Notes under the pieces: model-generated | Databases searched by the model: none | Told to the model about the DNA's origin: nothing | The model's input: the letters and a program-made list of their open reading frames with translations, nothing else | From: a virus | Strand: one strand, 5' to 3' | Virus record (IMG/VR): IMGVR_UViG_3300020473_000016 | Length of the DNA stretch: 64,000 bases | In this document: positions 1-64,000 of the stretch, in pieces | How the letters are laid out: every line of letters starts with the position of its first letter | Numbering within the stretch: the first letter of the stretch is position 1 | Made by a program: the position numbers and the translations under genes

Positions 1-200
1 ACACATACTTCACAAGCAATACACTTATCCATTTCAAAGTGTATACGTCCACGATACCTTTCAGATGGTATCAGTTTTTCATAAGGATACTGTATGGTTA
101 CAGGTCTCCTTCTCATATGATCAAAGGTTACTTCCAACCCTTGAAACATATATTTAGCAGTGTCTCTTATTTCTTTTAAGTAATTAAAGATTGCTTTCAT
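1..200 (-). CDS. ndhI: NAD(P)H-quinone oxidoreductase (NDH-1) subunit I, 3' part runs off the window
   Basis: Manual translation from ATG at 200: [66 protein letters not shown]. It has the NdhI signature [26 protein letters not shown] and the first CxxCxxC 4Fe-4S motif. Not in the ORF track. Confidence 0.95.
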
Positions 201-340
201 TGCATTGGATGGAACAAAAGGTCTGGGAAGAAGTAATTAAACTCTATGAGTATGACTGCTGTAACAGTCAACCAAATGGTTGCTACAACTGGTGCAGATC
301 TAAACCATTTAGTATAAAAGATTTTAAATAGGTTATTCAT
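197..340 (-). CDS. psaJ: Photosystem I subunit IX PsaJ (stand-alone, 47 aa)
   Basis: Manual translation: [47 protein letters not shown]. It has the PsaJ motif APVxATIW...[16 protein letters not shown]. The stop overlaps the ndhI start (ATGA). Confidence 0.93.
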
Positions 341-471
341 CGTTGGACATCGTGAGCACAACCATCACCAGTATAGTCATCACTATCATAATATCCTCCT
401 TTGGTTCCAAAGTAAAGGCTTAATGCTACAAAAGGAAGTGCTGCAGCTATCAGAAAGGTTTCGAGAATCAT
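337..471 (-). CDS. ndhP: NDH-1L small subunit NdhP (44 aa)
   Basis: Manual translation: [44 protein letters not shown]. One TM helix followed by FGTxxGxYDxDxYxGxGxAH, the NdhP C-terminal signature. ATGA overlaps on both sides. Confidence 0.88.
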
Positions 472-923
472 AGGGTTCCGTGTTCTCTACGTATCTCCCT
501 TAGTTCCTCGAAGTCTTTCTTCTTAGTTCCACCATCATATGCCCATGCATATCCTTCAGTGATCATCTGTTCGTTCAGTGAAATAATATCCTCGCCAACG
601 TAGAGCCAACCAAGAAGCCTGCCATACTTCCCAACGCCACCCTTAAGTTCAGTTCTAATAGTGAGTTCATCTTCACCTTTAATTGTTTCAGTTAGTTTTC
701 CTTTCAGCCAATTCGTAGCGTCGAGGCCCAGTGCTTTCTCTTCTAAATCTCTCGTTCTCTTCTCTGGGGTGTCCACGCCAGCAATCCTTACCCTCTCTTT
801 TTTGTAAAGGTCGAAACCAAGATCTATCGTGACATCTATCGTGTCTCCATCTAAAACTTTGTCTATCTTTGTCACTCGAAAGTTGTAACAACTCTTCCGA
901 CTTGGTGGTATCATCGCTCCCAT
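468..923 (-). CDS. Staphylococcal nuclease (SNase/thermonuclease)-like protein
   Basis: Motifs KVLDGDTIDV, RVRIAGVDTPE, GKYGRLLGWLY and NEQMITEGYAW. Confidence 0.88.
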   Translation of the reverse strand: MGAMIPPSRKSCYNFRVTKIDKVLDGDTIDVTIDLGFDLYKKERVRIAGVDTPEKRTRDLEEKALGLDATNWLKGKLTETIKGEDELTIRTELKGGVGKYGRLLGWLYVGEDIISLNEQMITEGYAWAYDGGTKKKDFEELREIRREHGTL

Positions 924-1230
924 AATTGAATTCCTTAAGTGAGCTATTTATCATATCTTCTATGGGAGTCCTATCTTTCTTAGACTCATGATCTCTTATC
1001 TTCTGGATCCACTGATCTGTAGGAAAGTCATGACCCATGTGTGCTTCTGCCTCTGGTGCAAATGCAGTAGATCCTATAATACCACCAGCACCAATACCAA
1101 TAGCACTAACAATAGCAACTACTTTTTCATTAGCACGAACTCTAAGAGTCAGTTCCTTCACATGACCCATCATGTGTTCCACCTTCGCTTCCAATATTGC
1201 GATCTTCGTTTCTTGACTGTGCTCCGTCAT
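688..1230 (-). CDS. Hypothetical protein (coiled coil plus one hydrophobic segment). The C-terminal third overlaps the nuclease gene.
   Basis: Part of track ORF 688..1275, with a likely start at MTEHSQETK (1230). The start choice is an inference. Confidence 0.5.
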   Translation of the reverse strand: MTEHSQETKIAILEAKVEHMMGHVKELTLRVRANEKVVAIVSAIGIGAGGIIGSTAFAPEAEAHMGHDFPTDQWIQKIRDHESKKDRTPIEDMINSSLKEFNYGSDDTTKSEELLQLSSDKDRQSFRWRHDRCHDRSWFRPLQKREGKDCWRGHPREENERFRRESTGPRRYELAERKTN

Positions 1231-1333
1231 TTGGCCAAAATTCATCATACTTAAATATGTAGTAAATTGAAACACCTACTAATACTAATAGTATAGCACA
1301 CATTATATTAATAGACCAAACCACATCATTCAT
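1142..1333 (-). CDS. Small membrane protein
   Basis: N-terminal TM segment VVWSINIMCAILLVLVGVSIYYIF; abuts the upstream ORF. Confidence 0.6.
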   Translation of the reverse strand: MNDVVWSINIMCAILLVLVGVSIYYIFKYDEFWPNDGAQSRNEDRNIGSEGGTHDGSCEGTDS

Positions 1334-1611
1334 CAGTAATGATCCTCTAGTCCTTCAACTGGTGTAGGTTTCCAATCCTTACCATAGTATCTCTCTAGTA
1401 TATTATGGTGTGGTGCATCTTCATTCACCTTTATCTTCTTAGGTGGTGGCGGTGGAAACATTTCTAATTGTATCTCAGGTATAGAATATGTGTCACCACC
1501 CTTTCTATGATGACATGTATAGAATGTACCATCCTCTTTTTTATATAAGAAGTCTGCTTCATGTGAATTTAACAGAAGCATCTTCATAATCTTATCACCT
1601 TTTTCAATCAT
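1333..1611 (-). CDS. Hypothetical protein
   Basis: ORF track; tightly packed in the minus-strand run. Confidence 0.65.
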   Translation of the reverse strand: MIEKGDKIMKMLLLNSHEADFLYKKEDGTFYTCHHRKGGDTYSIPEIQLEMFPPPPPKKIKVNEDAPHHNILERYYGKDWKPTPVEGLEDHY

Positions 1612-1807
1612 AAATTCCGTATTTTGTTAAATCATACTTAGGCAACTTCAATGGTTCATGTTCCACTTTAGGTGGTTTGCCTATCTTATCCTCAAGTTCT
1701 GATACTATCTTCTTCTTAGAGATATGATATGGTGTTGGTGCATTTTGTAAGCACACTTGTAAACACAATAGTTCTTCTTCGTTAAAATCAAACGACATGT
1801 ATAACAC
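1604..1807 (-). CDS. Hypothetical protein
   Basis: ORF track; overlaps both neighbours. Confidence 0.6.
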   Translation of the reverse strand: MLYMSFDFNEEELLCLQVCLQNAPTPYHISKKKIVSELEDKIGKPPKVEHEPLKLPKYDLTKYGIYD

Positions 1808-2183
1808 CTTTCATTCCAGCACCTGCATGAGGTTCACATTGGAATTCATATTCACCTGCCTTATCAAAAGTAACAGGGAATTTCTCTCCACTACTAAATG
1901 CTAGATCAGGATGTGACAACTCTGGGTTGTTGAGGAATACTATATTATGAGGTGGTAAATCACCAATCATAAAAGTAACTGTATCACCTACTTTAACTGT
2001 CATTTCATTTGGTTCATAAACAAGATTACCTTTGTATCCCATTTGAATGTCCATTGACATAGTATTCTCAGTAGCATATGCTGTTGATGCTAATGTAAAA
2101 GAAAGGAATAATGATGTTAACATTATTGTAAGTCTGCTCATCCACCACATAATTTCATGTTTGTATTTTGTTATAGTAGACAT
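1788..2183 (-). CDS. petE: Plastocyanin
   Basis: Signal-like N-terminus (LFLSFTLASTAYA) and type-1 Cu ligands PHNIVF ... FQCEPHAGAGMKGVIHV. Confidence 0.93.
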   Translation of the reverse strand: MSTITKYKHEIMWWMSRLTIMLTSLFLSFTLASTAYATENTMSMDIQMGYKGNLVYEPNEMTVKVGDTVTFMIGDLPPHNIVFLNNPELSHPDLAFSSGEKFPVTFDKAGEYEFQCEPHAGAGMKGVIHVV

Positions 2184-2187
2184 TATA

Positions 2188-2346
2188 CTACTCCTTCATA
2201 CAATAGTCAATAAAATGAGGATGCTCCTTTAAGTAGGAGACATCCTCTTTTGAGTGTTCGATTGCATCATATGCAGTTTCTGCATACTCGCATACTTCGT
2301 AATGATGTTGTTCCGTATCGTGGTAACCTACGGTATAGTGAGTCAT
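2188..2346 (-). CDS. Hypothetical 52-aa protein (His/Glu/Tyr-rich)
   Basis: Manual translation: MTHYTVGYHDTEQHHYEVCEYAETAYDAIEHSKEDVSYLKEHPHFIDYCMKE. Fills the gap in the operon. Confidence 0.7.
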   Translation of the reverse strand: MTHYTVGYHDTEQHHYEVCEYAETAYDAIEHSKEDVSYLKEHPHFIDYCMKE

Positions 2347-2498
2347 TTGCTTATAGCACAGTACCCTTGTTCACATAGAGTTTGTAACTTATCTTTTAAA
2401 TGCTCGTATTCATCCCACATGTATTCCGAACCAGTTTGTTCCTGATAGGTTTTACATGCAGTAATTAAGCGTAAAACATCTTCTTCGGTAAGTCTCAT
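2343..2498 (-). CDS. Hypothetical 51-aa protein
   Basis: Manual translation: MRLTEEDVLRLITACKTYQEQTGSEYMWDEYEHLKDKLQTLCEQGYCAISK. ATGA overlap with the next gene. Confidence 0.7.
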   Translation of the reverse strand: MRLTEEDVLRLITACKTYQEQTGSEYMWDEYEHLKDKLQTLCEQGYCAISK

Positions 2499-2520
2499 AT
2501 CATAATGTAATCTAATACTA

Positions 2521-2548
2521 GTTATAAGTATAACTTACTACAAGTCAA
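2521..2548 (-). promoter_or_regulatory. Putative host sigma70-like promoter upstream of the petE/ndhP/psaJ/ndhI run
   Basis: Minus strand TTGACT (2548-2543), 16-bp spacer, TATAAC (2526-2521), in the gap between 2498 and 2561. Confidence 0.45.
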
Positions 2549-2560
2549 GCTAGTGTGTAC

Positions 2561-2827
2561 CTATGCTGACACTGCTGAATTACTAGAGTTGTGACGCTGA
2601 TATGCAGCAGGAGTTCTTGTTGCATTAGCAACCGTTCTCGCTTGAAATGTTCCAGGAGTTCTTGTGCTGTTGTCGTGATTTCTTGCGACATAATCAGCAT
2701 TATGATCCTTGTACTGTTTAGTAGCCCATCCCTCATTACCTGAAAAACGATTGACAACTGTGAATCCTAATGCTGGATCCGCTAAAGAGTTATCATGATT
2801 TCTCTGTAACCAATCCATATTTGCCAT
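2561..2827 (-). CDS. Small hypothetical protein, possibly virion-associated, with internal (Y/F)xxRxxxNxxRTP repeats
   Basis: ORF track; coupled to gp16. Confidence 0.65.
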   Translation of the reverse strand: MANMDWLQRNHDNSLADPALGFTVVNRFSGNEGWATKQYKDHNADYVARNHDNSTRTPGTFQARTVANATRTPAAYQRHNSSNSAVSA

Positions 2828-3243
2828 TAGCGTTTACCTCCGTTCATTTGCTTAAGCATCTTCTGTAGTTCTGATGTAGATCCTACAAACATAGCATTGT
2901 TAGTGACCTTAGATGGTCCTGACTTATCTTCATCCAAGTCTTTCATTTTTTTATGTAAGTCAGCAAGTTTATCAGTCATGTCTGCTACATTCTTCATTGC
3001 GTTTACAGCAACTTCAAATGCTCTAGGGTGACCACTCTCCTGAGCAACCTCTAAAGCACCTCTGACTGCCTCCTGACCCTGATCTATAAGAGAATAAAGT
3101 TCTCCTCTAGTATATTCATAGTCCTTTTCTCTATCCTCTGTAACATCCTTTAAGTTACTCTTCCTAGTTGTACAACCATTCTCAGGTGTATCAGATACTT
3201 CAAGATTAAGAATGTTTTCCATATTATCTTCTAGGTTATTCAT
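2827..3243 (-). CDS. gp16: Terminase small subunit
   Basis: Motifs DYEYTRGELYSLI, HPRAFEVA and VTNNAMFVGSTSELQKMLK; position after gp15. Confidence 0.92.
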   Translation of the reverse strand: MNNLEDNMENILNLEVSDTPENGCTTRKSNLKDVTEDREKDYEYTRGELYSLIDQGQEAVRGALEVAQESGHPRAFEVAVNAMKNVADMTDKLADLHKKMKDLDEDKSGPSKVTNNAMFVGSTSELQKMLKQMNGGKR

Positions 3244-3245
3244 AA

Positions 3246-4049
3246 TTATAAGTATGTAATGCCTTCATTAAATCCGAAATCATCATCTGCTGTTACCAGT
3301 AAATCATCAGCAGCATCAATGTTTCCGTCTTGGTTAATGTCAGTCTTTGCTTTAGGTGTATATGTACGAGTAATAGTTCTTCTACTTACCGCAGCATCAC
3401 CAATAGTCTCGTGAATAATTGCCTTGTTAATAACATCAGATGTACTGTAAGGACCGTACATATATGTCTTAAGAGTGAAGTTGAGTGTATATGTAATCCA
3501 CCTTCTGTTTAAGAAACTTTCATCCCACTCATCTTCGTAGTTAATGTTATTTAAAACGATTGCTATATCTCTCTTCTCATTCATATCAGGAATCATATTC
3601 AATGTTATTGAAAATGATGGTTGGAAATAAGGAAGAATTGATTCTAATATTTGTAGGGCATCATCTTGTGACTGTGCGATGATACCTAATTCAAATCCAA
3701 GATTATAAGGTACAGGTACATACTGAGTTCTTACTTCATCTTGATTATCATTAATAATAGTTTTGTACTTCTGTATAGGAGAAGTCTTTCTTTGAGGATC
3801 ATAATCAATACTGTTCATCTCAAAGTAAAGACGAGGAACAGTAATAGAAACCTTGCGTGTCGCAGACACCATCTGTTCTAAACGAACAAGAAACTTCTGT
3901 CTAGGACCATAAGCTAAAGGAACTTTACTCTCCTCAAGGACAGCTCCTGTGCTTGGATCTTTCTTCTTTATACTAATATTATTAAAGAGAGTACCAAAAG
4001 CAATAATTGATTTACGAGTTACCTCGTTATAAAAATGTGATCCTAACAT
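3246..4049 (-). CDS. gp15: Tail sheath stabiliser / tail completion protein
   Basis: Motifs FYNEVTRKSIIAFGTLFNNI, VPLAYGPRQKF and PVPYNLGFEL...ILPYFQP. Confidence 0.93.
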   Translation of the reverse strand: MLGSHFYNEVTRKSIIAFGTLFNNISIKKKDPSTGAVLEESKVPLAYGPRQKFLVRLEQMVSATRKVSITVPRLYFEMNSIDYDPQRKTSPIQKYKTIINDNQDEVRTQYVPVPYNLGFELGIIAQSQDDALQILESILPYFQPSFSITLNMIPDMNEKRDIAIVLNNINYEDEWDESFLNRRWITYTLNFTLKTYMYGPYSTSDVINKAIIHETIGDAAVSRRTITRTYTPKAKTDINQDGNIDAADDLLVTADDDFGFNEGITYL

Positions 4050-4933
4050 CAGATACTACCTGTAAAGTTACCAAATTCACCGAATGGATTACCTTCTGTC
4101 CAATCAATAAGATTGTCAGCAGCATCCTCGATTTCTCTATTTGCATCATACTCACTGTTTGTATTTTGTAGAGTGTCAAATGTAGACACTACCCAAACAG
4201 CACCACTACTATCACCAGTTAAAGATTCATTAGCAGAGAAGGTTCCTTTTCTATTAATGACCTGAAGTATTCTTGTAGAATTATCCCAAGACTTAACTTC
4301 TGCTTCAACTCCAGTTGTACCACCAGTAACTATCTCACCAACAGTAAAGTCTCCAGTTCCACCAACACCTAGTGTTAATGCAATGGCACTAGAGTATATA
4401 GTTTCTATCTCATCAATTTCTGCAACACCAGTATTGATCTCGTCTGACTGACCAATGTATAGTTCAGCAGTGATAGAATAGAACTGAATCTTACCAAACT
4501 GATAGAATGGATTTTCTAATTGAACGTATTTAATTTCATACAAATCTTTTGTTAATGGGAAGTACAATAAGTCTCCCTCATTAGGTCTACCAGCAACTGT
4601 TAGAGTAGGAGTATTAGCTGCTACTGCCTCATCCCAACGTCTAGTAGATACTTTAAAAATGATCTCATCACTTATTGTTAAACCAAATTTACTAATGATC
4701 TCATTGTTATCACCCCAACCTGCTACGTTTTGTAGTAGCATCTCTACTTGGAATTCATCTTGATACTTAGAATAGATGACATCATCCAATGTATTATCTT
4801 TTAGAATAGTTCTAGGAAGATAATAGATATCAGTTCCAAACAGCTTGATCTGTTCGTCAGCCAGATCCTGATACAGGTTCTGTTCACCGACGTGACCAGC
4901 GTAATAAGTTGGGAAGTAAGGACTAGTAGGCAT
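4049..4933 (-). CDS. gp14: Neck protein
   Basis: Motifs IKLFGTDIYYLPR and RPNEGDLLYFPLTKDLYEIKYV...PFYQFGK. Confidence 0.93.
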   Translation of the reverse strand: MPTSPYFPTYYAGHVGEQNLYQDLADEQIKLFGTDIYYLPRTILKDNTLDDVIYSKYQDEFQVEMLLQNVAGWGDNNEIISKFGLTISDEIIFKVSTRRWDEAVAANTPTLTVAGRPNEGDLLYFPLTKDLYEIKYVQLENPFYQFGKIQFYSITAELYIGQSDEINTGVAEIDEIETIYSSAIALTLGVGGTGDFTVGEIVTGGTTGVEAEVKSWDNSTRILQVINRKGTFSANESLTGDSSGAVWVVSTFDTLQNTNSEYDANREIEDAADNLIDWTEGNPFGEFGNFTGSI

Positions 4934-4934
4934 T

Positions 4935-5747
4935 TTATCCGATCATATCCATTGGTGGTATTGCATATTTAGATAGAACTTCTCCTTCAATCATTCTGAC
5001 AGCTGCTACACCATCGTCATATATTTCTTTACCATTAAGATTCATACCGCCTGGTAATTGAACATTCTGATATTTAATCAAGTTCTGACCCCACTGCTTC
5101 TTCATTAAAGCAGTAGCATATCTTTTAACAAACATATCATTATACATCTCAGTAGCATCAGTTGGATCAATCATCCTATGACACTCTATTAATAAGTTAG
5201 TTCCTACTTCTAGGAAATCCTTATCAATATCTAAGTATAAACGATCACGACGTTGTGTATATCTAAACTGTTGGAACGAACCATTGTTCAAAACCATATC
5301 TAATGTTTCAAGATATTGTTTAGTCATAAAATAATTTAAGATATCTAATGATCCAAATGCGTATAAGTCATTCAAGAACATTCGATACTCTATACCAAAT
5401 AAGTTAGAACGAATAGAGTTACCAACCAATCCATACACTTTACTAATACCAACTACATGAGCTGGTATGGGAATATAATTTGTATCTTCTGACCATGTAG
5501 TTGTTACAGCACCTTCTACCTTAGTAGAATCAGACTGTGCTGCAAGACGAGTTTTATCATCAGCAGTTATTGCATGGTACATATAGCACCGTTCCTGACC
5601 ATTGTAGCAATTCTCATTAAAGAATTGAAATGTGTCATCAATAACGTTATTTACTTGCTCATCATCAATATTAACCTGCAACACAGGTTCACCCAATTGC
5701 CTCTTGCAGTACGTTATTAGTTCTGCTTTTGATGTAGGTGATGCCAT
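4935..5747 (-). CDS. gp13: Neck protein
   Basis: Motifs LITYCKRQLGEPVLQVNID and KKQWGQNLIKYQNVQLPGG. Confidence 0.94.
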   Translation of the reverse strand: MASPTSKAELITYCKRQLGEPVLQVNIDDEQVNNVIDDTFQFFNENCYNGQERCYMYHAITADDKTRLAAQSDSTKVEGAVTTTWSEDTNYIPIPAHVVGISKVYGLVGNSIRSNLFGIEYRMFLNDLYAFGSLDILNYFMTKQYLETLDMVLNNGSFQQFRYTQRRDRLYLDIDKDFLEVGTNLLIECHRMIDPTDATEMYNDMFVKRYATALMKKQWGQNLIKYQNVQLPGGMNLNGKEIYDDGVAAVRMIEGEVLSKYAIPPMDMIG

Positions 5748-5754
5748 TAGATAC

Positions 5755-5790
5755 TAAAAATCCCTTCATACTATTTAGTAGAAGGGACTT
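5755..5790 (-). terminator. Rho-independent terminator with a late promoter inside its stem-loop
   Basis: Minus strand TCCCTTC-TACT-AAAT-AGTA-T-GAAGGGA followed by a run of T. Confidence 0.65.
5772..5778 (-). promoter_or_regulatory. T4-type late promoter (CTAAATA) for gp13
   Basis: TAAATA core about 25 nt upstream of the gp13 ATG. Confidence 0.7.
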
Positions 5791-5795
5791 TAAGA

Positions 5796-6005
5796 CTATT
5801 CTGCTGGTGGATTTGCTATGTCTGGAGTGATAGGAGGAGCACCTTCTTCTGGTTTTTCTTCCAGTAATCCCAGTGTTTCTAGACCACCTGTTAATTTTAA
5901 TTTGTATTCTTTTGCCTTTGCGAGATTCTCTTCGAGTTCTCTTATCTGAACTTCTGTCTTTTCAATCTGTTCAGTAAAGTTTTGTTTCAGTTGTGCTGGA
6001 TCCAT
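5796..6005 (-). CDS. Hypothetical coiled-coil protein
   Basis: ORF track; heptad pattern. Confidence 0.7.
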   Translation of the reverse strand: MDPAQLKQNFTEQIEKTEVQIRELEENLAKAKEYKLKLTGGLETLGLLEEKPEEGAPPITPDIANPPAE

Positions 6006-6011
6006 ATCTAA

Positions 6012-6551
6012 TCAAGGAATGAAGTTATAGTTTATTACAAATCTAGGTTTCTGTGTAGGTTTACTACTTGCATGGAATGTTAATCCATCAAATATAACAC
6101 ATCTACCTTTCTTTGGAGAGACAGTCTTATTTATACCGTACTCACCCATAGGATCTCCGTACCTCTTTTCACTGAAGTACGTATCTCCGTCACTGTCATT
6201 TACGTAGTATAAGCATACCATATGATCCTCTGGTATGTCAACATGCATCTGATCATATTCTTTGGTTCTATTACCAGGAGTTTGTAGGAAACACCTTGCT
6301 CGTATAACCTTAGATATACTTTGATCTGCATTGTGACATGCTTCAAATACTAATGGAAGGAACAAACCAGTATAGTCGCTAGTTGATTTACCATCCAACA
6401 AAAGCATATGAGAGAATCCTACTAATTGATCTGATCCATCTTCAACAAGGTTATCATGATACACCCATCTAAAATCAGTATCAAGTCTTAGAGTCTCTTC
6501 AATTAGATTTTGATAGTTTGGGTTAATACAGTCATCAATAATGTTCTTCAT
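6012..6551 (-). CDS. 2OG-Fe(II) oxygenase-like protein
   Basis: HxD (MHVD), distal H (FHASS) and 2OG-binding R (RFVINYN). Confidence 0.8.
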   Translation of the reverse strand: MKNIIDDCINPNYQNLIEETLRLDTDFRWVYHDNLVEDGSDQLVGFSHMLLLDGKSTSDYTGLFLPLVFEACHNADQSISKVIRARCFLQTPGNRTKEYDQMHVDIPEDHMVCLYYVNDSDGDTYFSEKRYGDPMGEYGINKTVSPKKGRCVIFDGLTFHASSKPTQKPRFVINYNFIP

Positions 6552-7152
6552 CAGGACCCTCTACATTCCAAGCAATATTTCCAGACACAGTTGTTCTCTC
6601 CTTATCAGTTGATCTAAATGGATATACAGCATGATTTGTTGTTGATGGGAACATAAGAAGTGTACCGTTCCATGAACTATCTACTGGCAGCACTTCCTTT
6701 TCCAATTGAAACGCTCCATCACTATAAAAATTGTCCCTCTCTTCAGGACCATATGGTATATCAACAAATATCACAAAACTAACAACACCAGAATGAACAT
6801 GCACTGGATTGTATTGATCTTTCTTCTGATAATTCACCCACAAATTATGCAACCTTATGAACCGAGTGATATCCTTTGTCTTATTAAACTCCCATGGACA
6901 TGTGGTATACACCCAATCCCATATTCCATTAACACGATCTAAAAGATATTCTTCTAATCCTGGACATTCATATTTCCATTCACTTAAACTTGATTGTTGA
7001 TCTAGAGCACCAGCCAATCTGGAATTCATATTCCATACCTCATCCAATCTTCTTTTCCTAGTATAATCAAGAAGACTATAGTAGATGTCTTGTGGAAGTT
7101 TCTCTGCTATAAAGTTTAAATTACTTTGACTGTGTATATTACTGTCTTTCAT
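6535..7152 (-). CDS. 2OG-Fe(II) oxygenase-like protein (HxH type)
   Basis: Motifs LWVNYQ..NPVHVHSG, FPSTTNHAVYPF and RTTVSGNI. Confidence 0.82.
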   Translation of the reverse strand: MKDSNIHSQSNLNFIAEKLPQDIYYSLLDYTRKRRLDEVWNMNSRLAGALDQQSSLSEWKYECPGLEEYLLDRVNGIWDWVYTTCPWEFNKTKDITRFIRLHNLWVNYQKKDQYNPVHVHSGVVSFVIFVDIPYGPEERDNFYSDGAFQLEKEVLPVDSSWNGTLLMFPSTTNHAVYPFRSTDKERTTVSGNIAWNVEGPDEEHY

Positions 7153-7646
7153 GAATATAAATCTGCACTTAATGAGTAACGTTTTTCATCTTCCGTTCCT
7201 TTACCTGCCATGTGTGGTAAGTTTGATGGAAATATAAACCATGTAAATAATTTCTTAGGTAGATGGTATGGATCATGATTTGGCATAGGGAACATAGCAG
7301 TTCCAGATGATCCAGGTAATTTTAAATACATTATACCAGATAAGGTATATGGATTTTCCAAATTGTGAGCGTGCATATATGGTTCTTTAGTATTTCCTTT
7401 CCAATCAACATATATCCACGAACTTATTTTATAATCAAATACATTCATATTCCAATATCTAGAACATGAATCGTAATAAGATAATCTAAGTTTTTCAATA
7501 ACTGGAATTTGATAATCTAAAAAGGTATCCTCAGTTTTTGCAACAATAGGATTATCTTGATACTCTGTATTATTAATAAAATTTATAAGAGTATCTACCT
7601 CATCATTATCTAATTGACAAGGATATTCTTTAATACCTAATACCAT
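7149..7646 (-). CDS. 2OG-Fe(II) oxygenase-like protein (HxH type)
   Basis: Motifs HAH...SGIMYL, FPSNLPH and RYSLSAD. Confidence 0.75.
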   Translation of the reverse strand: MVLGIKEYPCQLDNDEVDTLINFINNTEYQDNPIVAKTEDTFLDYQIPVIEKLRLSYYDSCSRYWNMNVFDYKISSWIYVDWKGNTKEPYMHAHNLENPYTLSGIMYLKLPGSSGTAMFPMPNHDPYHLPKKLFTWFIFPSNLPHMAGKGTEDEKRYSLSADLYS

Positions 7647-8236
7647 CGTCTTGATTGTTTACTGTTAATGTGATCATGAATTTCAGGAATACAAAATGAG
7701 AATGCTACTGTAGTTCTATAACCATTACCAATTAAACTATTTGGTGAATGACCTTTGTGTTCCCAATTAGATGGAATGAATACACCAGTGTTAGGAATAT
7801 ACGGTGTATAATGAAGTTTACCATCTGGACTCTTACAAACAAACTCACCACCCCACTCATGATTCCACCGCATTTGATTAAACAATATAAATGTCCATAC
7901 CTCATCTAATGGATAATCTTTATGAAATAATGTATTCTGTCCAGGAGTTTGTCCGTTCGCATGAATCTTACATAACTTCAATGGTTTTTTAAGATGCTTC
8001 ATCATCTTTAATTTAATTGTAGTAGCACATTTTGCAAACATCAAATCTGTTCTTAAAGGATGTTGCCATGATACTGGATCACCTTTACCATAAGATGCAT
8101 TGTTAAGTGTCCATATAGCTAGACTATTTACAGCAGGTTGAGTACGGTCAAAGTATTGCCAAAGACCTTCAAACTCTTCTCTGCTTAAAACAGTTTCAAT
8201 AACAATAGGTTCGTTCATTTGCCCCACCATAACCAT
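7637..8236 (-). CDS. 2OG-Fe(II) oxygenase-like protein
   Basis: Motifs FHKD, WGGEF, IPSNWEHKG and RTTVAF. Confidence 0.8.
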   Translation of the reverse strand: MVMVGQMNEPIVIETVLSREEFEGLWQYFDRTQPAVNSLAIWTLNNASYGKGDPVSWQHPLRTDLMFAKCATTIKLKMMKHLKKPLKLCKIHANGQTPGQNTLFHKDYPLDEVWTFILFNQMRWNHEWGGEFVCKSPDGKLHYTPYIPNTGVFIPSNWEHKGHSPNSLIGNGYRTTVAFSFCIPEIHDHINSKQSRRWY

Positions 8237-8805
8237 CCTGTAATAATATATTTCTCATGTTCCTCTGATATTTGTCCTCTGTGTTTATGAGTTAATCCAG
8301 CAGGAAATAAAACTGTGTTACCTTTCTTTGCTTCTACAGTATAATCCTGATAATAGAATTGAGTTCCTCCATTAGGAACATCATTCAAGTATGTAATAAA
8401 AACAAAAGCTTTATCACAACCATCTAAACCAGATGCATCCACATGCCATGTATAAAAACCTTCACCAGGTTTATAATATTGTATCTGTGGTAACTGTTTC
8501 ATTGTAAACTCTTGGTTTCCAACTTCTAAGGTTTGTAAGTATTCTTGTATAAAACCATCCAATGCTTTTTGATATTCATCATATTTAAAGTCACTAGGTT
8601 TTCCAAACTTTCCAGCATCACTTATAGAGAAATCTGTACTCTTCTTAATATCTGGAATTATACTCCCACCACCAACTCTACCAGCATATGTCATCTCACC
8701 TTTATCAGCTATGTGAAAAAGCTCTATGAGTTTATCACATATACTAGGATCTTCTAATTGATATTCGTTAATAAAATTCATTTGTATGGCGGACCTTGTA
8801 CCCAT
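8215..8805 (-). CDS. Prolyl-4-hydroxylase-like 2OG-Fe(II) oxygenase
   Basis: Motifs QIQYYKPGEGFYTWHVD, YLNDVPNGGTQF, FPAGLTHKHRG and KYIITGW. Confidence 0.87.
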   Translation of the reverse strand: MGTRSAIQMNFINEYQLEDPSICDKLIELFHIADKGEMTYAGRVGGGSIIPDIKKSTDFSISDAGKFGKPSDFKYDEYQKALDGFIQEYLQTLEVGNQEFTMKQLPQIQYYKPGEGFYTWHVDASGLDGCDKAFVFITYLNDVPNGGTQFYYQDYTVEAKKGNTVLFPAGLTHKHRGQISEEHEKYIITGWLWWGK

Positions 8806-9404
8806 CCTACTAAGGATTTTCTACACCCAGAAGTAACTTCTCTTACTCTATGTGGTGTGTCACTCATGAATATTATAGCATCTTTTTTCTTTAATGGAAT
8901 AATCTTCTTCTCATCTATCACCATTTCAAATTCACCACCTTCAAAATCATCATTCAATAGTATAGTAAAACTAATCTTACGTATTCTATTATTCTGTCTC
9001 TTACCTTGCATCCAATTAGATTCATCTATATGCCAATCATAGTAACCACCCTTTTCATATACAGTATCTTGCATAGGTTCTATGAAATCAATATCATAAT
9101 TCCATTCACATTTTTCATTAGCAAATCTAATAAACCCATCTACTAATCCATACAATCGTTCATCATCTATAAAACGAGATTTTGATTCTCTATTTACTAG
9201 ATCAAGTTCTCCTTTATTTTCTAAACCTTCTACCTTAGAAGATTCATAATCATCTATAGGTTTACTTTCACGATCTGTACCTTGACATTTTTTAAGTTGT
9301 CTCTCTATAAGATCAAAATATTCATCTTCCATATTGATGATTATATACTGGTGTTTAAATGAATTCATTTTTGACACACCATTATATGAACACCATTCCA
9401 CCAT
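8778..9404 (-). CDS. PKHD/prolyl-hydroxylase-like 2OG-Fe(II) oxygenase
   Basis: Motifs GGYYDWHID, RKISFTILLNDDFEGGEF and PHRVREVTSGCRKSLVGW. Confidence 0.88.
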   Translation of the reverse strand: MVEWCSYNGVSKMNSFKHQYIIINMEDEYFDLIERQLKKCQGTDRESKPIDDYESSKVEGLENKGELDLVNRESKSRFIDDERLYGLVDGFIRFANEKCEWNYDIDFIEPMQDTVYEKGGYYDWHIDESNWMQGKRQNNRIRKISFTILLNDDFEGGEFEMVIDEKKIIPLKKKDAIIFMSDTPHRVREVTSGCRKSLVGWVQGPPYK

Positions 9405-11113
9405 CCATTAGGATCTTCTGGTATACCAGTTAATATCTTACGATCAAACATAACTTTAAGATCATTTTCTTTAACCCATATATTTGCTGACTCTACTACA
9501 CCCATAAAATTAGCATCATCTATTACTATTATAAACTGATCATCCATAATTGTATAGAGGTATGTTAAATTATCATATTGTTGCTGTGGGTCATGATCAG
9601 CATCATAGAAAATAATATTTGCTTTCTTATTTTCCATAGTATGTTCATCACGAATAATATTAAAATCTGCCTGAGTTAGATCCTGAATACTTTTCTCATG
9701 AAAGACCTGATTCTTTTTCATACCTTTAAAGAATGCACCTTTAGGATTATTCATTTTAAATCCTTTATGTCCATATACTTTACCACCACTATCCCAACTA
9801 TCCTCGTCACGGAATGGAGCAATGTCTTCTTCTGAATAATTATCAACAGCAAACGCTGGTATATCTCTATCCATTGTTGCAGCAAAGAATGTACTGCCAG
9901 CAGCAACACCTAATTCTAAATACACAGCATCTTCTTTGGAACATAAGTTATTCAGAAAATGTCTAATAATATTTGATGATAAACCTTCGTAATTAAATCC
10001 TTCTGGATTAAACTTACTCTCTCCTATTGCAGCCTTATTAATAGAATCGAGAACTAGTTCTATATCCTTATCCATAGTTCTTTCATTCTTCTTCATCCTA
10101 GAATGAATAACTGAATCGCAATAATTACAATCCCAACAATCAAACTTACATGTCTTAATCTTATCTCTCCAGATATCAATGGGTTTCTCTTGTAATGTAG
10201 TATCTTCAATGTATTCATTAAACTGAGGAAATAATAATTCTTCATTAGTATCCCATCTCTTAATGATCTCCATTGATTCCATTAGACGCATAGCATTTTC
10301 TCTACCATGCATCTTGAATACATCAATACCTAAATCAACAAACTCTTCCCAATCTTCTTTCCATGGAGGTAATGCTGCTTGCTTTAAAGCATTAGCTGGA
10401 TCTCTTTCATCCCATCCAGAACATGACACTCTACTAATAGAATCATTAAAATACTGAGGATCATCTTCACCTCTCTCCATGTTGTAATGATAGTGTTCTG
10501 GCATGATCGGACATCCACCCCAACACCATTCATTAGCAAGTAATGATATCTTAACTGGTTTACCTATCTCAGCACAATATTCTTTTGCTTTCTTAATTCT
10601 TAGTAGTTGATCATGATCTCTCATTAGATCACGATCTAAATTAATATAATTAAATCCTGCCTTTGCTAAATTAACTATCTCATTTGCTCTTGTTACTTCT
10701 CTTAGTATAGTATTTTTAATATAGAGTTCTGGAAATTCTTTCTGTATCTGTCCAGTTAACAACCATGTTGTATGAGGTATCGTAGCAATACGAACACCCA
10801 TATCATATACTCCTTTAAAATTCTCAATAAAAAGATCCAAATTCTTTTGATTAGGAAGAACTTGAATATTATTAAATGTTGCTGATAATGGAATACCTGT
10901 TTCTTGAGAAACGTAAAGAGCATTGAATGTTGTCTCTCTCATATCCCCATCAATAGTATCCCCCATTGCGTCTTGAACGAATGGAGGCATTCGACATGTA
11001 AAATATATGTCGTAAATATGTTTCTTATACTGATTCAGGAACGGTATAAAAGTTCCTACTACAAAATCTTCAGGTAATTTTGTATTCAGCGGGATCGAGA
11101 ACCTTTGTACCAT
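9365..11113 (-). CDS. U32-family-like Cys-rich (putative Fe-S) domain fused to a class I SAM-dependent methyltransferase
   Basis: N-terminal part: INLDRD, LLANEWCWGGCP, VFKMHGRE and CKFDCWDCNYC. C-terminal part: YLELGVAAGST, AVDN, IIFYDADH and IIVIDD. Confidence 0.65.
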   Translation of the reverse strand: MVQRFSIPLNTKLPEDFVVGTFIPFLNQYKKHIYDIYFTCRMPPFVQDAMGDTIDGDMRETTFNALYVSQETGIPLSATFNNIQVLPNQKNLDLFIENFKGVYDMGVRIATIPHTTWLLTGQIQKEFPELYIKNTILREVTRANEIVNLAKAGFNYINLDRDLMRDHDQLLRIKKAKEYCAEIGKPVKISLLANEWCWGGCPIMPEHYHYNMERGEDDPQYFNDSISRVSCSGWDERDPANALKQAALPPWKEDWEEFVDLGIDVFKMHGRENAMRLMESMEIIKRWDTNEELLFPQFNEYIEDTTLQEKPIDIWRDKIKTCKFDCWDCNYCDSVIHSRMKKNERTMDKDIELVLDSINKAAIGESKFNPEGFNYEGLSSNIIRHFLNNLCSKEDAVYLELGVAAGSTFFAATMDRDIPAFAVDNYSEEDIAPFRDEDSWDSGGKVYGHKGFKMNNPKGAFFKGMKKNQVFHEKSIQDLTQADFNIIRDEHTMENKKANIIFYDADHDPQQQYDNLTYLYTIMDDQFIIVIDDANFMGVVESANIWVKENDLKVMFDRKILTGIPEDPNGWWNGVHIMVCQK

Positions 11114-11321
11114 ATTCTTCTAGAACTTTATTAATAAAAATACCTTCGTTGTCACTATGTTCTACTAGGAGTTGCTTGTTCTCCATTGCGATTTGTCTGA
11201 GTTTTACTCTGTCTAGATCCTTATCTTTATTTTCAAGATTGTACTTATCATACATCATGAAATGTACAATAGGCAGAAGCTCATCATACCGTTCTGCATC
11301 AGCGTGCCAAACACCTGCCAT
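11070..11321 (-). CDS. Hypothetical protein
   Basis: ORF track; coupled to its neighbours. Confidence 0.65.
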   Translation of the reverse strand: MAGVWHADAERYDELLPIVHFMMYDKYNLENKDKDLDRVKLRQIAMENKQLLVEHSDNEGIFINKVLEEYGTKVLDPAEYKIT

Positions 11322-12200
11322 CTATTTTTCCCCCTCTTTTAAATGTAGCTGTCCTGTATATTTATGTGCTTCAAACTTAGGCATTGTTATACCTTCTGAT
11401 TCTATCTGTGCTTTTATAGCAGGAGCGAATGTTTTATTTAATTTATCCATACCACCACCAACAAGAGCAGAGAATTGTATTGCTACTTCTAAACACTTAA
11501 CTTGATCCTGTTCTGGCATATCCAAAATAGAAGTCATGTTACCAGTACCTATTCTACCATATGATACAATGTCCATAGCAGCCTGTTTACCCATACGAGC
11601 AATCCAGTATATTCTTTCTTCCTCTTCTTGTTCTTCTATGAAATATTCTAAAGGATGCTGTTCATCAATATGTTCATGAACAACTTTCAAGAAATGTGTC
11701 ATTTCTATTTCTGACTGACGTAGTTTTCTTTTCCAAATACCTATGTCATAATCATTCTTTTCTAAATCAATCTGAACAAATCCAGCATCAATTTCATCTC
11801 CACCTTCTTCCTCTATATTATCAAGAGTACGAAGGAATTTCTTTCTTAATAATTCTGCTTTTCTAAGACTATGCCTATTTTCTATATAAGCATGATACCT
11901 AGTTTCTAACTCCATTAATGCCTGACGCACTTTTCTCCATGGAGTCAGTTGCATATCAACAACAAAATGCTGACTTTGATATTCAGTCATACCGCTATTG
12001 AAACGCATACAACCTTCTAAGATATCAAAATCTTCCTTTGAGAAATCAAATTCCTCAACGAAAGACTTAGCTAAACTTATCTCTCCAGTATCAGAACTGA
12101 CTATGTTATTAACATCAGCAATGATATCAGATAATTCTGCGTTATAGGATAATCTAGTTTTCTTTGGATCTCTGTTTGTTAATTCAGAACTTAAAGACAT
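11322..12200 (-). CDS. Hypothetical coiled-coil protein of the putative tail-tip module
   Basis: ORF track; long heptad segment (RQALMELETRY...LRKAELLRKK). Confidence 0.75.
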   Translation of the reverse strand: MSLSSELTNRDPKKTRLSYNAELSDIIADVNNIVSSDTGEISLAKSFVEEFDFSKEDFDILEGCMRFNSGMTEYQSQHFVVDMQLTPWRKVRQALMELETRYHAYIENRHSLRKAELLRKKFLRTLDNIEEEGGDEIDAGFVQIDLEKNDYDIGIWKRKLRQSEIEMTHFLKVVHEHIDEQHPLEYFIEEQEEEERIYWIARMGKQAAMDIVSYGRIGTGNMTSILDMPEQDQVKCLEVAIQFSALVGGGMDKLNKTFAPAIKAQIESEGITMPKFEAHKYTGQLHLKEGEK

Positions 12201-12999
12201 ATGCGTCTACCTCATACTCTGGTTTACGATCCCAGTCAGTATCAGATATAGTGCGACCCATTTCAATTGCTTGCATCTGAGGCATCATAATACCGATGTG
12301 ATCTTCATATAATATATTTAGGTCCCATACAGAATCCGCATTTTCAAACTTCTTCTTAAGTTCTTGATACGTGACAAGCATGGTAGACAGATTATCTTCA
12401 TATTCTTCTGCCTTAGTCAAAATTTTATTAGACAAATCTGTTTTAGTTATACTTCTTTTCTCAGCAAGATAATCAAGGAATGGAGTTTTACTTCCATTAG
12501 CTCCTTTTTCTCTCAACCATTCTCTTGCTTCATGCTTCTGTATTTCCCAAGAAGCAGTTTCTAATTCTGTTGTATCTCTTAAATTTTTAATCCTTACATT
12601 AAACTCATCATCAATAATTTCTATAGCAAAAAGTTTCATGAAATCAGTAATTTCTTTTTTGATTTCATCTGTTAATTCTACTGGTACTTTAAGAACACCG
12701 CCAGCAGGAGTCCATGCTTGAGCAACACCTTGTTGGTTAACAGTTGCCATAACCTTACCATAAGGTCTAACTTCTGAGAAGAAGTTAGATCCATTTAGTG
12801 CTTGCTTTTTGGTAACTTCCTTATACTTATGTTCCCACTCTTTAGAGATAACTTGGAATATATTCTCACTTATTTCTACACATGCGAAATGCATCAACGA
12901 AAATATTTCGTTGTAATGAAGTCTAGAGTCAGCAGTCTCAGCAATATTGACATACTGCTCAGGCTTGATTTCTCTTTCGTTGACGATTAAGTATCTCAT
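12184..12999 (-). CDS. Putative tail-fibre assembly chaperone-like protein
   Basis: Pattern ELETASWEIQKHEAREW...TPFLDYLAEKRS...KILTKAEEY resembles fibre-assembly proteins (recalled similarity only). Confidence 0.5.
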   Translation of the reverse strand: MRYLIVNEREIKPEQYVNIAETADSRLHYNEIFSLMHFACVEISENIFQVISKEWEHKYKEVTKKQALNGSNFFSEVRPYGKVMATVNQQGVAQAWTPAGGVLKVPVELTDEIKKEITDFMKLFAIEIIDDEFNVRIKNLRDTTELETASWEIQKHEAREWLREKGANGSKTPFLDYLAEKRSITKTDLSNKILTKAEEYEDNLSTMLVTYQELKKKFENADSVWDLNILYEDHIGIMMPQMQAIEMGRTISDTDWDRKPEYEVDAYVFKF

Positions 13000-13002
13000 T
13001 GT

Positions 13003-14289
13003 TTATTGTGCGTATCTAGCTGTAACAGATGCTGCTGCTGAACAGCAACCACCTGATGATTGTCCATAATGTCCTTTGGGTCTTGTTGTTGCACCCATAT
13101 TAGTCTCAACGTCAGTTGAATAATCCCACTTAGTAGTATGGTTGTTCTGCTGACCGTCATATTGTCCCATCATATAACCCCAGTCCTGACCCATCATCAT
13201 GTTCTCTTCTCCGTAAGAACGAACCTTAGATCCATTCTTAATACCAGATCCTGAAGAACCATTGTACTTAGTCCAAGGAGTTGTAACGTTGTTACCAGTA
13301 CCACAGTAGAAGTGACCCCACTTAGAAGGTAGCGGTTTACAAACTCCATCAGGAGCAGCAGATGAAGACCAGTTACCCCAACTATCGTTAGAATGATCAC
13401 AGTAATATCTGTTACCTGAGAATGAAGCCCATGTTCTATCTTCATCAGCACATGAAGCAGTATGATCATTACCAGAAGGTGAGTTACCTGCCTGATACAT
13501 GATCTCTGAAGGGAAGTGTAACTTACCTACAGCAGAGTTACCTCCACCCAAGTTGTATCCATGCTGTTGTTTTTGTGCAGATGCACATGAGTTTCTGTCT
13601 CTGTTAACAGGCATGTTCCAACCACCAACAGTACCATAACCCATGATTCCTCTTGGGTCATCTCCTTCCCAACCGTAGTTGTGAGGTGAATATGTACCAC
13701 CACCAGGGTTACTACCTGATGTACCAAACATTCGTCTCATTCCAGTATGGAGGTTGATCGAAGATGTATGGTTTGATGATCCAGTGAATGCGTTAACACA
13801 TCCATGACCATACCCAAAGTAATCACTCCAAGTAACGTCAGCATATGTTAGTGCTCTATCAATTTGCTCACCACAGTAGAAAGTAACGTCTGTAGCGTGC
13901 CAAGTTTTGTTTACTGTTCTCCAAGGATTAGATCCTTTATATCCAGCAACCAAGTAACCATGTGTAATTAAACTTCTGTATCTAAATCCTGTTAAGGGTG
14001 AAGAAACAGCATTGTTCATACCAGGATAAGCCCAGAAAGTTCCGTTCTCTCCATCAGATACCAGATAAGCACCCCTTGTCTCATTAGTTGCTCCTGGTAC
14101 ACCACCTCCTACGTCATCCCATTCAGAACCATTCCAAATCTGTGCTTTCGCATCACTAGAGTTCCAAATCATCTGACCTATATTAGGAGATGCAGGTCTA
14201 CTGCCACTGGCAAAAGACGGCAACTTCAAACCTTGAGTCTGAAGTGACGCATTACCTGTAACAACAGTTCCAACTGTTAATTGAGACAT
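13003..14289 (-). CDS. Putative beta-propeller (Kelch-like) virion or tail-tip protein
   Basis: The N-terminus resembles fibre proteins (RPASPNIGQMIWNS...QIWNGSEW). It is followed by about 45-aa Gly/aromatic blade-like repeats (HGYLVAGY, HGYNLGGG, WGYMMGQY). Confidence 0.55.
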   Translation of the reverse strand: MSQLTVGTVVTGNASLQTQGLKLPSFASGSRPASPNIGQMIWNSSDAKAQIWNGSEWDDVGGGVPGATNETRGAYLVSDGENGTFWAYPGMNNAVSSPLTGFRYRSLITHGYLVAGYKGSNPWRTVNKTWHATDVTFYCGEQIDRALTYADVTWSDYFGYGHGCVNAFTGSSNHTSSINLHTGMRRMFGTSGSNPGGGTYSPHNYGWEGDDPRGIMGYGTVGGWNMPVNRDRNSCASAQKQQHGYNLGGGNSAVGKLHFPSEIMYQAGNSPSGNDHTASCADEDRTWASFSGNRYYCDHSNDSWGNWSSSAAPDGVCKPLPSKWGHFYCGTGNNVTTPWTKYNGSSGSGIKNGSKVRSYGEENMMMGQDWGYMMGQYDGQQNNHTTKWDYSTDVETNMGATTRPKGHYGQSSGGCCSAAASVTARYAQ

Positions 14290-14311
14290 GACTACCTATC
14301 TTTATTAATTC

Positions 14312-14318
14312 TATTTAT
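14312..14318 (-). promoter_or_regulatory. T4-type late promoter (ATAAATA)
   Basis: About 23 nt upstream of the ATG at 14289; overlaps the stop of the upstream gene. Confidence 0.7.
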
Positions 14319-14665
14319 GACTTAGGGTATTTATCTTTGACAGCAGCGACAGATTGATACCACTGACCATCTTTTCCAGGAACTACCCCTTGTTCCATAT
14401 CATGCCAAAGTTTATCGAACTGCTCTGCGATATCTGGGTACTCGACTCTACGAGCAAGATCATAAGCAGGTGGAGAATGTTCGATTTTTTGAACTTGCTG
14501 CAATGCCAAATTATATGTAAAGTCAGCAATATCTTGACCAGCACCTACTTCACCTAGCCATTCAACCCACATGAAATTTGAGTGTACCTCAAACCTTTCA
14601 TCCTGAGAACCTTTTATGAACTGAAGGACAGTTCCGTTTTCTTTGTTTACAAGTACTTGATACAT
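14315..14665 (-). CDS. Tail-fibre assembly chaperone-like protein
   Basis: C-terminal YxxxRxxEYPxIxEQ(F/L)DxLW...VKxKYPK motif typical of fibre-associated chaperones. Confidence 0.6.
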   Translation of the reverse strand: MYQVLVNKENGTVLQFIKGSQDERFEVHSNFMWVEWLGEVGAGQDIADFTYNLALQQVQKIEHSPPAYDLARRVEYPDIAEQFDKLWHDMEQGVVPGKDGQWYQSVAAVKDKYPKS

Positions 14666-14666
14666 T

Positions 14667-15422
14667 TTAGGTATACTCCCATACTATTACGCAACCAGCA
14701 CCGCCGTTGCCGTTGTTATGTGCATGTCCATTTTGTGAATAATATCCATAAGCACCACCAGAACCCCATTGTCCATGAGTACTTTCAGCACCATCACTTG
14801 AGTTATGATGGTTTGATCCTGCCTTATGCCAGAATGTAGATCCACTACAACCTTCTCTGTTGGAACCGTGTGACATTTCACCAGGTCCGCCAGGTAAGTT
14901 TATATCTCCACCAGAAGCATCTCCTCCTCTTCCACCTTCATATGGGTTATCTGTGTAACCACCAGCACCACCAGAAGCAGTACAATATGAACCAAAAGAT
15001 GAAGATCCTCCTGAACCTCCACGTCCACCATTTCTAGCATATCCACCTCCACCACCATATGTGTAGTTGACACTGTTTACACTAGAAACATCAATATATT
15101 TAATTGCAGTAGCACCACCGCCACCACCAGCACCACGATAGTTATTGTCATTACAACGACAACCACCGCCTCCACCAGTGACGTAAACTAATACATGACC
15201 GCAACCAGCTGGTTTTGTCCACGTACCAGATCCACCAGAGGTTGATCTAGATGACCATGATCCATTCTGTGATGTATATACTTGAATGCCAATTAAAGCA
15301 CCAGGTGTTGTCATCGCAGAATAACTACTGCCATTCCATATTCTTAATTCATCGTTTTGCAGATCCATTATATTAACTCCTGCGGAGTTTTGGATCTGGT
15401 CTACTTTTAATATTCCAGCCAT
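14667..15422 (-). CDS. Glycine-rich tail-fibre accessory protein
   Basis: Motifs ALIGIQVYT, GTWTKPAGC..VLVYVTGGGGG and GGAGCVIVWEY. Confidence 0.7.
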   Translation of the reverse strand: MAGILKVDQIQNSAGVNIMDLQNDELRIWNGSSYSAMTTPGALIGIQVYTSQNGSWSSRSTSGGSGTWTKPAGCGHVLVYVTGGGGGCRCNDNNYRGAGGGGGATAIKYIDVSSVNSVNYTYGGGGGYARNGGRGGSGGSSSFGSYCTASGGAGGYTDNPYEGGRGGDASGGDINLPGGPGEMSHGSNREGCSGSTFWHKAGSNHHNSSDGAESTHGQWGSGGAYGYYSQNGHAHNNGNGGAGCVIVWEYT

Positions 15423-15431
15423 TTTATTTCC

Positions 15432-18400
15432 TTATACGATAGCCCAGTTACCACCACTATTTATAGTGACTGTATAACCGTTTGCAATTGTCATTGGACC
15501 TGCACTAACGCAGTTGACGTTAGCAGGTATAGTGACGTTTTCAGAGACTGTGTTTCTGTTAGACTTAAAGATTCCATAAGTATCAATCCACATTTGGTCT
15601 CCGTTAACATAACCAATTCCTCTGAAGTTAGCAGTACCACCAACATCTAATGTGTATGATGGGTTTGCCTGATTGATACCAACCTTAGACATTCTATGAA
15701 TGTCAGTTCCGTTAGAAGATTCTGTCCAACGTGAAGTAACAAACTCAGCATTGTTCTGGAAGAACTGACCGTTAAGGTTCATATCACCTTGTACGGTTAA
15801 CTGATAAGTTCTATTTGTATTGTTGTTTGGATCAGTACCAGAGTTTGTAGTAGTGTTAATAGAAACTCTATTGTTACTACCATCAACAGCAATTGCTGGT
15901 GTAGTATTCCAAGTTGTTCCACCGTTGTCAGTAGATGCTTGGATTGCAAAGTAATGATTACCTACTGTCTGGTTACTAACTCTGAAGTTTCTATAAGAAG
16001 AAGAACCACGTAAGTTTATTCTTGCACCAGAGTTATCATCATCCTGATCAATGTTAAGTGTACCAGTAATCATTGCAGTACCAGCAACTTCTAATGCGAA
16101 GTCTGGTTCACGGTTAATACCAACACCTAAGTTTCTAGATGCAATAATATCACCAACAACACGGAACGCTAATTCTGATTCAGTACCTTCTACTGTGAAA
16201 GTATTTCCATACTCACTGTTAGGTGATTGTGAATCTGAATGATTGTATCTAATAGTACCAACTTGAGAGAAGTCAGAAACATCTGTAAATCTAATTCTTG
16301 CACCTGTAGCAGGAGCATTGGTTGCTGATTTAAGTAATATACCTTCATCACTGCGAATATCTAGAGCAGCAGAAGGAGAAGTACCTACGTTAATACCAAC
16401 TCTATTAGCACTCGCATCAACGAATAGAACTCCAGCATCAACATTTAAGTCATTACTTAGAGTTGTAATACCAGTAACACCAACTGTACCACCAACAGTT
16501 AAGTTGGAAGATGCACCAGCAAGTGCCAATGAACCAGTCATGGTATCACCAGTCTTCAATACGTTAAGTGATGCAGCACCTGATAATGTACCAGTAATAG
16601 TACCAGCAGAGAAGTTACCTGAACCATCTCTCTTAACAGCAGTATCAGCAATGTTATTAACTTGGAATACAATGTTACCTGCGTTCCATACAGTAGAACC
16701 ATTAACTTCTAAACCATCAGCATTAGCAACTTTAACTTCTAATGTACCAGAACCATCAGTTGTAGTACCACCAGCAGCAATCAAAGCAACGTTATAGTTT
16801 GATGCAGCAGATGCAGAAGAGTTGAAGTAAACAGCAGGACTAGATGCCTGACCATCCTTTCTACCAAGTCTTAGTTTTGCAGTACCAGAATCACTCTCAA
16901 GTCTAGTTACCTCGAAGGTGTTATCATCTTCAATAGTGAAGTCTTGGAATGGAACTCTGTTACTTGCAGTACCAATTGTTAGAGCACCAGTAAAGTTACC
17001 AGAAGTTAATCTACCAATTAGAATACTGTAATCATTGAAATTATCATTAACGTCATCGTTAATAGTAATAGCATCAATTGTGAAACTACCAACTGCCTGT
17101 GCGTTAGCATTGTATAGGTTGACTGGGTTACCTGGTGTGAATGGTGAACTGTTAAGGATTAAACCTTGTACATAGATCTGATACTTAGCATCACCATTAA
17201 ATGTCTTGACTACTAATCTATCTTGATAAGATCTAGGACTAATGAATCCTGGTAGTCTGTTATCAGACATAATACCAGAGTTCAAGTTGTAAGCATTCTG
17301 ATACCAATCACCTTGTCTATTATCTAATCTGTCAGCATCAAGATCTGAATCTACACCATCGTTAAGTGATGTCCAAACCTTACCCCATGAACCGAATGTA
17401 GAAACACCTGTACCAGAACCTCTGATCCACATGTTGTCATTGTCTGTAAATGCAAGTTGTCTAATACCACCGTAAGTAGCATCGAAACCAGAACCACCAT
17501 TTCTGATAGTCATTACTAGGTTTCTAGTACCACCGTCTGAAAGACTGTTAGCACTGTTGAATACTGTGTTAGCGATAACACCTTCAACGAAGTTGTTTGG
17601 AGCAGGGTTTGATGTAGGGTTGTTAGTACCTGTTATCAAACGAATTGTATTCTGAGATGAACCAGAAATACTAATGTTATATGTACCAGATAATCTATCA
17701 GTTGGTAATGTACCAGCGTTCTGGTTACCAGAGTTTAGATAGAACGCACCTTGAGCACCATCAAGAAGGTCAGCATCTAATCCACTGTCAGCACCAGTCT
17801 TAAGTACAACAGAACCATTACCTGCTAAACCAATATCAAATTGTGATTTCTTATATCTAGAAACACCAATTGTACCGTAGAGGTCAGCAGAAATTGTTTG
17901 ATCTGTAACTCTCTGAACGTCAATAGCAACGTTAGCATACTGTCTGTTAACAGTACTTACTTTAGCTTCTAATACTAGACCAGATCCAGTACCTATTTGT
18001 GTTGGAGCAACTGTAATTGAGAAGTCAGCACTATATCCTGTACCACCGTTGGTTACAGTTACATCACTTACTGCGTTACCAGATACAACTATATTTGCTT
18101 TTAGTTCAGTACCAGATCCACCTGTTAGTGGTATATCATAGTATTGACCATTAGTGTATCCAGAACCAGCATTAGAAATAATAACGTCATCAACGAAGTT
18201 ACCTTGAGTATATGTTGACTCGAAGGTTACTGGAGAAGCACCCCTTTCAAATTCAATAATAGTACCAGAAGCAATCGTCTGGTTAACTGGGTTGTTAATT
18301 GAAACTGTGGTTAATCCACCAGCAGTTACAATACCTGTAATATTTGTGTTTGCCTGTATTCCATTAACAGTGTTCTTAACTTCATGACCAATCAGAGCAT

Positions 18401-21400
18401 TCTGGTTTGTCTGGAATATTAATGAGTTAGTTCCACTAGTTGCCTGTGAATACAACTGAGCAAAGTATCTATTTTCTGCACCTTTAATTGATTGCATTGC
18501 AAGTGCATAGTTCTGGTCTCCTCTTAAGAATGTGAAGGAGTTAGCAGAACCACCTGATGCCAATCTATCTGTTTCAATAACACCAGATGTAATATCAGCA
18601 GCAGCAATTTGGTTAGTAGATAGTGATACCCAGTTAGAAGCAAGAGAAGAAGATGTGTTTACAACACGGTTAATATTAACTGTTGTAGCAGTTGGTGTTG
18701 TACTATCATCGAATGTATCAGTATCTTCAATCTTAAGCTTGTTAACAATAGTACCATACAATCTACTTTCAATTAAGCAGTTACCTTGTGCTTGTGTTCC
18801 AGCTCCTGGAGGTGCAGCGAATGTGATTGTTGGAGCAGTAGTATATCCTTTACCACCAACAAATCCATTAAAATCAACAATAGTAGCAGTAACAACTTCA
18901 CCGTTAGCAATAGTACATGTAACAGCAGCAGCAACTGCACCACCACCAGGATTACCTCCTGAAACTGTGACAGCAGGAGCAACTGTATATCCAGAACCAG
19001 AGTTAGTAACGTTTATTTGATAAACAACACCTTGTCTGTATTCTGTAGACTGAATACGACCACCAGATACACTACCTTCAAATATATCTCCGATAGTAAA
19101 TGCTAGGTTAGAATCAAATGCAAATCCTAAGAATAGACTTGTTAGGTCATTGTTCAAGATGAATGACTGTGATGTATCCTGTTGGATAGCGATGTCACCA
19201 GCAAGAGCACCTTCTAGTGCTAATCTTTCTGGTTCGTCAGCAACAGTGTAAACACTGAATGGTCTCAAAGCAGGAATCTGGTCAACAGATATCTTACCTG
19301 AGTCTGTTAGTTCAACCAATGCTCTAGGAACAGCGTTCGTAGAGTAGGGTTTGTTAATATATGGACCTAAGTTATTTGTAATATAATCTTTAACTGCCTT
19401 CTGAGTAGGTAGTTTAGAGTCAGATGCGTTTGCACCACCCAATGTGTTGGAGTCATCGAATCCAGTAACAACAACGTCACCACCTTTTAGTTTCAAGAAT
19501 TCAACTTCAGAGATCGTAACCGTACCAGTAAAGGTAATGTTACCAGTTCTGTTCTCAATTCTAGCGAATGTACCAACCTTGAAGTCTCCTAGTTCGTCAG
19601 TACCAGAGACATATACACGACCATAGTTCTGTGATACCTGTTCGTTTGCCTCTATCTTAGTACCACCGTTCTCAGGTAGAGCAAGGTAGTTAGTACCAGA
19701 TCCAGCAAATTCCCATGTATGAGATGAGGAGTTAACAATAGATGGTCTGTGTAAGTTAATAGTCTTACCAAGTAATACACTTGTAGATACTGCCTGACCA
19801 GTAGCAACATCAGTCAGATCCATTCCACCACCAGTACCATCATCAATGGTTAACTGAGCAGAGAAAGGAGGACCAACGGTAACTGCTGAAACTACATCAA
19901 CGAAGTATTCAATTTCAGTATTAGTATTGGTATAACCATTAATCTTAACAACATAGTGTTCTAGTGGTTCTCTTCCCAATCCACTGACTGTAAGTATTGT
20001 TCTACCAGTAGGAGTAGAAGATACGTTAGAGATAGTTGCAATATCAAATACGTATGGAGTAGCACTAAATCCAACACCTCTTAATGCATACTGACCGAAG
20101 TTAGTAGCAGAGTTAGTGATAGATGCATAACCACCAGACTCACAAAGAACACCATCAGAACAGAAGATAACGAATACAGAAACTAACTGTACATAACCAT
20201 CGTTAATAATCTTATATCCAGTACCACCGAAGGATACAATCGTGAATGCAGATGCAACCATCGACTTACCCTGATTAGGATAAGTAGCACTACCGTCAAG
20301 TTCTAGTCCAGTAAACGGACAGTTAGGTTGCTTAACTTTAGCACCATCAATGAATGCACCATTACCACCTAAGAAGGAGATAACAGAAGAGTTCTGTGTA
20401 TATGGAGATGCTTCAATAATTGGATAATCATCATAGTCAGAACGAACAGCAGACCTAACATTGTTAGCATCATAGATGTAACTATCAGGATATGTTGCTA
20501 GTAATGAAGTATCGTATAAAGTACCTGTTGTTTGTGTAGTTGCACCAGGAAGGATTGTTCCATCTAAGATGTCTTCTAACAGATCCATCTCTGTAGCAAT
20601 AGAAGAAGCAATGTTAGCACACTTAGGAGTACCACCTGTGTATAGAGTGATGTTCCAATCTTCGTACTTAGGAATTGGAGAAGTAGTTACAACCTGATCG
20701 TAAACGATAACAATACCATTTGCTAATCCACTTACAAATGCGTGTGTAGAAGCACTAGCAGTACCAGCAGCACCTACGTTACATGTAACAGTAGTATTAC
20801 CACCAGCAGTTGATACATTAGTAATTGGAAGTGATTTACCGTATGCTTTCTTATCAGCAGGAACTCTTCTTGGATATGAGTGCTCAGTAGCATTACTATC
20901 TACGTCACAAGTAAACTTAAGTGCATTTTCTCTAAATGCAATTCTATGTGATGTCTTAACTGCCTTAGTAGGAGTTGGGAATGTTACTGTTAAATTACCA
21001 GTGTTAGCAGTATAGGTAGCAGCATTTGCTGTTGCAACATGAGGAAGGTTAGTAGAAGAACCAACATTAACTGTAATAGTAGTTCCTGTAACAGCAGTAA
21101 TAGCAAGGTTTGCTCCAGATGCAGGGTCGGTAGCACGAGGATAAGCATGGTTTGTGGAGTTAGCATCCAAGTCACAAGTAAATGTAACACCACCATCAGC
21201 AATCTGAACAGTGTTACTTGTTGTCAAACTATGAGATCCAATCTCTAGTACTAGATCACCAGTAGCAGCATTGTAAGTTGTTCCAGTTGCTGCTGTCTTA
21301 GTACCGCCAGCATTAGGAGTAATTGCACCAGAAACACCACTAACAAATGTATGAGTTCCAGCGTATCCAGTCCAGTTAGAAAGTGCGTTGATTGCGTACT

Positions 21401-24400
21401 CTTTGACCTTCTGATAAGCGTAAATGGTTTGAGCAAGCATTCCTGCCTCAATACCAGTTAACTGCGTTCCTGTGAAGTATAACTCTGCTCTAGAAACGAT
21501 ACCAGAGTTACCACCAAGTACAAGGTCACGAATCAATCCACCAAGAATTAAACCAACGTCTCTACGACATTTTCTCTGGTTAAGATCAGATAGATTTGCA
21601 TTAGGATATTTCTTCTCTACATCTAACAATACCTGATCAGCAATGAGATCTTTGTTACGTGCAATTAAGTATGCACCATCAAGGTATACGTTAGCAGCAT
21701 TATTTGATAGAACATCTACGAAGAGATATGCAAGAGTATCAATAGCAGCTCTTACATCATCACAACGTGGACTTCCAGCAGTAGTATTAATAATTGTTGT
21801 ATCTCTATACTGAGATAGAGCAGTATGCTCTGCGACATATAGAGGATCTGTAGTCAATCTATTGTCACCAGTATGCCAGTTACACATAGCATAGATTGCT
21901 AATTCTCTAGCATATTCTATACCACGTACAGTTTGGATAATTTCATTCTCTACATATTCTACTTTTGCTCCAACAATATACTTCTTAGCAGCTTCTATAA
22001 TGTTATGGTTAGAACCATATTCTAAGTCTCTTATAAGAGCATTAAGGAAATGTCTAATGTCTTGCTTACACTGCTCATCACCATTAGGTTGATTGTTATT
22101 ACCAGAAGTAGGAGGACTAAATGATGGATATGTCTTTTGTCCAGAAGAACAAGACATTAAAATACTATCAAGTTTTATAGTTGCATCTTCTGCAATGTTT
22201 GGAACAGCAGCAGATACAGTAACAGTAGCAATACCAGTTACAGCATTATCATATACAAAATTAGTAATGTTATATGAACTACCACCAAATTCTACAGTAC
22301 CACCACTGACATAAGTGTGTACTTCAGGTGTTTGTCCCAAGTATACTTTGAATGTTGTACCACCAGTAGATAGACAATTTGAAGCAGCTCTTACAAATGT
22401 ATGAGCAACTTGAGGTCTATTCTTAACACAGTTTGTGTCAGCAGTAACAAATGTATGGGCAGTACTTGGTCTAAATTTAATTCCGTTAGCAGCTCCACTT
22501 ATAAAGGTATGAGCATAAGATCCACCACTAATAACACCACCAGATGAAGCACTAACAAATGTATGTGAATAGTTACCACCTGAAACTACAAATCCCTGAT
22601 TAGCAGATACGTATGTATGTGCTGATGTATCAGAAGATGTACCAACGTTAACTGTTATAGTAGTTGCTGTAGTTGCAGTGATAGCAACAGATGTATTGTA
22701 TGCTGGATCATCACCAGTAGCACCACCTTGACCATTTGCACGAGGATAAGAGTGCTGTGTAGCATTACTATCTGTTGCACATGTAAATGTAATTCCTTCA
22801 TTGGTAAGTTTAACACTTTGTCCAGTGTTTAAATTATGAGTACCAATGGTCATCTCAAGAAGACCAGTAGCAGGATCATATGTAGCGTTAGTTGGTGTGT
22901 ACTCTACAGATGGAGATGGACCTACGTTAATAGTAACTGTCCCATCTTGATGAGTTAATCCACCAGTAACAGAAGAAACAAATGAATGTGCTGATGTATC
23001 ACTTGATGCACCTACATTAACTTCAAATGTATTTGTAGCAACTTGTGATATTGCTAACCAATCTCCACCACCAGCAGGGTCTGAAGTTCTTGGATATGAA
23101 TGTTGAGTTGCATTACTATCTAAACCACAAGTGAATGTAAGAGAATTATTTCCTAACTTAATTCTATCACCATTAGAGAATCCATGATTGTTAATGGTTA
23201 ACTGCATTACACCTGTTGAAGGGTTGTAAGTAGCACCTGATACAGTGTGTGCAGAACTACCAACAGCAATAACTTCTAGAGAAGAATCATATGCTCTATC
23301 TCTCTTCTGTTTAATTCCATCAGCAACAGCAGATACAAATGCATGAGTAGTCTGGTTTGTAGAAGGAACTGTATCAAGAACTTGAATTGTATATGTGTTA
23401 AGAGTTACATTCTGTACAGGAATCCAATGACCGCTAATTGGGTCAGTTGCTCTTGGATAAGTATGGTTTGATCCATTGTTATCTTCTAAACAAGTGAATG
23501 TTAATGAGTTATCATCAATCTTAATAAGATCCCCATTTGACATTCCATGATTAGGAGTTGTTAATGTTAGTAGACCAGTTGAAGGATTGTATGCAGCGTT
23601 AGTTGCTGTATGAGTATCAATGTTTGTTCTTGGATAACTCTTATTAGCAGTATTGCCATCCATTGCACAACTGAATGTTAGAGCACCATCAGCAAGTTTG
23701 ATGTTATCTCCAACTTGTAAATTATGTCCACCAAGAGTAAGAACCATATTACCAGTAGATGCTGTGTAAGAAGCATTGGTTGGTGTGTATGTTACCTGTG
23801 GTGTAGTTCCAACATTAACTGTTAAAGTACCGTCTTGTCTCCTTAATCCATTAGATACAGCAGAAACAAATGTATGAGTTGAAGTATCCTGAGATATACC
23901 AACGTTAATATCAAATGTATTTGTGGTTATATTACCAATCTGTAACCATCTTCCACTTGCTCTATCATATCCAGCACGAGGATAATCATGATTAGAACCA
24001 TTACTATCTAATGCACAAGTAAGTCTTAATGAATCATCTTCAAGTTTAACATAATCTCCATTACTAAATCCATGACCAGAAACAGTTAATTGTAAAACAC
24101 CTGTTGCAGGAGTATATGTTGCATTAGTTACTGTATGTTGTGTCTCTCCAACTGCTGTAACTTCAATTGCTTGACCAGAAGTAGGGTCAATATCTAATCT
24201 AGGATAACTATGCTTAGTAGCATGACCATCCATAGCACAAGTAAAGGTTAATGCATCATTGTCTATCATGACGCTATCACCAACACGAACTCCGTGTTGT
24301 CCAACTGTCAATACCATGACACCTGTAGCAGGATCATAGGTAGCACCAGTTGCTGTGAAATCTCTATTAGTACCAGCAGCACCTACGTTAACAGTAACAC

Positions 24401-27338
24401 TACTTGCTGTAGTACCAGTAATTGCAAGGGATCTACCAGAAGCTTGATCTTTTAATGCACGAGGATATTTCTTAGTAACCTGATTACCATCCATTGCACA
24501 TTTGAAATGCAATGAATCATTATCAATAGTAATACTCTCACCAGTTGATAAGGAATGTGTTCCAAGTGTTAATGTTAAATCTCCAGTTGCAGGATCGTAA
24601 GTAGCAGCAGTAGGTGTCCATTCTTGGTTTGCAGGTGATACACCAACATTAACAGTAAATGTATTTGTAGTTGTTGCTGTAACTGGTAATGCTTTTGAAC
24701 TAGCAGGGTCTGTTGATCTAGGATATGCGTGCTCAGTAGCATTATTATCCATTGCACAGGTGAAGGTTAACCCATCATCAGCAATTCTAATACCTGTTCC
24801 TTCTGTAAATGAGTGACCATTTAATGTAAATACTAAATCACCAGTTGCAGGATCATAGGTTGCATTTGTTGGTGTGTAGTTTGCAGATGCTGTACCACCA
24901 ATTTCATATGCAGCAAAATAACTCTTAGCAAATTGTGAGTTAAGTCTACCAACTGCTTCTTCTGCGATATACTCTCTGTTATTTCTAATCAATAAAGAAG
25001 CATCCTGATACCTTCTATTAACAGGAGTTGCTATAGGGAAACTGTTTGGGGAGTTTAATAGTGATAATGTAACAGTCTTAGAATATGTTTTGACCTTTGC
25101 AAATTGACCAGGATTGAGGTTAGCATCAACAACCGCTGGCATCTTCTTAGGTATTACAAATCGTCTGCAACGACCATCATTATCTTCTAAGACTTTATAA
25201 ATTCTTTGCTTACCATTTAATTCTGATAAGTCTGGACCTGAAGTGGGAAGACCTTCTATCAGGATTTCTTGACCATCTTTAAACTCGTGTGTATTTGTTC
25301 TACCAACAAGAGCATTAGTGTAGAATATAATACCACCTACATCCTCAGCATTACCAAACTGTGAACTTTGGAAACCACCTTGTGCTATAGAAGCATCTCC
25401 TTGTTGTGAGAAGTCAATTCTAGAGATAGGTAATGATGCAACATAATCCTCATCTACAGATACAACTTCACCTTCTGCCCTGATTGATTTAATAGCAGTA
25501 GTGTCAACCGTTTCAATTTGTGGTGTTGCTGCGTTAATAGTAAAGGAACTAGCACTTGAAGTATCCCAAGTAGGAGCATTAAGAATAGGAACAAATGTTA
25601 CATCCCAATATCCTGATCCAGCATTGGTATTATCAATTGCTATTACTTGATAATAACCTTGAGTAAAGTTAGTATCGTTAGTATCATCGAGGAAAACGTA
25701 TGTACCAGCAGGAATTAATGAACCTGGATCTTGTGTAAATCTTAATTTATTACTACCAGCAGCCTGTGAAATATTAAGACTGATAGCACCACCAGTACCA
25801 GCAGATGTTATGTACTCAAATCGTTCACCTTCAACAAAGGAACCACTTGTTAGGTTAACATCAATTGTACCATTAATATATGCACTAGCACCTATAGTAG
25901 TTGCAAAATTAACAGCAATTATTTTTGCTCTAGCACCAGTGTTAACACCAACCACTTCTAAGTTGTTTTGTAGAGCAGAAAGACCTGTGTTCTGCTGGAA
26001 TGTAACACGGAACTGATCTGGTCCAAAGATTTGGTGACCTATAGGATAACTCGTACCAAAATCACCATTAGCATCAACATCAATACAAACACGCTGTTTG
26101 TCATCAAAGACCATTGCGTAATCCCAAGTAGCAACTGGGTCGCCATTAGAATCAATCTGGTCTCTGAAAGTTACACCAATAACATAGTTCTTATCACCAA
26201 ACTTAAATACGTGCTTACCTGGATTTGAAGGACGGATAATAACCAAACGTAAGTTGTCACCAACGATTGATGCATCTGGTGGAATTGATATTGGGTTGTC
26301 TTCTACATAGTCTCCACCTGAAACAATAACAGTTTCTTTAACACCAGGTGTTGCCCATGCTAACTGACATGCTTTTTTAATAGTTCTTACTGGGTTTACC
26401 GCAGATCGACCATCGTTTAGGTCAGAACCAATCTGTGATGAAACGTAAATACGACCACCAACGTCATTCGTTGCTAGGTTAAGGACGTATTCTGTAGTAG
26501 CAATCTTGTCTGATCTGTCACCTAATAGAGGTGTAATAGATCTTGGGAATATACCAGCTTCTCCAGTTTCTCCATACTTATATTCTAATTGGTCTACGAC
26601 GTGGAAACCAATATGTTTTAGATCAACCTCACCATTTTTTACGATTCCATCAACGTGTGTTGGAGCATCACTACCTGTTTGTCCAGCATTAATTGCTTGA
26701 TAAACATTAGCACCAAAATATCTATAGGAATCCTTCTGGATAATAACGTTAGGAGCCCAAGGAGTACCAGTATTATTTTGATAAGTCTTTAAGTTAGGTC
26801 CCCTTAATGCAGCGTTAGGAGTAACGAAGTTATCAATATCAAGGTTTAGAATTCTAGCAGTATCAGAGATGATAGATGTAGACGTTCTAATAGCACCGTT
26901 GATGTCAAGTTCGTAATCAACCGTGTCAAGAACAGCAGTAGCAGTAGCACCAGCACCGCCTCCACCGCTTATAGTTACTGTGGGAGCAGTTGTATAACCC
27001 ATACCTGGATTATTAACTGCAATAGAAACGACTTTACCATTAAAAATAAACGCGGAAGCAAGTGCGGTAATTCCGTCAGCAGTACCAGGAGGAGCAACGG
27101 TTACGGACGGTTGCGTAGTATAACCAGCACCACCATTAGTGATGTCAATATTATTAATTCTTTGTCCAGTTCTATTAATACCTACACGAGGTAATCCAGT
27201 TGCTGTATCGAGTTCTGTACGAAGAATCTCTCTTTCTAGAGCTCCTGTACCCCCTCTAATTGTTAATTCATTATCACCGATAAGTTTCGGGTTGACACCC
27301 CTAAACTTCTCTTTATCGGAATTAATATGCAAACTCAT
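15432..27338 (-). CDS. Giant tail fibre / receptor-binding protein (3968 aa)
   Basis: Thr/Gly/Ala-rich. It has repeated VGIN and GxGYTxAPxV motifs, beta-helix-like segments and about 10 Ig-like repeats, and lies next to the baseplate genes. Confidence 0.85.
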   Translation of the reverse strand: MSLHINSDKEKFRGVNPKLIGDNELTIRGGTGALEREILRTELDTATGLPRVGINRTGQRINNIDITNGGAGYTTQPSVTVAPPGTADGITALASAFIFNGKVVSIAVNNPGMGYTTAPTVTISGGGGAGATATAVLDTVDYELDINGAIRTSTSIISDTARILNLDIDNFVTPNAALRGPNLKTYQNNTGTPWAPNVIIQKDSYRYFGANVYQAINAGQTGSDAPTHVDGIVKNGEVDLKHIGFHVVDQLEYKYGETGEAGIFPRSITPLLGDRSDKIATTEYVLNLATNDVGGRIYVSSQIGSDLNDGRSAVNPVRTIKKACQLAWATPGVKETVIVSGGDYVEDNPISIPPDASIVGDNLRLVIIRPSNPGKHVFKFGDKNYVIGVTFRDQIDSNGDPVATWDYAMVFDDKQRVCIDVDANGDFGTSYPIGHQIFGPDQFRVTFQQNTGLSALQNNLEVVGVNTGARAKIIAVNFATTIGASAYINGTIDVNLTSGSFVEGERFEYITSAGTGGAISLNISQAAGSNKLRFTQDPGSLIPAGTYVFLDDTNDTNFTQGYYQVIAIDNTNAGSGYWDVTFVPILNAPTWDTSSASSFTINAATPQIETVDTTAIKSIRAEGEVVSVDEDYVASLPISRIDFSQQGDASIAQGGFQSSQFGNAEDVGGIIFYTNALVGRTNTHEFKDGQEILIEGLPTSGPDLSELNGKQRIYKVLEDNDGRCRRFVIPKKMPAVVDANLNPGQFAKVKTYSKTVTLSLLNSPNSFPIATPVNRRYQDASLLIRNNREYIAEEAVGRLNSQFAKSYFAAYEIGGTASANYTPTNATYDPATGDLVFTLNGHSFTEGTGIRIADDGLTFTCAMDNNATEHAYPRSTDPASSKALPVTATTTNTFTVNVGVSPANQEWTPTAATYDPATGDLTLTLGTHSLSTGESITIDNDSLHFKCAMDGNQVTKKYPRALKDQASGRSLAITGTTASSVTVNVGAAGTNRDFTATGATYDPATGVMVLTVGQHGVRVGDSVMIDNDALTFTCAMDGHATKHSYPRLDIDPTSGQAIEVTAVGETQHTVTNATYTPATGVLQLTVSGHGFSNGDYVKLEDDSLRLTCALDSNGSNHDYPRAGYDRASGRWLQIGNITTNTFDINVGISQDTSTHTFVSAVSNGLRRQDGTLTVNVGTTPQVTYTPTNASYTASTGNMVLTLGGHNLQVGDNIKLADGALTFSCAMDGNTANKSYPRTNIDTHTATNAAYNPSTGLLTLTTPNHGMSNGDLIKIDDNSLTFTCLEDNNGSNHTYPRATDPISGHWIPVQNVTLNTYTIQVLDTVPSTNQTTHAFVSAVADGIKQKRDRAYDSSLEVIAVGSSAHTVSGATYNPSTGVMQLTINNHGFSNGDRIKLGNNSLTFTCGLDSNATQHSYPRTSDPAGGGDWLAISQVATNTFEVNVGASSDTSAHSFVSSVTGGLTHQDGTVTINVGPSPSVEYTPTNATYDPATGLLEMTIGTHNLNTGQSVKLTNEGITFTCATDSNATQHSYPRANGQGGATGDDPAYNTSVAITATTATTITVNVGTSSDTSAHTYVSANQGFVVSGGNYSHTFVSASSGGVISGGSYAHTFISGAANGIKFRPSTAHTFVTADTNCVKNRPQVAHTFVRAASNCLSTGGTTFKVYLGQTPEVHTYVSGGTVEFGGSSYNITNFVYDNAVTGIATVTVSAAVPNIAEDATIKLDSILMSCSSGQKTYPSFSPPTSGNNNQPNGDEQCKQDIRHFLNALIRDLEYGSNHNIIEAAKKYIVGAKVEYVENEIIQTVRGIEYARELAIYAMCNWHTGDNRLTTDPLYVAEHTALSQYRDTTIINTTAGSPRCDDVRAAIDTLAYLFVDVLSNNAANVYLDGAYLIARNKDLIADQVLLDVEKKYPNANLSDLNQRKCRRDVGLILGGLIRDLVLGGNSGIVSRAELYFTGTQLTGIEAGMLAQTIYAYQKVKEYAINALSNWTGYAGTHTFVSGVSGAITPNAGGTKTAATGTTYNAATGDLVLEIGSHSLTTSNTVQIADGGVTFTCDLDANSTNHAYPRATDPASGANLAITAVTGTTITVNVGSSTNLPHVATANAATYTANTGNLTVTFPTPTKAVKTSHRIAFRENALKFTCDVDSNATEHSYPRRVPADKKAYGKSLPITNVSTAGGNTTVTCNVGAAGTASASTHAFVSGLANGIVIVYDQVVTTSPIPKYEDWNITLYTGGTPKCANIASSIATEMDLLEDILDGTILPGATTQTTGTLYDTSLLATYPDSYIYDANNVRSAVRSDYDDYPIIEASPYTQNSSVISFLGGNGAFIDGAKVKQPNCPFTGLELDGSATYPNQGKSMVASAFTIVSFGGTGYKIINDGYVQLVSVFVIFCSDGVLCESGGYASITNSATNFGQYALRGVGFSATPYVFDIATISNVSSTPTGRTILTVSGLGREPLEHYVVKINGYTNTNTEIEYFVDVVSAVTVGPPFSAQLTIDDGTGGGMDLTDVATGQAVSTSVLLGKTINLHRPSIVNSSSHTWEFAGSGTNYLALPENGGTKIEANEQVSQNYGRVYVSGTDELGDFKVGTFARIENRTGNITFTGTVTISEVEFLKLKGGDVVVTGFDDSNTLGGANASDSKLPTQKAVKDYITNNLGPYINKPYSTNAVPRALVELTDSGKISVDQIPALRPFSVYTVADEPERLALEGALAGDIAIQQDTSQSFILNNDLTSLFLGFAFDSNLAFTIGDIFEGSVSGGRIQSTEYRQGVVYQINVTNSGSGYTVAPAVTVSGGNPGGGAVAAAVTCTIANGEVVTATIVDFNGFVGGKGYTTAPTITFAAPPGAGTQAQGNCLIESRLYGTIVNKLKIEDTDTFDDSTTPTATTVNINRVVNTSSSLASNWVSLSTNQIAAADITSGVIETDRLASGGSANSFTFLRGDQNYALAMQSIKGAENRYFAQLYSQATSGTNSLIFQTNQNALIGHEVKNTVNGIQANTNITGIVTAGGLTTVSINNPVNQTIASGTIIEFERGASPVTFESTYTQGNFVDDVIISNAGSGYTNGQYYDIPLTGGSGTELKANIVVSGNAVSDVTVTNGGTGYSADFSITVAPTQIGTGSGLVLEAKVSTVNRQYANVAIDVQRVTDQTISADLYGTIGVSRYKKSQFDIGLAGNGSVVLKTGADSGLDADLLDGAQGAFYLNSGNQNAGTLPTDRLSGTYNISISGSSQNTIRLITGTNNPTSNPAPNNFVEGVIANTVFNSANSLSDGGTRNLVMTIRNGGSGFDATYGGIRQLAFTDNDNMWIRGSGTGVSTFGSWGKVWTSLNDGVDSDLDADRLDNRQGDWYQNAYNLNSGIMSDNRLPGFISPRSYQDRLVVKTFNGDAKYQIYVQGLILNSSPFTPGNPVNLYNANAQAVGSFTIDAITINDDVNDNFNDYSILIGRLTSGNFTGALTIGTASNRVPFQDFTIEDDNTFEVTRLESDSGTAKLRLGRKDGQASSPAVYFNSSASAASNYNVALIAAGGTTTDGSGTLEVKVANADGLEVNGSTVWNAGNIVFQVNNIADTAVKRDGSGNFSAGTITGTLSGAASLNVLKTGDTMTGSLALAGASSNLTVGGTVGVTGITTLSNDLNVDAGVLFVDASANRVGINVGTSPSAALDIRSDEGILLKSATNAPATGARIRFTDVSDFSQVGTIRYNHSDSQSPNSEYGNTFTVEGTESELAFRVVGDIIASRNLGVGINREPDFALEVAGTAMITGTLNIDQDDDNSGARINLRGSSSYRNFRVSNQTVGNHYFAIQASTDNGGTTWNTTPAIAVDGSNNRVSINTTTNSGTDPNNNTNRTYQLTVQGDMNLNGQFFQNNAEFVTSRWTESSNGTDIHRMSKVGINQANPSYTLDVGGTANFRGIGYVNGDQMWIDTYGIFKSNRNTVSENVTIPANVNCVSAGPMTIANGYTVTINSGGNWAIV
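22375..24885 (-). repeat. Eight nested ~75-100-aa repeats within the tail fibre
   Basis: Repeated TxATYxPxTG...H...LTFTCxxDxN..xHxYPR..DP...VNVG...HTFVSA units; two further copies near 20700-21340. Confidence 0.85.
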
Positions 27339-27374
27339 GGTGCTTCCTATTAGGCCGTCGTTTATCCTAAACTA

Positions 27375-27381
27375 TATTTAG
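27375..27381 (-). promoter_or_regulatory. T4-type late promoter (CTAAATA)
   Basis: Intergenic, about 37 nt upstream of the tail fibre ATG. Confidence 0.65.
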
Positions 27382-27383
27382 CA

Positions 27384-27884
27384 TTAAGACCAAGCAATAG
27401 TGTGAACCTTAGTGCATACAGCCCATTTAATTGTTTGTGTAGTACCAGCCCTTGTAGTTGAGTAACTAAATCTGTTTGATGCTCCCTGTGGAACTATACT
27501 CCACGTCTCTCCTTGTGGGATATCATCTTTAATAACTGTTTCAAATGTTGATAAGATACTAACTGCTCCAAGATTATCACATTTAACAGCAGTTTCTAAC
27601 TTTCCTGTGTGAACAGTACCTGCTGGATTGACAGCAATGAAGTGTCCATCAATAAAACTAAGAGTATTATTTGCTAAAGTTATCTGTGTTCCAACATTAT
27701 CTAATTGCAATACTGCTGTATTAATACCTCGAAGAATATATTCTACATGATGACTATCTTCGTAATAACGATTCTTTACTTCTAAAGTATTAAAATTCTT
27801 AGCGTTCTTATTTTCATCTATGACTGTAGTCTTGTCTAATGAAAATCCACCTTGAGAATCAAATTTGTCTAGTGTTGTTGCCAT
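27384..27884 (-). CDS. Putative virion structural protein
   Basis: ORF track; beta-rich, and similar in character to the C-terminal domain of the upstream protein. Confidence 0.7.
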   Translation of the reverse strand: MATTLDKFDSQGGFSLDKTTVIDENKNAKNFNTLEVKNRYYEDSHHVEYILRGINTAVLQLDNVGTQITLANNTLSFIDGHFIAVNPAGTVHTGKLETAVKCDNLGAVSILSTFETVIKDDIPQGETWSIVPQGASNRFSYSTTRAGTTQTIKWAVCTKVHTIAWS

Positions 27885-27886
27885 TT

Positions 27887-30800
27887 TTATTTCTTGGTAA
27901 TGTTGGATACGATAGTTACCTTAACAGTATGTGTGTTAGTAACAGCAGATGCTAGACTAAAGTTTAATCTAACTTTGTTTTGTGCAGTATATTCAAAAGT
28001 AGAATCAATTAATTTACCGCTAGTTTGTAGATTACCATATTCAGAATGGTAAACATTTGCTCCATCATCAGTAACACCAAATTCAACAAATTCCTTATGA
28101 TTAGTATTGGTATTTTCAGCAACTATAACAACCTTTGCACCTTTTTCTGTTGCAACTTCATAAATGTCAGTGTTACCAACGTTAATTGATCCCTTGACCA
28201 TTTGTACTACATCGGTTTTGATCTTTGCATCTGCAAGTTCAAAGTCCTTAAGATCACTATCAAAGATCTTAACCCCATTATAGTTACCTGTACCAAATCC
28301 AGTATTTAGATAAACATCACCAAGATAATCAAGTCTAAGAACTGGTTCAGTGTAGATACCACTAGCAACACCAATATCAAAGTTTTGCTTACTGGTGTAT
28401 AAGAATGTCTTAGCTGCCTGAGTATTATCTAGGGTAGTTGCAGCACTATCAAATGTCATCATAGATGCTGTAATTTCAAACTCATCAGAAGTCTGACTTC
28501 TAATAGTATCTACAGCATAGAAATCTAATGCACTAGTAGTGAGTCGCATAGACTCAGAACCATCATTATAGAAGAATAAAGTATTCTCATTAGATCCAGC
28601 AGATAGTTCTGGAATAATATATGTATTCTGATCAACGTCTCTTACACCACCCAAAGAACCCCAGTTAGTTCCATCATAACCTTCGTACTGTGAAGTAGTA
28701 GTGTTATAACGTAGAGATCCTTGAACTGGTGTACCTCTTTCTGCTGTAGTTCCAGAAGGAACAGCAAAGGTTGTATTTGTATTAACAACAACTTTCTTAC
28801 CAGCATTAGGTTGAATGATTAAATCATTAGTATCTGTAGAAATTTTATTACCAGAGAATCTAAGATCATCATTGATACTAAGAGCAGTTGTACTGTTATT
28901 AGGACCAATCTTAACGAGGTTAATATCTTCAAAGGTTAAATCAGCCACCGCCAATCTATCCCATAACATAACAGTAGTACCGTTTGCCAAACTACCAGAT
29001 GTATGAGTTGGTTCGTTACCTGAAGTAGCAGATGTACCAGCAGTTGTTACCTTATAAAGGTTGTTCTTATACTTAACATAATCATCAACCGCATATGGAG
29101 TATTAGCAGCCCATTCTGTAAATGCAGGTGCAGTAGTATTAATTGAACGTAATTTCTTAGTATTAACAAACTCTACGTAATTTGGAGAAATACGAATAGA
29201 GTTAACATTATCGTTAATGAACCAGTGAGTGTTATCATTAGCACCAACTGTTTCTTCTGCCAATAGATATGTGTTTCCATCAAGGTCTCTTACACCTCCA
29301 AGAGATGCCCAAGATGTTGTGTTTTGATTATAACCCTCATAAGAATTAGAATCAGTGTTGTATCTAATACAACCATTCTTAACAATACCTGCTGTTGGTC
29401 TAGCCGCTGTATCACCAGAAGGAACTGCAAGAGCAGTAACAGCAGATGCATCAACAATCCTTCCTGTATCAGGTACTAGTTTAATATCATAACCAGCAAG
29501 AGAATTAATAGATGAATCGGCAGCAAGAATTTTAAGATTATCACCAGCTCTTATATCAGGTGAGTTGAAGAAACCACTAATAGTAGTATCTCCAGAATCA
29601 ACTATAGTACTCCAAGTAGTTCCAAATTTAACATTCTTAGATGTTAGAGTAATATCATGAGAAGCAGGATCATCAACTGCAATTGTTATTGGAGTTGCAG
29701 AAGTAATTGATGGAATAGCAGCAGTGGTTAATGTTGCAGCATCAGAACTTAAGGTGTTTATAATACCTGTTACAATAGTACCTGTTGTACTTTGTAAATC
29801 TACAGCATTGAAAGAACCTGTTAATACATCACCCTTAATAATTTCTTGTACAACAACATCAGTAACTTGTAATTGGAATCCACTACCAAATGTCTTAGGG
29901 TTAGTTGTATTAATTGTAATTTGTGCTTCGTCATTATCTAAACCACCTTCATTAGCATGTGAAGCTTGTTCAGTAGCACAATAGTAGTAAAGAGTTGGGG
30001 TAGTTTCTGTTACCTTAATAGTTAAACTATTTCCCTCTCTTGTTACACCAGTGGTATATTCAGCACCATATATGTTAAGAACAACAGCACCAGCAGTTGT
30101 TGGACTTTCACTAAGAGTTAATTGTGTACCACTATCAACAGAAGCAACAACAGTTGTAGAAGGAATAATACCATCACCACTAACTTTAGTGACAACCATG
30201 CCTTCCAAAATTCCACTAGTAGAAGCAACAGTTATTTGTTTCGTTGTAGTTGCTACAGTTGTAGATATATTTTCAAATCTGCTAGGACCCCACTGACCAT
30301 CTCTAAACTTCGATAGAGAGAATACGTGACCACCTAAAGTTCCTGAACTTAAATCAAACTTATAACTGTTACCAGCATAGAATACTGCATCAGGTTTATA
30401 TTGAACACCATTTCCATCTCCTTTATCAATATAGAAACGATATTCATCTTCAACTGTAGAAAGTTTGTCACCTGTAGTTGGATTACCAACATCTTTTACA
30501 AGATAATCACCAGCTTCAATTGATAATTTATCACAAATTATCTTCTGTATGAATCCACCATTAGCAACAATTTTTCTAATAACAACAGCACTCTGAGCAT
30601 TACCAACGCTACTAACTGTTAATACAATATTATCAGCAGGAGCTGCACCACCAACTAGGTTACCAGCAATAGTTATAGTATCATTTGCTGCGTAAAAACT
30701 ACCAGGAGAAGATGTAGATATTACAGCAGATAGTACTGCTCCAGAATTATTACGACTAACATCGAAGGTAGCATCAACACCATTTCCACTACTTGTAGAT

Positions 30801-33343
30801 GCAACACCAGTATAATTTCCATCAGAAGCAGCCGCTACCGTTGTGGATGTTGTAATTGTTGTAGCAACAACAGATCCACCAGCATCTCTGATATTATCTC
30901 CTACAGAATATGCTGAATCTGCAATATTATTAGCAGTTGGTGTTAGTACAGAAACTTCTCCATTAGTTACAGTATAAGTTTCTGGTTGAACAAGATCGAA
31001 TGCAGAAACCTGTAGTATATCTCCTATAGTATATCCATTACCTCCATCAGCAACACTAACTGAACTAATAACACCCAATTTATCAATGGTATATGCAAAT
31101 CCACTACCAGCACCAAATTCAGGTTCAAAGTTAACAACTATTGGACCTGGTGCAGATGGTTGAATTGACAACGTTAATTCTGTAGCACTATTGATAGCGT
31201 TAACAGTAGTTCCAGTAATTAGTACACCTGTACCACTTACCTTATTAACAATCATACCTTGTACAATTCCAGCAGTACTAGGAACAGTAATTCGTGATTG
31301 ATTCTGGTTTGTAACTTTAATATCAGCAGCACCTGGAGTTGGTGGAGCAATACTTAAAGTAAATTGAGTTCCACTGTCAACAGAAGCAATAACAGTACCT
31401 GCTGCTACTTGACCTGGATTATTAATATTTGGAACAATGTCAACAGTATCACCAACCATAACTCCTGTTGTATCAGCAACAGTAATCTGTGGGTTGCCTG
31501 GTTCAACTGTTTGAACGGAAATAGTTAAGTCGTTATTTGGACTAACACCACCAACTAAGTTACCTGCAACAACAAGTTGATCTGATGGAGAATATCCTGA
31601 ACCAATATTGGTAACTGTTACAGCATTATATGATGCATTACCTCCAGCATACAAAACTTCAACACTAACAACAGCACCACTACCAGCACCTCCAGTAGGA
31701 CTTATGTTTGTAAATGTTTGAGTTGATGTTCCTGCTGCAATACCACTCCATGTAAGAGTCTGTATACCAGCGTTAGAAACGAAGTTAACACCTGTAAAGT
31801 CTAATTCACCTCTAGTAATAGTAGACACGTTTGTAACCGCTGCTGGAAGCGTTAGAACGTCTCCTCCAGTGTATCCGCTACCGTAGTTGGGAATATTATC
31901 AAGAGTTTGGACAGCACCCATTGTTGCACCGCCCAATGTGTATACAAATCCAGAACCTGTTACACCAGCACCAACAGCACTTGCATTCATCAAATCTGTA
32001 GCTGTTACACCACAAGCATCACCAGAAGTATAGTTTTCACCAGAATTAGTAATATTAACTTCACTAATTTTACCTGGAACCTTTGTAATAACATATTGGA
32101 ATCCAGAACCATTAGATGCATCAGTTAAAGTAACACCTCCTCCCATATTATTATGGAGAGAACAACTAACATAAAGATTATCTGTTACAGGAGCAGCAGG
32201 AACCGCCCAAGTTATTTGTCTAGTCGTAGCAGTTGTAAAATTAGCAAGCCAATCTGTTGTAGATACATTAGAACCATCTAATGTGTATGTAATTCCATCT
32301 GTACTAATACTCGCAGCATCATCCTGTGTTGTAGAGAAGAATAATGGGTGACCAGCAGCAGTACTATCATTCAAATCGAAGACATATGTCTTACCTTTTA
32401 ATAAATTGAAATTATCAATTTGAGATCCATCAAGATAATATTTGCCACTAGCAGCTTTTACTACAAATGTTTGTGTGCCAGCAACATCAATCGTAGCAGA
32501 AATTGTATCGTTTACTGCAAATCCTGTACCAGATACCCAGACACTTGCTCCAACTCCCCCAGTGAAATCCTGAATAGCACCATTTTGTACAACTAAGTTA
32601 ACAAGACCATTTGTACCACTACCACCTGTTACAGGAATACTTCTCCAAGTACCATTTGGATAGTTTGAACCAGCAGTTAATGTACCCTCAATACCATCAA
32701 CTACAAATGTTCCTGTTAAGTTTGTACCACTACCACCTGTGATAGAAATATTACTGTAAGTACCAGGTGTATAGTTATCACCACCATTTGTTATAGAACC
32801 TGATACTTCAGGAATAGTAAAGTCGAATAATGCTCCACTACCAGTTCCACCAATTAATGCTATGTTCTGATAAACACCAGGAGTATATCCAGATCCCTGA
32901 TTGGTTATTGCTCCACTAAATCCATCAACTTCAATACTTAATAATCCACCGTCACCAGTACCACCTAAAGCAGGAACACTAGCATACGTACCACCATCAT
33001 AGTTTTCACCTGGTGTAAGAATAGAAACAAACAGACTATCAAGACTATTCTTCTCAATAACAAAATTTCGATAATACTTTGTCGAAACAGCAGATAGATC
33101 TGCTATTTTTTTACTGGCATGGGCAAAACCAAATACTCCAGCAGAAGGTCTATAGACACCTAACTGAGTGTCATTTGTAAAAGCTAAAGAAGGAGCTGCG
33201 ACAGTTCCATCTCCTAATCTCAGTAGTCCTGTTGAGAGGTTTGACCCTCCTGAAGTAACAGAAAATATCTGAGAACTGATTGTATTAATTTTTTGCCTTT
33301 GACTCTCAAAGGTGTCGGTTCTCGCTACATTAATTGCTGGCAT
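27887..33343 (-). CDS. Large virion structural protein (baseplate / tail-fibre connector-like, 1818 aa)
   Basis: N-terminus INVARTDTFESQRQKIN, GxGY repeats, two IRYNT..YEGY..WxSLGGVRD repeats, cupredoxin-like and CBM-like inserts. Confidence 0.75.
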   Translation of the reverse strand: MPAINVARTDTFESQRQKINTISSQIFSVTSGGSNLSTGLLRLGDGTVAAPSLAFTNDTQLGVYRPSAGVFGFAHASKKIADLSAVSTKYYRNFVIEKNSLDSLFVSILTPGENYDGGTYASVPALGGTGDGGLLSIEVDGFSGAITNQGSGYTPGVYQNIALIGGTGSGALFDFTIPEVSGSITNGGDNYTPGTYSNISITGGSGTNLTGTFVVDGIEGTLTAGSNYPNGTWRSIPVTGGSGTNGLVNLVVQNGAIQDFTGGVGASVWVSGTGFAVNDTISATIDVAGTQTFVVKAASGKYYLDGSQIDNFNLLKGKTYVFDLNDSTAAGHPLFFSTTQDDAASISTDGITYTLDGSNVSTTDWLANFTTATTRQITWAVPAAPVTDNLYVSCSLHNNMGGGVTLTDASNGSGFQYVITKVPGKISEVNITNSGENYTSGDACGVTATDLMNASAVGAGVTGSGFVYTLGGATMGAVQTLDNIPNYGSGYTGGDVLTLPAAVTNVSTITRGELDFTGVNFVSNAGIQTLTWSGIAAGTSTQTFTNISPTGGAGSGAVVSVEVLYAGGNASYNAVTVTNIGSGYSPSDQLVVAGNLVGGVSPNNDLTISVQTVEPGNPQITVADTTGVMVGDTVDIVPNINNPGQVAAGTVIASVDSGTQFTLSIAPPTPGAADIKVTNQNQSRITVPSTAGIVQGMIVNKVSGTGVLITGTTVNAINSATELTLSIQPSAPGPIVVNFEPEFGAGSGFAYTIDKLGVISSVSVADGGNGYTIGDILQVSAFDLVQPETYTVTNGEVSVLTPTANNIADSAYSVGDNIRDAGGSVVATTITTSTTVAAASDGNYTGVASTSSGNGVDATFDVSRNNSGAVLSAVISTSSPGSFYAANDTITIAGNLVGGAAPADNIVLTVSSVGNAQSAVVIRKIVANGGFIQKIICDKLSIEAGDYLVKDVGNPTTGDKLSTVEDEYRFYIDKGDGNGVQYKPDAVFYAGNSYKFDLSSGTLGGHVFSLSKFRDGQWGPSRFENISTTVATTTKQITVASTSGILEGMVVTKVSGDGIIPSTTVVASVDSGTQLTLSESPTTAGAVVLNIYGAEYTTGVTREGNSLTIKVTETTPTLYYYCATEQASHANEGGLDNDEAQITINTTNPKTFGSGFQLQVTDVVVQEIIKGDVLTGSFNAVDLQSTTGTIVTGIINTLSSDAATLTTAAIPSITSATPITIAVDDPASHDITLTSKNVKFGTTWSTIVDSGDTTISGFFNSPDIRAGDNLKILAADSSINSLAGYDIKLVPDTGRIVDASAVTALAVPSGDTAARPTAGIVKNGCIRYNTDSNSYEGYNQNTTSWASLGGVRDLDGNTYLLAEETVGANDNTHWFINDNVNSIRISPNYVEFVNTKKLRSINTTAPAFTEWAANTPYAVDDYVKYKNNLYKVTTAGTSATSGNEPTHTSGSLANGTTVMLWDRLAVADLTFEDINLVKIGPNNSTTALSINDDLRFSGNKISTDTNDLIIQPNAGKKVVVNTNTTFAVPSGTTAERGTPVQGSLRYNTTTSQYEGYDGTNWGSLGGVRDVDQNTYIIPELSAGSNENTLFFYNDGSESMRLTTSALDFYAVDTIRSQTSDEFEITASMMTFDSAATTLDNTQAAKTFLYTSKQNFDIGVASGIYTEPVLRLDYLGDVYLNTGFGTGNYNGVKIFDSDLKDFELADAKIKTDVVQMVKGSINVGNTDIYEVATEKGAKVVIVAENTNTNHKEFVEFGVTDDGANVYHSEYGNLQTSGKLIDSTFEYTAQNKVRLNFSLASAVTNTHTVKVTIVSNITKK

Positions 33344-33536
33344 TTGATACTAACTCTCGCAACAGGGATTTGATCTCAAGAATTTCTTCTTTCAACTTAT
33401 TTATGTCTTCAAACGCGGAATTGAAGTTCCGCGTTTTACGTCTTGCCTCTATAGCAGAACTGTCACGATTCAAGATAGCACCTGTGTTTTGGTCTCTTAC
33501 AAGACCGTCATGACCACTTACCTTAAGATAATCCAT
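33330..33536 (-). CDS. Small hypothetical protein
   Basis: MDYLKVSGHDGLVRDQNTGAILN with a C-terminal coiled coil; lies between two giant structural genes. Confidence 0.75.
   Translation of the reverse strand: MDYLKVSGHDGLVRDQNTGAILNRDSSAIEARRKTRNFNSAFEDINKLKEEILEIKSLLRELVSNASN
33398..33404 (-). promoter_or_regulatory. Putative late promoter (ATAAATA)
   Basis: About 55 nt upstream of the ATG at 33343, inside the upstream small gene. Confidence 0.45.
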
Positions 33537-33545
33537 TCGCGGAGT

Positions 33546-36500
33546 TTAGAATGATGCTACTGCCCTAAGATCCTGAATCTTAGACACATATGCTGGATCA
33601 ACAGATTTCATTACAACTTTAACAGCAAATGAAGAGAATTCAGCAATGTCTGAAGCACTGTAACTTAGTTCTTGATAAGAAGATTGTTTCTCTACAACAC
33701 CAGATATTGTATTCTCACTAGTAGCAACTTCACTCTGATCTGGTACACCTGTACCATTGAAATACTGCCAATCAATATCTTCAAAGTTTTCTTGACTTGA
33801 TGCCTTCTTAGTTCTATAAAGAACTTCAACATTTGAAATATCTTTAACATTAACTGTCAATTTAACATTGACATTTGTTGCTGGATTACTAATTCCAATT
33901 TCCTTAGTAACATACTTAGCAATAGATGATCCATTCTTAGAAGTATTCTCAGGAATGAAATCTAAACCATTAGTATAACTCACTTTACCAACTTCTAAGT
34001 AATATGCTTCATCATCTACTTGATTTGGATATTTAATTATATCTCCAACACGGAATATATCAGGAGTCTGACTAGCAATAGTTGCATTTCTATTATAATC
34101 AGCACTATCTATTATTCTAGCAGTAAAGTTATCATTGATTGGTTGTGTATCAGTTCTTACAGTAAGTTCCTTACTATTAGAATCCCACTGTTGACTTGTA
34201 CCAAGTATACCGTAACTTGGACTATCATATACCTCAGTTATAACACTAGGATTACGTGCAACTATAGTTGCTTCATCAGCAATAGATGTAATAACTTCTT
34301 GAGGATAAGAATTAACTGTAACAGTATTATTATCTGTCACTGTACTCTGAACACTTAAACGAATACGTTCTCCTTTCTGGAAATACTGACTAGTTTTAAC
34401 TCTTACAACTACTTCACTTGAATTTACTGCTGCAATAGTACCAGATGCTTTTGAAGAATCACCTGTAATTGTTTGATTACTTGTTATAGCAGTACCGCCA
34501 TTACCAGTAAGATTGAATTTGTATATTGGATAGAATTCTAGTATCTGATCTTTTCTACCAAACCTATCTTCTTTACCACTTCCATTTTCAACTCTATTAG
34601 AAACTGTCTTAACAGATGAAGATGAAAGATCCACAACTGGACTCAAATGAGACACAGTAGACGTAAGAAGTAATTTATAAGTTAAAGATTCACTCAAACT
34701 ATTCATTGTTTCATTAATCTTAGAAGCAATAAACTTCTGATTTGTGAAATAATGTGGTTCATTTAAGAATGTCTTCTCATAATCACTAGATCTTGAATAT
34801 GAAACATAGTTAGTTGTACTAGAATCAACTGGAACTACATTAGTTGTTTTAACAGATGTTTCTATTTTAGTTCCACCTGTAGTTAAATATTGAACTTGTG
34901 GATATAGTATCTCATACTTTCTATTATGAGATGCATAAGTAGTAGTTCCACCACCTATAGCGTTACCTGATGCTTGAGAAGCACTAGTAATAGTGTAACT
35001 ATCAACACCTCCATTATCTGTTTGGAATAAATTAGTGTTAAGATTATCTGCGGTAATACCTGCTACTTCTGTTGCAGACCTATAGAATACATATGATTTT
35101 CCAGTATCTTCAAAACCATTATCTCTGTGATTAACTTTGATAATCTTATTGTTATTCTTGAATAACTTAGAAGTTGCTGAAGTTGCAGCACTAGCATTAG
35201 TTTCAAATGGATTTTCACTTAGTAGTGTATATCCTAGATTACCATTCTTAAGTAACAATTCTGCTGGTCTAGTAATAATAAACTCAGCACGATATAACTT
35301 AAACTTAAGATCTTCAAATATATCTTCTGTCCAGTTATCTACGTTTTGTGATTTATATACAGAACCTAATGATGGTTGAGAAGTAATAACTGTACTTGTA
35401 GAAACATCAGTATCACCTAATTTAGATGCCCATAATTCATAATCTATTGAATCTGTTTCAATTGCAATAGCATACTCAGTATCATTTTCTAGATATACTG
35501 GATAGTCAAATGCAAAGTATGTTGGAGTTGTTGAATTAGTAACACCAGTCTGATCTGTTGCTACACCCATTCTTACAGCAGGAGTATCTATTTCAATAGC
35601 AGTTACTATTTCACATCCACCTGCTCCATTACCAATACCTTTAACAACAACTGATGGTGCTTCAGTATATCCATAACCTGGAAGTAGTACTTCTGTATTA
35701 TAGACTTTACCTCCTGATACAAATATGCTTGCAGTAGCAGTAGATCCACCAGGTAATTGAGGACTCTCAATAGTTAATAAAGCACTATCATAATTTTGAC
35801 CAACGGCAGTTACCTTAATATCAGATAACTTACCACTATCCTTAGCAATAGTTAATTTCAATTCAGTAGCATTAGTATTATTTGCTAATGTAACTGAAGG
35901 TATAGTTAAATCTTCATTCTGTTTGAATGCTTTACCATTATGATTACTAAGAACAAGAGTATAACATTGCTCATTAGTTAATGTGTATACACCAGATGCA
36001 GTTGCAACTAGATCAACACCATTTCTATCAATAACTTTCTGAATTGGACCACTAGCAGAAGAACTTGCACCAGTTGCACTTTCTCCTTTAGTAACACTAA
36101 CATTTCCATTAGTATAAACTTTAAGATATGTACTAGGTGCTAAAACTTTTTCTGTTCCAGGAACAACATTCTTTCCTGGTTTATCACTATCAACATTACT
36201 TACATAAACTTTAACTGGAATATCATTACTCTTCTTACTGAAGTATAAATCAGCACCAGTTACAAATACACCACCATCAAAGTTCTCAACTTTAAATGTC
36301 TGAGCAAGAGGATTGGGTCTTACTGGATTATCTGTATTATTGTCTATTATTTGAACACCTTCATTTGCTTTGAAGTATGCTGGTCTAGTAGAGACAATAC
36401 TTGATGGATTCTCTGGAAGAATACCAGTTGCATAGTACTTAACTTCTGCATATGTATCAACAGTTGACTTATCAGCATCAATATCACTAGATGTAAATCT

Positions 36501-39500
36501 AAATGTCTTGATACCAGTTGTTACACGAATCTCTTCTGCAACAGTATCATAAGATACAGTATCAACATCACCACTCCAAGTTGCATTCTCTCTTGGTGGT
36601 TGTCCAGCAGGAAGTAAAATTATACCACTAGCATTACCATTATTGTCTGTAATAACATCTCCATTAAATGCAGATGGTGAGTTACCAGCAGTACCAGTAA
36701 ATCTAAGGTCAGGGTTAACCCAACGATTAACATTTCTACCTTCTAAGAAAACATTAATCTTAGTATTTGGTTTTAATCTATTAACAACAAACTTAATTGC
36801 TTGACTTCTAGCAAAGAACTGAAGTGCAGTAGATACAATCTTTCCATCAACAGTCTTAGTTTGAATACCCTTACCAACTTCATTATTCTGAGGACTTACA
36901 TTAGAAGAACTTGCAACAGATGCTGAATCAACAGAAGCAGCAGCTTGTTGTGAAGCAACCTCACCTAATGAATTAATAGCAGTAAATGATGGTGATGTTC
37001 CAACCCAGTTACATACAAATGAATTGTATAGACTAGAGAAACTCTCACTAACATGATCCTTAGCAAGGAATATACTATAAAGATTAGTATTTGTATCAAC
37101 AACTAATGGTTCGATACTCTGATCATACCATTGATCTATTGCTGGAGAAATAACACTATCTCCAACATATTGAAGAACAACAAATGGATTTGGATTTATT
37201 GTCTTAGATGCAAAATCATTTCCTAATAAAGATAATGATGTATATGGAAGTGTAATAATATCACCAGACTTCTTATAACCAGAAACTGCTCTCTGATCTT
37301 CTCTTGAGTTAACCTCTTCTAAAGATACAGAATCTTCTTTGGATTGTGGACGTAATACTGACTGTTGACTATCTATAGCACACTGATAATCTAAAGATGT
37401 TAAATTACCTAATCCATGTGTTTCAAAATTATCAACAAAGAATCCACTCTTAAATCTATCAAGTCCTATTTCATCCTTGATCTGCATATTTAATGCTTGT
37501 TGCTCAAGAATGCTTAGTGTTGTATAGAACTCTAATCTCTCAACACGCTTCTCCAACTTACCAATATCACGCATTGTATAACGCTTGTTATCAACAGGAG
37601 TTATTCTTACATCTTTAGTTGTCTTAGTATATGCAGGAATATAAGCATAGAATAGAGGAACCGCATCTGCAATAGGATCTGGTTTAGATGGGTTGAGTGA
37701 AGAGTTACCTTGCTTGATAACAAACTCACCTTTTTTATTAAGGAATATACCATCAATACGATCTAAGTATTGAACAGTACTAAATGAGAATGTAAATTCT
37801 AAATTACTATCTGGAGCAGGAGTAGATGTAACAACAGCACCAGCACCAGAGAATGCTCCACTAGTATCTGCTAGAGAAGATACATCCTGATAACCAGCAA
37901 TAATAGTAGTACTATCTACTTTAGGTCTAAAATCAAGTACGTTCTTAAGTTCAACCATTCCATGAACATTAGAATCGAAAGTAGGTATCTCATCTTCAGG
38001 AACACCTGCTTCATGTAGATAACTATCAATAGTACAGAAGTCACCTTGTGATTGTTCAAAATAATCGAAACCAATTACTAATTGTCCTGTTGTTGCTTGT
38101 GCTCCTGGTTTAATAACGATTCTAGAAACGTCGTAAACCGTATCTCTTTGACCATTGTCGAAGGTAAACCTGTTAGTAACGTCAGTACCAACAATAAGAT
38201 TACCAGCACTATCGACTTCAGGCGGTTGTGATGAAGTTCCTTCATAAACATATCTTAGTTTATATGCATCTGCATAAGATAGAATTTCAATTACCTCAGT
38301 ATCATAGTCAGTTCCTCTGAAAGGAATAACACGATCACCAGATGAAGCAACAATAATTCTCTTATTGCTAACTGATGTCTTTAGTCTAGGCTTAGCATTG
38401 CTAACTTCAAGAGTAGCAGTTAGTTTTAATTTAGGGAATGTTCCATAATTATTTGGATCTCCACCAAAATAATTCGCTGCTAATTGTAATGTAATACTAC
38501 CAGATGTCAAACCACTAGCAGTATCAGTAGCAGAAGTAATTTCTACACTATCAGGTGGAAGATATATAATATCTCCAGCAGCAATATCTGGAGCACCACC
38601 TGGATCTAGTACAGTTACTATATAATTTTCTTCACTGTATGAAACAAACCTTTGTGTACCAAATGGCAACTGTGCAGCAAAAGTAATTAAACCACCACCA
38701 GTAGATGTCTCTGCAACAAAATCTCTACGGAAGAAATATTTAATCTTAGTATCATTACCACCAGCAGAAATTTTCTGTACTTGCTTACTACCAGTAGGAT
38801 ATATTAATGTACCAGCAGCAGTGTTACCTACTTTAGGACGTAACCTAACAATATTTGTATTATTTACATCTGCTGGAAGAACAGTATCTAGATATACTCT
38901 AGTTTTAGCAGCACCTTTTGGTTCAGTTGCATATTGAACTATTGCACGAACTAAAGCATTGTTACTATCAGAGAATTGAACTATATCTCCTTGTTGTAAA
39001 TCTTTTGAAGCATCTGCACTAAAACTAGTGGATTCAATAAAATTGGATCCGTTGCTACCAAAGAATGTATATTCTGTTACATCTTTAATATCTGAGAAGG
39101 ATCTATCATCAACCACAACATCAGCACTAAATTTATTAGCACCACCAGATCCATACTGACAACCAACAGACTTAACATTCTGTGGTGTATAAGTTGTTAC
39201 AGCATTTCTTACAAGTACAGGAACAACAGCAGCAGCGTCACCTGGATCAGATCCTGGTCCATTCTTAACTGTGACTGCTGGAGGTTGAGCATATGTTACA
39301 TTTAATCCAGTTCTATTGATAATATCACAAGAATAGATCTTACCATCATTATCCTTAGATATAGTAATAACAGAGTTATCGTAATCAACACCATTAATTG
39401 TTAATTCAGAATCATCATTATAACCAAGACCTCTCTTCTGAACTACAAAATGAGAGATAGTATTATCTTTAGCAATCTTTATTGTATTTCCTGCTTCATC

Positions 39501-41669
39501 TTTAATAGTTTCACCAGATTCAAATTTTCCTGAAAGTGTTTTGATAAAGAGAATCTTTCCAGTTGAATAAACACCATTAGATGCTCCTTCAATGACACCA
39601 TAAGCATCACTAGATAATCCAAAGATGTATTTACCTATTTCAAATGTACCACCTGTTCTTGGTCTCTCAAGAATAATCTTAGTATAGAATTCGGGATCAA
39701 AATAAGAGAATCCAAATGTAGTATTATATGCTGCACCACCTTGAGATAAACGTCCTTTAGAAAGAACAATATCAGAATCAGAATTGAATCCTAATCCTCT
39801 TTCTTGTAGTACAAAGTTACTAGGCTTAGCAGTTCCTATTACAGGAGTAATAGTTTCACTATAATCTACAATAAATCCTAGAGCTTGATCAGCAACTACA
39901 TCAGCAGAAGCATTAGCAGATGTAAGGAATATCTTTCTTTGCTTACCCTGATCACCTAGATCACTCTCAGTTAATAATGCTTCAATCTCATCCTTATTAC
40001 CAGTAACAGTTAACTCTAAGTAGAATACTGAGGTGTTAGGATTGATTAATGGTTTATTAACCTTAGCAAATGCTAATGATTTAATCGAACTAGTAGATGT
40101 TGGAGAATTAGCACCATCTCTAGTTTTAATATAATAAAGAGTTCCTAATAAACTTTGGAAGTTAGAATCATCTACAGAAGCAAGTGTATTGGTAGTATTC
40201 GTTACTTGAATAGTAATAGTTTTTATACCATCATTAGAAGATAGTATAGAACCTCTCTTATTAGTAGTCTGTCTATGATCAGTTGCTGCTTCTGTACCAT
40301 TTAAACCTACACTACCATCATTAAATGTAGAGTATAAAAATACTGTTGGGTATGAAGTTAAATCAGAACCTTCTTGGTTAAGAGGAACACTTCCATAAAC
40401 ATTGTTTATACTATAAGTAGGTAATCCTTTAGTCTTTAATGTTACATTATCACTAGTAACACTTTCCTTTGCTTTATCGACTGTTAAATATTTGGTTTCT
40501 TTATTAACAATCTCATATCCTTTAATATATGCTTTACCAGGTCCAATACTGGCAACCATTTTCTTAGATGCATCAGCAGCAGATAATCCGTTATAAAGTC
40601 CAAATTCATCAGCAGCATAGATGCCCTGATTACCATCTTTCTGTGTATATTCTCTTATGTCAGTAGCAAAACTGTCTACTACATAATCTCCACTCTCATC
40701 AAAAGTTCTACGAGCAAGAGTTTGTTCTAATAGATTATAATCTGTTGGAGATACTTTCTTTTGTACAACTCCTCTAGAAACTCTAAGAAGTTCTATGAAG
40801 TTTTTATCTGTAATTGTATCAAGAGAAAATTCTTTTAACTGAAGACCAATCTTTAATCTATGAGCACCAGGTGCAGTAGCATTAGAAGATCCTATTGAAT
40901 TATCATACAATGATGCATCTTCTTCAGGAGTTATAATGTCTTCAACAATAGTAAATCCAATCTTTGCAGATGGTTTGTCGTAATATTCATCAATGACAAG
41001 AAGATTAGAATCGTTACGAACAAAATAACCATTAATAAAGTAAATACCTTCTTCTACTTTAACAGCAGAACCATATCCCATTGCAGGACTTTCAAGTGAA
41101 GTAACCTCGCTAGTATCAGGGTTAGTTACTTGAATACTCGTAGGAAGTACACTACCGTCTGTACCTACTACGAGTAAAGGAGTATTGACACCATCAACAA
41201 CTTCTAGAGTCTCACCTTGTCTAAAAGTAGACTCAGTATTAGAATTACCACTATTCAGATAATTAACAAAGACTGTATCTGCTGATGCTTCTGTTGCTAG
41301 TTTCGTTGCTAGTATCGTTCCTACAACACCAGAAGTTATCCCTTTCAGTTGTTGTCCAACTAATAGAGATATATCGTATTTCTTATAAACAATCTCTCCA
41401 CCCTCGTTAACTGCTACTTCCGAAACAGAAGATAGTTTAACGTAATCCAATTTGGTGTTGAGACCTACCTCTCCAGGTATGACAAGTTCACCTTGTTTAA
41501 AGGCATACTTACCAAAAGATTCAATCTGATTCTGAAGAATAGATTGAACCTGTGTTAATTCTCGACCCTGTATAGAGTAACCAGGACGAAATAGAATTTT
41601 ATAAAAATTCTTGTTTACGTCAAAGTCCTCGTAATAAGGGCTTACATTTAAGTTCGTCTTTTGTGGCAT
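33546..41669 (-). CDS. Giant baseplate-associated virion protein (DUF4815/VrlC-like, 2707 aa)
   Basis: Motifs NLNVSPYYEDFD..KNFYKILFRPG..IQGRELTQVQSILQNQ, YTMRDIGKLEKRVERLEFYTTLS and RFKSGFFVDNF. Confidence 0.85.
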   Translation of the reverse strand: MPQKTNLNVSPYYEDFDVNKNFYKILFRPGYSIQGRELTQVQSILQNQIESFGKYAFKQGELVIPGEVGLNTKLDYVKLSSVSEVAVNEGGEIVYKKYDISLLVGQQLKGITSGVVGTILATKLATEASADTVFVNYLNSGNSNTESTFRQGETLEVVDGVNTPLLVVGTDGSVLPTSIQVTNPDTSEVTSLESPAMGYGSAVKVEEGIYFINGYFVRNDSNLLVIDEYYDKPSAKIGFTIVEDIITPEEDASLYDNSIGSSNATAPGAHRLKIGLQLKEFSLDTITDKNFIELLRVSRGVVQKKVSPTDYNLLEQTLARRTFDESGDYVVDSFATDIREYTQKDGNQGIYAADEFGLYNGLSAADASKKMVASIGPGKAYIKGYEIVNKETKYLTVDKAKESVTSDNVTLKTKGLPTYSINNVYGSVPLNQEGSDLTSYPTVFLYSTFNDGSVGLNGTEAATDHRQTTNKRGSILSSNDGIKTITIQVTNTTNTLASVDDSNFQSLLGTLYYIKTRDGANSPTSTSSIKSLAFAKVNKPLINPNTSVFYLELTVTGNKDEIEALLTESDLGDQGKQRKIFLTSANASADVVADQALGFIVDYSETITPVIGTAKPSNFVLQERGLGFNSDSDIVLSKGRLSQGGAAYNTTFGFSYFDPEFYTKIILERPRTGGTFEIGKYIFGLSSDAYGVIEGASNGVYSTGKILFIKTLSGKFESGETIKDEAGNTIKIAKDNTISHFVVQKRGLGYNDDSELTINGVDYDNSVITISKDNDGKIYSCDIINRTGLNVTYAQPPAVTVKNGPGSDPGDAAAVVPVLVRNAVTTYTPQNVKSVGCQYGSGGANKFSADVVVDDRSFSDIKDVTEYTFFGSNGSNFIESTSFSADASKDLQQGDIVQFSDSNNALVRAIVQYATEPKGAAKTRVYLDTVLPADVNNTNIVRLRPKVGNTAAGTLIYPTGSKQVQKISAGGNDTKIKYFFRRDFVAETSTGGGLITFAAQLPFGTQRFVSYSEENYIVTVLDPGGAPDIAAGDIIYLPPDSVEITSATDTASGLTSGSITLQLAANYFGGDPNNYGTFPKLKLTATLEVSNAKPRLKTSVSNKRIIVASSGDRVIPFRGTDYDTEVIEILSYADAYKLRYVYEGTSSQPPEVDSAGNLIVGTDVTNRFTFDNGQRDTVYDVSRIVIKPGAQATTGQLVIGFDYFEQSQGDFCTIDSYLHEAGVPEDEIPTFDSNVHGMVELKNVLDFRPKVDSTTIIAGYQDVSSLADTSGAFSGAGAVVTSTPAPDSNLEFTFSFSTVQYLDRIDGIFLNKKGEFVIKQGNSSLNPSKPDPIADAVPLFYAYIPAYTKTTKDVRITPVDNKRYTMRDIGKLEKRVERLEFYTTLSILEQQALNMQIKDEIGLDRFKSGFFVDNFETHGLGNLTSLDYQCAIDSQQSVLRPQSKEDSVSLEEVNSREDQRAVSGYKKSGDIITLPYTSLSLLGNDFASKTINPNPFVVLQYVGDSVISPAIDQWYDQSIEPLVVDTNTNLYSIFLAKDHVSESFSSLYNSFVCNWVGTSPSFTAINSLGEVASQQAAASVDSASVASSSNVSPQNNEVGKGIQTKTVDGKIVSTALQFFARSQAIKFVVNRLKPNTKINVFLEGRNVNRWVNPDLRFTGTAGNSPSAFNGDVITDNNGNASGIILLPAGQPPRENATWSGDVDTVSYDTVAEEIRVTTGIKTFRFTSSDIDADKSTVDTYAEVKYYATGILPENPSSIVSTRPAYFKANEGVQIIDNNTDNPVRPNPLAQTFKVENFDGGVFVTGADLYFSKKSNDIPVKVYVSNVDSDKPGKNVVPGTEKVLAPSTYLKVYTNGNVSVTKGESATGASSSASGPIQKVIDRNGVDLVATASGVYTLTNEQCYTLVLSNHNGKAFKQNEDLTIPSVTLANNTNATELKLTIAKDSGKLSDIKVTAVGQNYDSALLTIESPQLPGGSTATASIFVSGGKVYNTEVLLPGYGYTEAPSVVVKGIGNGAGGCEIVTAIEIDTPAVRMGVATDQTGVTNSTTPTYFAFDYPVYLENDTEYAIAIETDSIDYELWASKLGDTDVSTSTVITSQPSLGSVYKSQNVDNWTEDIFEDLKFKLYRAEFIITRPAELLLKNGNLGYTLLSENPFETNASAATSATSKLFKNNNKIIKVNHRDNGFEDTGKSYVFYRSATEVAGITADNLNTNLFQTDNGGVDSYTITSASQASGNAIGGGTTTYASHNRKYEILYPQVQYLTTGGTKIETSVKTTNVVPVDSSTTNYVSYSRSSDYEKTFLNEPHYFTNQKFIASKINETMNSLSESLTYKLLLTSTVSHLSPVVDLSSSSVKTVSNRVENGSGKEDRFGRKDQILEFYPIYKFNLTGNGGTAITSNQTITGDSSKASGTIAAVNSSEVVVRVKTSQYFQKGERIRLSVQSTVTDNNTVTVNSYPQEVITSIADEATIVARNPSVITEVYDSPSYGILGTSQQWDSNSKELTVRTDTQPINDNFTARIIDSADYNRNATIASQTPDIFRVGDIIKYPNQVDDEAYYLEVGKVSYTNGLDFIPENTSKNGSSIAKYVTKEIGISNPATNVNVKLTVNVKDISNVEVLYRTKKASSQENFEDIDWQYFNGTGVPDQSEVATSENTISGVVEKQSSYQELSYSASDIAEFSSFAVKVVMKSVDPAYVSKIQDLRAVASF

Positions 41670-41703
41670 CTTACTATCGCCAATACTAGCATCTTGTCCT
41701 TAG

Positions 41704-41710
41704 TATTTAG
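41704..41710 (-). promoter_or_regulatory. T4-type late promoter (CTAAATA)
   Basis: Intergenic, about 35 nt upstream of the ATG at 41669. Confidence 0.65.
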
Positions 41711-41727
41711 CGAAGTAAATGAAGTGC

Positions 41728-43545
41728 TTAGAACTCAATGACTAGTTTAATATCTTCGATCTGGTCAGGAGCACGAGTAATTAGTCTTCTGTTCTCGATG
41801 TAGATAACATCACCAGAGTTATTTGCAATCTCAGGATTAGCAAGACCACTGGAGAATGTAGAACCTAATAGAGAGTTACTATAACCAGTATCAACATTAC
41901 CACTAGCAGCAGATAAACCACCAGTAATAGCATTAGAACCGTTACTCTCAAAATCTTCTACAACACCATTGTGTGTATGTTCATCGTTAACTTGGATGTA
42001 CTTAAGAACACCTGTTGTTGTTTGACCTTGATCTAATGTCCAAGAAACAACAGTACCCTTAGCAGTACCACCTGCTGCTGTTGATTGAGTAATTTCTTCA
42101 TCAGGAACGAAATCAGCAGTCGCACCTGTAATCTTAACTGCTTTCAATCCACTTAATGTATCAGCAGTGGAGAAAGTTGTAGTTCCGAAGTTGTATGGAT
42201 CTTTAATAATACCAATTCTACGGAAGTCGTTATCTACTGGGAAGTCTCCAGAACCCTCAGCATAAGTTAGACGAATATTCGTCATAACTCTCTTACCATT
42301 AAGTTCTGTCTCGAAGTCTGAACCGTGACCACCTTGTGAAGGAAGAATTACTTCTATTTCACCTTTAGCAGAAGCACCAGTTGCTACAGCACTAGATAGT
42401 CCAGCATTACTGAATAAGTTACCATTTCCTAATAGAACATTAGCATAGGTATAACCTGTTCCACGTGCTTCGATCTCAGCAGATGTGATAGTTCCAGAAC
42501 CATCTGTGGCGAATTTAACCTTACCACCTGTTCCGTCACCTTTAATACTTGTGTATAGAGTCTGTGAAGCAGGAAGACCTGATCCAGCATTCTCAATAAG
42601 AGCAACATCAATAGCACCAGCGACTGCTAGAGCCTCAGTTGCTTGACGAGTTGCGTTTGTAGAAAGCACAACAGGAATGAAGTCAGAAGATAAGAACTTC
42701 AAAACATCATCAGTTGGGATGGTGTACATATACTTCCAAATGTATCCAGCACCAGTAGTCTCTGTATAAAGACCTGTTGCGGAAGCATAGTTAGCACCAG
42801 ATGTGCTTGGTTCCTCAGTAGCGTTTTGTCCAGTAGCATTTGAAGGATTCTCTCCATTATAGAGACACTTGAATACTTCGTATGAGGAGTTCAGTACATA
42901 AAACTTTGCGGTAGAGATGCTATCTTGTCCTGTAGCAGTCTGCTTACCTATTTGACCACCGCCACCTGGAGTAGCAGAGTAGTCAGGTTTCCACATATCG
43001 AACTTAGGGTTTGCAACTAAGTCCCAATTGTAACGACGAATTACTGTACGAGCATAAGCACCAGTAACACGCTTGGCTGCAATAATCTCATCATAAAGAT
43101 TAACTTTCTCTGTTGCGTTATCTAGTGGTAGAGGTGGCACATCCTCTGTTGCATAACGATAAACGCCAGATACTGCTTCTGCACCAGTGTCAGATCCACC
43201 TGATCCACCAGTTCTACCTTTCAGAGTAGATCCTAGAGTAGGAACAGAGTTAACACCGTTACTTCCAAATACGTCGGTAAGAAGTAATGCATTGTCATAT
43301 ACTGCGGCTATTGTCGCACGAAAGGCAGTGCTTCCGTAAGTACCAACATACACTTCTTGTCCTACTACAAATGCTGTAGCGTTTTGAGAATGGATTTCGA
43401 GATTTGCTTTCCACGGTTGTGGTCTACCCACAAAGAAATACATCCTAGAGCGTTCCGCACTAGCATCCGTTGCACCCTCAGTGAGAGATTCAAGGAATTG
43501 TTTCGCATTGAAAATCCTAAATTTATCAGATATAATAGCAGCCAT
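41728..43545 (-). CDS. gp8: Baseplate wedge subunit
   Basis: Motifs MAAIISDKFRIFNAKQF, GYIWKYMYTI, FRRIGIIKDP and SGDVIYIENR..ITRAPDQIEDIKLVIEF. Confidence 0.92.
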   Translation of the reverse strand: MAAIISDKFRIFNAKQFLESLTEGATDASAERSRMYFFVGRPQPWKANLEIHSQNATAFVVGQEVYVGTYGSTAFRATIAAVYDNALLLTDVFGSNGVNSVPTLGSTLKGRTGGSGGSDTGAEAVSGVYRYATEDVPPLPLDNATEKVNLYDEIIAAKRVTGAYARTVIRRYNWDLVANPKFDMWKPDYSATPGGGGQIGKQTATGQDSISTAKFYVLNSSYEVFKCLYNGENPSNATGQNATEEPSTSGANYASATGLYTETTGAGYIWKYMYTIPTDDVLKFLSSDFIPVVLSTNATRQATEALAVAGAIDVALIENAGSGLPASQTLYTSIKGDGTGGKVKFATDGSGTITSAEIEARGTGYTYANVLLGNGNLFSNAGLSSAVATGASAKGEIEVILPSQGGHGSDFETELNGKRVMTNIRLTYAEGSGDFPVDNDFRRIGIIKDPYNFGTTTFSTADTLSGLKAVKITGATADFVPDEEITQSTAAGGTAKGTVVSWTLDQGQTTTGVLKYIQVNDEHTHNGVVEDFESNGSNAITGGLSAASGNVDTGYSNSLLGSTFSSGLANPEIANNSGDVIYIENRRLITRAPDQIEDIKLVIEF

Positions 43546-43575
43546 TTAATTTACCGACGTGTTTTGTGCCAAAGT

Positions 43576-43589
43576 TATTTATATTTATA
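43576..43589 (-). promoter_or_regulatory. Two overlapping perfect T4 late promoters (TATAAATA)
   Basis: GTATAAATATAAATAAC upstream of gp8. Confidence 0.75.
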
Positions 43590-43593
43590 CGAG

Positions 43594-46500
43594 TTATGTA
43601 GGGTTGTACGGAACTAACTCCTGTCCATTAGCAATGCTATTAGGTCCAGAGTAGAGTGTACATCCTTCAAAAGTTGTAGAAGTTTTACTAGTGTACTGTA
43701 TAACTGTTCCACCAGATGTAAATATGTAGCCAGTAGATGGCCAATGAGTTGTGTCTTGTACGACAATATTTCCTCCAATAGTTCCACTGGAACTAGTGAT
43801 GGCCACTGGGTTCTGGGTAGTTGGTCTACCAAGATTGAAGTAGTCACCTGAAAGCGTATAATTAGACTGTGATCTTAAGATGAAGTCTTTAATTGTCATA
43901 GAAGCAAATATTCTATCAATCTCACCAATAGTAAGAGCAGAAACTCCAGCTGCTCCAACATCAATACCAGATTGGTCATACATTCCTATAGTACTACCAA
44001 CATTACCAATAATATAATCACCAATTAGTAGAACTTCTCTACCAAATACTTGGTTAACAACTTCAATTATAGTAGTATCTCTCTTAGTAACAGTATATGG
44101 TTCAGTAAGATCAACCAAATTACCATTTCTCTGTTCAACAGGATCACTAAGGAAAGCAACCTCTTCATACTGATCAACAATACCAGTCTCAGGTGGTTTT
44201 ACTACAATTTCAGTCTTACTATCAGATAAAGTATTAACTGGAGTCTGTATTTGACGCTCATACTCACTCTCTGTTACTGCACCAGCAGAAGCATTTATTA
44301 TTGATACATCAGATGATTCAGATTCAATCTTAACGATACCAACAGGTGCGATAGAAATAAGTTCTGGAACTTGACGTACATATGTACCAGCAGCATGGAA
44401 CTGATCAGAAGTTCCATACAATCCACGATCAACAGCAAGGAATCTATCAGATAACTTCCTCCAATAACGAATACGCTCGTTACCTATTAATAAATGTCCA
44501 TTAGAATTGAACTTAGAAGTATCTGGAATATAGACAATACTATCACCGATATTAGTATCAACGTTAGTATATGCAGCATCCTCAAAGTAATTAATATTGG
44601 TTAATGCAGTATTGCGGATCTCATGAGTTAAAGTAGAAACTATATGTTTCTGAACTTTAGTAACAGAATTAAGAGATACAATATCTTGAAGTTCTGCACT
44701 TAGAACAGTTGCTTCATATGAATTCTCTAATGCTCCACCTTTTCCTACAATCTCTACAGGTTCTGGTTCAATGTAAACAATATTCGCACCACCTGGTTGT
44801 TCTTGACCAACTGGCATATCAAATCCAGATTCACCTGATGCAATATTATCAGTATCAATCTGAAGTTCTGCTGTTATCTTCTTAGTAACATCATGAGGAC
44901 TGTTGAATAATGTACTTGTGAAAGTATCAACATTCTGAACCTGAGTACCAATAACAGTAATCCTAGATGCGGAAACAGCACCTTGTCCTATTTCAACTTG
45001 AGGAACCATCTCAGCATTGATAAGAGATACACCAATATCTCTTTCAGTTAAGATATCAAATCTTCTAGCAACTACAACAATAGGTGCTTTAGTATATCCA
45101 GAACCACCATCAAGTAGATCAACACTAAGTACTTGACCTTTACTTACAATAACTTCTGCTCTCGCACCACCACCAGTACCATCTTCAGGAATGAATTCTA
45201 AAACAGGAGGTGTGAAGTATTGATATGCAGTAGGTTGAGTTAATGGATCATAACTACGACGGTTCCATGTTAAAGCAGTAACCTTACCATTTTCAACAGT
45301 TGCAACAACACTAAGACCTTCACCTCTAGTAACACCATTAAAACCTTCTACAGAAATGTTACTATAAACATCATCTGTTAATTGTTCTCCACCTCTACCA
45401 TCTTTACTTGTAGTACTTTCAGGTACTTTCTTAATTCTTCTAAATTTATCTTCACCTTCTACTCTTACAAGATCTCCATTAGACAAATAAGCAAATGGAT
45501 TTCTATATGTTGTACCTAATGTTGTACCAAACCAAATAGAATTATCACTGAATAATTGTTTTCTTCCAGTAGAATCTATTGGGAATGTTAATGTAGGATT
45601 AGTAAATTCAGGTTCTGGGAATGTATATGTCTTACTATAATCTGTTTTAACAGCAAAGATAAGATCTAATCCTGGTTCTACAGAAGCATTCTGTGATTTA
45701 ATACTAAAGGATAATGTAGTTGAAGTCTTGTATGCACTACTTACTTCACCAATAACGTTATATGTTCCATTTGCTCTTACTTGCCAGCAATGTATTCCAG
45801 TACCTACCTTCTCACCCATCCAAGCATAAGTAAGGAAAGGATCTACCCAAGCAGAAGTAGTTTCTAGTACAAATGTACCAACGGCAAAATAAGTATCAGG
45901 AGCAAAATCGTATATATTTAAAGTTTGACCTGCGTCTCTACCATAGAGATAACGCATATCAACCTTCATCTTCTTATTAATAGGAACATTAAAGAAGATA
46001 TTTGGTCCTGCGATTGTGTAACTATATCCTTCTCTTTGAAGAACTCCATCTAAGAAGACATATAGATAATCTTTCTGTTCAACAGTTTGAGAAGTACCAT
46101 CTTCTACATCAAGAATTAAGAATGGACCAGACTTTACATTGTCTACTAAATCGTAGTCGATTGTAAGACGCTTGTAATTACCAACTCCAATACCTACTAC
46201 TTTCTCAACTGCTGTTGCTTCACCTAAATTCTTAGCACCAAGATCTTGATCCCAAATAGGAGCAACACTAAACTTTAATACGTTAGGTACATTAGTTCTA
46301 TCAATAAAGTATGAATCAGGTGATACACCAGCACTATATTTTGGTGTCTGTAATACTGCATTAATAGTTAAGAAGAAATCTTCATCTTCATTAGTATCTA
46401 CAGCAGTACCATCATCCCAATACAATTCAAAATCTGTATTCTCACCATCAACATAATCTGGATTACTTCTAGTAACAGATCTTTCACTTATTATATCTTG

Positions 46501-49500
46501 GAAACTATCATATAAAGAATCTACAGCAGAAACTACATTATCACAATCCTTTGCAATTAACTGAGGATCTGGAATAATATTATGATTTGCATAAGTTGTT
46601 GTACTTGTCCAGTTACCAGTCTTATTAACGTTAATAGATGTTGGTACAACTAAACCTTCACCTTCTGTAAGAACTGTCTTAGTAATAGAACCAAAGGTAT
46701 CTAAAGCAGCTGCTACCTCAGCACATGCAGGTGCTAACTTATCAACTGTAATAGTATTATCTGGATTTGGATCTACTGTTGAGTAAACTTTTGGTTGCAA
46801 TGAGTTTCTCATAGCAAGAGTCATATACTCAGATGCTTTAACAAACATCGAAGACATATCTCTCTTCCATTCATCTAATAGAGTAGTAAACCCTGCTGAT
46901 GGATTACCTGTTATAGTTGTTGGTAGATTTTTAAAATCTAATCTCTTGTAAATTTCAGCAACTCTTTCATTACCACCAAGACGTAAATGATATATTACAG
47001 ATTCGACATAATACTGTACATATGGATGGTAAGTAGTTGGGTTAGTTTGATAATCAGTAATACTAGCAATAATTGCTTGAGTTGATTCTTCTACAATATG
47101 CTGTTTGTTTCTTTCAATCAAATATGCAGCATCATAGAATATACCATCTGTTCTACCAGTAAGATGGAATATAATTTCAGGTGATCCACCAGGATCTTCA
47201 CCTATTCTAACAGTATCACCTAAAGAAACAGTATAGGTATCATTAAGAATAACTTGTCCTACACCAGCTAAATTAACATCACCACTTGTAGTTCCACTTA
47301 AACTATTAGGAGATGTATTACTAGATGCACTAGAATTACCAAGTATAGTTTTATCAACAGTTATTTGAGTTAAGCTGTCTATAGAAGCAATCCTAGTATC
47401 TGGTTGGAATGCTCTACCAGATGTCAAATACATTCCAACTGTTAAGTTATTAGTATCTGTTACTGTGACAGTTGTAGTATTGGTACTATATGTCGCATTA
47501 GTCTCAATATAGTCCCAATTTCTAATAGCAAGTCTTGCTAAGTTGGTAGCATATTTGAATATCTTAAATGACTCATCTTTATTATCTTTAATATAAGGAG
47601 TATCAGCAAATATAGTTGAATAATCAACAGTCTTAACATTACCACCAAATCTTAAATCATGTTCATATGCATCAATGATGAAACCTATATCCTTGATATA
47701 GTCATCAGTCTTAGTAGCCCAATCTAATGATGGATAAGTTGATTTACCATACCCAACTGCTTCGGATGTAATAAACTCTTTATTTCTCGCAAGTTGATTT
47801 GCAGAGTCTAACCACCTTCCACTACGTTGGAATATATTTTTAATCTTCTTAAGATACCTTGTATTATAAGCAGCACCAGGTGCTTTCCAGTAAAATACCT
47901 TACCATAGAAGGTAACACCATCATAAGCAGCACCAGCTTTTACGCCTGGTCCTAATGGTGGTTGTGCAAAGGTAATATTGTCACCTGATACCGTGTATGC
48001 TACTTTTGGCTCTTGTAGAATACCATCAAGTGTTATAATAAGTGATTCTTCCTTAATTGGAGTGAATGGAACTCCATTCTGGTCCAGAACTTGGAATGTC
48101 TTTGTACCTACTAACTGACCATCACTATTGTATGTTCCATCAAATGCACCATTGAGTTTAAATTCAAATGCACGAGTTTCATTGAAGTTAAAATCAGATG
48201 TAGCAACAGATCCAATACCTCTACGAACTCTCTGACTCTCAACGTTTTGAATACTTTGAGTAACTACTCTTGAAGTATTTTCAACAGTAATTTTATTCTT
48301 TTCTGGATCCCAAAGTTGAATGACACTAAAATGATCTGCCTTAGCAACCTCAGATGGCATAGATGTACTAGCATCAGTCTCTACATCAACCTGACCAAAG
48401 AGTTTAAATCCAGCAGGGTGTGTTGTAGACTTGATTAAGTCTCTCCATTGCTCTATAGAAGTCTTAGACTTAATAACATATGAATAATCCTGATAGAAAT
48501 TACTATCAATCAATCTTTGATTAGATACACCAAGTTTTCCTCTATCAGATTTAGAGAATCCTTGATTATCAAAGAAACTACTAATCTCTTCAGTAAACGT
48601 AGTGACAAATACAGCAGTAACAATACCAGTAGATGTTGATGCTAATCCAGTAATGGCAATATCTTCCCTCAAGATCCCAGTCAGGGACTGGAGTTTCAGG
48701 AGGTTAGATCCTAGTCTCCACTCATAGACCTTTGCTCTTGCAATTTCTGTATTACCAATCTTTTGTACTACAGTTTCACCTTTTTGGAAATCTCCATTAA
48801 TAGATTTTAATGATACTGTATATGGAGAACTAAAAGTAGATGCAATAGATCTGTCTAAATGGAAAGCACTTCCATTATTAGTAAATCTAACACTTTGAGG
48901 TATGCCTATAGTGCTACTATTGACATATGCTTTAACATCTCCTTCTATTATTGCTATTTTTGGTGCAGATTTGTATCCTTCACCAGGAGAAGTTACATTT
49001 ATCTGATAAATTTCTCCTGCTCTAGCAATAACTTCAAATGAAGCATTTTTTCTTGGTGAAGGACTAGGAATATCAGGATCTAAAGCACTAGCACCAAATG
49101 CTGCACCTTCTCCTGTATCTTCAACAATTATAACTTTAGGGTTAACATAATTAGAACCCTTATTAGTAATGTTAACACCAGTTACAACTTGAGTTGCAAG
49201 ATCAAATAATACTGTGGCTTCTGCCTGATAATCAGATCTAGGTGATACACCTACAACTACAGGAACCTTAGTATAATTAGATCCTAAGTTAATAACTTTA
49301 AAATCATTAATCTCACCAGTTGCAAATTGACCTGTAGTTGTATATGTTATCGTTCCTGACCCGTCCCAGAGAGGAGAATCGCCAACCAAATCATATACAA
49401 AACGATTGCTAGTAACATAATTGATAACCTTCGTACCTTGTAGTGGATCAGTAATGAGTTTTAATTTTCCATCACCACTATTAACAATATTGTTATTATC

Positions 49501-52500
49501 AAAGTAATAGAAATTAGTAAAATCAGTTCCAACCTTAGTTGTATAAGTATTAGTTTTTAATCTTGATCCAAATCCAAACTTAACATCTGTATATGCACCA
49601 TCATTACCTGGTAATGTTGTTGATGCTAATTTCTCAACAGTTATTAAGTTATAATTCTTACTAGGACTGATATCAAAGTAAGTCCCACTGAGACTACTAT
49701 GAGACGTATCAAATTTATACTTATAAAATTCTTGTATATCTAATTCTGGATTTGGTACAAATGTACTATTATCTTCTGAGAATTCAAATTTATACTCTAT
49801 GGAAGAGAACGCATTAACAGAGACTAATCTCTTAGGATTACTAGAGTCAAAGAATGTAGTACTAATATCAACAGAACTAGCAGATGACTTCTCTATACCA
49901 TAATCAAATACAACTGTTGCTTTTTGTGTTGTACTATCATATGACTTAATATAACCAGAACCAGCAATATCTCCTATTTGGAAATTATTAGTAAAATTAT
50001 ATTGTGCTTTATATAAAGTAATTTCCTTGTTATCGTAGTGGTCAACAGCAATTGTAGACTCTTGACCTCTATCAACAGATAAAGTATTGCTATTAATAGC
50101 AGTAATCTTGATTACTTCATCTCCTATTAATAGAAGATCATCTACAGCAAATCCTGTAGCATCATCAACTGTAACAGAAGTATTATTAGATGCAAAACCT
50201 GCATGATCAACAAATATAGTTAATCTTGCTGTACTTTGAGATCCACCAGATCTTACAAGACTTTCATCAGCAACTCCTAATTGATCACCAAACTTATATC
50301 CACTACCAGCATTCTGTATTGTAACATTTGATACAACACCAGCAGCAGATACAGTAATAGACGCAGTTGCACCAGTACCACTACCACTAGTTAATGGAAT
50401 ATTAGTATATGAATTTTCTGTGTAATCAGCACCACCATTTAATATAGTAAATCTACCAATACCACTATCATTAACCTTTGTCTTATTAGATGGTGTTTTA
50501 AAAGTAACTTCTTGATATAAACGTTTTCTTAAATACCAAGTTTTAGTTTTAGTATCATCATCTGGATTAATATCAATAGTTACCTTATCACCAATACCCA
50601 ATCCATGCTCAGATGATGTCTCAATAAGAGCAACACTTTGATTGACAATAAATGGTTCTAAATTATCACTTAATGATGTAAGTGTTATTATCTTAGATCC
50701 TGAAGTATTGAATAAATTACTTGACTGTATATAATAAGTATCATCAATAATCCATGTTCCTGAAAGAACTTTTATCTTAAGTACGTTCTGACTTGATGTA
50801 CCTTCTAGTACTTGAGCAGTAGCTATAGGAGTATTAACACCATCAGTAAGGCTTAAAGTAGCACCTTCAGTGTAAGAACTGTTCTGATCAACTAAAATAC
50901 TGAAAGTCTTAATGTCTGCTGAGAATGTTCCTGTATTATCAAACGTTCCTTGTACGTTTTTCAACACAATGTCATTATCACTGGCAACTGTACCTACTAT
51001 CTCACCATAAGCACCAGAAGATGGCTGCCTCAATGTATCATCAGCAAACAGATATGCAGTTTGAATTGTTGTTAACTTAACTACCTTATTTTCTTTTGAT
51101 TGTAGATAACTAACAGTTTCACCTTTAACAGAATTAACTCTTGCCTCTGCTTCTGAACCATCTGTTCCTACTTCATTAAAATAAACTTTTGAATTAACTG
51201 AGAAATTAGAAGATGAACTTTCTATAGCAACATCATCAATAGAACCAGGAGTAATATCAGAAATACTAGCAATTACACCTTCACCATTTATAGGTGTAGC
51301 ATCAACATAAAATCTCTTAGCATTCTTAGGAAGATCATTCTGATTAATCTTAGAGTTATAGTTACTATCTACAGGTAATGAATAGAAATTCTCTCCTAGT
51401 ACATAAGGGAACTGTGGTACTTGATTACTATCAATAGTTAAGAAGTATGCATAAGTTCCTTTTGGAAAATCTGGAGTAACACAAAATCTACCATTATTCT
51501 GATCTAACGTCCCTGACTTATGATTGTAAGTATAATCATTATTAAATGTCCCTAGAGGATATGTTACCTTAGAAGGACCATCTATACGATCACCATTGAG
51601 AGAATAACTAGATGTCATTCTAATTATTGATGTCGTAGCATCTAATGGATCTTCATATCCAAATGCACCATATATGGGGTTACCATCATAAGCAAAACCT
51701 ATGATAGGTGAATGAGTCTTAGTTGCTGGTTCACTACCAGTATTACTTAAATTATCATTGAGAGAAACACGAAGTGCTTTCGGGTTTGCTACATGAGCAT
51801 ATCCGTAGTAAAGATTATTGTCAAAGTTTTCAAACAGATAACCATACTCAGTATCTAAATTGGATTTAAACTTTTCAAACCTATTATAGTTCCATTCTTT
51901 AAGTAATGGAATTCCTGTGGCATTCTCTCCAACAGGGATAATATCTACATTTACATTCTCTTGTGTATAAAAGTTACCCTCATCTACCTTTTCAAATTCT
52001 TTCAGTTTACCATCAGTATCAAGGATTGCATTGAATTCAGCAAATCTACCTTTACCTGCATTGTCACGAATTCTTACGATTGGTTGAGAACTGTAAAACT
52101 CTCCTTTGTTAGCGATTGTAAGGCTTGTAACTTTACCTTGTGTTACTACAGCATTTACTACAGCATTCCTACCAGATGTAATAACAATATCTGGAGTTCT
52201 TGGAAATACATCATCAGTATCAACTATAATACTCTCTACAACTTCTCCTGATAATATTGCTCGTGCTTTGTTTGCAACACCATCTACAAGAACAAAGGGC
52301 GGTTTAACGTACCCTCTTCCTTGTACACTAACATTAATACTTTCTAGTTTACCGAACCTTATACTTTCTGTATCCTTGTAACCGTAGACAGGGACACCGT
52401 TTACAAGGATTCCAACATCTCTCTTAGGAGTCTTATATACTTCTGTAGTTCTTGTTGCTTGCTTTCTTATAAGACGAAGTAATCTTTGATCCTTTACAGT

Positions 52501-53964
52501 TTGAGTAACAGTAGACCCATCTAAAATGTCATATGATGGATAACTGGAACTAGTAATATAATAATACTGTTCATCTTCATGGATAGAAGAAACATTGGTC
52601 ATTACCTGGTCCAATGCAGTTTCCACAGCAGCATGTGTAGAAGAATTAACATCACCAGTAGTAAGAACCCAACGTGATTGACCATTTAACATGATCTTAG
52701 GATCGTTGGTCTCAAATCCTGGCTGGGAGACTTGTATGTTATCTCCTGGACTTGAATATGCTGCCGTATCAGTAGCATTCAAGTTGTATATTACACCAAG
52801 GCTTAAAAGAGTAACATTAGATCCTTTAAGTAGTACTGGTTTGTACACAGATGATCCAATTACGTGAGTTAATGGATTATCCCGTTTGGAAATGATGAAT
52901 TGTGAAACTGTACTCTCATCAAATGAGATTGTTTCGTCACCTATTAAGATTTCTCCAGTATCATCCCATCCTTGAGTAGAGAATACATTAATACGTTTAC
53001 CAACACCATCAGTATTAGGAAGTTCTTTCTCAAGACGAGTCTTAGTTGAGACAGAGAAGAGACCATTAACAGTTTCTGGTGCTAAAACGATATTCCATAT
53101 TACTTCATTATCAGAAGTACCTTCTGCATATACATTGTCAACAGTAGCAGAAGCATATCCATATTCTTCAGTAGCAGTCTGGACAATAGTCTGTCCTATT
53201 AAATCTTTTGCGTTACCACTAACAACTTTTGCTTTTAAAGCATATACATTGATCCAATCAGCATTGGATGCTTTGTAAGTAAAATCTCTTGGTTTGTAAA
53301 CTTCTGGTTTATTTTCTACATCTTTCGCAATAATAGTATTGAAAATAAACTTAATGGAACTATCAGTTCCCTTTGCCTTATAAAATTTCTGTATATTCTT
53401 AATAAGGGTTCTCTTGTCAACTTCACCTCTGAGATACTTCTCAGGGAAAGAACCCAAATACTGATTCTCAAAACTCTTTATAAACGCATAGATGAAAAGG
53501 TTACTAACGTTATATACCTTCTCTCCTGAGTTGTGAGGGGCAGCAGTAGTAGTTTTATAGTCTGATTCAGAATAAAGGTCACCTAGCGTTGTATTGCCAC
53601 TGACACCCCTTACACAACCACTTAGTGTTGTAGCAGTACGAGTATCATAAAATACAATCTCATCACCAATTCTTACGTATCCGTTTTTCTTTGGAAAACT
53701 CGTCGCATCTTGTAATACAATTGTATCATCACTAGCAGAAAGACTAGTGTCCAAGATATCAGACTGTCTAAGAAGATTTTGTTCATAATAATCTATATCT
53801 CTATATTTTTGTATATTAGAAATAATGTCTAAAGGACCACCTTGCAATTCCTGTGCTTCATAATACTTCTGTATGAACTTAGTAAACAATTCATACTCTG
53901 AAGTTATAAAATCAGGTATCTGTGACTCAATAAGAGTAGATATTCTTTTGGTCTTAACTGCCAT
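43594..53964 (-). CDS. gp7: Baseplate wedge initiator (3456 aa)
   Basis: Motifs ISTLIESQIPDFI..EYELF.KF..KYYE, FYKAKGT, HSPIIGFAYDGNPIYG, IDSNFYQDYSYVIKS and HPAGFKLFG; between gp6 and gp8. Confidence 0.88.
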   Translation of the reverse strand: MAVKTKRISTLIESQIPDFITSEYELFTKFIQKYYEAQELQGGPLDIISNIQKYRDIDYYEQNLLRQSDILDTSLSASDDTIVLQDATSFPKKNGYVRIGDEIVFYDTRTATTLSGCVRGVSGNTTLGDLYSESDYKTTTAAPHNSGEKVYNVSNLFIYAFIKSFENQYLGSFPEKYLRGEVDKRTLIKNIQKFYKAKGTDSSIKFIFNTIIAKDVENKPEVYKPRDFTYKASNADWINVYALKAKVVSGNAKDLIGQTIVQTATEEYGYASATVDNVYAEGTSDNEVIWNIVLAPETVNGLFSVSTKTRLEKELPNTDGVGKRINVFSTQGWDDTGEILIGDETISFDESTVSQFIISKRDNPLTHVIGSSVYKPVLLKGSNVTLLSLGVIYNLNATDTAAYSSPGDNIQVSQPGFETNDPKIMLNGQSRWVLTTGDVNSSTHAAVETALDQVMTNVSSIHEDEQYYYITSSSYPSYDILDGSTVTQTVKDQRLLRLIRKQATRTTEVYKTPKRDVGILVNGVPVYGYKDTESIRFGKLESINVSVQGRGYVKPPFVLVDGVANKARAILSGEVVESIIVDTDDVFPRTPDIVITSGRNAVVNAVVTQGKVTSLTIANKGEFYSSQPIVRIRDNAGKGRFAEFNAILDTDGKLKEFEKVDEGNFYTQENVNVDIIPVGENATGIPLLKEWNYNRFEKFKSNLDTEYGYLFENFDNNLYYGYAHVANPKALRVSLNDNLSNTGSEPATKTHSPIIGFAYDGNPIYGAFGYEDPLDATTSIIRMTSSYSLNGDRIDGPSKVTYPLGTFNNDYTYNHKSGTLDQNNGRFCVTPDFPKGTYAYFLTIDSNQVPQFPYVLGENFYSLPVDSNYNSKINQNDLPKNAKRFYVDATPINGEGVIASISDITPGSIDDVAIESSSSNFSVNSKVYFNEVGTDGSEAEARVNSVKGETVSYLQSKENKVVKLTTIQTAYLFADDTLRQPSSGAYGEIVGTVASDNDIVLKNVQGTFDNTGTFSADIKTFSILVDQNSSYTEGATLSLTDGVNTPIATAQVLEGTSSQNVLKIKVLSGTWIIDDTYYIQSSNLFNTSGSKIITLTSLSDNLEPFIVNQSVALIETSSEHGLGIGDKVTIDINPDDDTKTKTWYLRKRLYQEVTFKTPSNKTKVNDSGIGRFTILNGGADYTENSYTNIPLTSGSGTGATASITVSAAGVVSNVTIQNAGSGYKFGDQLGVADESLVRSGGSQSTARLTIFVDHAGFASNNTSVTVDDATGFAVDDLLLIGDEVIKITAINSNTLSVDRGQESTIAVDHYDNKEITLYKAQYNFTNNFQIGDIAGSGYIKSYDSTTQKATVVFDYGIEKSSASSVDISTTFFDSSNPKRLVSVNAFSSIEYKFEFSEDNSTFVPNPELDIQEFYKYKFDTSHSSLSGTYFDISPSKNYNLITVEKLASTTLPGNDGAYTDVKFGFGSRLKTNTYTTKVGTDFTNFYYFDNNNIVNSGDGKLKLITDPLQGTKVINYVTSNRFVYDLVGDSPLWDGSGTITYTTTGQFATGEINDFKVINLGSNYTKVPVVVGVSPRSDYQAEATVLFDLATQVVTGVNITNKGSNYVNPKVIIVEDTGEGAAFGASALDPDIPSPSPRKNASFEVIARAGEIYQINVTSPGEGYKSAPKIAIIEGDVKAYVNSSTIGIPQSVRFTNNGSAFHLDRSIASTFSSPYTVSLKSINGDFQKGETVVQKIGNTEIARAKVYEWRLGSNLLKLQSLTGILREDIAITGLASTSTGIVTAVFVTTFTEEISSFFDNQGFSKSDRGKLGVSNQRLIDSNFYQDYSYVIKSKTSIEQWRDLIKSTTHPAGFKLFGQVDVETDASTSMPSEVAKADHFSVIQLWDPEKNKITVENTSRVVTQSIQNVESQRVRRGIGSVATSDFNFNETRAFEFKLNGAFDGTYNSDGQLVGTKTFQVLDQNGVPFTPIKEESLIITLDGILQEPKVAYTVSGDNITFAQPPLGPGVKAGAAYDGVTFYGKVFYWKAPGAAYNTRYLKKIKNIFQRSGRWLDSANQLARNKEFITSEAVGYGKSTYPSLDWATKTDDYIKDIGFIIDAYEHDLRFGGNVKTVDYSTIFADTPYIKDNKDESFKIFKYATNLARLAIRNWDYIETNATYSTNTTTVTVTDTNNLTVGMYLTSGRAFQPDTRIASIDSLTQITVDKTILGNSSASSNTSPNSLSGTTSGDVNLAGVGQVILNDTYTVSLGDTVRIGEDPGGSPEIIFHLTGRTDGIFYDAAYLIERNKQHIVEESTQAIIASITDYQTNPTTYHPYVQYYVESVIYHLRLGGNERVAEIYKRLDFKNLPTTITGNPSAGFTTLLDEWKRDMSSMFVKASEYMTLAMRNSLQPKVYSTVDPNPDNTITVDKLAPACAEVAAALDTFGSITKTVLTEGEGLVVPTSINVNKTGNWTSTTTYANHNIIPDPQLIAKDCDNVVSAVDSLYDSFQDIISERSVTRSNPDYVDGENTDFELYWDDGTAVDTNEDEDFFLTINAVLQTPKYSAGVSPDSYFIDRTNVPNVLKFSVAPIWDQDLGAKNLGEATAVEKVVGIGVGNYKRLTIDYDLVDNVKSGPFLILDVEDGTSQTVEQKDYLYVFLDGVLQREGYSYTIAGPNIFFNVPINKKMKVDMRYLYGRDAGQTLNIYDFAPDTYFAVGTFVLETTSAWVDPFLTYAWMGEKVGTGIHCWQVRANGTYNVIGEVSSAYKTSTTLSFSIKSQNASVEPGLDLIFAVKTDYSKTYTFPEPEFTNPTLTFPIDSTGRKQLFSDNSIWFGTTLGTTYRNPFAYLSNGDLVRVEGEDKFRRIKKVPESTTSKDGRGGEQLTDDVYSNISVEGFNGVTRGEGLSVVATVENGKVTALTWNRRSYDPLTQPTAYQYFTPPVLEFIPEDGTGGGARAEVIVSKGQVLSVDLLDGGSGYTKAPIVVVARRFDILTERDIGVSLINAEMVPQVEIGQGAVSASRITVIGTQVQNVDTFTSTLFNSPHDVTKKITAELQIDTDNIASGESGFDMPVGQEQPGGANIVYIEPEPVEIVGKGGALENSYEATVLSAELQDIVSLNSVTKVQKHIVSTLTHEIRNTALTNINYFEDAAYTNVDTNIGDSIVYIPDTSKFNSNGHLLIGNERIRYWRKLSDRFLAVDRGLYGTSDQFHAAGTYVRQVPELISIAPVGIVKIESESSDVSIINASAGAVTESEYERQIQTPVNTLSDSKTEIVVKPPETGIVDQYEEVAFLSDPVEQRNGNLVDLTEPYTVTKRDTTIIEVVNQVFGREVLLIGDYIIGNVGSTIGMYDQSGIDVGAAGVSALTIGEIDRIFASMTIKDFILRSQSNYTLSGDYFNLGRPTTQNPVAITSSSGTIGGNIVVQDTTHWPSTGYIFTSGGTVIQYTSKTSTTFEGCTLYSGPNSIANGQELVPYNPT

Positions 53965-55760
53965 TACTCTTTATACGCAACGAAACTGGAATTTGCTATA
54001 TCAACGTCAAGATACATCTCTCGAAGTGCCTTGATGTCATTAGAAAGGGGTTTAACCGTTAGGGAAATACGATTGTCGAAGAAACTACCTTTAATAATAG
54101 TCATGTTGTGTAACATAATCTCACCTTTCGCATAATCAATATCACCAACTTCCTTGTCCAGGACTACCTTATCGCCAGTCACAGGATCTAGTCTATATAG
54201 GACAATTTTCTTATCCCTGTCCTCTAGATAGACATCATAAGTAGGATGTTCTGTCACCCTAAACCCAGTAGAGGAAAGAACTGGATCATCACAATCGCTA
54301 TCAAATGCATTTTGATAGCACACTTCATAAAAATAAGTAGAATTTAATTGAGGGTAGAAATCTCTCCTCATAGAAAGAGATGTCAAGTTAGAATTAATAG
54401 TACGATCCGCATCATCTATCACTCCAATAAACTTACTGTAACGGAATGTACCCTTAAACTTCTCAGTATCAGAGTTATCAACATAGTTTTGTATAGATCC
54501 AATAACCTTATCTCTTATTTGAGAAGGAGTTTGATCTGTTTGTAAACTGTTATAATAGATTTTACTATTCATTTCAACGTGAAGAATAGCAGGATCTACA
54601 ATTACTGGTTGAACAGATGCTACGACATACTTCTTTAACTGCTCAACAATCTGATTTTTAGTTAAAGATGTCAAATATGATGCATCTGATGGTTTTAAAA
54701 CTATAAAAACTTTTCCATAATCAGGTGGATCTTGATCTTCTCCACCAAATATTATTATATCGCTAGTAGCAGGATAGATATTTCTTACGATTGCACCATA
54801 ATCGTCAGAGGTCACTGCACGATCCTGTGACCCATATGTTTTTGGTGCGTTATATTTGATCTTATCAGTAGTTTCAATGACCTCTCCACCTGCTGAGGCG
54901 ATGGTAGAGTTGATTGTAACGTTAAATGCATTAGGAGAAACACCACTAGGGTTCTCAAGAACACCAGAAAAGACAAAAGTCTTCACTCCATTGGACGCTG
55001 GACCATTAGTAGTGATGTAAGAAACTTCAACAATAGTGTTATTTTCTAATTTTTTACCTAAAACACCATCACCAAAGATCAATTCATACCTTTCATCTGC
55101 AATTTCATCAAGGAAAAACACTTTAGAGTTAGCATCTATACCTAAAATGTTATCAGAAACCAAATATGGTTCGTTAAATGATCCTCCTGTTGGAAAAACT
55201 TTAACACTAATTGTATTAGTATCAATATTTTGGTTGTTTAATACGAACTTTTGTCCTTTAACTGATGTATTAACAACAAATCTTTGTACAACTTGAGTTC
55301 CTTCCCTTATAGGAATACCAGAAAACACTGCTGTATCGTTAGAAACCTGTGCTTTTGTGTCCTCTAATGTTACATAATTGAAAAGAGTGTTATCATATGA
55401 CGCAATAAACCCTGTTCCCTTCTTAAGAATCAACTCTGTGTCTGTTGTAGGGTTAGAATAATTGACAGTAAATGAAATATAAGCAGTAGGAGACGTAGCA
55501 CTCTTAGGTCTATACCCTAGTTGCTTTGCAATTGCTATTACATTGTCTCTCAAGGAGGCAGAATCAATGAATAGTTCATTGACTACCATGTTAGTATTAA
55601 ACGCCGTGTAGTACGTATTATACGCAAGTACATCTAGCATGTTTGATAGTGCCGAACCATCAAAATCATAATCAGTAAAATCTGACTGTGCTCTCAAGTA
55701 TTCTTTGAGAGAAGATTTAATCTGATCAAAATCTAAATTAGCGACCTGTGTATATGGCAT
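53964..55760 (-). CDS. gp6: Baseplate wedge subunit
   Basis: Motifs LDFDQIKSSLKEYL..QSDFTDYDFDGS, LAYNTYYTAFN and QDRAVTSDDY. Confidence 0.95.
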   Translation of the reverse strand: MPYTQVANLDFDQIKSSLKEYLRAQSDFTDYDFDGSALSNMLDVLAYNTYYTAFNTNMVVNELFIDSASLRDNVIAIAKQLGYRPKSATSPTAYISFTVNYSNPTTDTELILKKGTGFIASYDNTLFNYVTLEDTKAQVSNDTAVFSGIPIREGTQVVQRFVVNTSVKGQKFVLNNQNIDTNTISVKVFPTGGSFNEPYLVSDNILGIDANSKVFFLDEIADERYELIFGDGVLGKKLENNTIVEVSYITTNGPASNGVKTFVFSGVLENPSGVSPNAFNVTINSTIASAGGEVIETTDKIKYNAPKTYGSQDRAVTSDDYGAIVRNIYPATSDIIIFGGEDQDPPDYGKVFIVLKPSDASYLTSLTKNQIVEQLKKYVVASVQPVIVDPAILHVEMNSKIYYNSLQTDQTPSQIRDKVIGSIQNYVDNSDTEKFKGTFRYSKFIGVIDDADRTINSNLTSLSMRRDFYPQLNSTYFYEVCYQNAFDSDCDDPVLSSTGFRVTEHPTYDVYLEDRDKKIVLYRLDPVTGDKVVLDKEVGDIDYAKGEIMLHNMTIIKGSFFDNRISLTVKPLSNDIKALREMYLDVDIANSSFVAYKE

Positions 55761-56171
55761 TTATCTTGTACGTTCTAAGAAGAATTCAACAGCCACTGTT
55801 CTACCATCATCTATTCCAACAATCTGGTAAGATAATTCTACATTAAAACCATTATTTTGAAAATCAGGATTGCATCCTATAGTATCAATTTGTATACGAG
55901 GTTCATATGTTACTAGAGTTTCTGCAATTTCTGCTTTAATCAAAGCAGCAGAACCATAATCTAATGGTTCAAATAATATATTTCTAACTCCACAACCAAG
56001 TGTAGGTTGAAATGGTCTCTCACCCTTTTCAGTAAGGATAAGATTCTGTATTGCTTGTACAATTGCAGCCTTATCCTTCACACAAACGAGATCATCCGTA
56101 ACTGGATGTGTCTTGAATGTGACGCTTAGATCTTTAAACGTCTGGAAGGTGGGCATATGTAGATACAGCAA
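55761..56171 (-). CDS. gp25: Baseplate wedge subunit (gp25/GPW family)
   Basis: Motifs FKDLSVTF..HPVT.DL, IQNLILTEKGERPFQPTLG and YEPRI. Confidence 0.93.
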   Translation of the reverse strand: MLYLHMPTFQTFKDLSVTFKTHPVTDDLVCVKDKAAIVQAIQNLILTEKGERPFQPTLGCGVRNILFEPLDYGSAALIKAEIAETLVTYEPRIQIDTIGCNPDFQNNGFNVELSYQIVGIDDGRTVAVEFFLERTR

Positions 56172-56180
56172 GGCTGTTTT

Positions 56181-56187
56181 TATTTAT
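56181..56187 (-). promoter_or_regulatory. T4-type late promoter (ATAAATA)
   Basis: Directly upstream of gp25. Confidence 0.6.
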
Positions 56188-56496
56188 CTACCCAATGCTA
56201 TAGAACGTATAACTTAAGGTCAGTTCTTGCTGAGGTCTTATAGGTTTTATTGTCTTAATATAATATCTGTCACCTATTTGGTATTTCTCACAGTTAGGTG
56301 TATCACTGTGATTAATGAAACCGCCAAGCGGAGTTCTTATTATCTCTTCGTCTATAATAAGATGAGACATGCCAAGTTCCGCACCTACCGCGAGGGGTAG
56401 ACGCGAAAATAAACCTTGACCTGCTATAGAACTGTAATCTATATAACAGCCTCTAGGTAGTGCTTGGTACATTTGTTTCCTCACGGCAGCATTCAT
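56188..56496 (-). CDS. Minimal SET-domain protein (putative lysine methyltransferase)
   Basis: Motifs SSIAGQGLFS, GGFINHSDTPNC and IRPQQELTLSY. Confidence 0.82.
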   Translation of the reverse strand: MNAAVRKQMYQALPRGCYIDYSSIAGQGLFSRLPLAVGAELGMSHLIIDEEIIRTPLGGFINHSDTPNCEKYQIGDRYYIKTIKPIRPQQELTLSYTFYSIG

Positions 56497-56641
56497 GTCC
56501 TTCTTCCTGCCTATGCATGTGCTCTAAAACATGCTCTAACTTACTCTCTATCCTTTCCAATACATCTAATAGAGGATCATCATAATAGTACATATTAGAA
56601 TTCTCAGGTGCTCTGGTCTCGTCGTTAGTCATAGTCCTCAC
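56453..56641 (-). CDS. Hypothetical protein
   Basis: ORF track; late promoter just upstream. Confidence 0.55.
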   Translation of the reverse strand: MRTMTNDETRAPENSNMYYYDDPLLDVLERIESKLEHVLEHMHRQEEGHECCREETNVPSTT

Positions 56642-56661
56642 TCCTTTATTGAATAATACAA

Positions 56662-56668
56662 TATTTAG
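56662..56668 (-). promoter_or_regulatory. T4-type late promoter (CTAAATA)
   Basis: Intergenic, about 21 nt upstream of 56641. Confidence 0.55.
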
Positions 56669-56698
56669 TCGGAGATTCGCTCGGCGTTTTCGGCGGTA

Positions 56699-56836
56699 TT
56701 AACCAAAAGTGTGTGTATTGTAACTCTTACGGATAGGAGGATACTTTACCTTCTTCCTAGTAACAGTTTGATATATCTTATAGAGAGTATGGGAAGGTAT
56801 CTCAGAAGTTTTTTGGGTGAGTAACAACATCTCCAT
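56699..56836 (-). CDS. Small basic hypothetical protein (45 aa)
   Basis: Manual translation: MEMLLLTQKTSEIPSHTLYKIYQTVTRKKVKYPPIRKSYNTHTFG. Confidence 0.45.
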   Translation of the reverse strand: MEMLLLTQKTSEIPSHTLYKIYQTVTRKKVKYPPIRKSYNTHTFG

Positions 56837-56951
56837 GTATTTCTCCTATATCGTCTATGTGTGCATGATCAATCTTCTCAATATGAAGATGTTCTAAAGA
56901 ATTAGCAATTCTTTCGAGTGCATTAGCAATGCGTGTAAAATCTTCGCTCAT
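56802..56951 (-). CDS. Small His-rich hypothetical protein (49 aa)
   Basis: Manual translation: MSEDFTRIANALERIANSLEHLHIEKIDHAHIDDIGEIHGDVVTHPKNF. Confidence 0.6.
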   Translation of the reverse strand: MSEDFTRIANALERIANSLEHLHIEKIDHAHIDDIGEIHGDVVTHPKNF

Positions 56952-57136
56952 TTTAAATGTGATGTACCTGAATCTAAGTGTTCTTCCATTTTCTTATTAA
57001 TCTCCTCCATCTTTGCCTCCACAGACTCTGGCGTTGCCATAACCCTGTATAAGACTTTATCTCTCGTAGAGAGTTCATTAATCATCTTAGTGACTTGTTC
57101 CCACAAATGATCAGAACCCACGCCCTTCATGCTCAT
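56948..57136 (-). CDS. Hypothetical protein
   Basis: ORF track; ATGA overlaps. Confidence 0.6.
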   Translation of the reverse strand: MSMKGVGSDHLWEQVTKMINELSTRDKVLYRVMATPESVEAKMEEINKKMEEHLDSGTSHLK

Positions 57137-57267
57137 TTGCCCTGACCTCTGTAACGCTTACGAGCACCATTGCGAGAAGATGCTGAGAGTTTTGTGTTCT
57201 TACTCTTACCTTGCCTAGTCACCTTTGCTGGTGGTGCTTGGTATTCTGAGTTGTTATAAAGTGCCAT
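57133..57267 (-). CDS. Small basic protein (44 aa) next to the PAAR-like gene
   Basis: Manual translation: MALYNNSEYQAPPAKVTRQGKSKNTKLSASSRNGARKRYRGQGK; TAATG coupling. Confidence 0.72.
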   Translation of the reverse strand: MALYNNSEYQAPPAKVTRQGKSKNTKLSASSRNGARKRYRGQGK

Positions 57268-57680
57268 TAACCTGACCTACGTGTTCCTATGTGTATTGTA
57301 GCACCAATACCAGGTGGTTGGCAAGTCCTTTGTTGGGAAGTGTTACCACATACACTATAATCCCCGACCAGTGCTATAGGTCTTCCATTAAACTTAACCT
57401 TCTGACATTTCAGATCATCATCATTAAATGTTCGTGATGTTGCAGTACAACCTGTTAAGGTTCTTGGAACTCCTGGAACTGGTGCTGGTGTTGCAGCACT
57501 GTTATATGCTAACAACGGAGCTTTCTCGATAAAAATCTTACCACCAGCAACTCTACCAATTCCTGTGGTTCTAGCAACATTAGGTGCAGGTGCACCTCCT
57601 AATGCAAGAGGGTTATAGAAACAGTTAGGATCTTGAGTGGGCGAATCTAATGTTCCTGGATGTACTATCTGTAATGCCAT
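57267..57680 (-). CDS. PAAR-like spike-tip protein (gp5.4-like)
   Basis: Motif VKFNGRPIALVGD..C, Pro/Cys-rich, typical position. Confidence 0.6.
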   Translation of the reverse strand: MALQIVHPGTLDSPTQDPNCFYNPLALGGAPAPNVARTTGIGRVAGGKIFIEKAPLLAYNSAATPAPVPGVPRTLTGCTATSRTFNDDDLKCQKVKFNGRPIALVGDYSVCGNTSQQRTCQPPGIGATIHIGTRRSG

Positions 57681-57913
57681 TACCTTATTCTATTTCCGAA
57701 TTTTACTAAGTCCACTTTCAGACCCTCGACGTTATTGTGCAAATAATCTAAAGTATCAGAGACGGTTTCGTAATCACTCGACGATGGTCGTCGGTACATT
57801 AACGATGGCCGCTCGAGCTGGGATATCCTCTGCTCCTGTTCTTGGCACTTCTCTGACAACATCAGGAGTGCCTGTTCCAATTTCTTCTGATTTGCTAATA
57901 ACTCTTCCATCAT
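57680..57913 (-). CDS. Hypothetical coiled-coil protein
   Basis: Part of track ORF 57680..57973, with a likely start at MMEELL (inference). Confidence 0.65.
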   Translation of the reverse strand: MMEELLANQKKLEQALLMLSEKCQEQEQRISQLERPSLMYRRPSSSDYETVSDTLDYLHNNVEGLKVDLVKFGNRIR

Positions 57914-58022
57914 TTTGATCTCCACGTAAGAAGGCGTTTGCGGCTCGACTCTCAAATTCATCACAGAACTCATCGAAGTGATTCAGAATGTGCTCATAGT
58001 TTAGTTCGGGTTTTTCAGTCAT
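57774..58022 (-). CDS. Hypothetical acidic protein
   Basis: First ORF after the late promoter at 58080. Confidence 0.6.
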   Translation of the reverse strand: MTEKPELNYEHILNHFDEFCDEFESRAANAFLRGDQNDGRVISKSEEIGTGTPDVVREVPRTGAEDIPARAAIVNVPTTIVE

Positions 58023-58079
58023 TTTTTACCGCGGAAATTTTTTTCAAATTTATGGTTTTAAAAAAACCATTTTCAAATT

Positions 58080-58086
58080 TATTTAG
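58080..58086 (-). promoter_or_regulatory. T4-type late promoter (CTAAATA) at the start of the late structural block
   Basis: TAAATA core in an AT-rich intergenic stretch. Confidence 0.55.
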
Positions 58087-58178
58087 CTGTCGTCTGGATA
58101 CTTTTGTAGGTTAGCTCTTTTGGATTTTCGCTCGGGCTAAGGGGGTAGGGGTCGCACACCCCAAAACACTGTCCGTGC

Positions 58179-58907
58179 TCACCGTGTTGCGATCCACTGT
58201 GGATCTGTGGTGACACATCCGACAGGTGCAAATCCTGTAAGTGTGCGATAATCCCAAATGAATTTCAATTTTTGTTCTTTAATCGGTCCACCTCTGCGAC
58301 CTGCCATGTCTGCTGTTGGTTGGTCTATGGCATTCAATTTGAATTTAACAGGTGAATTCTTTGCAGTCTCACCCACCCAACCTGATTTCCATGCATCTGG
58401 TTTGCCATGTCTATCATATGATTTTAATGCAAGGCGTGTCATAAATTTGTCTAGCATAGGACGTGTCATTACAAACCACTCATTGCCACCTGCCTGTTCT
58501 GAATAAAAATGCTTATAACGCTCAGGCACTTTATGGTCATGTCCATGTAGTGTTGAATATCCTTGCTTACGGAGTAGGGTATGTATCCACTCTTCGGACC
58601 AACCACAATTATTCACTGCAAGCATGTCTATAATAATTTGATCACCAGCGAGTTTAGTGCGTGACCCCTGCATGATTTCCCATGCAGCAGATTCGCCACC
58701 AGCAGCAAGACCAATTTTGACAGCGACGTATTGTGACTTGTCATTAGTCACGGCGTTGTCCTTTGATGTCCAAACGTATATGCTACCAGGTGCGAACTTT
58801 AAATTTCCAGGTTGTAAGTGTGAAGGATCTGCTACGCTTCCAAACTTATGACCTTTAGGGAGTGATGTTCTTGTTGGCATGATGTAGAGAGAAAGAGAGT
58901 TGAACAA
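58179..58907 (-). CDS. GIY-YIG superfamily / T5orf172-like protein (possible homing endonuclease)
   Basis: Pattern IYVW...VAVKIGLA...E.WIHTLL. Confidence 0.45.
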   Translation of the reverse strand: MFNSLSLYIMPTRTSLPKGHKFGSVADPSHLQPGNLKFAPGSIYVWTSKDNAVTNDKSQYVAVKIGLAAGGESAAWEIMQGSRTKLAGDQIIIDMLAVNNCGWSEEWIHTLLRKQGYSTLHGHDHKVPERYKHFYSEQAGGNEWFVMTRPMLDKFMTRLALKSYDRHGKPDAWKSGWVGETAKNSPVKFKLNAIDQPTADMAGRRGGPIKEQKLKFIWDYRTLTGFAPVGCVTTDPQWIATR

Positions 58908-58943
58908 TAAAAAAAAATCGGGTCGCCGTTAGTGGCGATCCGA
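58908..58943 (-). terminator. Rho-independent terminator
   Basis: Minus strand ATCGGATCGCC-ACTAAC-GGCGACCCGAT followed by a long T run. Confidence 0.75.
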
Positions 58944-59096
58944 TATGTACCAAGTCCCACCAGTGGGAACTTCAAGTGTTTCAAAATTGCGTTTTGCCAT
59001 TGCGTCAAGGGCAGCACGTACAACTGGATCTTTAGATGCGGTCTCATTCATTAAGACCTGTCCGTTGTAGAATGATTTTAGTTCTTTGTTGTTCAT
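58929..59096 (-). CDS. Putative early protein (55 aa)
   Basis: Manual translation: MNNKELKSFYNGQVLMNETASKDPVVRAALDAMAKRNFETLEVPTGGTWYISDRH; directly after a TATACT box. Confidence 0.65.
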   Translation of the reverse strand: MNNKELKSFYNGQVLMNETASKDPVVRAALDAMAKRNFETLEVPTGGTWYISDRH

Positions 59097-59102
59097 GTCT
59101 TA

Positions 59103-59160
59103 AGTATAAACAGAAAATGCCCCAAGTGGGGGCATTAGTGGACACTAATCCGATTGGCAC
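59103..59160 (-). promoter_or_regulatory. Early-type promoter element, copy A
   Basis: -10 TATACT (59103-08), stem-loop, palindrome core CACTA-N4-GATTG starting at 59143; gap 34 bp. Confidence 0.7.
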
Positions 59161-59291
59161 AGACTAGGGTCGATTCTGCAAATTTGTTCGTTACGCTGTT
59201 CGAGGTTCTCCCACAATTGAGCGTCACGGATGGCAAGTGCTACATTCGCACCGATTGCGATAACCACGCCAGCAAGAATAATTCTGATCAT
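59145..59291 (-). CDS. Putative early membrane protein (48 aa)
   Basis: Manual translation: MIRIILAGVVIAIGANVALAIRDAQLWENLEQRNEQICRIDPSLCQSD. Confidence 0.6.
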   Translation of the reverse strand: MIRIILAGVVIAIGANVALAIRDAQLWENLEQRNEQICRIDPSLCQSD

Positions 59292-59566
59292 GCGTGGTTC
59301 AATGTGAATTCACAACGAATGCCAGCACCTTGATAAAATGCGAGCATCTCCTGTGCTTTCGCAAAACTGCTAAACGTTATATGCCTTGGTTGACCTTGGT
59401 CGAATGGCATCCAATAGCGAATAGTGTTTTTTGATGATTGCATAGAATGATTTGCTGTATAGTGTAAGTATAGGACATAACAAGCACGTCGCAAGACAGT
59501 TAGTGCCAGTTTAAAAATTGCCATACCTTCTATCCTGGGAAGGTATGGCATAGTGTAGGATGTCAA
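59288..59566 (-). CDS. Putative early protein (true start probably internal, MQSSK)
   Basis: ORF track. Confidence 0.5.
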   Translation of the reverse strand: MTSYTMPYLPRIEGMAIFKLALTVLRRACYVLYLHYTANHSMQSSKNTIRYWMPFDQGQPRHITFSSFAKAQEMLAFYQGAGIRCEFTLNHA

Positions 59567-59886
59567 GTCAAACTCATGTACGTAAGCACTTGCGAGATCA
59601 TCACGGCATCCTGTCTGAATTGTTTTTTGTATGCTGCTGCGATACAGTGAAAGTTGACCAGCATATCGTCAACCTCAGAGTCTGGGAGTTCAACGTAGAG
59701 AATCTTGCAGTCCTCACGCTTGCCCTTCCAAAATCCTTCACCGTCGATAAATGTTCCGTACTCAAGGAGTGGCATCACTTCGCGTCTGATAAAATCATCC
59801 ATCATTGCGTCGGTGACTTTGCCGTTGTCTGGGATATCGCGTCCCATGGTTAGTTCAAGTCGGATCATAGAAATTCGTTGGTACAA
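59563..59886 (-). CDS. DUF3574-like protein
   Basis: Pattern L.MGR.IP....VT...M.DFI..EV.P....T..DG.G.WKG..E...I.AAYK.QF.Q.AVM. Confidence 0.6.
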   Translation of the reverse strand: MYQRISMIRLELTMGRDIPDNGKVTDAMMDDFIRREVMPLLEYGTFIDGEGFWKGKREDCKILYVELPDSEVDDMLVNFHCIAAAYKKQFRQDAVMISQVLTYMSLT

Positions 59887-59890
59887 TACA

Positions 59891-59948
59891 AGTATAACAA
59901 AAAACCCTCACCGTGTAAGGTAAGGGTGTCCAGTTATTCTATTGGCAC
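59891..59948 (-). promoter_or_regulatory. Early-type promoter element, copy B
   Basis: TATACT (59891-96); core CAGTT-N4-TATTG at 59931; gap 34 bp. Confidence 0.7.
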
Positions 59949-60097
59949 ATCTCTTCAAATCTTTTGATTGCGAGTCGTGCTGCCTTGTCTGCGATCTCAT
60001 CCTCAGAGTAGACTCCCTTGTTTAACCTTGCTTCAAGTTCGGTTAAGCAGTCGTCAAAAATTCCTTCAAGGATTGCTTCGTTTTGTAGGGTGGACAT
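59939..60097 (-). CDS. Putative early protein (52 aa)
   Basis: Manual translation: MSTLQNEAILEGIFDDCLTELEARLNKGVYSEDEIADKAARLAIKRFEEMCQ. Confidence 0.65.
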   Translation of the reverse strand: MSTLQNEAILEGIFDDCLTELEARLNKGVYSEDEIADKAARLAIKRFEEMCQ

Positions 60098-60121
60098 AGA
60101 CCTTCGATTGATTACATTTTA

Positions 60122-60178
60122 AATATAAACCATTTTTGAACAGAATGGTGAAACTGTGTGCCAGTTTGTCAACTGGTC
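60122..60178 (-). promoter_or_regulatory. Early-type promoter element, copy C
   Basis: TATATT (60122-27); core CAGTT-N4-AACTG at 60162; gap 34 bp. Confidence 0.7.
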
Positions 60179-60306
60179 TCTATTTGGATGATTGGTTCCC
60201 ATACATCCAGTACAATGTCAGCACGTGCTGCTGCCTCACTTAAGAGGTCGGTAATCTGCTCACGCTCTCTAAACGTGAGCAAATCATAAATGTCGTAACG
60301 CATCAT
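60169..60306 (-). CDS. Putative early protein (45 aa)
   Basis: Manual translation: MMRYDIYDLLTFREREQITDLLSEAAARADIVLDVWEPIIQIETS; ATGA overlap. Confidence 0.55.
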   Translation of the reverse strand: MMRYDIYDLLTFREREQITDLLSEAAARADIVLDVWEPIIQIETS

Positions 60307-60497
60307 GCAAATAAGGGACGCATGTAATCTTTGAACTGTTCACGCTTGTAATCAGCGAGAACTCTCAACTCATCTTCAGGTAATATATACCCTTCGAGTT
60401 TCATCTCATCATAACATGCTTGAGAGATGCCCTTGTCTGTGATGTCGTACTCATGCAGTTGCACGTGTTTAAAAAATGACATTAACCCATACCCCAA
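60303..60497 (-). CDS. Putative early protein
   Basis: ORF track. Confidence 0.6.
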   Translation of the reverse strand: MGYGLMSFFKHVQLHEYDITDKGISQACYDEMKLEGYILPEDELRVLADYKREQFKDYMRPLFA

Positions 60498-60727
60498 TAT
60501 TTGAGATCTGTGCCAGCGTGCATTTCGTTAAACATGGACTGGATTTCGTAGTAGTCTGCGTCATCCCATTTCACACCGTCACGTGTTTCAAAAAATCCAC
60601 AGTCGTTTTTCATTACGTTCTTGAATTCTGTGAATCCACAGCACTCAAGTGCGAGACGGTAAAGGCACTCTGTATTCTGAATCCAGAGAGCGACGTTCCA
60701 AGTCTCGTAATCTTTCCAACCGTTCAT
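60482..60727 (-). CDS. Putative early protein (NGWxxYETWNVALWI type)
   Basis: ORF track; follows promoter copy D. Confidence 0.7.
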   Translation of the reverse strand: MNGWKDYETWNVALWIQNTECLYRLALECCGFTEFKNVMKNDCGFFETRDGVKWDDADYYEIQSMFNEMHAGTDLKYWGMG

Positions 60728-60755
60728 AAAATGCTTTGATTTGTTTGACTCTTTA

Positions 60756-60813
60756 AATATAAACGATTTTGAGTGAGAATAGGGAAAGTGTGTGCCACTA
60801 ATATAATTGGCAC
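60756..60813 (-). promoter_or_regulatory. Early-type promoter element, copy D
   Basis: TATATT (60756-61); core CACTA-N4-AATTG at 60796; gap 34 bp. Confidence 0.7.
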
Positions 60814-60910
60814 GAGGTCAGCCAGAATTTTGTTTCATTATGTAACGATATTGTCTATATGGGTGCATCTGTGTTTATAATGGAAGGGTTCAAATGAATT
60901 CAATCATTTT

Positions 60911-61240
60911 ATGCCAGTCGCAACCGTTTCCAAGTCAACCGCAGCAAAACCAGCACGCAAGACAAGGACACGCAAAGCACCTGCTAAAAAAACAGCAGTA
61001 CGCAAAGTCACCGTTACAACCTTCAAAGGTGGCAAGGCAGTCGCAAAGATCACAACTCTCAAACGTCCTTCATCTCGCAACCTGATTTCAAGTGATCGCT
61101 ATCTCAAGGATTTTCAGACAAGATGGGCAATCCATTCATTTGAGATCCAAGAATTAGTTAAGGACTTTCGCAAGGGTTTCGATTTCATCACTCCCTATCA
61201 CGCTCAACTCGTAAATCAAGTTAAGCAGTGGACAGTTTAG
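60911..61240 (+). CDS. Basic protein with a Lys/Ala/Arg-rich (histone H1-like) N-terminus
   Basis: AAKPARKTRTRKAPAKKTAVRKV; TATAAT at 60876-81 upstream. Confidence 0.7.
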   Translation: MPVATVSKSTAAKPARKTRTRKAPAKKTAVRKVTVTTFKGGKAVAKITTLKRPSSRNLISSDRYLKDFQTRWAIHSFEIQELVKDFRKGFDFITPYHAQLVNQVKQWTV

Positions 61241-61286
61241 AAAGTTGCACACAAGCACCCCACAGGGTGCTTTTTTCATGTATTAT
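61228..61286 (+). promoter_or_regulatory. Early-type promoter element, copy E (plus strand)
   Basis: Core CAGTT-N4-AAGTT (61233-46), stem-loop AAGCACCC/GGGTGCTT, then TATTAT at 61281; gap 34 bp. Confidence 0.7.
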
Positions 61287-61314
61287 TAAAGAGTAAAGCA
61301 ATTCACTTCATTTC

Positions 61315-61461
61315 ATGCCCTACAACCAAGACTTCGTTGAATCACGTGCCGAAGACATCTTTGACGGTTGGGTTCAAGAGTTTTTCAGAGACCTAACCGA
61401 ATTGGATGAACAGGCACTATACTCCCTCGCTCTAGACACTGCGATTGCCGAAGCACTTTAA
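61315..61461 (+). CDS. Putative early acidic protein (48 aa)
   Basis: Manual translation: MPYNQDFVESRAEDIFDGWVQEFFRDLTELDEQALYSLALDTAIAEAL. Confidence 0.65.
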   Translation: MPYNQDFVESRAEDIFDGWVQEFFRDLTELDEQALYSLALDTAIAEAL

Positions 61462-61465
61462 AAAA

Positions 61466-61492
61466 TATCACCCCTCGAAAGAGGGGTATTTT
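61466..61492 (+). terminator. Rho-independent terminator between convergent genes
   Basis: ACCCCTC-GAAA-GAGGGGT followed by ATTTT. Confidence 0.65.
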
Positions 61493-61514
61493 CATGCCCA
61501 AAAAAAGAACGGTC

Positions 61515-61727
61515 TTAGAGACCGTTCATGTAATCGTGAAGAGCATCTCTGTACTCTTCGTAATTTGAGTAGCGATCTTTGAACGCAGCAGGGACCTCTT
61601 GAGAGATCGCTGCTTCCATGCTTTCATGGATTTCACGAGACGTGTATCCCTTTTGAGTGAGTTGGGGATAGAACTCATTTAAAATTGAATCATTCATATA
61701 CTCATTATACACACACAACAGACCCAA
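61515..61727 (-). CDS. Putative early protein (likely start MNDSIL at 61697)
   Basis: ORF track; a -10 box lies just upstream of 61697. Confidence 0.65.
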   Translation of the reverse strand: MGLLCVYNEYMNDSILNEFYPQLTQKGYTSREIHESMEAAISQEVPAAFKDRYSNYEEYRDALHDYMNGL

Positions 61728-61760
61728 ATAGGAAAAATGTGTGCCAGTTTCTCAACTGTC
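61704..61760 (-). promoter_or_regulatory. Early-type promoter element, copy F
   Basis: TATAAT (61704-09); core CAGTT-N4-AACTG at 61745; gap 35 bp. Confidence 0.65.
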
Positions 61761-62102
61761 TTCGGCAGCTGACTTGTGAACTGGAAATGATAATGTTTCA
61801 CCTGGTTTCATTGAGTAAGTTGTAACCCCTTTGTCATCGGGTGTCCATGCTTTGACATCTTTAACATTGTCACAAAGATCTTTCCATAACTCTTCATCAT
61901 ATGTTTCAATATGTTCTCTAAGGTCATGGTATCCCAAACCTTGATGATAATCGCAAAGCGTATCATAAACATATTGGTACATGGTCTTCCAATCCATACC
62001 ATCTGCAACGATTTCGGAATACTGTTCAGCGATGGCATCAAGTTGGGCAGCGTTCATAGAGTTTGAATTAGACATAGTAATATTATACCATATGGCGAGC
62101 AC
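61752..62102 (-). CDS. Putative early protein (likely start MSNSNS at 62075)
   Basis: ORF track. Confidence 0.65.
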   Translation of the reverse strand: MLAIWYNITMSNSNSMNAAQLDAIAEQYSEIVADGMDWKTMYQYVYDTLCDYHQGLGYHDLREHIETYDEELWKDLCDNVKDVKAWTPDDKGVTTYSMKPGETLSFPVHKSAAEDS

Positions 62103-62138
62103 AGGTCAGCTGACCTCAGACAGTTTGACAGGTGGCAC
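62082..62138 (-). promoter_or_regulatory. Early-type promoter element, copy G
   Basis: TATAAT (62082-87); palindrome AGGTCAGCTGACCT; core CAGTT-N4-AGGTG at 62121; gap 33 bp. Confidence 0.65.
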
Positions 62139-62384
62139 ACCTTCGGTTGATATCACCTGTAACTTGGTGTAATATAGTACTCTCCGTCATAGTAGTCTTG
62201 ATCAACCCAATTCTTTATACCTATGTCTTCACCATACGTATTAATTAACTCTTCTCTTTGTTCATTTAATTCATTAATGAAAAACTGTTTGTTCTTGTTA
62301 ACATTTTCCATAATAGATTAGAGCGAGGTTAGTATTAATTATAACACAGCATGTGTTAAACACGCTCTGTTAAATCTTAAGTTT

Positions 62385-62443
62385 TTATAAAAACAAAAAA
62401 ACGCACTTTCTGAGAATATCAAAAAACTCAAAAAGTGCGTTTC
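62385..62443 (-). terminator. Long stem-loop / terminator
   Basis: Inverted repeat AAACGCACTTT (62399-409) / AAAGTGCGTTT (62432-42) with a T-tract on the minus strand. Confidence 0.6.
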
Positions 62444-62449
62444 TTAAGT

Positions 62450-62926
62450 TTATGCAACTTCGAGAGTTTCTGAGTTATGTAATATCATACCATCAAAGAA
62501 TGGTACAATTTTACCTCTGAAACTTACGAACCATTCAAATTGCTTTTGAAACACACCTGCACCGTATTTGACTTCATCAAGTAATGCATTTAGTCTGGAC
62601 TTAGTAGTCACAGTCTCCCATCCGCATGATGATATCTTTAATGCACGTGTGTTATGGTCATACGTAGCAATGTTATGACCATGTAAATAAACTGAACTGC
62701 AATTTGTATTCTCATTGTAATGAACATCGGTGTTAGATCCAGACCAGTTGCCTTTGTTGCTAACTGCGAAGTTCATTTGCTTTTCAAGTTTACGCATGAA
62801 TGTAAGAAAGAATAGGTTAATAAAAGTTTTCAACAGGGTGTGGAAAAACATCACTAAACCACAGGGTCTAGTGATGCTTCTATTGATGCGTCCAATTTGG
62901 CATTTAATGTCCAAAGGTTTTGGCAC
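62450..62926 (-). CDS. Putative early protein (likely start MRKLEKQM near 62797)
   Basis: ORF track; contains the motif ISSCGWETVTTKSRLNALL. Confidence 0.7.
   Translation of the reverse strand: MPKPLDIKCQIGRINRSITRPCGLVMFFHTLLKTFINLFFLTFMRKLEKQMNFAVSNKGNWSGSNTDVHYNENTNCSSVYLHGHNIATYDHNTRALKISSCGWETVTTKSRLNALLDEVKYGAGVFQKQFEWFVSFRGKIVPFFDGMILHNSETLEVA
62827..62847. promoter_or_regulatory. Inverted pair of DnaA-box-like 9-mers
   Basis: TTTTCAACA-GGG-TGTGGAAAA; intergenic if the downstream gene starts near 62797. Confidence 0.4.
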
Positions 62927-63042
62927 TCATCGTCATCCTGTATGAAAGGGTTGTCAAGAGCACGATCCAAAGAGGCAACGTATGCTTGTGCTTCTTCGAT
63001 TGTGAGTTCTAGAGTGATCATGTTGGGAACTTTGTTTGACAT
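62854..63042 (-). CDS. Putative early protein
   Basis: ORF track; follows promoter copy H. Confidence 0.65.
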   Translation of the reverse strand: MSNKVPNMITLELTIEEAQAYVASLDRALDNPFIQDDDECQNLWTLNAKLDASIEASLDPVV

Positions 63043-63048
63043 GTACTT

Positions 63049-63105
63049 ATTATAGACGAGATTGGCAACAGTGGGGAGAAAAGTGGACAGTTTGTGAACT
63101 GGTCT
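63049..63105 (-). promoter_or_regulatory. Early-type promoter element, copy H
   Basis: TATAAT (63049-54); core CAGTT-N4-AACTG at 63088; gap 33 bp. Confidence 0.65.
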
Positions 63106-63140
63106 ACCTCTCTCTTATCCACTGCTGCTCAACCATATCT

Positions 63141-63197
63141 ATTATATACGATCACCTTACCTTTTCTACCTGCCTTGTGCCACTTTAATAACTGTCC
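63141..63197 (-). promoter_or_regulatory. Early-type promoter element, copy I
   Basis: TATAAT (63141-46); core CACTT-N4-AACTG at 63181; gap 34 bp. Confidence 0.6.
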
Positions 63198-63385
63198 TCC
63201 TCCCAACTCTTATATTCCTTAAAACGTGTTACCTTTTTTTTACCTGATCTCTTGACGTTCTTAATATTATATCCATAATCCTCTATATCTTCATCTATTT
63301 GATTGTACTTACTATGATCTAACTTAGTAGGTTTAGTCATTGGTATGAAATGAACAGTTGTATTATTTATTTTCAGTGAGAGCAC
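63185..63385 (-). CDS. Hypothetical protein
   Basis: ORF track; true start probably internal. Confidence 0.5.
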   Translation of the reverse strand: MLSLKINNTTVHFIPMTKPTKLDHSKYNQIDEDIEDYGYNIKNVKRSGKKKVTRFKEYKSWEEDSY

Positions 63386-63602
63386 CAGATTTGATGCTTT
63401 TATGTAATAATTTCCCTACACTTTCCTTGTTTGATATACAATTAAGGAATGATTGTGTAAATTCTAATACATTTTCACAATTAAATTCGTATTCTTTGTT
63501 TATATTACTGTTATATGTGATTATAACAGTATTTTCAGTGAATTTAACTGTTTTTACGGCGGATGAGTTTAAATCATCGAATATGCCAGTGATTTTGACC
63601 AT
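63363..63602 (-). CDS. KTSC-like small protein
   Basis: Pattern SSAV..V.F....V.I.YNS...KEY.F...S.GK..H. Confidence 0.45.
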   Translation of the reverse strand: MVKITGIFDDLNSSAVKTVKFTENTVIITYNSNINKEYEFNCENVLEFTQSFLNCISNKESVGKLLHKSIKSGALTENK

Positions 63603-63722
63603 TTTAAAGAAAATAGAAAAGATTTAAAACTTAAAAAACTCAAAAAGTCAAAAATACAAACTTTTTAAAATGTTGAAAAACTTAAAAAGTGAGATTTCCG
63701 AGTTTTTTGGATTTATGACTTT

Positions 63723-63780
63723 ATTATACTCCTCCTCAGAGGGATTTGGTGGGTTTCTGTGCCACTTTGAGAACTGTCAC
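63723..63780 (-). promoter_or_regulatory. Early-type promoter element, copy J
   Basis: TATAAT (63723-28); core CACTT-N4-AACTG at 63763; gap 34 bp. Confidence 0.65.
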
Positions 63781-63873
63781 ACTACTCCTTGACTTTCGGT
63801 AGGTGGCACGCTAAGACAACAAGAAGAGAGCACGTTACCTATATTTTTTTAACCATTTCTAAATGATTCAGAG

Positions 63874-63896
63874 TTATCCACAACCACTGTGGAAAA
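63874..63896. promoter_or_regulatory. Inverted pair of consensus DnaA boxes
   Basis: TTATCCACA (63874-82), ACCAC, TGTGGAAAA (63888-96; reverse complement TTTTCCACA), in non-coding DNA. Confidence 0.55.
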
Positions 63897-64000
63897 CCCT
63901 AGTCATACCAATGTGCGGATGGTTACTATAGGATAGTATCCTGAGAACATTTCTCAATAGTTATCCTGCCTTCTCTCTCAACCACTTTGGTACATATATT

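Follow-up and report, generated by a model that had tools for sequence, protein, structure and literature searches.

The first lines of the window, which is the whole stretch of 64,000 nucleotides that was analyzed (IMG/VR virus record IMGVR_UViG_3300020473_000016), carried three short genes that close a long run of minus-strand genes, petE among them. These genes, and the two genes upstream of them that are referred to below, were as follows:

1 to 200, minus strand: the 5' part of ndhI, in frame from 200 to 3 (66 codons; the gene continues past the window start), matched by TIGR00403
197 to 340, minus strand: a stand-alone psaJ with its ATG at 340 (47 amino acids plus TGA), matched by PF01701, PRK02733, and chain J of PSI
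337 to 471, minus strand: ndhP (44 amino acids plus TGA), matched by chain P of NDH-1L and phrog_2173
468 to 923, minus strand: a staphylococcal-nuclease-type endonuclease, matched by PF00565 (E 5e-13) and phrog_452 "endonuclease" (E 1e-71)
1788 to 2183, minus strand: petE (plastocyanin), matched by PF00127 (E 7e-20)

The listing of open reading frames (ORFs) in the first 1.5 kb gave the order nuclease, ndhP, psaJ, and ndhI in the direction of transcription. The plus strand read tcat at positions 468-471, 337-340, and 197-200, which was equivalent to ATGA on the coding strand. At all three junctions (nuclease-ndhP, ndhP-psaJ, and psaJ-ndhI), the start codon overlapped the preceding TGA stop codon, beginning with the TGA of the nuclease gene and the ATG of ndhP. 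The sequence-only reading had placed ndhP at 337-471, psaJ at 197-340, and ndhI at <1-200 and had joined them to each other and to the nuclease by ATGA overlaps. Its coordinates and identities were exact, as judged by the ORF listing and by the family and structure matches described below, and the overlaps were correctly described at each of the three junctions. ATGA overlaps were also found at approximately 7 of the 63 same-strand junctions of the window in a crude gene call. Because these overlaps were fairly frequent, three consecutive ones were notable but not extraordinary, and they need not mark a special functional unit.

No Shine-Dalgarno-like sequence was found before ndhP, psaJ, or ndhI. 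Together with the overlap of start and stop codons in ATGA, this implied that ribosomes can probably restart on the next gene. An AAGGAG Shine-Dalgarno-like site preceded the ATG of petE, which was located 1.3 kb upstream of ndhP in the same direction. In several related IMG/VR loci, petE preceded the ndhP/ndhI genes by 0.2-1.5 kb, and in two it was downstream of them. No convincing promoter or terminator was found between petE and the window start, and the T4 late-promoter motif TATAAATA was absent near the cluster. The best sigma-70-like match (TTGACT-17-TATAAT, 11/12; window 2182-2210, minus strand) was not relied on as a promoter of the cluster because it overlapped the start codon of petE, which had its own Shine-Dalgarno site. 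Homologues of the endonuclease upstream of ndhP are annotated in P-SSM7, Syn9, and others. A further ORF of 195 residues upstream of the nuclease gene (window 688-1275, minus strand) ran 235 nt into the nuclease ORF (468-923) in another frame, so that it was uncertain where either the upstream gene really ends or the nuclease really starts; no Pfam match was found for the upstream part of this ORF.

PsaJ is a small PSI subunit adjoining PsaF, and NdhI is the two-cluster Fe-S subunit of NDH-1. Profile searches for PsaJ, NdhP, and NdhI, which the sequence-only reading had put forward as its own check, recovered the first and the last of these proteins, whereas NdhP was recognized by phmmer and phrog_2173 instead. 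The PsaJ of the window scored 60.0 bits with PF01701 against a cut-off of 22.4 bits, and 82.6 bits with NCBIfam PRK02733 (NF002743) against a cut-off of 69 bits. Its residues 8-46 aligned to chain J of PSI in 6tcl, 6jeo, and 1jb0-type entries with E-values down to 8e-15, and the protein, which had 47 residues, was of the size (approximately 40-50 residues) and had the single hydrophobic helix of a PsaJ. The N-terminus of NdhI matched TIGR00403 with an E-value of 6e-30, reaching 104 bits from 66 of approximately 180 residues against an equivalog cut-off of 302 bits, and the full-length NdhI of relatives scored 308-312 bits, above this cut-off. The fragment was cut by the window edge after CIACEVC, the beginning of the first 4Fe-4S motif, and was 97% identical to the 180-residue NdhI of MH319764. 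The full-length NdhI of one relative (L031), which was 97% identical over the shared 66 residues, had 180 residues and both CxxCxxCxxxCP motifs. The alignment of a relative's full-length NdhI with T. elongatus NdhI (6hum_I) extended from end to end, with an E-value of 9e-93. As judged from a relative that was 94% identical in DNA, ndhI is presumably intact in this phage.

The NdhP of the window (44 residues) consisted of one transmembrane helix followed by a C-terminal motif. Its residues 5-40 matched chain P of NDH-1L cryo-EM structures in phmmer (6khi and 6hum of T. elongatus, with E-values of 9e-8 and 4e-7, and also 6nby). The match covered the helix and the C-terminal motif, in which the pattern FGT.nG.YD.D.Y.G.G.AH was common to both proteins. 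NdhP also matched phrog_2173 with an E-value of 1e-16, and this family matched Synechococcus only among 14 control genomes. The homologue in P-TIM68 is annotated as putative NdhP. NdhP had no match among the Pfam or NCBIfam models, and either library may contain no NdhP model. The NdhP of T. elongatus is reported to attach to the distal arm of NDH-1L in the membrane, and a stable NDH-1L needs it (PMC4131877).

The viral copies of the three genes that were compared came from IMG/VR and from single-virus genomes in GenBank (51 unique ndhP, 38 unique psaJ, and 34 unique ndhI sequences). The median dN/dS was 0.11 for ndhP, 0.05 for psaJ, and 0.07 for ndhI, at dS values of 0.6-0.8; all three genes are under strong purifying selection. 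Marine metagenomes contained many members of the viral NdhP family, 214 protein clusters having E-values below 0.001. ORFs as short as 44 and 47 residues, of which ndhP had no Pfam or NCBIfam match, might be chance reading frames or decayed remnants without function, but matches to curated models and PDB chains were obtained, and the conservation data, namely dN/dS values of 0.05-0.11 and the 214 NdhP clusters, already refute this explanation, whose probability is close to zero.

The PsaJ of the window had a tyrosine, in EFNYFFPD, at the position of the host arginine (N-R-F). The 68 full-length viral PsaJ proteins all had this tyrosine, and arginine was present in 78 of the 80 PsaJ proteins of Prochlorococcus. 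Residues Glu33, Asn35, Pro39, Asp40, and His44 of the E-F-N-R-F-x-P-D...H motif were kept in the window. Some viral clades also altered the conserved Glu or His, which are chlorophyll ligands in PSI; both were kept in the window. It might be asked whether the altered viral subunits re-specify the behavior of the host complexes instead of replacing host subunits. The Arg-to-Tyr substitution in PsaJ could, for example, shift the positioning of PsaF or the docking of donors, or NDH-1L could be tethered to PSI. The consistent difference between viral and host PsaJ and the changes of Glu or His in some clades would fit such a role, as would the precedent of the viral PsaJF fusion, which reportedly widens the range of donors used (PMC5019241). 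NdhI and NdhP, however, looked conservative, the relative's NdhI keeping both cluster motifs along an end-to-end alignment with the solved subunit, and re-specification seemed very improbable to us.

A PsaJ of the viral type was also found in a cell. Prochlorococcus MIT 1012 (NZ_CP138919, ~529.6 kb; L123:6001-6144) had a second psaJ with Tyr in NYFFP and an MKSFF N-terminus, located away from psaF, and a normal psaF-psaJ pair elsewhere (L131). The second psaJ adjoined an ORF of 416 residues and was near a 2Fe-2S ferredoxin. The ORF of 416 residues looked like an integrase by eye but had no Pfam match, and this assignment was not adopted. The viral-type psaJ of MIT 1012 may be a case of phage-to-host transfer.

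Judging from the megablast matches of the window to cyanomyoviruses (Kyanoviridae), its giant structural ORFs, and its GC content of 36.6%, the window belongs to an uncultured T4-like cyanomyovirus of the Kyanoviridae. The best cellular matches of its PsaJ were all from Prochlorococcus, with 67-76% identity in the best tblastn segment, and for this reason the phage probably infects Prochlorococcus. In tblastn, neither the 64-kb window nor its complete relative G002 (202 kb) matched psaA, psaB, psaC, psaD, psaE, psaK, or psaJF; the combination that makes up a viral PSI cassette, psaA and psaB together with psaC and psaD, was thus absent from the window. PF00223, the family of psaA and psaB, had no match in 13 related records, comprising G002 and twelve incomplete ones. 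The cluster occurs without a reaction-centre cassette. The CheckV-complete G002 (IMGVR_UViG_3300020471_000006, 202.5 kb) carried, in order, a lipase gene, ndhP, an ORF of 82 residues, psaJ, an ORF of 52 residues, and ndhI, and psbA was present. The contig ends of G002 fell inside ndhI, with residues 1-91 at the end and residues 142-180 at the start, and approximately 50 residues were left uncovered by the tblastn matches.

The cluster was widespread, and a scan of IMG/VR with the NdhI fragment of the window gave 173 stretches. The best 80 of these 173 were mapped and, with 8 loci from GenBank, made up a set of 88 ndhI-carrying loci, which had the following arrangements:

ndhP-psaJ-ndhI (the window order), 29 of 88 loci
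ndhI-ndhP-psaJ, 10 of 88 loci
psaJ-ndhI-ndhP, 3 of 88 loci
ndhP-ndhI, 20 of 88 loci
ndhI-ndhP, 4 of 88 loci
psaJ-ndhI, 2 of 88 loci
ndhI only, 18 of 88 loci, 10 of them cut by a contig end
irregular, 2 of 88 loci

Cluster genes met at 116 junctions in these 88 loci, and 76 of these junctions were ATGA. The window order is the most frequent among the related uncultured viruses but is not fixed. The sequence-only reading had regarded the order and the coupling as the part that might be new and had named in advance the finding that would remove this novelty, namely that the same order was already common in described cyanophages. The same order was indeed common in public viral sequences, where ndhP-psaJ-ndhI was already the commonest arrangement and rotated, psaJ-less, and insert-bearing versions also occurred, and the claim of novelty was given up. 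Its suspicion that the viral parts were already known was justified, since viral ndhI, ndhP, and stand-alone psaJ have been published. Among cultured-phage records, PsaJ had no match in tblastn, NdhP was found only in P-SSM2 and P-SSM5 (tblastn) and in P-TIM68 (family model), and NdhI was found in P-TIM68.

The three observed orders of all three genes were rotations of one cyclic order. All three genes began with ATGA and ended with A before TGA, so that any order recreates the 4-nt overlap. A comparison of the DNA showed that the flanks kept their positions and that either ndhP or the ndhP-psaJ block had crossed to the other side of ndhI. The restriction to rotations could point to tandem duplication or recombination, with later loss of copies. 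Since the rotations may reflect just two or three rearrangement events, the missing mirror-image orders were weak evidence. On the reading favored below, the genes are interchangeable modules bounded by ATGA, and their exact order is not essential. In one IMG/VR contig (L051:3870-5647), ndhP-ndhI-ndhP-psaJ was followed, after a gap of 701 nt, by a third ndhP. Because the three copies were divergent, the contig could have arisen by recombination between different types of arrangement or be a chimera of the assembly.

One-helix ORFs of 82, 52, and 55 residues were inserted among ndhP, psaJ, and ndhI in many relatives, mostly with ATGA junctions (L043:3756-4004, L036:3843-4001, and L034:3837-4004 in IMG/VR; also in G002). 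These ORFs had no Pfam or NCBIfam match and are candidates for further virus-encoded thylakoid microproteins. In one viral contig (L087:3796-4026), a NifU-like (Nfu) Fe-S scaffold domain of 76 residues (PF01106, E 5e-25) was located directly upstream of ndhI, so that a factor for Fe-S assembly adjoined an Fe-S subunit.

The arrangement of the host genes was different. In the 80 Prochlorococcus loci fetched by PsaJ, psaJ followed psaF in 78, and ndhI or ndhP was found within 6 kb of psaJ in none. Because the hosts keep psaF-psaJ with no ndh gene close by, the cluster was built by phages and not copied from a host operon. The three genes may even form the nucleus of a viral "small-subunit kit" for thylakoid complexes whose ATGA-bounded parts can be re-ordered: ndhP, the Arg-to-Tyr PsaJ, and ndhI, joined in relatives by as many as three one-helix microproteins and in one case by the NifU-like Fe-S scaffold. 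Phages without a PSI reaction-centre cassette would use this kit to remodel the PSI and NDH-1L of the host or even to link both. We considered this broader possibility unlikely; if it were true, the viral-type psaJ of MIT 1012 would show that such a gene had returned from phages to cells.

The reading that we favored, with a probability of approximately 60%, is that three host-derived auxiliary genes were packed together by the phage and that their products enter NDH-1L and PSI to sustain cyclic flow and ATP. The phage lineage would have acquired ndhP, psaJ, and ndhI each from a host locus of its own and brought the three side by side. They would be co-transcribed with the upstream genes and translated by termination-reinitiation, with the ribosomes that end one gene probably restarting on the next. 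During infection, the viral products would be inserted into the NDH-1L and PSI of the host, and PSI-driven cyclic (and respiratory) flow, and hence the ATP supply, would be kept or raised once host gene expression fades. A role of this cluster in cyclic electron flow is plausible by analogy with P-TIM68, the NdhI of which is annotated as "confirmed using proteomics" (record KM359505). Infection by P-TIM68 enhances cyclic flow around PSI, as summarized in PMC6359870.

The loose linkage of the genes counts against a joint unit. ndhP and ndhI occurred without psaJ in 24 of the 88 related viral loci. A PsaJ-alignment scan gave 73 viral psaJ loci, of which 25 had neither ndh gene nearby, so psaJ is not always linked to ndh genes; 15 of these 25 had at least 700 nt on both sides, and the 25 loci carried more divergent PsaJ proteins. 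In P-TIM68, ndhP and ndhI are 36 kb apart, and P-SSM2 has ndhP alone. The genes could thus be adjacent without a joint function, as independent small genes that collect in a hyperplastic region, where short ATGA-bounded genes are easily shuffled, with no coordinated cyclic-flow unit. PsaJ would then act with the viral plastocyanin on the donor side of PSI, and NdhI and NdhP would just replace short-lived host subunits. The variable order, the frequent lack of psaJ or of both ndh genes, the unrelated small ORFs that separate the genes in relatives, and the ATGA overlaps throughout the window all agreed with this explanation, as did the change of upstream neighbor from the nuclease in the window to a class-3 lipase in MH319764 and G002. 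However, the genes in the clade nearest to the window remained adjacent although the same genomic site was rearranged at least twice, both ndh genes were within 4 kb in 45 of the 73 psaJ loci, and ndhI is again beside PSI genes in P-TIM68. Adjacency without joint function was therefore the main alternative, one that we regarded as possible but less probable than joint action in cyclic flow.

Control of photosynthetic electron flow by cyanophages affects carbon and energy through the most abundant phototrophs of the ocean. Many uncultured cyanomyoviruses without a PSI reaction-centre cassette carried one PSI and two NDH-1 subunits side by side, which fits the published idea that phages favor ATP-producing cyclic flow. 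Since viral ndhI, ndhP, and psaJ and the cyclic flow of P-TIM68 have been published, the parts and the functional idea were already known. Our results added the counts of the arrangements, the phage-built origin, the invariant viral tyrosine of PsaJ, and the unnamed membrane microproteins that accompany the genes.

A closely comparable phage was Prochlorococcus phage P-TIM68 (KM359505), which, like the phage of the window, is a T4-like cyanomyovirus with ndhI and ndhP. P-TIM68 has the order psaJF-C-A-B-K-E-D, then a membrane protein, and then ndhI, whereas a free psaJ was located directly between ndhP and ndhI in the window. It carries the PsaJF fusion and a whole reaction-centre cassette with no free psaJ, whereas the 64-kb window and its complete relative had no psaA or psaB. 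The window is not P-TIM68 itself, given that phage's lack of a free psaJ and its different layout. Its ndhP follows nrdB, far from ndhI, whereas the two ndh genes of the window were separated by psaJ alone. Both vPSI-7 (psaJF-C-A-B-K-E-D) and vPSI-4 (psaD-C-A-B) need psaA and psaB, of which the window had none. Cyanophage metagenomes are known to contain ndhI, ndhD, and ndhP (PMC10452541, PMC3877843, PMC12801897). Papers that cite Sharon et al. 2011 (PMC4511924, PMC5019241) count a viral psaJ standing alone in marine metagenomic DNA as one of three known viral PSI organizations, and as described there it resembles the window in being a single psaJ in cyanophage DNA without a PSI cassette. No paper that combined a cyanophage with ndhP, psaJ, and ndhI was found in the searched literature, in which Sharon et al. 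2011 was represented by its citing papers, and an earlier description of the exact adjacency is possible. The nearest record was MH319764, one of the unannotated "Marine virus AG-345/AG-341" single-virus genomes (also MH319754), with 94% DNA identity over window 1-471 and the same order and junctions; it differed from the window in having the class-3 lipase gene upstream in place of the nuclease gene. Other AG-345/AG-341 and IMG/VR cyanomyovirus records had differing flanks, rotated orders, or inserted microprotein ORFs. In the Prochlorococcus host, psaJ is located after psaF and PsaJ has Arg, whereas in the window psaJ was located between ndhP and ndhI and PsaJ had Tyr.

Follow-up and report, generated by a model that had tools for sequence, protein, structure and literature searches.

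A twelve-gene late run between the tail fibre genes and gp13

We asked what chemistry, and on which target, is encoded by a tightly packed run of enzyme genes that an uncultured marine virus of cyanobacteria, a T4-like cyanomyovirus, carries in its fibre/neck region. The initial annotation of the 64-kb window (the whole stretch of DNA analysed) had placed twelve late genes between the tail fibre genes and gp13 and bracketed them with a late promoter and a terminator. Twelve minus-strand open reading frames were found at these places, with a tail-fibre-type gene on one side and gp13/gp14 on the other, and from 14289 to 5796 on the minus strand the largest intergenic gap is 6 nt:

14667-15422: tail-fibre-type gene flanking the unit (phrog_863)
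14312..14319, minus strand: T4-type late-promoter-like motif CATAAATA, from sequence
13003..14289, minus strand: A351, 428 aa (T4-GC351, phrog_1417)
12184..12999, minus strand: B352, 271 aa, constant cassette member (T4-GC352, phrog_1604)
11322..12200, minus strand: C353, 292 aa (T4-GC353, phrog_1409)
11070..11321, minus strand: D83, 83 aa, in closer relatives only
10094..11113, minus strand: E354 N-terminal domain (aa 1-340), U32-like TIM barrel, from predicted structure and conserved Cys
9365..10024, minus strand: E354 C-terminal domain (aa ~364-582), class I catechol/TrmR-type O-methyltransferase, from structure
8778..9404, minus strand: O1, PiuC/PKHD-like 2OG-Fe(II) oxygenase (H125-x-D127, H185, R195)
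8215..8805, minus strand: O2, prolyl-4-hydroxylase-like 2OG-Fe(II) oxygenase, from Pfam
7637..8236, minus strand: O3, 2OG-Fe(II) oxygenase, weak Pfam match (H105-x-D107, H160, R174)
7149..7646, minus strand: O4, PF13759/TIGR02466-type oxygenase (H92-x-H94, H145, R156)
6535..7152, minus strand: O5, PF13759/TIGR02466-type oxygenase (H118-x-H120, H174, R186)
6012..6551, minus strand: O6, 2OG-Fe(II) oxygenase (H103-x-D105, H160, R170)
5796..6005, minus strand: S69, 69-aa protein (phrog_580)
5755..5790, minus strand: intrinsic terminator hairpin and U-run, from folding and covariation

The region is two units: a conserved cassette (A351, B352, C353 and E354) and a variable oxygenase slot before gp13. 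S69 lies before gp13 in all relatives, whether or not the enzymes are present, and therefore belongs to the neck module rather than to the enzyme set.

Both bracketing signals were recovered, and both are conserved. The CATAAATA motif at 14312-14319 lies partly over the upstream gene's stop codon, ends 23 nt upstream of the first ATG and matches the T4 consensus at seven of eight positions; it is thus a TATAAATA-like box close upstream of a late gene, as in T4-type late promoters, with a predicted start site. On its own the motif would carry little weight, since the window shows no enrichment of TATAAATA; across 31 diverged loci, ATAAATA is kept at -22 to -31 of the homologous gene in 29, with changing flanks. 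A second CATAAATA lies at 11359-11366, 38 nt upstream of D83, and a perfect TATAAATA at 6128-6135 inside O6. Because the upstream genes are packed just as tightly, the putative upstream boundary of the unit is drawn from the promoter motif alone. At the other end, the sequence at 5755-5790 forms a stable GC-rich hairpin (-17.9 kcal/mol, z = -5.05) followed by U5. Of 20 distinct gaps at homologous positions, 13 retain the hairpin, which shows compensatory changes in four of its ten pairs (12 loci). Its loop contains a CTAAATA late-promoter-like motif positioned to serve gp13. Late expression of the run, also part of the original claim, agrees with the conserved promoter motif and with published RNA-seq of cyanophage P-HM2, in which the cassette homologs PHM2_098-101 are classed as Late D/E (PMC5082946 S2 Table).

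E354 joins a divergent U32-like domain to a catechol-type methyltransferase domain

The proposed fusion of a U32-like protein with a methyltransferase was borne out by structure comparison and not by Pfam. In the predicted model of E354 (582 aa, pLDDT 91), residues 1-277 adopt a U32-type TIM-barrel fold that aligns with the U32 protein Mk0906 (5d88) at Z 16.7 and rmsd 3.2 over 226/247 residues, whereas other TIM barrels score about 4 units lower (Z <= 12.5). E354 has no match to the Pfam U32 profile PF01136, which is matched by 1 of 65 E354 family members (E 0.033); a profile search against PDB sequences returned nothing, and a Pfam search did not find the U32 C-terminal (tRNA-side) domain. 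Its language-model neighbours are clusters with PF01136 in 20% of members.

Seven cysteines are invariant (Cys197, 201, 231, 322, 326, 329 and 332), arranged as C197-x3-C201-x29-C231 and C322-x3-C326-x2-C329-x2-C332, and E195, H207, K267 and R271 of the U32-like domain are also conserved. The canonical U32 4Fe-4S motif consists of four cysteines in CX6CX15CX3/4C spacing (10.1101/587956), a spacing absent from E354; it is still plausible that the E354 cysteines bind a 4Fe-4S cluster. With the U32 hydroxylases (TrhP/YegQ, RlhA, UbiU/UbiV; Mk0906, 5d88), E354 has in common the TIM-barrel fold, a conserved Glu with a cluster of invariant cysteines after it as potential 4Fe-4S ligands, and the usual presence of partner genes. 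Unlike them, it has neither a PF01136 match nor the U32 C-terminal domain, carries a different Cys pattern, is fused to a methyltransferase, and is phage-borne and late-expressed, with putative hydroxylase activity. The N-terminal domain, with its seven cysteines, is most likely a highly diverged member of the group around the U32 iron-sulfur hydroxylases, whose prephenate-dependent, O2-independent activity it may share.

Residues 364-582 form a Rossmann-type methyltransferase domain nearest to COMT, CCoAOMT and TrmR. The structural matches include TomG (Z 15.8), COMT (15.4) and TrmR (15.0-15.2), and nearly all of the top 50 (Z 13.7-15.8) are catechol-type O-methyltransferases; TrmR is tied with a dozen of these, and the structure score does not distinguish it from small-molecule O-methyltransferases as a relative of E354. 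In profile searches (PF13578/PF01596) E354 itself reaches 17.5 bits, below the cut-off of 26.3, and 24 of 65 relatives match PF13578 (best 7e-11). E354 carries the SAM motif ELGVAAGS, of which ELGxxxG is conserved across relatives, and a candidate Asp-Asp-Asn metal triad (D504, D532 and N535) is conserved at 88-90%.

Such a pairing has a counterpart in B. subtilis, where trmR sits in one operon with trhP1 and trhP2 (yrrMNO) (PMC6599085). Like E354, yrrMNO combines a U32 hydroxylase with a catechol-type O-methyltransferase, there converting tRNA U34 to ho5U and then mo5U; unlike yrrMNO, E354 is a single polypeptide linked to a fibre-type protein and B352/C353. A search of E354 for tRNA-directed elements (the TrhP C-terminal motif or a specific likeness to TrmR) found neither, nor any extra Pfam domain.

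The cassette is strictly linked and the oxygenase slot is variable

The order A351-B352-C353-E354 is kept in 80 of 80 related IMG/VR loci, at E354 identities down to 56%, and hundreds of phages carry the conserved core of the cassette, among them the cultured P-HM2, Syn19, Syn33, S-ShM2 and S-CAM4. About 75 further loci carry a split form, with separate U32-like and methyltransferase genes accompanied by one to three tandem A351 paralogs, C353, B352 and a radical SAM gene. A351, for which a propeller-like fold had been proposed, begins with a fibre-type module of ~60 aa; its C-terminal domain is beta-rich and conserved but without an assigned fold, the AlphaFold model (pLDDT 36) being too low in confidence to give one. 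B352, a putative chaperone-like protein in the initial annotation, has no relative in Pfam or PDB, and neither a family nor a solved relative was found for C353, the putative coiled-coil protein. No gene accompanies the U32-like domain more constantly than C353, Ralstonia jumbo phage RP31 included (E 5e-11); there, a C353-like gene immediately precedes the U32-like gene.

Bacterial relatives of the U32-like domain are found in clusters resembling those for natural products, none with a fibre protein. In one setting the neighbours are a canonical U32 gene, an asparagine-synthase-like gene and a B12-radical-SAM gene; in another, an independent operon, they are a solute-binding protein and an O-methyltransferase of a different family, Methyltransf_2. 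Neither the bacterial homologs nor that of RP31 are accompanied by A351, so this protein is not a universal substrate. In three lineages (RP31, the split-cassette phages and one cyanophage clade) the U32-like gene is followed by a gene for a DUF401/CitMHS-type transporter, which hints at a small-molecule substrate.

Behind the cassette, six different 2OG-Fe(II) oxygenases had been claimed and six were found, with identities of at most 24%. Each has an iron triad and a basic 2OG-binding residue, as an invariant HxD...H...R/K set in O1, O2, O3 and O6 and as HxH...H...R in O4 and O5, like their PF13759 relatives. Against a Pfam cut-off of 27, O1 (56.6 bits), O2 (43.4) and O5 (42.7) score above and O3 (18.7), O4 (23.2) and O6 (25.7) below. 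The six are unrelated lineages that have kept the metal and 2OG ligands and are apparently active. O1 and O2 are nearest, weakly (E 1e-4 to 0.3), to the P4H and PiuC/PKHD type (chlorovirus, bacterial P4H), and glycine-rich and fibre-type proteins are encoded beside them; no substrate repeats were identified. O3-O6 belong to other lineages, and no JmjC or halogenase members were detected among the six.

Between E354 and gp13 the slot holds zero to seven oxygenases, joined in some loci by a ferredoxin-like gene, a transporter or fibre-type genes. At least one oxygenase follows E354 in ~40 of 55 loci with both ends present, and the slot is empty in at least 13 related loci; P-HM2 likewise has no oxygenase. 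Oxygenases directly after E354 recur in several diverged clades; the one most often retained is O2, whose relatives persist in loci with as little as 59% E354 identity. Phage records with an O2-like gene number 433, at many genome positions, vs 126 for E354. The expected neighbourhood conservation held for the enzyme-fibre linkage in every related locus examined but not for the oxygenases, which are optional and, in cultured cyanophages, mostly lie tens of kilobases away from the cassette; across the 16 Sullivan 2010 genomes, ~45 kb separate the main 2OG clusters from gp13.

Tandem arrays of unrelated cyanophage dioxygenases were described in 2010 and read as secondary-metabolite genes, and Syn9 carries ten in tandem (gp49-gp58) without the A351-E354 cassette (PMC2938197). 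Like the Syn9 array, O1-O6 are a run of 2OG-Fe(II) dioxygenases, unrelated to one another, in a cyanophage of the T4 type, but the run is shorter, lies inside a late fibre/neck module and directly follows an E354 cassette. For bacterial dioxygenase clusters co-encoded with phage tail-collar and collagen-like proteins, hydroxylation of those proteins has been predicted (PMC2938197). All three cyanomyovirus virion proteomes come from phages without the A351-E354 cassette.

Virion tailoring and competing readings

Virion tailoring, the function first proposed for the run, is plausible. It has partial support for the cassette, where enzymes are linked to a fibre-type protein and homologs are late, and weak support for the oxygenases, which in cultured phages mostly lie elsewhere. 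Our preferred reading, held tentatively and at rather less than even chances, is a late oxidative tailoring set in two layers, with an A351-type fibre-tip protein as its putative target. The first layer would comprise A351, B352, C353 and E354, of which the last, a predicted U32-like hydroxylase joined to a cation-dependent catechol-type O-methyltransferase, may convert C-H to C-OH and then to C-OCH3 and would do so, most tentatively of all, on the co-conserved A351-type protein or a group it carries, during virion assembly. The second, a clade-specific run of six unrelated oxygenases translationally packed behind E354, would extend this with optional O2-dependent hydroxylations, on the same fibre proteins or on neighbouring ones. 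Genes in T4-type late regions are packed without needing to share a pathway, which counts against this reading. That a phage-specific branch of O2-independent Fe-S hydroxylases, joined to an O-methyltransferase as in E354 and assisted by C353/B352, puts methoxy groups on A351 tips, and that lineages like this one add up to seven O2-dependent hydroxylases, we regard as unlikely; if true, marine T4-like phages would rewrite the chemistry of their receptor-binding fibre tips and would possess a tunable post-translational layer for host recognition or virion durability.

To our knowledge, every macromolecule-modifying U32 hydroxylase characterised so far targets pyrimidine C5 in RNA, which favours a role in nucleic-acid modification: E354 would be a one-chain TrhP/TrmR route or an RlhA-type rRNA hydroxylase, tuning late translation or marking phage nucleic acid, and its location among fibre genes would be incidental. 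The B. subtilis operon and the TrmR match fit such a role, yet TrmR is tied with many other enzymes, the tRNA-side domain and the Pfam U32 match were not found, the 64-kb window contains no tRNA gene, and an RNA role leaves the strict A351/B352/C353 linkage and late timing unexplained; we consider it very improbable. Somewhat less improbable is that the enzymes, together with the radical SAM enzyme and the ferredoxin-like protein seen in other loci, make or decorate a diffusible compound or a protein-derived cofactor that A351-type proteins bind or use, instead of being modified themselves for host recognition. The bacterial neighbourhoods, the recurrent transporter, the small-molecule catechol O-methyltransferases nearest in fold and the secondary-metabolite roles proposed by Iyer et al. 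for cyanophage dioxygenase arrays (PMC2938197) all point this way, against which stand the late timing, the fixed site within a virion structural module, the constant phage linkage to one to three copies of a fibre-type protein, and the window itself, in which no scaffold-forming enzyme (NRPS, PKS or precursor peptide) was seen.

A stronger competitor to two-layer tailoring, though still on the unlikely side, is co-location only: the cassette has a separate job, and the oxygenases are accessory genes gathered in a permissive, hyperplastic slot, with targets among host metabolites, the 2-oxoglutarate pool, damaged nucleic acid or secondary metabolites, in line with proposals for other dioxygenase arrays of cyanophages. 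The fluctuating content of the slot, the unrelatedness of the six lineages, the abundance of O2-like genes elsewhere, the distant 2OG clusters of the Sullivan genomes and the cassette-free Syn9 array (PMC2938197) argue for it. Against it, oxygenases recur behind E354 in diverged clades, with O2-like copies retained to 59% E354 identity, and no intergenic space separates the genes: ATGA-type start/stop overlaps, possible with internal Met codons at 9368, 8781 and 8218, would join E354/O1, O1/O2 and O2/O3 in one translation run. In P-SSM2, moreover, a PiuC-type oxygenase lies among the fibre genes.

Twelve close-packed genes between a fibre-type gene and gp13

The window comes from a T4-like cyanomyovirus. 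The initial annotation had the anatomy of the region correct: twelve close-packed minus-strand ORFs, with a largest gap of 6 nt, lie between a fibre-type gene and gp13. Four of them, which we call the cassette, correspond to gene clusters T4-GC351 to 354 (A351, B352, C353 and E354, respectively), annotated as hypothetical and co-occurring in P-SSM4, P-HM2, Syn19, Syn33 and S-ShM2 (Sullivan et al. 2010). No phage record matched the region by megablast. S69 was considered as a member of the enzyme set and rejected, because it precedes gp13 in every relative.

Features of the region in the window (nt)
4049-4933, gp14
4935-5747, gp13
5755-5790, minus, terminator hairpin (-17.9 kcal/mol, z = -5.05), then a U-run
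5796-6005, minus, S69, 69 aa
6012-6551, minus, O6, 179 aa, weakly FlmC-like
6535-7152, minus, O5, 205 aa, PF13759/TIGR02466 type
7149-7646, minus, O4, 165 aa, PF13759/TIGR02466 type
7637-8236, minus, O3, 199 aa, weakly FlmC-like
8215-8805, minus, O2, 196 aa, weakly prolyl-4-hydroxylase-like
8778-9404, minus, O1, 208 aa, PiuC/PKHD-like
9365-11113, minus, E354, 582 aa
11070-11321, minus, D83, 83 aa
11322-12200, minus, C353, 292 aa
12184-12999, minus, B352, 271 aa
13003-14289, minus, A351, 428 aa
14312-14319, candidate late promoter CATAAATA, overlapping the stop codon of the upstream gene
14667-15422, glycine-rich tail-fibre-type gene, adjoining a 3968-aa ORF

The cassette is conserved in fused and split forms

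Gene-neighbourhood comparison upheld the proposed linkage for the cassette: the order A351-B352-C353-E354 upstream of S69-gp13-gp14 was kept in all 80 IMG/VR loci retrieved with E354 (56-97% E354 identity; the counted loci are not phylogenetically independent). Cultured carriers are P-HM2, Syn19, Syn33, S-ShM2, S-CAM4 and S-RIM2. A split cassette occupies about 75 further loci, found with a stand-alone U32-like domain; its order is A351 (one to three paralogs in tandem), C353, B352, a radical SAM gene, the U32-like gene, a methyltransferase gene of its own, a gene of unknown function and a DUF401/CitMHS-type transporter. The U32-like gene of Ralstonia jumbo phage RP31 is flanked by a C353-like gene (E = 5e-11) immediately upstream and by a DUF401 transporter downstream. 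C353 is thus the most constant partner of the U32-like gene, being present in fused, split and RP31 loci.

The radical SAM protein of the split form (332 aa; L104:5001-5999) separates B352 from the U32-like gene in about 70 loci and is missing from the fused cyanophage cassette. Three separate phage lineages carry the transporter downstream of the U32-like gene (L084:8019-9059, which is RP31 ORF135; L104:8579-9592; L055:5553-6593), where, speculatively, it may supply a carboxylate substrate; this region of the window holds none. Outside phages, U32-like homologs in bacterial MAGs occur in natural-product-like clusters (L085:1456-10662, L088:7914-11719): one places the U32-like gene with canonical U32, asparagine-synthase-like (AsnB-like) and B12-radical-SAM genes, and another places it with a solute-binding protein (SBP_bac_5) and a Methyltransf_2 O-methyltransferase; A351 is absent from both. 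One Deltaproteobacteria MAG has three copies. For the protein P0164, no viral locus was found.

E354 joins a U32-like barrel to a catechol-type methyltransferase

Pfam gave only a sub-threshold Methyltransf_24 match for E354, and PDB sequence and profile searches yielded nothing usable for E354, A351, B352 or C353. For E354 we relied on structure, comparing an AlphaFold2 model built with a 65-sequence alignment (pLDDT 91) by an all-against-representatives structural search. The top match of residues 1-277 was the U32 protein Mk0906 (5d88; Z 16.7, rmsd 3.2 over 226 residues), against Z ≤ 12.5 for other TIM barrels. Residues 364-582 resemble the catechol-type O-methyltransferases TomG, COMT, CCoAOMT and TrmR, tied at Z 13.7-15.8. 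Seven cysteines (197, 201, 231, 322, 326, 329 and 332) never vary among 51-61 relatives, in which E195, H207, K267 and R271 are also conserved, as are the SAM motif, D504, D532 and N535 of the methyltransferase part. The N-terminal domain fails the Pfam U32 profile and lacks the canonical CX6CX15CX3/4C motif of UbiU/V and other U32 groups (10.1101/587956); on the predicted fold we therefore call it U32-like and not a member of the U32 family. In function, the nearest parallel comes from B. subtilis, whose trmR-trhP2-trhP1 operon makes mo5U34 (PMC6599085).

A library-wide search found separate proteins for each half of E354, and none of the papers searched tied U32 enzymes to cyanophages. Other fusions occur: in the metagenomic relative P0125 (553 aa), DUF7483 takes the place of the methyltransferase beside the U32-like domain, and P0253 joins the E354 type of methyltransferase to a Glyco_transf_90 domain. 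Complex prediction for E354 residues 1-345 with C353 scored 0.00, which counts neither for nor against binding.

The unit is bracketed by conserved late signals

The promoter motif carries little weight alone, since the window shows no enrichment of perfect TATAAATA. Among 31 diverged homologous loci, however, 29 keep ATAAATA 22-31 nt upstream of the A351 start, with varying flanks. The terminator hairpin is shared by 13 of the 20 distinct S69-gp13 gaps, with compensatory changes at 4 of 10 stem pairs (12 loci). Published RNA-seq of P-HM2 assigns the homologs PHM2_099, 100 and 101 to Late D and PHM2_098 to Late E, the cluster that also contains g13 and the fibre gene alongside (PMC5082946, S2 Table). 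With motif and hairpin conserved and the P-HM2 homologs late, the promoter/terminator bracket and the late expression first proposed are well supported. A scan for sigma-70 promoters gave 37 sites against 44 in shuffled sequence, leaving internal early promoters without support.

We infer one transcript across the whole unit in the window phage. Metatranscriptome contigs from four studies (90-100% identity) cover pieces of A351, B352, C353, E354, O1, O3, O5 and O6/S69, but they are blind to level, strand and transcript ends, and may include DNA carry-over, so we do not take them as proof of a single transcript. Perfect TATAAATA inside O6 (6128-6135, minus; 123 nt ahead of S69) and CATAAATA inside the end of C353 (11359-11366, minus; 38 nt ahead of D83) may be internal late promoters. 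The terminator loop always contains a late-promoter-like (C/A)TAAATA (window 5755-5790; L001:12231-12279, L047:6479-6528, L074:2774-2846 and others), and the S69-gp13 hairpin looks like a joint terminator and late-promoter element for gp13.

The 2OG oxygenases vary between relatives

The oxygenases O1-O6 share at most 24% pairwise identity and so are not recent duplicates; the metal and 2OG ligand set is invariant within each one's own family. We surveyed the slot they fill, between E354 and S69-gp13, in 55 loci having both E354 and gp13. It holds six or seven oxygenases in relatives with at least 71% E354 identity and one to four at 59-63%, some with a ferredoxin-like gene or DUF401 transporter, and is empty in 13 loci. 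A first tblastn pass had suggested that most of the distant relatives lack oxygenases; this reading was dropped because iterated profiles and Pfam identified many of the unassigned slot genes as 2OG oxygenases too. For P-HM2, the table of Sullivan et al. 2010 has no 2OG oxygenase. Among cultured phages, 433 records contain O2-like genes, at many positions and mostly far from E354, and in the 16 reference genomes about 45 kb separates the main 2OG clusters from gp13. The oxygenases are optional neighbours of the cassette. Two PF13759 oxygenases after E354 flank a 4Fe-4S ferredoxin-like ORF in one cyanophage clade (L063:4985-5776, L066:12456-13112).

Candidate roles of the enzyme set

The cassette has the marks of a genuine system: its genes are inherited together whether fused or split, are expressed late and, in T4-like phages, always come with a fibre-type protein. 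The idea of a late operon that hydroxylates and O-methylates virion fibre or tip proteins is reasonable, but it combines two units, cassette and oxygenases, that are unequal in standing. In what we tentatively regard as the best single explanation, E354 would hydroxylate, then O-methylate, a fibre-type protein or a group carried by it. The relationship of the methyltransferase to catechol-type enzymes that depend on metal hints at a target bearing adjacent oxygen atoms; a hydroxylated aromatic side chain would be one example. For bacterial dioxygenase clusters, hydroxylation of co-encoded phage tail-collar and collagen-like proteins has been predicted (PMC2938197).

That the oxygenases are merely co-located with the cassette we consider somewhat unlikely: their recurrence in the slot and their translational packing speak for a link, whereas their wide, unlinked occurrence elsewhere speaks against one. 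Synthesis of a small molecule or cofactor by the enzyme set is improbable; the tandem unrelated dioxygenases of cyanophages reported in 2010 (ten in Syn9, compared with six in the window) were read as secondary-metabolite genes (PMC2938197). RNA or DNA modification seems very unlikely.

If the cassette does chemically tailor a fibre-tip protein, it would represent a new layer of phage-host specificity and the first role of a U32-type hydroxylase beyond RNA and quinone chemistry. Fibre tips set phage host range, and cyanomyovirus infection kills a large proportion of the principal phototrophs in the ocean. Even with its target left aside, the cassette marks out a putative Fe-S enzyme family that is abundant and unstudied (over 1,300 relatives can be detected), and supplies a concrete hypothesis for the long-unexplained 2OG oxygenases of cyanophages.

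Among the partners of E354, B352 and C353 had no detectable relatives with known function, and an Atlas search with C353 returned no named neighbour. Common to the A351 paralogs are a fibre-type N-terminus with RPxSPxxG and a C-terminal core that is conserved. AlphaFold modelled A351 with too little confidence (pLDDT 36) to speak for or against the propeller-like fold first proposed. Several invariant Tyr/Trp residues in the family could be modification sites. All members end in G-x-SSG-x-C (window 13003-13060; alignment A8), preceded by invariant GEEN and GQD...Y...Y...QNN blocks.

Follow-up and report, generated by a model that had tools for sequence, protein, structure and literature searches.

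The gene at positions 9365 to 11113 of the window (the whole 64,000-nt stretch of viral DNA analysed here, IMG/VR record IMGVR_UViG_3300020473_000016) raises the question of whether a single phage protein could hydroxylate a substrate and then methylate the new hydroxyl group. The initial annotation described its product as a U32-like Fe-S protein fused to a SAM methyltransferase. In the reading that we favor, with a probability of roughly 0.55, the protein is a two-domain tailoring enzyme in which a U32-like hydroxylase is joined to an O-methyltransferase and works with the product of a second gene, GC353. The gene and its two domains are:

9365..11113, minus strand: U32-like plus O-methyltransferase gene, a single uninterrupted ORF of 582 aa, stop codon included
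10079..11113, minus strand: N-terminal domain, residues 1-345, a predicted U32-superfamily (beta/alpha)8 barrel, extended C-terminally by a Cys4 module
9368..10078, minus strand: C-terminal domain, residues 346-582, a predicted class I O-methyltransferase of the metal-dependent type

The gene and its family

The ORF proposed in the initial annotation was borne out, and every motif quoted there was located in the 582-aa translation. The start codon is the ATG at 11113. Since residues 1-50 are conserved and form the first strand of the barrel, this long start is correct. The gene is one of marine T4-like cyanophages and carries the label T4-GC354 in cyanomyoviruses (hereafter GC354), and the protein matches PHROG 1458 (E 1e-226). 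The calculated pI is 4.9 for the whole protein and 4.6 for the methyltransferase domain, with both domains at 4.6-5.1. The GC content of the window averages ~37% (range 32-43%).

The 582-aa protein has no match in NCBIfam, and PDB sequence searches with the single protein and with profiles of alignments A1, A2 and A4 gave no meaningful match. UniProt names the Ralstonia-phage homologues "Peptidase", and a JGI label on homologues reads "predicted O-methyltransferase YrrM". Sullivan et al. 2010 listed T4-GC354 solely as hypothetical, in 5 of 16 genomes, and GC354 was not the subject of any proteome hit found for the three cyanophages of that study. No paper on the family emerged from literature searches for U32 in cyanophage or phage, or for the P-HM2 and Syn19 orthologues by locus tag and accession.

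The family is abundant: 123 sequenced cyanomyoviruses have a member, and public genomes and metagenomes yield about 2,000 protein clusters at 90% identity. Its architecture varies. Ralstonia-type homologues lack the methyltransferase and are paired instead with a DUF401 membrane protein; thus, methylation is not intrinsic to the family. In a singleton variant, DUF7483 stands where the methyltransferase is otherwise found. A distant stand-alone relative (P0356) shares an overlapping operon with genes for a radical-SAM protein and a methyltransferase.

The N-terminal barrel and its conserved residues

The AF2 model of the N-terminal domain is an eight-stranded (beta/alpha)8 barrel (pLDDT 90). 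In a VIA-align search of 48,161 chains the top match was the U32 protein Mk0906 (5d88), with a Z-score of 16.3 and an rmsd of 3.1 over 225/247 residues, and MTHFR was the runner-up family (Z 13.3-13.5). The best Foldseek TM-score (0.67) was also to 5d88, which is, to our knowledge, the sole solved U32 structure. Failure of this half to model as a U32 TIM barrel, an outcome that the initial annotation had raised, did not occur, as 5d88 ranked first. Radical-SAM, flavin/F420 and glycosidase barrels were considered as other assignments; in the fold searches they scored Z 13.5 or less, or were unlisted.

We further characterized the relationship via profile-profile alignment, for which diverse U32 and MTHFR sequences were gathered by genome search. 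A family profile of 74 N-terminal domains matched 45 U32 domains in hhalign at 93% (E 3.4e-7, score 57), with 254 colinear columns that include the placement of FKMHGR on the U32 motif KIEGR. Among the controls, reversed profiles gave 0.3-0.4%, ten block shuffles 1-5% and a real MTHFR profile 14%. The broad profile built with -M 50 matched U32 at 60%. A narrow profile of 38 sequences reached merely 4-8% against four E. coli U32 paralogues or the 45 U32 domains, so the significant match depends on the broad 74-sequence profile; the global mode of hhalign returned a meaningless 4-column alignment. When the ESM Atlas was queried with the N-terminal domain of a fused homologue (P0509), the nearest named clusters included "Peptidase U32 (Fragment)", and other near clusters carried PF01136 on 20% of their members (scores 0.96-0.97). 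Pfam itself does not reach this far: PF01136 gave no match to the window protein at E<=1 and none among 20 relatives at E<=0.01, and 1 of 76 relatives matched weakly (E 0.033). The U32-like character claimed for this half is partly supported: it stood as regards fold and profile homology, with the cautions that the protein lies outside PF01136 and that its cysteine spacing departs from that of U32. Taken together, the model and the profile alignment suggest that the N-terminal domain is a very divergent relative of the U32 superfamily outside PF01136. As judged by profile homology, the GC354 family is an extension of the U32 superfamily beyond Pfam's reach.

Conservation was assessed in 74 representatives at 50% clustering, which are 20-57% identical to the window protein. 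Four motifs stand out in the N-terminal domain:

10508..10537, minus strand: ANEWCWGGCP, residues 193-202, directly past barrel strand 7; contains E195, C197 and C201 (CX3C), invariant in alignment A1
10421..10495, minus strand: H207 to C231, candidate ligands in the insert between strands 7 and 8
10298..10318, minus strand: FKMHGRE, residues 266-272, the strand 8 motif with K267, G270 and R271
10118..10150, minus strand: CKFDCWDCNYC, residues 322-332 (CX3CX2CX2C), a candidate second metal or Fe-S site

C197 and C201 are kept in 97% of the 74 representatives, E195 in 89%, H207 in 95% and C231, the "further Cys" of the initial annotation, in 97%. K267, G270 and R271, in the motif that hhalign pairs with U32 KIEGR, are kept in 96-97%, and C322, C326, C329 and C332 in 100% of the 74-76 representatives. 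Overall, seven Cys and one His of this domain are kept in 95-100% of representatives. Conservation at this level indicates that the motifs quoted in the initial annotation are not due to chance.

In U32 proteins, a 4Fe-4S cluster is ligated through cysteines in a CX6CX15CX3/4C pattern, from which UbiU and UbiV also deviate (10.1101/587956). The GC354 barrel resembles the U32 proteins (PF01136: RlhA, TrhP/YegQ, UbiU/UbiV; Mk0906), with 5d88 as its best structural match, in having a Cys-rich insert between strands 7 and 8 and K-x-x-G-R at strand 8, and its CX3C pair resembles the last two U32 cysteines. In contrast, GC354 shows about 9-13% identity to U32, has no PF01136 match and is phage-encoded. 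Its pattern is CX3C-x29-C plus a conserved His; counterparts of the U32 ligands among its cysteines are ambiguous. It also has the extra invariant CX3CX2CX2C past the barrel and the fused O-methyltransferase. The CX3CX2C string (residues 322-329) resembles the radical-SAM motif, yet it lies past the barrel and is accompanied by a fourth invariant Cys.

A different interpretation of these features, which we regard as improbable, is that the domain is a metal-binding TIM barrel with other chemistry and that the methyltransferase acts on a pre-existing hydroxyl. The barrel could then be Zn-structural, perform radical or redox chemistry via the CX3CX2C-containing module, or process sugars or nucleotides; the methylation target could be a sugar (as for MycF, TylF and SpnH), a nucleotide or a DNA base. 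The position of the family outside Pfam U32 and its different Cys pattern are consistent with this, as are the many glycosidase and flavin barrels that match the domain at Z 11-13 and the sugar O-methyltransferases SpnH and MycF among the fold matches of the C-terminal domain. Gene contexts point the same way, since Ralstonia-type homologues occur with NrdD, NrdG and dCTP-deaminase/dUTPase genes and a transporter-like protein, and radical-SAM genes adjoin distant relatives. However, U32 lies about 3 Z units over every other barrel family, the significant profile match is to the U32 family only, and the Cys-rich insert and K-x-x-G-R occupy the same topological places as in U32. Radical-SAM structures are absent from the top 50 fold matches of the domain, which is not decisive and does not exclude that family.

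The C-terminal methyltransferase domain

Two lines of conserved sequence mark the C-terminal domain:

9890..9922, minus strand: YLELGVAAGST, residues 398-408, SAM motif I past Rossmann strand 1; E400, G402 and G406 invariant in alignment A2
9509..9610, minus strand: FYDADHD (residues 502-508, past strand 4) and VIDDAN (residues 530-535, past strand 5), invariant in alignment A2

The AF2 model shows a Rossmann class I methyltransferase fold (pLDDT 89). Its leading VIA matches were 8c9v (Z 17.4), 5x7f (Z 16.1) and TrmR (5zw3, Z 16.0), a second TrmR structure (8k1f) scored Z 14.3, and Foldseek gave E of about 1e-6 to 1e-7. The class I methyltransferase claimed for this half holds as a structural reading, an O-methyltransferase fold with TrmR in the top three matches, within about 1.4 Z of the small-molecule O-methyltransferases 8c9v and 5x7f. 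At the family level, Methyltransf_24 (PF13578) scores 17.5 bits on the window protein, below the Pfam cut-off of 26.3, and is present on many GC354 homologues (best E 1.1e-8). TrmR belongs to a different Pfam family, Methyltransf_3.

Metal-dependent class I O-methyltransferases bind Mg2+ at acidic residues past strands 4 and 5. By position, the GC354 domain appears to have the Gly-rich motif I and acidic residues past strands 2, 4 and 5 in common with them, the residue past strand 2 being the invariant D424. D504, D532, D533 and N535 are candidate metal-binding residues, assigned by position only; the domain has no sequence-level PDB match. They may be comparable to the TrmR metal ligands D133, D159 and N160 (PMC6158493). 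The Rossmann fold is that of COMT/CCoAOMT (8c9v, 5x7f) and TylF/MycF/SpnH (Z 15-17.4). Features that set GC354 apart from the solved enzymes are its Pfam score below the cut-off, a helical linker at the N-terminus that carries an invariant GLS/T-S motif, a WWNG motif close to the C-terminal end, and a loop inserted at residues 440-446, which is modeled with low confidence. Judging from the model and the conserved residues, the domain is probably a SAM O-methyltransferase of the catechol/TrmR/Methyltransf_24 type and metal-dependent.

A known system offers a parallel. In the B. subtilis operon yrrM-yrrN-yrrO, TrmR is encoded with TrhP2/TrhP1, and U34 of tRNA is converted to ho5U and then to mo5U; TrhO-TrmR fusions occur in some eukaryotes (PMC6599085) and are a precedent for a hydroxylase-methyltransferase fusion as in GC354. 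Like the operon, GC354 couples a U32-type protein with a catechol-type O-methyltransferase. The differences are that in GC354 the two are fused into a single chain, the methyltransferase part is Methyltransf_24-like, with DxDH and DD motifs, and each domain is acidic; the analysis turned up no sign of an RNA substrate.

Pressed further, this parallel would make GC354 a phage equivalent of TrhP/RlhA plus TrmR that forms 5-hydroxy- and then 5-methoxy-pyrimidine in RNA and so retunes decoding for the AT-rich genome, a role that we consider unlikely. The products could be mo5U34 in tRNA, or methoxy-C or methoxy-U in rRNA. Among U32 proteins that act on RNA, the only ones characterized hydroxylate C5, in U34 or in C2501, and such proteins are paired with TrmR in the B. 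subtilis operon (PMC6599085). The rank of TrmR in the fold search, the YrrM label on homologues and the low GC content of the window also fit. Against this, TrmR is tied with 8c9v and 5x7f, and the Pfam family matched by the GC354 domain, below the cut-off in the window protein, is Methyltransf_24 and not that of TrmR. The acidity of both domains weakly disfavors a nucleic-acid substrate and leaves the proposed chemistry unaffected. A search of the window found no tRNA genes, and the conserved neighbors are tail-fibre-type and helical proteins, with no translation genes among them. Finally, cmoA is reported in cyanobacteria (PMC6599085), suggesting the cmo5U branch there.

Gene neighborhood, probable partner and proposed function

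The surroundings of GC354 in the window are as follows:

15458..15465, minus strand: TATAAATA, a site that resembles T4-type late promoters, placed 36 nt upstream of the Gly-rich tail-fibre-type ORF
14667-15422: Gly-rich tail-fibre-type ORF that heads a tightly packed gene run; phrog_863 match
13003..14289, minus strand: GC351 (428 aa, "sericin-like", phrog_1417), the fibre-like gene that opens the cyanophage cassette
12184..12999, minus strand: GC352 (271 aa, phrog_1604), a second, less constant companion with relatives nearby in L121 and L123
11322..12200, minus strand: GC353 (292 aa, phrog_1409), the conserved upstream partner gene
11070..11321, minus strand: orf83, a short reading frame that separates GC353 from GC354 and shares 44 nt with the start of GC354
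6012..9404, minus strand: six 2OG-Fe(II) oxygenase genes directly downstream of GC354, with Pfam and PHROG matches

The initial annotation placed the gene alongside O2-dependent hydroxylases. Six 2OG-Fe(II) genes are indeed present in the window, but the arrangement is not conserved in other phages: the downstream neighborhood differs in S-CAM4, P-HM2 and Syn19, and the oxygenases are not constant neighbors. The conserved neighbor, missed in that annotation, is GC353 on the upstream side. It is present in 123 of 123 cyanophage records with GC354 and shows the same organism tally. The pair also extends to Ralstonia jumbo phages, and in RP31, L121 and L123 the U32-like gene is directly preceded by GC353. 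An HMM search with GC353 (149 representatives) gave no fusion of GC353 to a U32-like domain, no GC353 relative was found beside the distant U32-like homologues, and the ESM Atlas was uninformative for GC353 (scores <0.9). A tendency towards partner proteins may be common to GC354 and the U32 pairs UbiU-UbiV and TrhP1-TrhP2; the GC354 partner is an unrelated helical protein, whereas the U32 partners are U32 paralogues. The intervening orf83 matches no family and lacks a counterpart in both P-HM2 and Syn19.

The GC351-352-353-354 cassette is syntenic across cyanophages, and we found no convincing terminator within the gene run. GC354 appears to be expressed together with late, tail-fibre-type genes. 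This setting raises the possibility, to which we give little credence, that GC354 and its partner or partners modify aromatic residues of a fibre or virion protein from the same late run, or of the partner itself. Example targets would be GC351 and the Gly-rich fibre proteins. The synteny of the cassette and the dense packing of the run behind a Gly-rich tail-fibre-type gene and its late-promoter-like site are compatible with such a role, and GC351 has a high content of Trp (16) and Cys (9). Among the homologues, the distant P0312 comes after genes of the Gly_rich_2 and phrog_1787 types, with a Trp halogenase gene following it, P0183 has a Peptidase_S74 fibre-chaperone domain nearby, and the DUF7483 replacement of the methyltransferase can be read in the same sense. 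On the other hand, no GC351 was found near the U32-like gene in non-cyanophage lineages. Ralstonia-type phages lack nearby GC351 or Gly-rich genes; phrog_1409 alone is constant there, with phrog_1604 present sometimes. The late-promoter-like motif is not enriched in the window (4 sites, about 8 expected). Phage accessory genes often sit among structural genes merely for timing, and the placement of GC354 may reflect timing alone. We know of no U32 protein that acts on proteins.

Our preferred reading, the hydroxylase-methyltransferase working with GC353, builds on the observed folds, homology signals, residue conservation and gene linkage. By analogy with RlhA, TrhP and UbiU/UbiV, domain 1 would bind a single Fe-S cluster, two of them, or one together with Zn, and would hydroxylate an aromatic or heteroaromatic carbon without O2. 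Prephenate, the oxygen donor of U32 hydroxylation (PMC10990095), would probably serve as the donor here also. Domain 2 would methylate the new hydroxyl, for a net conversion of C-H to C-OCH3. We infer the metal binding, the chemistry and the order of the two steps from these comparisons. The protein most likely acts with the product of the adjacent upstream gene GC353, whose role as partner is suggested by the gene linkage. For the U32 enzymes themselves, direct hydroxylation by RlhA/TrhP was undemonstrated as of 2024, with in vitro assays awaited, and most subfamilies had no known substrate (PMC10990095).

More tentatively, GC354 may be a self-contained phage "methoxylase": a new U32 branch with an eight-ligand metal architecture, a dedicated helper and a macromolecular target. 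We view this extended form as possible, though doubtful. In a single chain it would hydroxylate the target without O2 and then O-methylate it. The target may be a phage DNA base or, in a virion fibre or partner protein, an aromatic residue.

Oxygen-independent hydroxylases of the U32 type are an emerging class, and GC354 hard-wires a hydroxylase-like domain to an O-methyltransferase and a constant partner gene. From this arrangement one would naturally predict a methoxy group as the product, and the two genes form a compact system for expression and assay. Should GC354 merely tailor small molecules, it would still be a useful handle on U32 chemistry. Were the target a virion protein, phage DNA or host RNA, this would be a new type of chemical modification, directed by a phage, in the dominant phototroph-virus system of the ocean. 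If GC354 is indeed a "methoxylase", it would give viral U32-type enzymes their first member with a defined role, its macromolecular target would be new to U32 enzymes, and, since the product would be trapped as a stable methoxy group, it would provide a convenient system for the in vitro reconstitution of U32 chemistry.

The GC354 gene and its family

The gene at 9365-11113 (-), T4-GC354, is a single uninterrupted ORF of 582 aa in a window of ~37% GC (range 32-43%) whose gene content is of the T4-like cyanomyovirus type. Every motif quoted in the initial annotation was located in the translated ORF, at these positions in the window protein:

ANEWCWGGCP, residues 193-202
Further Cys, C231
FKMHGRE, residues 266-272
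CKFDCWDCNYC, residues 322-332
YLELGVAAGST, residues 398-408
FYDADHD, residues 502-508
VIDDAN, residues 530-535

The sole Pfam match was a sub-threshold hit to Methyltransf_24 (E 0.0077; 17.5 bits, cut-off 26.3), and no match was found in NCBIfam or by PDB sequence search. PHROGs placed the protein in phrog_1458, annotated as of unknown function (E 1e-226), and the N-domain alone (residues 1-345) in phrog_36869. The protein was found by tblastn in 126 phage records, comprising 123 Synechococcus/Prochlorococcus myoviruses (48-57% identity) and 3 Ralstonia jumbo phages; RP31, the Ralstonia record examined, encodes the N-domain only, as a 346-aa protein. Among the candidates scored in a large protein collection, the family forms 1,961 clusters (90% identity), and HMMER, run over all 1.8 billion representatives, gave 644 matches at E<=1e-3. 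GenBank labels the P-HM2 and Syn19 proteins 'hypothetical protein, T4-like GC 354'. T4-GC354 is given without comment in 5 of 16 cyanomyoviruses (Sullivan et al. 2010, PMC3037559), and our literature search found no paper that discusses the family. The first strand, FSIPLN, is present in every homologue, stand-alone forms included. The S-CAM4 CDS C440309_103 (L002 8136-9719) and the PHROG 1458 profile start ~45-50 residues too late and drop this conserved barrel strand.

The two domains of GC354

The AlphaFold2 model of the N-domain (pLDDT 90, pTM 0.89; input alignment of 38 sequences) contains eight beta strands interleaved with helices. In VIA-align against 48,161 PDB representatives, the top-ranked structure was the U32 protein Mk0906 (5d88; 225 of 247 residues at rmsd 3.1, Z 16.3), followed by MTHFR (Z 13.3) and many flavin, F420 and glycosidase barrels at Z ~12. 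A second comparison over the top 1000 Foldseek chains gave the same ranking, and 5d88 also had the highest Foldseek TM-score, bearing out the U32-like N-terminal half proposed from sequence. In a viral structure library, the closest non-family protein was a 'Peptidase' of Escherichia phage OLB35.

In hhalign, a narrow N-domain profile reached a probability of only 4-8% against U32. A broad profile (74 representatives, Neff 6.0) was aligned with 45 U32 barrel domains, comprising E. coli UbiU, UbiV, TrhP and RlhA and Pseudomonadota sequences. The alignment covers 254 colinear columns, spanning query 20-292 and TrhP 14-317 and pairing the U32 KIEGR with FKMHGR, at a probability of 93% (E 3.4e-7, score 57.4); under -M 50 the result was 60% (score 40.6). 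Among the controls under -M first, reversed profiles gave 0.3-0.4%, a genuine MTHFR profile reached 14% (score 30.7) and U32 against MTHFR 4%; under -M 50, the range for ten block-shuffled versions of the U32 alignment was 1-5% (scores 22-27). An ESM Atlas search with the N-domain of the fused homologue P0509 returned clusters named 'Peptidase U32 (Fragment)' or with 20% PF01136 members (scores 0.96-0.97), and Ralstonia-phage proteins carry the automatic UniProt name 'Peptidase'. PF01136 itself did not match the window protein, matched none of 20 relatives at E<=0.01, and gave one weak match among 76 relatives. Since fold, profile and ESM Atlas/UniProt evidence agree, we conclude that the N-domain belongs to the U32 superfamily; since PF01136 is unmatched in the window protein, with one weak match among 76 relatives, we place it outside that Pfam family. 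The proposed U32 membership holds for fold and broad-profile homology, but not for the Pfam model or the ligand spacing.

All representatives in the broad set have C322, C326, C329 and C332. C197, C201 and C231 occur in 97% of them, H207 in 95%, K267, G270 and R271 in 96-97%, and H269 in only 36%. In the model, C197 and C201 directly follow strand 7 and C231 lies in an insert preceding strand 8, the same topological place as the cluster ligands of U32 proteins. The UbiU ligands are C169, C176, C193 and C232, and the family motif is CX6CX15CX3/4C (10.1101/587956), whereas the N-domain spacing is CX3C-x29-C. The pairing of cysteines differs by method: hhalign equates C197/C201 with the last U32 CX3C, and the strand register equates C197 with the first U32 Cys. 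As judged from sequence, the seven Cys and one His would suit two putative four-ligand sites.

The C-domain (residues 346-582) was modeled by AlphaFold2 as a Rossmann class I methyltransferase (pLDDT 89), in line with the initial annotation. Its best matches are O-methyltransferases: Desulfuromonas 8c9v (Z 17.4), M. tuberculosis 5x7f (Z 16.1) and B. subtilis TrmR 5zw3 (Z 16.0), with COMT/CCoAOMT-type, sugar O-methyltransferases and some RNA methyltransferases lower. Invariant residues are E400, G402 and G406 in motif I and D424 after strand 2. Strand 4 is followed by the likewise invariant Y503, D504 and H507, and strand 5 by D532, D533 and N535. Metal-dependent O-methyltransferases carry Mg2+ ligands after strands 4 and 5 (D133, D159 and N160 in TrmR, PMC6158493), where the C-domain has invariant acidic residues; these are candidate metal ligands by position only, and no residue-level alignment with a solved enzyme was obtained.

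Gene neighborhood in the window and in relatives

GC354 lies within a run of abutting or overlapping (-) genes whose first member is a Gly-rich tail-fibre-type gene (phrog_863). A T4-type late-promoter-like TATAAATA lies 36 nt upstream of this gene; the motif shows no enrichment over the window as a whole. Upstream of GC354 are:

13003-14289 (-), GC351, fibre-like, 'sericin 1 precursor-like', phrog_1417
GC352, phrog_1604
GC353, phrog_1409
11070-11321 (-), orf83, 83 aa, between GC353 and GC354

GC351, a possible fibre protein encoded in the cassette, contains 16 Trp and 9 Cys, and its ~60 N-terminal residues match the N-terminal part of phrog_1325 and phrog_2415, both of unknown function. The orf83 gene shares 44 nt with the start of GC354 and has no family match; P-HM2 and Syn19 have no counterpart, and in both phages GC354 is overlapped by GC353 itself.

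Six 2OG-Fe(II) oxygenase genes lie directly downstream, so the reported setting alongside O2-dependent hydroxylases is correct here but is not conserved elsewhere. The conserved neighbor is GC353, not the 2OG oxygenases. A GC353 homologue immediately precedes the U32-like gene in RP31, in L121 (a jumbo-phage-like contig) and in L123 (a third phage lineage), tblastn of GC353 gave 123 phage records with an organism tally identical to that of the U32-like gene, and GC352-like genes are often nearby. ORFs 6012-6551 (-) and 7637-8236 (-) match PHROG 274 'DNA endonuclease V' (E 2e-39 and 3e-17) and, weakly, Pfam 2OG-FeII_Oxy_3. Because Pfam reads them in this way, the cyanophage 'denV' (T4-GC100, e.g. 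Syn19_047 adjoining GC354) may be a mislabelled 2OG oxygenase family.

Ralstonia-type phages carry the U32-like gene without the methyltransferase, its 3' end overlapped by a DUF401/CitMHS-like membrane-protein gene (phrog_14035):

L001, 7019-8059, stand-alone U32-like gene
L121, 8029-9090, stand-alone U32-like gene

NrdD, NrdG and two dCTP-deaminase/dUTPase-type genes lie a few kb from the U32-like gene in L121, and one putative dCTP deaminase gene (ORF131) lies near it in RP31.

A distant 428-aa relative, P0312 (L118 3-4488; L119), is preceded by a Gly_rich_2 gene and a phrog_1787 gene like window orf116, echoing the window order Gly-rich, orf116, U32-like gene, and is followed by a tryptophan halogenase (E 6e-105). 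In a distant ~325-aa clade (L127 536-3113; L128 850-3398), one or two radical-SAM genes (CX3CX2C) follow, joined by overlapping stops and starts, and in one case, L127, a Methyltransf_11/23/25 gene comes next; the group looks like a tailoring cluster. Among 149 representatives, at least 9 of 13 extra segments >100 aa are methyltransferases. P0242 (L159 235-1896) alone has DUF7483 (E 1e-51) in place of the methyltransferase, on a single metagenomic contig of 1986 bp that is possibly a chimeric assembly.

Proposed reaction and substrate

On the best-supported reading, GC354 is a predicted bifunctional enzyme. A U32-type Fe-S barrel would place a hydroxyl group on an aromatic or heteroaromatic carbon in an O2-independent step, and this hydroxyl would then be capped by the fused O-methyltransferase. 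The yrrM-yrrN-yrrO operon and TrhO-TrmR fusions are precedents for such coupling (PMC6599085), and prephenate chemistry has been proposed for U32 proteins (PMC10990095). RNA pyrimidines as the substrate would agree with U32 family precedent, but suit neither the acidic surface (pI 4.6-5.1) nor the gene neighbors. Those neighbors agree with a virion or partner protein, a substrate that lacks enzymatic precedent. DNA, nucleotides or small molecules are possible substrates.

The analysis establishes the folds, the homology, the residue conservation and the gene linkage; for the predicted hydroxylase-methyltransferase, we infer Fe-S cluster binding, the chemistry and a role of GC353 as partner. 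Relative to known U32 proteins, GC354 is new in five respects: it falls outside the family model, has another ligand pattern with an added Cys4 module, forms one chain with an O-methyltransferase, is paired with a dedicated non-U32 partner, and is phage-borne.
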